The notes under the pieces were generated by a model. That model was not told the origin of the DNA. It ran no database searches and saw only the letters and a list, made by a program, of their open reading frames with translations. The position numbers and the translations under genes are program-made. From a bacterium (GTDB taxonomy: Bacteria > UBP7 > UBA6624), in NCBI GenBank assembly GCA_002716355.1, contig PBAU01000006.1, forward strand, positions 33,678-38,859: DNA of 5,182 nucleotides, written 5' to 3'. Within the stretch, counting starts at the first letter, position 1. Each line of letters opens with the position of its first letter. Positions 1 to 5,182 of the stretch are shown here, one piece after another.

Positions 1-131
1 GTACTTGGAGCTGATGCGTTTCCACTTTCTGTAGCCGCATCTTGTGCGTCCGCTTTACCGTTCATGACAAAATATAGAGCAGCAACTACCACAATAATTA
101 TGACTGCTGCAACTTTGTTGTCAACCTGCAT
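1..131 (-). CDS. Small single-pass membrane protein of unknown function; its 3' end lies beyond the left window edge
   Basis: My own translation from the ATG at 131..129 gives MQVDNKVAAVIIIVVVAALYFVMNGKADAQDAATESGNASAPST..., which stays open to position 1. A hydrophobic helix spans about residues 7-23, followed by an Ala/Asp/Ser-rich segment. A perfect AGGAGG lies 9 nt upstream. It is on the same strand as the pilus genes and directly downstream of them. It is absent from the ORF track because it is truncated. It has no prepilin G/F-T-L-I-E motif and no lipobox Cys. Confidence 0.5.
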   Translation of the reverse strand, partial: MQVDNKVAAVIIIVVVAALYFVMNGKADAQDAATESGNASAPS

Positions 132-140
132 TTTTGCTAA

Positions 141-146
141 CCTCCT
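141..146 (-). promoter_or_regulatory. Shine-Dalgarno site (AGGAGG) for the small membrane-protein ORF
   Basis: The plus-strand cctcct is AGGAGG on the minus strand. A 9-nt spacer (TTAGCAAAA) separates it from the ATG at 131. Confidence 0.55.
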
Positions 147-182
147 AAAAATTATTTAGTTAAATTATAACTAATCATCATT

Positions 183-1070
183 TTAACCAGATGGACCAAA
201 TCCTCTACCCATTGTTCCATCACCAGAATCACCTCCACCAGTAGGCTGGTTGTTTCCACCAGAAGCATCTGGAATATAAGAACGTGGATCCTGATTGGGG
301 GTTCCATCTTCTGAAAGATAATAAGCAGAACCCTCAATCACTGCTGCTTCCCATGTACCAACAGGTCTTATTGTGAAACCAGAGCTACCGGTTTGGTAAA
401 AAGATAATGCCAACTGATACGCACCAAGGAAATACTCTCCTTCTCTGTTTAGTATAGAAGGGAGACGTTGAACCTTGTCATATGTTCCAGCTGCTACCAT
501 CACAAATGGCAATTTATTTATAAGCATGTTTCCTTCAATACGCGGACCCACACTTCCAAAATTGTAACTACCAGGACCAAACACCTCAGTTACCCTAGGT
601 ATAGGCCATTGGTCTGGAATCTCCTCCCTTCCTTTCTCTTCCCATTCAACTGAAAGAAGCTGACATGATAAACCTGTTATTTGACACGCTGTATTAATAG
701 CACCAAAAAAATTGTCTTGGATATCCCAATTATCTTTAAAGAACATCGGCAAAGCTTCTTGCCATTTTTCTTCATAAACATCATTCAGGTCAATAAGCTC
801 ATGGACCTCATTACTTTTTTGTTTCATTTCTCCAGTTCTTTGTCTTTCACTTGTTATATTGCTTTCTATTGTGGTTATTTCATCAACTTTTGGTTTCTTC
901 ATGCCAGATTCAAAATAATACCAGGCACCACCAACCAACATGATTGTCAATACAACAAGTCCTATATACTTACCTTCTTTATTCTTCCTTGATTCTTGGG
1001 TTGATGGGCCAGCTTCAATCTGAACACCCCCAACAACCTTAGGTCCTTCATCTTTTTTCTTAAAAAACAT
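183..1070 (-). CDS. pilO: PilO-like type IV pilus inner-membrane alignment protein with a Gly-rich C-terminal tail
   Basis: 295 aa. The layout is a short cytoplasmic N-terminus, one TM helix (YIGLVVLTIMLVGGAWYYF), a charged probably coiled-coil stretch (KVDEITTIESNITSERQRTGEMKQKSNEVHEL), then a PilO-type pattern. That pattern is ALPMFF..NFFGAINTACQITGLSCQLLSVE followed by LPFVMVAAGTYDKVQRLPSIL (compare the 'lP...ll..i...a...gl' and 'elPi.i.v.G.Y..l..f' blocks of PilO). It sits immediately after the PilN-like gene and its ATG overlaps the upstream stop (TAATG). The assignment rests on architecture and synteny, not on a search. Confidence 0.55.
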   Translation of the reverse strand: MFFKKKDEGPKVVGGVQIEAGPSTQESRKNKEGKYIGLVVLTIMLVGGAWYYFESGMKKPKVDEITTIESNITSERQRTGEMKQKSNEVHELIDLNDVYEEKWQEALPMFFKDNWDIQDNFFGAINTACQITGLSCQLLSVEWEEKGREEIPDQWPIPRVTEVFGPGSYNFGSVGPRIEGNMLINKLPFVMVAAGTYDKVQRLPSILNREGEYFLGAYQLALSFYQTGSSGFTIRPVGTWEAAVIEGSAYYLSEDGTPNQDPRSYIPDASGGNNQPTGGGDSGDGTMGRGFGPSG

Positions 1071-2005
1071 TACTGACCTCCAACTCCCATGCCCATACCC
1101 ATGCCACCAGGCATTCCTCCAGAAGGTGGTGGTGCGTTACCACCAGCAACATCACCTCGACCCATAGCTGCCTCAAGCTGATTTTGAATAGCCTGACTGT
1201 CCATAAGTTCAGCACTTATGTCAAACTGCATCTCAAAATTGTATAAAAAAGTAACATCTGGCTTAGCTTCAAAATAAGCAGTTAGCTGTTGAAGAGCACC
1301 GCCAGCAGAACCTGCTTGTTGTTGAGCGACAAAATTAGGATCAACATCAACAGCGTAAGACCAAGAAAATTTTAAAGTTCCTGGGTTGAAAAACTTACTC
1401 GCTTGAATTGCTTTAGCAAACTTGTATATATCCTCTTCTGTTATGGATTGACCAAAGATAGAAACATTTGTCATATCTTCAACTGTGATACCAACAGGGT
1501 TGTTGCCATTTCCAGCTCTTTGAGAGAGCCAAACATTCTTTGGTATCAAAGTTCTAATTTCATCAAGTAAAACTTCCCAAGGAAATTGAGTTGCACCAAG
1601 CAAGGTAACAGCGTAAACTTTAGGTCTCATAGTGTTGTATGTTGTCTTTTCAGAATCAAATAATGTTGCATCTTGTTGATATGAATAGGATCTTGAGCAT
1701 TTCCCAACAGAGGGGGGGTTGGTTTCTGTACCATCCCACTCACCAGACATAGTGTCACAAACAACCTTTAAAACATCTGGGCTTGTGTTTGCATTCCAGG
1801 TTCTAGGTGCTGTTTGCTCTCTTTTAACACTTTGCAATTCTTGATTCTTTTTATCAATTTGCTGATCTAAATCTTTCAAAATTGTAAAACCATAATAAGC
1901 TCCACAAAAAGCCAAAACTGTAACCCATTTAATAATAGATACAGAAGTTTTTTTAACGGTAAACTCACGTGGTAATAGATTAAATACTTTTAATTGCTTT
2001 GACAT
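1070..2005 (-). CDS. pilN: PilN-like type IV pilus inner-membrane alignment protein, unusually long, with a Gly/Met-rich C-terminal tail
   Basis: 311 aa. The N-terminus MSKQLKVFNLLPREF carries the conserved (I/V)NLLP motif, the PilM-binding peptide of PilN. It is followed by one TM helix (IIKWVTVLAFCGAYYGFTIL) and a coiled-coil-like stretch (KDLDQQIDKKNQELQSVKRE). The PilN core pattern WEVLLDEIRTLIPKNVWLSQ...VSIFGQSITEEDIYKFAKAIQASKFF comes next. The gene lies directly downstream of the PilM-like gene, separated by 3 nt. Confidence 0.75.
   Translation of the reverse strand: MSKQLKVFNLLPREFTVKKTSVSIIKWVTVLAFCGAYYGFTILKDLDQQIDKKNQELQSVKREQTAPRTWNANTSPDVLKVVCDTMSGEWDGTETNPPSVGKCSRSYSYQQDATLFDSEKTTYNTMRPKVYAVTLLGATQFPWEVLLDEIRTLIPKNVWLSQRAGNGNNPVGITVEDMTNVSIFGQSITEEDIYKFAKAIQASKFFNPGTLKFSWSYAVDVDPNFVAQQQAGSAGGALQQLTAYFEAKPDVTFLYNFEMQFDISAELMDSQAIQNQLEAAMGRGDVAGGNAPPPSGGMPGGMGMGMGVGGQ
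1077..1081 (-). promoter_or_regulatory. Shine-Dalgarno site (GGAGG) for the PilO-like gene, embedded in the last codons of the PilN-like gene
   Basis: The minus strand reads GGAGGTCAGTAATG. GGAGG lies 6 nt before the ATG at 1070, and the start and stop codons share one nucleotide, which suggests translational coupling. Confidence 0.6.
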
Positions 2006-2008
2006 AAC

Positions 2009-3400
2009 CTATAAAGCCTCCGTCGCTAAAGAAACAGCAGTTGCAATTTCATATACAGCGCCTCTCATTTTGTCAGGAAACCATTCCGTTGATCCGTAAT
2101 CTATATTCTCTAACGGATCTCCTAAAACTACATCCAAACCACTTTTTTCACTTAGGTAAGCATCAATATTATTGAATCTTCTTATGTTTCCTATCAAAAC
2201 AACCCTACCCAATCTCTCTCTGCTTCTAGACCATGATTCAAAATATCTTTTACTAGAATCTATATCTGAAGCAAAATTATCAAAAACTTTTCGCAAAGCA
2301 TTGTTGACATCAGCCGAAGAAGGCAAATTCGAATCATCATCAAGAGGATCTTCAGTCTTTTCATCAGTTCCGAAAGAAGCAAAAGGGTCATTCTCTTGTG
2401 AATCATCTTCAGTTTCTGAAGAAGTGGAGTCAAGTAAATCTATATCTGTCATTCTAAAAATTTCTGGAAGGTCTTTTACAGAATTACCATCAGGTAACTG
2501 ATCTGCGAAATCTCGAATCACCTTTTCATAACCAAACTCAATAGTTCTTGACAGTCTTCCCGGAGTCAGTGGCAAAGATTTTGCTTTCTTCTTCTTTTTA
2601 GAGCCTTCATCGATATCCATATCTAAATCATCATTAGAGCCAGAAACAAAAAGTATATCAGTTATAGCATTTCTTAAATCAACTATAGCAACGGACTGAG
2701 AATAGTCTTCAAAATATCTAGAGAGCACACTTGTTGCTGACAAAAAACCAACCTTAACACCAACAGGATCCATATTGAGCTGCTGTAAAGCCATAAGGAT
2801 TGGATCAAGAATGGAATATCTTGTTGCAACAATCATCACCTCTTGTTTTTCTATTTCATCTTCAAGTATATCCCTTAAAGTTTCATATTTGAATAAGGTG
2901 TCTTCTGGTGGGAATGGAACGTATTGGCCAAGTTGTACATTGATAGTTTCTTTAAGTTGAGCTTTTGTTAATCTAGGCAACCTAACAACCCTAACAACAG
3001 AGTTGGTTCCAGATAGCCCGACAACAGCCTTTTGACCATTTATACCAGCGTCTTCCAAACCTTTTTTGAGAATCTCTAAGAATTTAGCTTGATCTTGGAT
3101 CCTTCCCATTTTCCAAACACTGCCATCCATGGGTATAAATGCTGCCCTTTCCAAAATCATCTCTTTTTTCTTTTTAGTCATTTGGACAACCCTGATTGAG
3201 TTATCCTGAAAATCAAAACCAACAACAGACTTCTTGTTGACTTTCGTCTTTTTGGGTTTTGCTACTTTTTTTGCTTCACCTTTTTTGTTAGGTTTATTTT
3301 TTGCAAACTTTGCAAAAAGACCGCCCTTTTTCGGTAAAGCCTTAGTTTTCGAATCACTTGATGATTCTTTCTTTTTGTTTTTTAAGAACTTAAATGCCAT
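2009..3400 (-). CDS. pilM: PilM-like actin/HSP70-fold type IV pilus assembly protein with a Lys-rich N-terminal extension and an acidic insertion
   Basis: 463 aa. After a basic leader of about 58 aa, the sequence follows the PilM pattern. The blocks are VVGFDFQDNSIRVVQM (strand 1 of the actin fold), AVVGLSGTNSVVRVVRLPRLTKAQLKETINVQLGQYVPFPPEDTLF ('lp...v..r.i.lP.m...el..ai..ea..yiPf...e..ld'), VAIVDLRNAITDILFV (the phosphate-2-like strand) and VVLIGNIRRFNNIDAYLSEKSGLDVVLGDPLENI. The adjacent downstream gene carries the NLLP PilM-binding peptide. The ATG at 3400 is the only start-like codon upstream of the first fold element. Confidence 0.8.
   Translation of the reverse strand: MAFKFLKNKKKESSSDSKTKALPKKGGLFAKFAKNKPNKKGEAKKVAKPKKTKVNKKSVVGFDFQDNSIRVVQMTKKKKEMILERAAFIPMDGSVWKMGRIQDQAKFLEILKKGLEDAGINGQKAVVGLSGTNSVVRVVRLPRLTKAQLKETINVQLGQYVPFPPEDTLFKYETLRDILEDEIEKQEVMIVATRYSILDPILMALQQLNMDPVGVKVGFLSATSVLSRYFEDYSQSVAIVDLRNAITDILFVSGSNDDLDMDIDEGSKKKKKAKSLPLTPGRLSRTIEFGYEKVIRDFADQLPDGNSVKDLPEIFRMTDIDLLDSTSSETEDDSQENDPFASFGTDEKTEDPLDDDSNLPSSADVNNALRKVFDNFASDIDSSKRYFESWSRSRERLGRVVLIGNIRRFNNIDAYLSEKSGLDVVLGDPLENIDYGSTEWFPDKMRGAVYEIATAVSLATEAL
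2017..2021 (-). promoter_or_regulatory. Shine-Dalgarno site (GGAGG) for the PilN-like gene, inside the 3' end of the PilM-like gene
   Basis: The minus strand reads ACGGAGGCTTTATAGGTTATG. GGAGG lies 11 nt before the ATG at 2005, and the PilM-like TAG stop is at 2011..2009. Confidence 0.5.
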
Positions 3401-3404
3401 TTAT

Positions 3405-5182
3405 TTAGTTTTGACTATTAATCAACCTCACTGTAATCAAGAACAGTACTTCTTGATCTGTTGTATTTGTATCAGTTTTAGTAAATAATTTTCCTAAGAT
3501 TGGAACATCACCAAGCCAAGGGAATTTGTTAATTGAAGTAGCAACATTCTCTCTTGAAAGACCACCTAGAACCAACGTCTCTCCATCTTTCAAAACAACA
3601 AGAGTTTGAACTGAGTTATTTGCAGTAGCAGGAACACTGCTGCCTGATTGTCCTGGAACAGTTATAAAACCTGTTATTTCAGAAAATGATGGTGACAAGA
3701 GTAATGTAACCCTCCCTTCATCATCAATGTTAGGAGTCAATTGCAACTGGACACCTGTATCAACCGTGTTAACGTCTGTATTTTCAGTAACCGTAGTTCC
3801 ACCATTTCCATCAGGAATAAAAACAGTTGAGGTTGTTATGAAAGGAGTTGATTGCTGAATGTTTACAAAACAAGGAATACCATCAGAACAGACAACTCTA
3901 GGAGTTGAAAGGACCCTTCCTTGATTTTTATTCAAAGCTGCAGAAAGAGCGGCAGTGTAATCTTCTAAGTTGGTGCCATTGTTTCTTCCCAATATCGCTA
4001 AAGATACTGAAGTTCCAAATGTTAGCTGGAAACGATCCCAAACAGCTTGATTTTGAGATGGATCACTAGATAAACCGAAACTCTTTGTTATACCGTGATC
4101 AAGAGTAAACATTTGAACCTGAATATCAACCTGCCTTGGAGGTTTATCTAATTTTCGAATCATATCTTCAATAGTTTCAATAAGTTCAGGTGTACCTCTA
4201 AGGATAAGCTTGTTACCTTTAGCAGGGAATATAGTTTGGCCAGCACCGCCGCCGCCGCCTAAGCCGCCGCCGCCGCCGAAGCCGCCGCCTCCACCGCCAA
4301 GACCGCCGCCGCCGCCTAAGCCGCCGCCTCCTCCACCACCGCCTGGCAAACCACCAAACTGAGTTGGAGAATAGTCAGGTAATGTTGAAGAAAAACCGCC
4401 GAAGCCGCCGCCGCCGAAGCCGCTACCGCCGCCGCCGAAGCCGCTACCGCCGCCGCCGAAGCCGCCGCCTCCACCCATATTTCCTCCTCCCATTGGACCC
4501 ATGTAATAAGCAAAAGCGCCTGGAGCCATGTCTAACTGACCTAATATTGAAAACAATAATGTTGGATTAGCATAATCAATTTGGATAATCTTTATAACAT
4601 CTAAACCGTACTTGGTTTCTATCTCAGTTCTGTCACCAATAATAACAATCGGAACACCTGCATCACTATTTCTAACCCTGTACTCAAGGCCAGCACTTCT
4701 TACGATAGTGTCCAACGCGGTATCAAAATCAACAGGTGGCAAAGAAAGACTAATTGTTGTACCAAGAGCACCTGTAAGAGCAGTCTGGTCAAAAATTACA
4801 CCAACACCCGCTTGTAAAGCCAAGTTTCTCAAAACATCTTGGATAGGACCGGTGTAATCAATATTAACCTTTATTGGACTTATCTTGTAATCATCCTGAT
4901 CTGGTTCAGGTAATGAAAAATCTTCCCAATCTTCATCAAGTTCAATTTCATCTTCTTCAATAAGCTCATCTTCTGTTGCTTCCTCTTCTTCCAAAAGAGC
5001 CTCTTCCTCAGCAGCTATTCGAGCAGCTTCCTCTTCAGCAGCGATCCTTGCAGCTTCCTCTTCAGCAGCGATCCTTGCAGCTTCCTCTTCAGCAGCGATC
5101 CTTGCAGCCTCTTCCTCAGCAGCTATTCGAGCAGCCTCTTCCTCAGCAGCGATCCTTGCAGCCTCTTCCTCAGCAGCTATTC
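3405..5182 (-). CDS. pilQ: PilQ-like outer-membrane secretin, 5'-partial. The ORF-track start at 4994 is an in-frame TTG (Leu), and the frame stays open to the window edge.
   Basis: The C-terminal about 240 aa (roughly 3420..4133) form an unmistakable secretin core: RVLSTPRVV...VQLQLTPNIDDEGRVTLLLSP..ETLVLGGL....INKFPWLGDVPILGKLF....TDQEVLFLITVRLIN. Upstream is an N0/STN-like domain (about 4620..4883): IKVNIDYTGPIQDVLRNLALQAGVGVIFDQ...ISLSLPPVDFDTALDTIVRSAGLEY. A Secretin_N-type domain follows (VIKIIQIDYANPTLLFSILGQL ... NKLILRGTPELIETIEDMIRKLDKPPRQVDIQVQMF) and is split by a Gly-rich insertion. The called N-terminus MEEEEATEDE has no signal peptide, which a secretin needs. The same frame reads through 4995..5182 with no stop. 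Confidence 0.9.
   Translation of the reverse strand, partial: IAAEEEAARIAAEEEAARIAAEEEAARIAAEEEAARIAAEEEAARIAAEEEAARIAAEEEALLEEEEATEDELIEEDEIELDEDWEDFSLPEPDQDDYKISPIKVNIDYTGPIQDVLRNLALQAGVGVIFDQTALTGALGTTISLSLPPVDFDTALDTIVRSAGLEYRVRNSDAGVPIVIIGDRTEIETKYGLDVIKIIQIDYANPTLLFSILGQLDMAPGAFAYYMGPMGGGNMGGGGGFGGGGSGFGGGGSGFGGGGFGGFSSTLPDYSPTQFGGLPGGGGGGGGLGGGGGLGGGGGGFGGGGGLGGGGGAGQTIFPAKGNKLILRGTPELIETIEDMIRKLDKPPRQVDIQVQMFTLDHGITKSFGLSSDPSQNQAVWDRFQLTFGTSVSLAILGRNNGTNLEDYTAALSAALNKNQGRVLSTPRVVCSDGIPCFVNIQQSTPFITTSTVFIPDGNGGTTVTENTDVNTVDTGVQLQLTPNIDDEGRVTLLLSPSFSEITGFITVPGQSGSSVPATANNSVQTLVVLKDGETLVLGGLSRENVATSINKFPWLGDVPILGKLFTKTDTNTTDQEVLFLITVRLINSQN
4239..4499 (-). repeat. GC-rich (GGC)n-type coding low-complexity tract encoding an 87-aa Gly/Phe/Leu-rich segment of the secretin
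   Basis: It encodes GPMGGGNMGGGGGFGGGGSGFGGGGSGFGGGGFGGF-SSTLPDYSPTQF-GGLPGGGGGGGGLGGGGGLGGGGGGFGGGGGLGGGGGAG. By my count 57 of 87 residues are Gly. It contains a perfect 21-nt direct duplication, gaagccgctaccgccgccgcc, at 4416..4436 and 4437..4457. Confidence 0.9.
4999..5182 (-). repeat. 27-bp tandem repeat, 6 full units plus one partial, cut by the window edge. It is in frame and encodes the nonapeptide AARIAAEEE.
   Basis: Units lie at 4999-5025, 5026-5052, 5053-5079, 5080-5106, 5107-5133 and 5134-5160, with a partial unit at 5161-5182. There are two main sequence types, gcctcttcctcagcagctattcgagca and gcttcctcttcagcagcgatccttgca, plus one chimeric unit. The period is a multiple of 3 and every unit translates to the same peptide. 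Confidence 0.9.

What the first reader, a model, noticed from the sequence alone, without database searches (positions are those of the whole stretch)
4239..4499. An 87-residue Gly/Phe-rich disordered module inserted inside the periplasmic N-domain of a secretin
The conserved halves of one Secretin_N-type domain are separated by 87 residues, 57 of them Gly. The halves are 'VIKIIQIDYANPTLLFSILGQL' and 'NKLILRGTPELIETIEDMIRKLDKPPRQV'. The insertion forms two blocks, (GGGGF / GGGGSGF)n and (GGGGGL)n, around a short Pro/Ser/Tyr spacer. In characterised secretins (GspD, PilQ, InvG families) this position holds a short variable loop, so this is a large expansion of a loop rather than an inter-domain linker. 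Secretins assemble as rings of 12 or more subunits, so the periplasmic vestibule or its outer surface would carry a dense crown of flexible GGF/GGL chains. The composition recalls FG-type or glycine-loop cohesive disordered regions. One speculative idea is a gel-like filter or seal around the pilus, or a flexible tether to peptidoglycan. I know of no described secretin with such a module, but I cannot search to confirm that.
Basis: partly seen in the sequence, partly recalled or inferred. Interest (0 to 1): 0.7.

Follow-up and report, generated by a model that had tools for sequence, protein, structure and literature searches.

The report
Glycine-rich loop inside a pilus secretin
An 87-residue, two-thirds-glycine floppy loop really is inserted inside the last periplasmic domain of an outer-membrane pilus channel, but it sits at a loop already known to vary and similar loops are common in related uncultured-bacterial secretins, so it is an unstudied family trait, not a one-off.

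Summary
Window 4239-4499 (minus strand) encodes 87 residues, 57 of them Gly, arranged as Gly block, 12-residue Pro/Ser/Tyr spacer, Gly block. The tract lies inside a PilQ-type secretin in a pilM/pilN operon.

It splits one N3-type domain and is not an inter-domain linker. A tract-deleted family profile aligns in a single stretch to the N3 domains of solved GspD and PilQ structures. Two AlphaFold2 models place ordered elements on both sides of an 86-residue disordered stretch.

It is real and under selection. Five distinct assemblies, 81-97% identical in flanking DNA, keep it at 83-88 residues, and synonymous changes outnumber non-synonymous ones.

This position is the published "variable insertion" of N3 (51 residues in InvG, disordered loops in MxiD and PulD). 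Gly-rich loops of 40-140 residues occur here in 25 of the 63 nearest secretin clusters, some annotated GspD. Typical proteobacterial PilQ/GspD lack them.

No paper I could search describes the trait. Its function is inferred: most likely a flexible collar at the N3 ring under the gate, possibly working with the Gly-rich tails of the PilN/O/P-like partner proteins.

The parts
3405..5182 (-). Secretin gene of PilQ type. Its N-terminus runs off the window; 591 residues are visible. The full N-terminus, with a signal peptide, is seen in P0004.
4998..5182 (-). 27-nt tandem repeat encoding (AARIAAEEE)n, a Glu/Ala/Arg-rich helical spacer in the N-terminal part of the secretin.
   Evidence: The same repeats separate STN-like domains in relative L059.
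4611..4871 (-). N0/STN-like domain (residues about 104-190).
   Evidence: AF2 gives an ordered alpha/beta domain with pLDDT 72-91. Pfam STN is weak, E 0.008-0.011, below its cut-off. Foldseek finds DotD-like matches.
4500..4598 (-). N-terminal half of the N3-type domain (residues 195-227): strand 1 VIKIIQI, helix 1 PTLLFSILGQ, and the conserved aromatic strand AFAYY.
   Evidence: AF2 elements E101-107, H112-121 and E128-132 (model numbering plus 94). The profile aligns to GspD and PilQ N3.
4392..4499 (-). Gly block 1 (residues 228-263), made of GGGGF and GGGGSGF units. It contains the perfect 21-nt repeat.
   Evidence: pLDDT is about 30-35.
4356..4391 (-). Spacer SSTLPDYSPTQF (residues 264-275), ending in a P-x-Q motif.
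   Evidence: The spacer is identical in all close relatives. The P-x-Q motif just before block 2 is kept in 11 of 14 spacer-bearing family members, including members 30-48% identical.
4239..4355 (-). Gly block 2 (residues 276-314), made of GGGGGL and GGGGGF units, with an 18-nt repeat.
4128..4238 (-). C-terminal half of the N3-type domain (residues 315-351): QTIFPAKG (strand 2 by homology), NKLILRG (strand 3), helix 2, then LDKPPRQV.
   Evidence: Pfam Secretin_N at 30.3 bits, profile positions 25-69. AF2 elements E229-235 and H237-250. PDB alignments.
3420..3932 (-). Secretin beta-barrel domain, PF00263 (residues 417-587).
   Evidence: E 2.3e-37.
2009..3400 (-). PilM-like ATPase-fold protein (463 aa) with an acidic low-complexity insertion.
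   Evidence: Pfam PilM_2 at 75.3 bits and TIGR01175.
1070..2005 (-). PilN-like protein (311 aa) with a Gly/Met-rich C-terminal tail ...GGMPGGMGMGMGVGGQ.
   Evidence: Pfam PilN at 20.6 bits, just below its cut-off. Tail.
183..1070 (-). 295-aa membrane-anchored protein with no family match, probably a PilO/PilP analogue. It has a Gly-rich C-terminal tail ...GGGDSGDGTMGRGFGPSG.

Best explanation
The tract is a clade-typical glycine-rich expansion of the known variable loop of the secretin N3 (ring-building) domain, in a PilQ-type secretin of a type IV pilus-like machine from an unclassified marine bacterium. Shown: it lies inside one domain, it is predicted disordered, it is conserved in length and architecture, and it is under purifying selection. 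Replication slippage on GGC-rich repeats supplies the small length changes, and selection holds the loop at about 85 residues. Its layout is two flexible Gly arms of roughly 36-39 residues around a short conserved Pro/Ser/Tyr...P-x-Q motif. Inferred: N3 forms the ring directly under the periplasmic gate, and the base of this loop lies at the published 'N3 constriction'. The 12-15 copies in an assembled secretin would therefore form a dense, compliant collar of about 1,000-1,300 disordered residues at or just below that ring. I think it most likely acts as a soft gasket or curtain around the pilus, and as a fuzzy contact zone with the Gly-rich C-terminal tails of the PilN/O/P-like partners encoded next to it. 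My confidence in the identity part is about 0.9 and in the functional part about 0.3.
For: One domain: a tract-deleted family profile aligns in one stretch (positions 5-93 of 95) to ETEC GspD N3 residues 236-333, and likewise to Vibrio, Neisseria and Pseudomonas PilQ N3, with the deletion junction in the helix 1 to strand 2 loop. All 12 tract-deleted family members hit Pfam Secretin_N. Two AF2 models give strand-helix-strand, then 86 residues at pLDDT about 30-35, then strand-helix. Selection: tract length is 83-88 residues in five distinct assemblies whose flanking DNA is 81-97% identical. Against L002 the tract shows 26 synonymous and 10 non-synonymous codon differences. Clade trait: the best hits P0069-P0081 (30-48% identity) mostly share the two-block-plus-spacer layout, 83-141 residues with the same flanks; P0071 has a single shorter block. 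Orthology of P0069 is supported by conserved synteny. In the unbiased subset, 25 of 63 clusters have a Gly-rich span of at least 40 residues. Of 14 close Armatimonadota-type relatives, 9 have 51-75 residue loops, including two in complete long-read chromosomes with pilM...Q-aroK-aroB synteny. Position and geometry come from papers on InvG, MxiD, PulD and BfpB. Partner tails: Gly-rich segments in these loci are confined to the secretin loop and the tails of the periplasmic PilN/O/P-like proteins. They are absent from PilM, the pseudopilins and the housekeeping genes.
Against: No structure or experiment bears on the function. AF2 and profile homology disagree on the exact insertion point. AF2 makes AFAYY a strand and puts the tract before strand 3; homology puts it between helix 1 and strand 2. 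In needle-containing InvG the equivalent loop threads outward between N3 and N1 and does not fill the lumen, so a lumen-facing collar is not assured. The non-Gly residues differ widely between homologues (A, L, S, F, Q, Y, N, R), so no single chemistry is conserved. Some close Armatimonadota relatives have no Gly loop at all, so it is dispensable for secretin function as such. Partner tails are also Gly-rich in two loci whose secretin lacks the loop, so the co-occurrence does not discriminate.
Confidence: 0.5

Rival explanations
1. Tethered docking motif. The Gly blocks are only flexible arms. The functional element is the central spacer (...Y-x-P-x-Q...), which becomes ordered on assembly and docks between N-domain rings or onto a partner, as part of the InvG variable loop does.
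For: The spacer is identical in all close relatives while the Gly blocks carry the indels. A P-x-Q motif just before block 2 is kept in 11 of 14 spacer-bearing family members, including members 30-48% identical. In InvG, residues 217-227 and 252-267 of the equivalent loop become ordered and stabilise the N-domain rings (PMC6155069).
Against: AF2 with a family-specific alignment gives pLDDT about 34 across the spacer, with only a 3-residue helix at PTQ. The Armatimonadota-type relatives have a single Gly block with no spacer, so the spacer cannot explain the wider trait.
Confidence: 0.2
2. Tolerated low-complexity insertion. Slippage on GGC repeats inflated a permissive surface loop. The loop must only stay flexible and soluble and has no specific role.
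For: There are perfect 21-nt and 18-nt DNA repeats, and GGC codon use differs from the rest of the gene. This loop hosts unrelated Ser-, Thr-, Gln- or Ala-rich insertions of 40-130 residues in other secretins. Some close relatives lack the loop entirely. Selection is weaker than in the barrel, where the synonymous to non-synonymous counts are 110:9 against 26:10 in the tract.
Against: Length stays at 83-88 residues across species-level divergence. The two-block architecture persists down to about 30% identity. Gly richness recurs in the partner proteins of the same machine but not in other genes of the loci.
Confidence: 0.17
3. Cohesive gel barrier of the FG-nucleoporin or LARKS type. The Gly/Phe repeats from 12-15 subunits, plus the partner tails, cross-link reversibly into a selective plug in the vestibule.
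For: The window tract has 7 Phe in GGGGF units. Phe is the second commonest non-Gly residue over 86 homologous tracts, and Tyr and Trp also occur. My own rough estimate (an inference, not a tool result): about 1,200 residues at about 75 cubic angstroms each would equal a solid plug about 30 angstroms thick in a lumen 60-70 angstroms wide (diameters).
Against: An aromatic residue is the dominant non-Gly residue in only 17 of 86 homologues. Many tracts use A, S, T, N, Q or R. Lumen orientation is unproven. There are no hydrophilic spacers of the FG-nucleoporin kind.
Confidence: 0.1
4. The tract is an assembly artefact, or an ordinary linker between two domains.
For: Short-read contigs break or collapse in the tract: L007 and L008 start inside it, L059 has Ns plus poly-G, and L001 is collapsed to 20 residues. 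One near-identical contig carries an in-frame TGA inside it.
Against: Five distinct assemblies agree on architecture and length. Synonymous divergence inside the tract shows real coding evolution. Long-read chromosomes of relatives carry such loops. Both flanks belong to a single N3 domain.
Confidence: 0.03

Closest known systems
Variable insertion of the N3 domain of type III secretins (InvG residues 217-267; MxiD N231-S258)
   Same: It lies inside the N3 ring-building domain, between helix 1 and strand 2 by profile alignment. It is not conserved in sequence between families and is largely disordered in isolated secretins (PMC6155069, PMC7058355).
   Different: The window loop is about twice as long (87-106 against 28-51 residues) and 65% Gly with internal repeats. 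Its composition and length are conserved within its own clade. It belongs to a PilQ-type system, not a type III system.
N3 loop and 'N3 constriction' of type II secretins (PulD loop 288-303, XcpQ GGQGGEQTGGG loop, ETEC GspD)
   Same: Homologous domain, and the same loop as judged from the alignments. XcpQ's short Gly-rich loop aligns with the end of the tract. The loop is unresolved in cryo-EM maps.
   Different: Those loops are 16-25 residues with no repeat architecture. GspD proteins have N1-N2-N3 domains, whereas this protein has a single Secretin_N-type domain.
BfpB (type IVb secretin) Ser-rich N3 hairpin, K214-D253
   Same: An enlarged, compositionally biased N3 extension under the gate. 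The authors propose that it forms a 'curtain-like structure' and a hydrophilic environment for the moving pilus (PMC12114550).
   Different: The BfpB element is an ordered beta-hairpin about 40 residues long and rich in Ser, not a disordered Gly-rich loop.
Uncharacterised Gly-loop secretins of uncultured lineages (P0069 cluster, 'type II secretion system protein GspD [bacterium JZ-2024 1]') and Armatimonadota PilQ (P0262, P0273, P0274)
   Same: The same domain position, Gly-rich loops of 50-140 residues, and in the P0069-P0081 group the same flanks, with the two-block-plus-spacer layout in all but P0071. Operon synteny is shared with the P0069 lineage.
   Different: The non-Gly residues differ (Y, S, T, N, Q, R, M, L). 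The Armatimonadota versions are single-block. None has been studied experimentally.
FG-nucleoporin repeats and Gly-rich low-complexity domains (GLFG nucleoporins, FUS/hnRNPA1-type GFGGGG segments). This comparison rests on my own knowledge.
   Same: Gly/aromatic repeats anchored at high local concentration around a ring.
   Different: There is no homology. The aromatic content is not conserved across the clade, and no barrier function has been shown.

Membership tests
Secretin superfamily (PF00263; GspD/PilQ/InvG) | C-terminal secretin beta-barrel domain scoring above the Pfam gathering score | tested here: met
   128.6 bits against a cut-off of 27.5, residues 417-587. phmmer hits 22 distinct PDB secretin sequences.
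Secretin superfamily (PF00263; GspD/PilQ/InvG) | N3-type (Secretin_N, beta-alpha-beta-beta-alpha) domain directly upstream of the barrel | tested here: met
   PF03958 at 30.3 bits against 28.2, C-terminal half only. The tract-deleted profile aligns end to end with GspD and PilQ N3. AF2 shows the ordered elements.
Secretin superfamily (PF00263; GspD/PilQ/InvG) | Overall fold similar to solved secretins | tested here: met
   Foldseek against PDB: VcPilQ 6w6m at E 8.9e-17, then InvG, BfpB and GspD.
Secretin superfamily (PF00263; GspD/PilQ/InvG) | Assembly into a 12-17-mer outer-membrane ring | not testable with these tools
   No multimer prediction or experiment was available.
Type IVa pilus secretin PilQ | NCBIfam TIGR02515 score above its curated cut-off | tested here: not met
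   132.9 bits against a cut-off of 284.35. The protein is PilQ-like in context but is a divergent subfamily.
Type IVa pilus secretin PilQ | N-terminal AMIN domain(s) | tested here: inconclusive
   No Pfam hit in the N-terminal part P0004, but the syntenic orthologue P0069 has AMIN at 27.5 bits against 20.5.
Type IVa pilus secretin PilQ | Encoded with pilM/pilN-type alignment genes and prepilin-like (N_methyl) genes | tested here: met
   PilM_2 at 75.3 bits and a weak PilN hit. N_methyl proteins and a prepilin peptidase lie upstream. Gene order differs from the classical arrangement: the secretin precedes pilM.
Type II secretion secretin GspD | TIGR02517 score above cut-off and an N1-N2-N3 array of Secretin_N domains | tested here: not met
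   131 bits against 351.35. Only one Secretin_N-type domain is present.
Known N3 variable insertion (as in InvG/MxiD/PulD) | Located within N3 between helix 1 and strand 2 | tested here: inconclusive
   Profile alignment puts the junction in that loop, with lPtAK as strand 2. AF2 instead makes the preceding AFAYY a strand, so the tract would sit before strand 3. Either way it is inside N3.
Known N3 variable insertion (as in InvG/MxiD/PulD) | Disordered or unresolved in the isolated subunit | tested here: met
   pLDDT about 30-38 over model residues 136-224 in both AF2 runs.
FG-nucleoporin-like cohesive barrier | Conserved aromatic-Gly repeat motifs across homologues | tested here: not met
   An aromatic residue is the dominant non-Gly residue in only 17 of 86 homologous tracts.
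FG-nucleoporin-like cohesive barrier | Forms a selective permeability barrier in the channel lumen | not testable with these tools
   This needs cryo-ET or cryo-EM, leakage assays, or peptide phase-separation assays.

The most novel reading that the evidence does not exclude
The N3 loops of 12-15 subunits, together with the Gly-rich C-terminal tails of the PilN/O/P-like proteins, form a conserved cohesive disordered mesh. This mesh would act as a second, soft gate or seal in the periplasmic vestibule of a pilus machine, a bacterial counterpart of the FG-nucleoporin barrier found across several uncultured phyla and Armatimonadota.
Probability: 0.1. Interest if true: 0.8.

Novelty: new variant of a known kind. 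Interest (0 to 1): 0.42.

Why it matters
Secretin structural work has treated the N3 variable loop as an unresolved, unconserved nuisance. Here a whole clade of PilQ-type secretins keeps it as an 80-140 residue Gly-rich module under length and composition constraint. The clade includes Armatimonadota with complete genomes. The neighbouring alignment-complex proteins carry matching Gly-rich tails. If the loops face the lumen, roughly 1,000-1,300 disordered residues would crowd a ring 6-7 nm wide that the pilus must pass. That would make a concrete, testable case of disordered protein acting in gating, sealing or coupling of a bacterial envelope machine. If they have no role, the finding is a clear example of slippage-prone low-complexity sequence held by selection in a permissive loop. 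It is also a practical warning that these genes are routinely broken or collapsed in short-read assemblies.

Tried and rejected
1. Deleting the tract in silico and re-running Pfam did not extend the Secretin_N match to the N-terminal half. The single-domain question was settled with a family profile against PDB sequences and with AF2.
2. I considered whether UGA codes for Gly (code 25), because L003 has an in-frame TGA inside the tract and none of the four window genes ends in TGA. I rejected this. TGA ends 2-4 of the 9-13 neighbouring genes listed in each of L001, L003 and L059 (one of the four in L003 is the in-tract TGA itself), and the window ORFs are intact under code 11.
3. I considered a natural short allele, since P0001/L001 has only 20 residues. 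I rejected this as an assembly collapse. L007 is 100% identical over the 600 nt downstream yet carries at least 36 residues of block 2.
4. A profile search of the word-indexed protein database with tract-free barrels returned only 32 hits and missed the family. It was uninformative.
5. I tested whether Gly-rich partner tails occur only where the secretin has the loop. They do not. Two loop-less Armatimonadota loci also have them, one with a (GYGGGIG)n tail on a small STN-domain protein.
6. Literature searches for a described Gly-rich secretin module found nothing. The library holds only open-access papers, so absence is not proof.
7. Rfam found no RNA family on either strand. The plus-strand poly-Pro ORF at 4210-4362 is only the mirror image of the GGC repeats.
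8. I could not identify the phylum of the window organism. The records say only 'uncultured bacterium'.
Full report
OBSERVATION. All genes in the window lie on the minus strand. The ORF ending at 3405 stays open to the window edge and gives 591 visible residues. Residues 228-314 correspond exactly to 4239-4499. They hold 57 Gly in 87 residues, against 6.5% Gly in the rest of the protein, a binomial probability of about 9e-46. The layout is block 1 (GGGGF and GGGGSGF units; 4392-4499), a 12-residue spacer SSTLPDYSPTQF (4356-4391), and block 2 (GGGGGL and GGGGGF units; 4239-4355). The DNA shows 66% GC against about 38% in the flanks. It has a perfect 21-nt repeat of 2.9 copies and an 18-nt repeat of 4.4 copies. 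Gly codon use is GGC-dominated, unlike the GGT-dominated rest of the gene. That pattern is the signature of slippage-type repeat growth. The additional DMAPGAFAYYM and QTIFPAKG segments are conserved, ordered flanks. No Rfam family matches either strand. The plus-strand poly-Pro ORF is the mirror image of the repeats.

WHAT THE GENE IS. Pfam gives Secretin (PF00263) at 128.6 bits and Secretin_N at 30.3 bits, covering only profile positions 25-69. NCBIfam places the protein closest to PilQ and GspD, but far below their curated cut-offs. Sequence searches hit 22 distinct solved secretin sequences, and the AF2 model matches VcPilQ, InvG, BfpB and GspD by Foldseek. Downstream lie a PilM-like gene, a weak PilN-like gene and a 295-aa unknown gene. 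In longer contigs of the same lineage the operon starts with a prepilin peptidase, four large N_methyl proteins and a 1,288-aa protein. A Kdo-transferase-type gene lies nearby, which fits an outer membrane containing LPS. P0004 supplies the missing N-terminus, including a signal peptide. The 48%-identical syntenic orthologue P0069 has an AMIN domain, which is a PilQ hallmark. The protein is therefore a divergent PilQ-type secretin. The records name the organism only as 'uncultured bacterium'.

IS ONE DOMAIN SPLIT? Yes. I removed the tracts from 12 family members and built a profile (A4). It aligns in one stretch (positions 5-93 of 95) to the N3 domain of ETEC GspD (5zdh residues 236-333). It aligns likewise to N3 of Vibrio PilQ (244-332), Neisseria PilQ and Pseudomonas PilQ, with the deletion junction in the helix 1 to strand 2 loop. 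All 12 tract-deleted sequences hit Secretin_N. Two AF2 runs with different alignments agree. In model numbering plus 94, they give strand 101-107, helix 112-121 and a short strand AFAYY at 128-132. Then come 86 residues at pLDDT about 30-38, then strand 229-235 and helix 237-250. The exact topological slot remains unresolved. Homology makes TIFPAK strand 2, which places the tract in the helix 1 to strand 2 loop. AF2 makes AFAYY the strand that precedes the tract.

IS IT REAL AND SELECTED? The same architecture appears in L002, L003, L004, L005 and L006, from different samples and assemblers. L004 is identical to L002 in the tract and in the 600 nt downstream, so with the window there are five distinct versions. 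Tract lengths are 87, 88, 83, 84 and 83 residues, although the downstream DNA is only 81-97% identical. Against L002 the tract has 46 identical, 26 synonymous and 10 non-synonymous codons, while the barrel has 149, 110 and 9. Selection on the tract is therefore purifying, though weaker than on the barrel. The only short version (L001/P0001, 20 residues) is an assembly collapse. L007 is 100% identical downstream but starts inside the tract with at least 36 residues of block 2. Short-read contigs often break here: L007 and L008 start in the tract, and L059 has a 10-N gap plus poly-G. L003 has an in-frame TGA in the tract. TGA is a normal stop codon in the neighbouring genes, so this is a nonsense allele or an error, not recoding.

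HOW UNUSUAL IS IT? Published structures already describe this site as variable. [quoted passage not shown] It was first thought to form a periplasmic constriction, and was later seen threading out between N3 and N1 (PMC6155069). MxiD has a non-conserved insertion at N231-S258 (PMC7058355). PulD has an unresolved loop at 288-303 and 'N3 domain constriction sites' (PMC6882859). BfpB has a Ser-rich N3 hairpin described as a curtain under the gate (PMC12114550). XcpQ's GGQGGEQTGGG loop aligns with the end of the tract. Unrelated secretins in my first search carry Ser-, Gln-, Thr- or Ala-rich insertions of 40-130 residues at this site.

An exhaustive search of 1.84 billion cluster representatives gave 32,409 secretin hits. 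Of the 147 anchored proteins among the top 150, 81 have a Gly-rich span of at least 40 residues immediately upstream of strand 3, and 20 have at least 80. The query contained the tract, which biases the ranking, so I re-scored with a tract-free query. In the subset that should be completely sampled (113 bits or more; n=63), 25 have at least 40 Gly-rich residues and 13 have at least 80. Leaving out 24 giant multidomain proteins, that is 25 of 39. The best hits P0069-P0081 (30-48% identity) share the flanks LD[LM]xP...aromatic strand on one side and [IL]PxAKxG-LIxMRG on the other, and all but P0071 (a single shorter block) have the two-block-plus-spacer layout. Of the 14 spacer-bearing sequences examined, close relatives included, 11 keep a P-x-Q motif at the spacer end. 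Some of these proteins are named GspD by NCBI or JGI.

A tract-free query from an Armatimonadota member shows the clade boundary. Nine of its 14 close relatives have 51-75 residue Gly loops, but only 3 of 57 more distant PilQ/GspD proteins have even short ones. Two carriers sit in complete 5.2-5.3 Mb long-read chromosomes with pilM...Q-aroK-aroB synteny. I found no paper describing the trait.

MECHANISM. Shown: the tract is a disordered, Gly-rich loop inside N3 with constrained length, and it is typical of its clade. Inferred: N3 rings sit just below the gate with inner diameters of about 60-70 angstroms. Twelve to fifteen loops give about 1,000-1,300 disordered residues at that level. By my own estimate that is enough for a solid plug about 30 angstroms thick, or a hydrated mesh filling the vestibule. 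I favour a compliant collar or gasket around the pilus that also contacts the partner proteins.

The reason for the partner link is the distribution of Gly-rich segments in these loci. They are confined to the secretin loop and the C-terminal tails of the PilN-like protein, the 295-aa protein and a 228-aa downstream protein. This holds again in the P0069 lineage, in L059 and in Armatimonadota. PilM, the pseudopilins and the housekeeping genes have none. That co-occurrence does not discriminate, however, because two loci whose secretin lacks the loop still have Gly-rich tails.

The rivals are these. First, an InvG-like docking role for the conserved spacer carried on flexible arms. Second, a merely tolerated slippage product. 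Third, an FG-nucleoporin-like cohesive gel, which is weakened because aromatic residues dominate in only 17 of 86 homologous tracts.

VERDICT. The claim of uniqueness is not. The tract is an extreme but clade-typical version of the known N3 variable insertion. It is abundant in databases and apparently undescribed in the literature. I rate it a new variant of a known kind, of moderate interest.

Noticed in passing
window 4998-5182 (minus strand); L059 1-2454: A 27-nt tandem repeat encodes (AARIAAEEE)n in the secretin's N-terminal region. The more distant relative L059 has many such Glu/Ala/Arg helical repeats separating repeated STN-like domains. They look like rigid single-helix spacers that lengthen the periplasmic part of the protein.
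   Followed up: partly
window 1070-1150 and 183-260 (minus strand); L001 14818-15504; L059, L060, L063, L066: The PilN-like protein, the 295-aa protein and a 228-aa downstream protein end in Gly-rich tails. The 228-aa tail reaches 21 Gly in 25 residues. The same holds in divergent lineages, whereas cytoplasmic, pseudopilin and housekeeping genes in the same loci have no such segments.
   Followed up: partly
L064 5914-6708; L065 6146-6793: In Armatimonadota loci whose secretin lacks the Gly loop, a small STN-domain protein encoded just upstream has a Gly-rich tail, (GYGGGIG)n in L064. This suggests that the Gly-rich element can be carried by different subunits of the machine.
   Followed up: no
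window 2009-3400 (minus strand), residues about 255-385: The PilM-like protein has an acidic, low-complexity insertion of about 130 residues between the two Pfam PilM_2 matches.
   Followed up: no
P0088, P0095, P0105 and about 26 others: Giant proteins of 2,000-5,500 residues with a C-terminal secretin domain are among the closest barrel homologues. None has a Gly loop.
   Followed up: no
L003 about 11600 (equivalent to window about 4335): A contig 97.5% identical to the window has an in-frame TGA (GGA to TGA) inside block 2, which splits the gene call in two. TGA is a normal stop codon in the neighbouring genes, so this is a null allele or a sequencing error.
   Followed up: yes
L001 10300-10400; L007 and L008 contig starts; L059 2560-2640: Short-read assemblies collapse or break in the tract. 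L001 has 20 residues although L007, identical downstream, has at least 36. L007 and L008 begin inside the tract. L059 has 10 Ns plus poly-G. Gene callers then start the secretin at an internal site or split it.
   Followed up: yes
window 4210-4362 and 4364-4570 (plus strand): The poly-Pro/Lys and Arg-rich ORFs on the opposite strand are mirror images of the GGC repeats and are not genes.
   Followed up: yes
L001, L003, L059, L066: Synteny is conserved down to 48% secretin identity. The order is N_methyl pseudopilins, a 1,100-1,290-aa protein with no family match, the secretin, PilM (fused to a PilN-like region in L059 and L066), small proteins, Proton_antipo_M and Wzy_C.
   Followed up: partly
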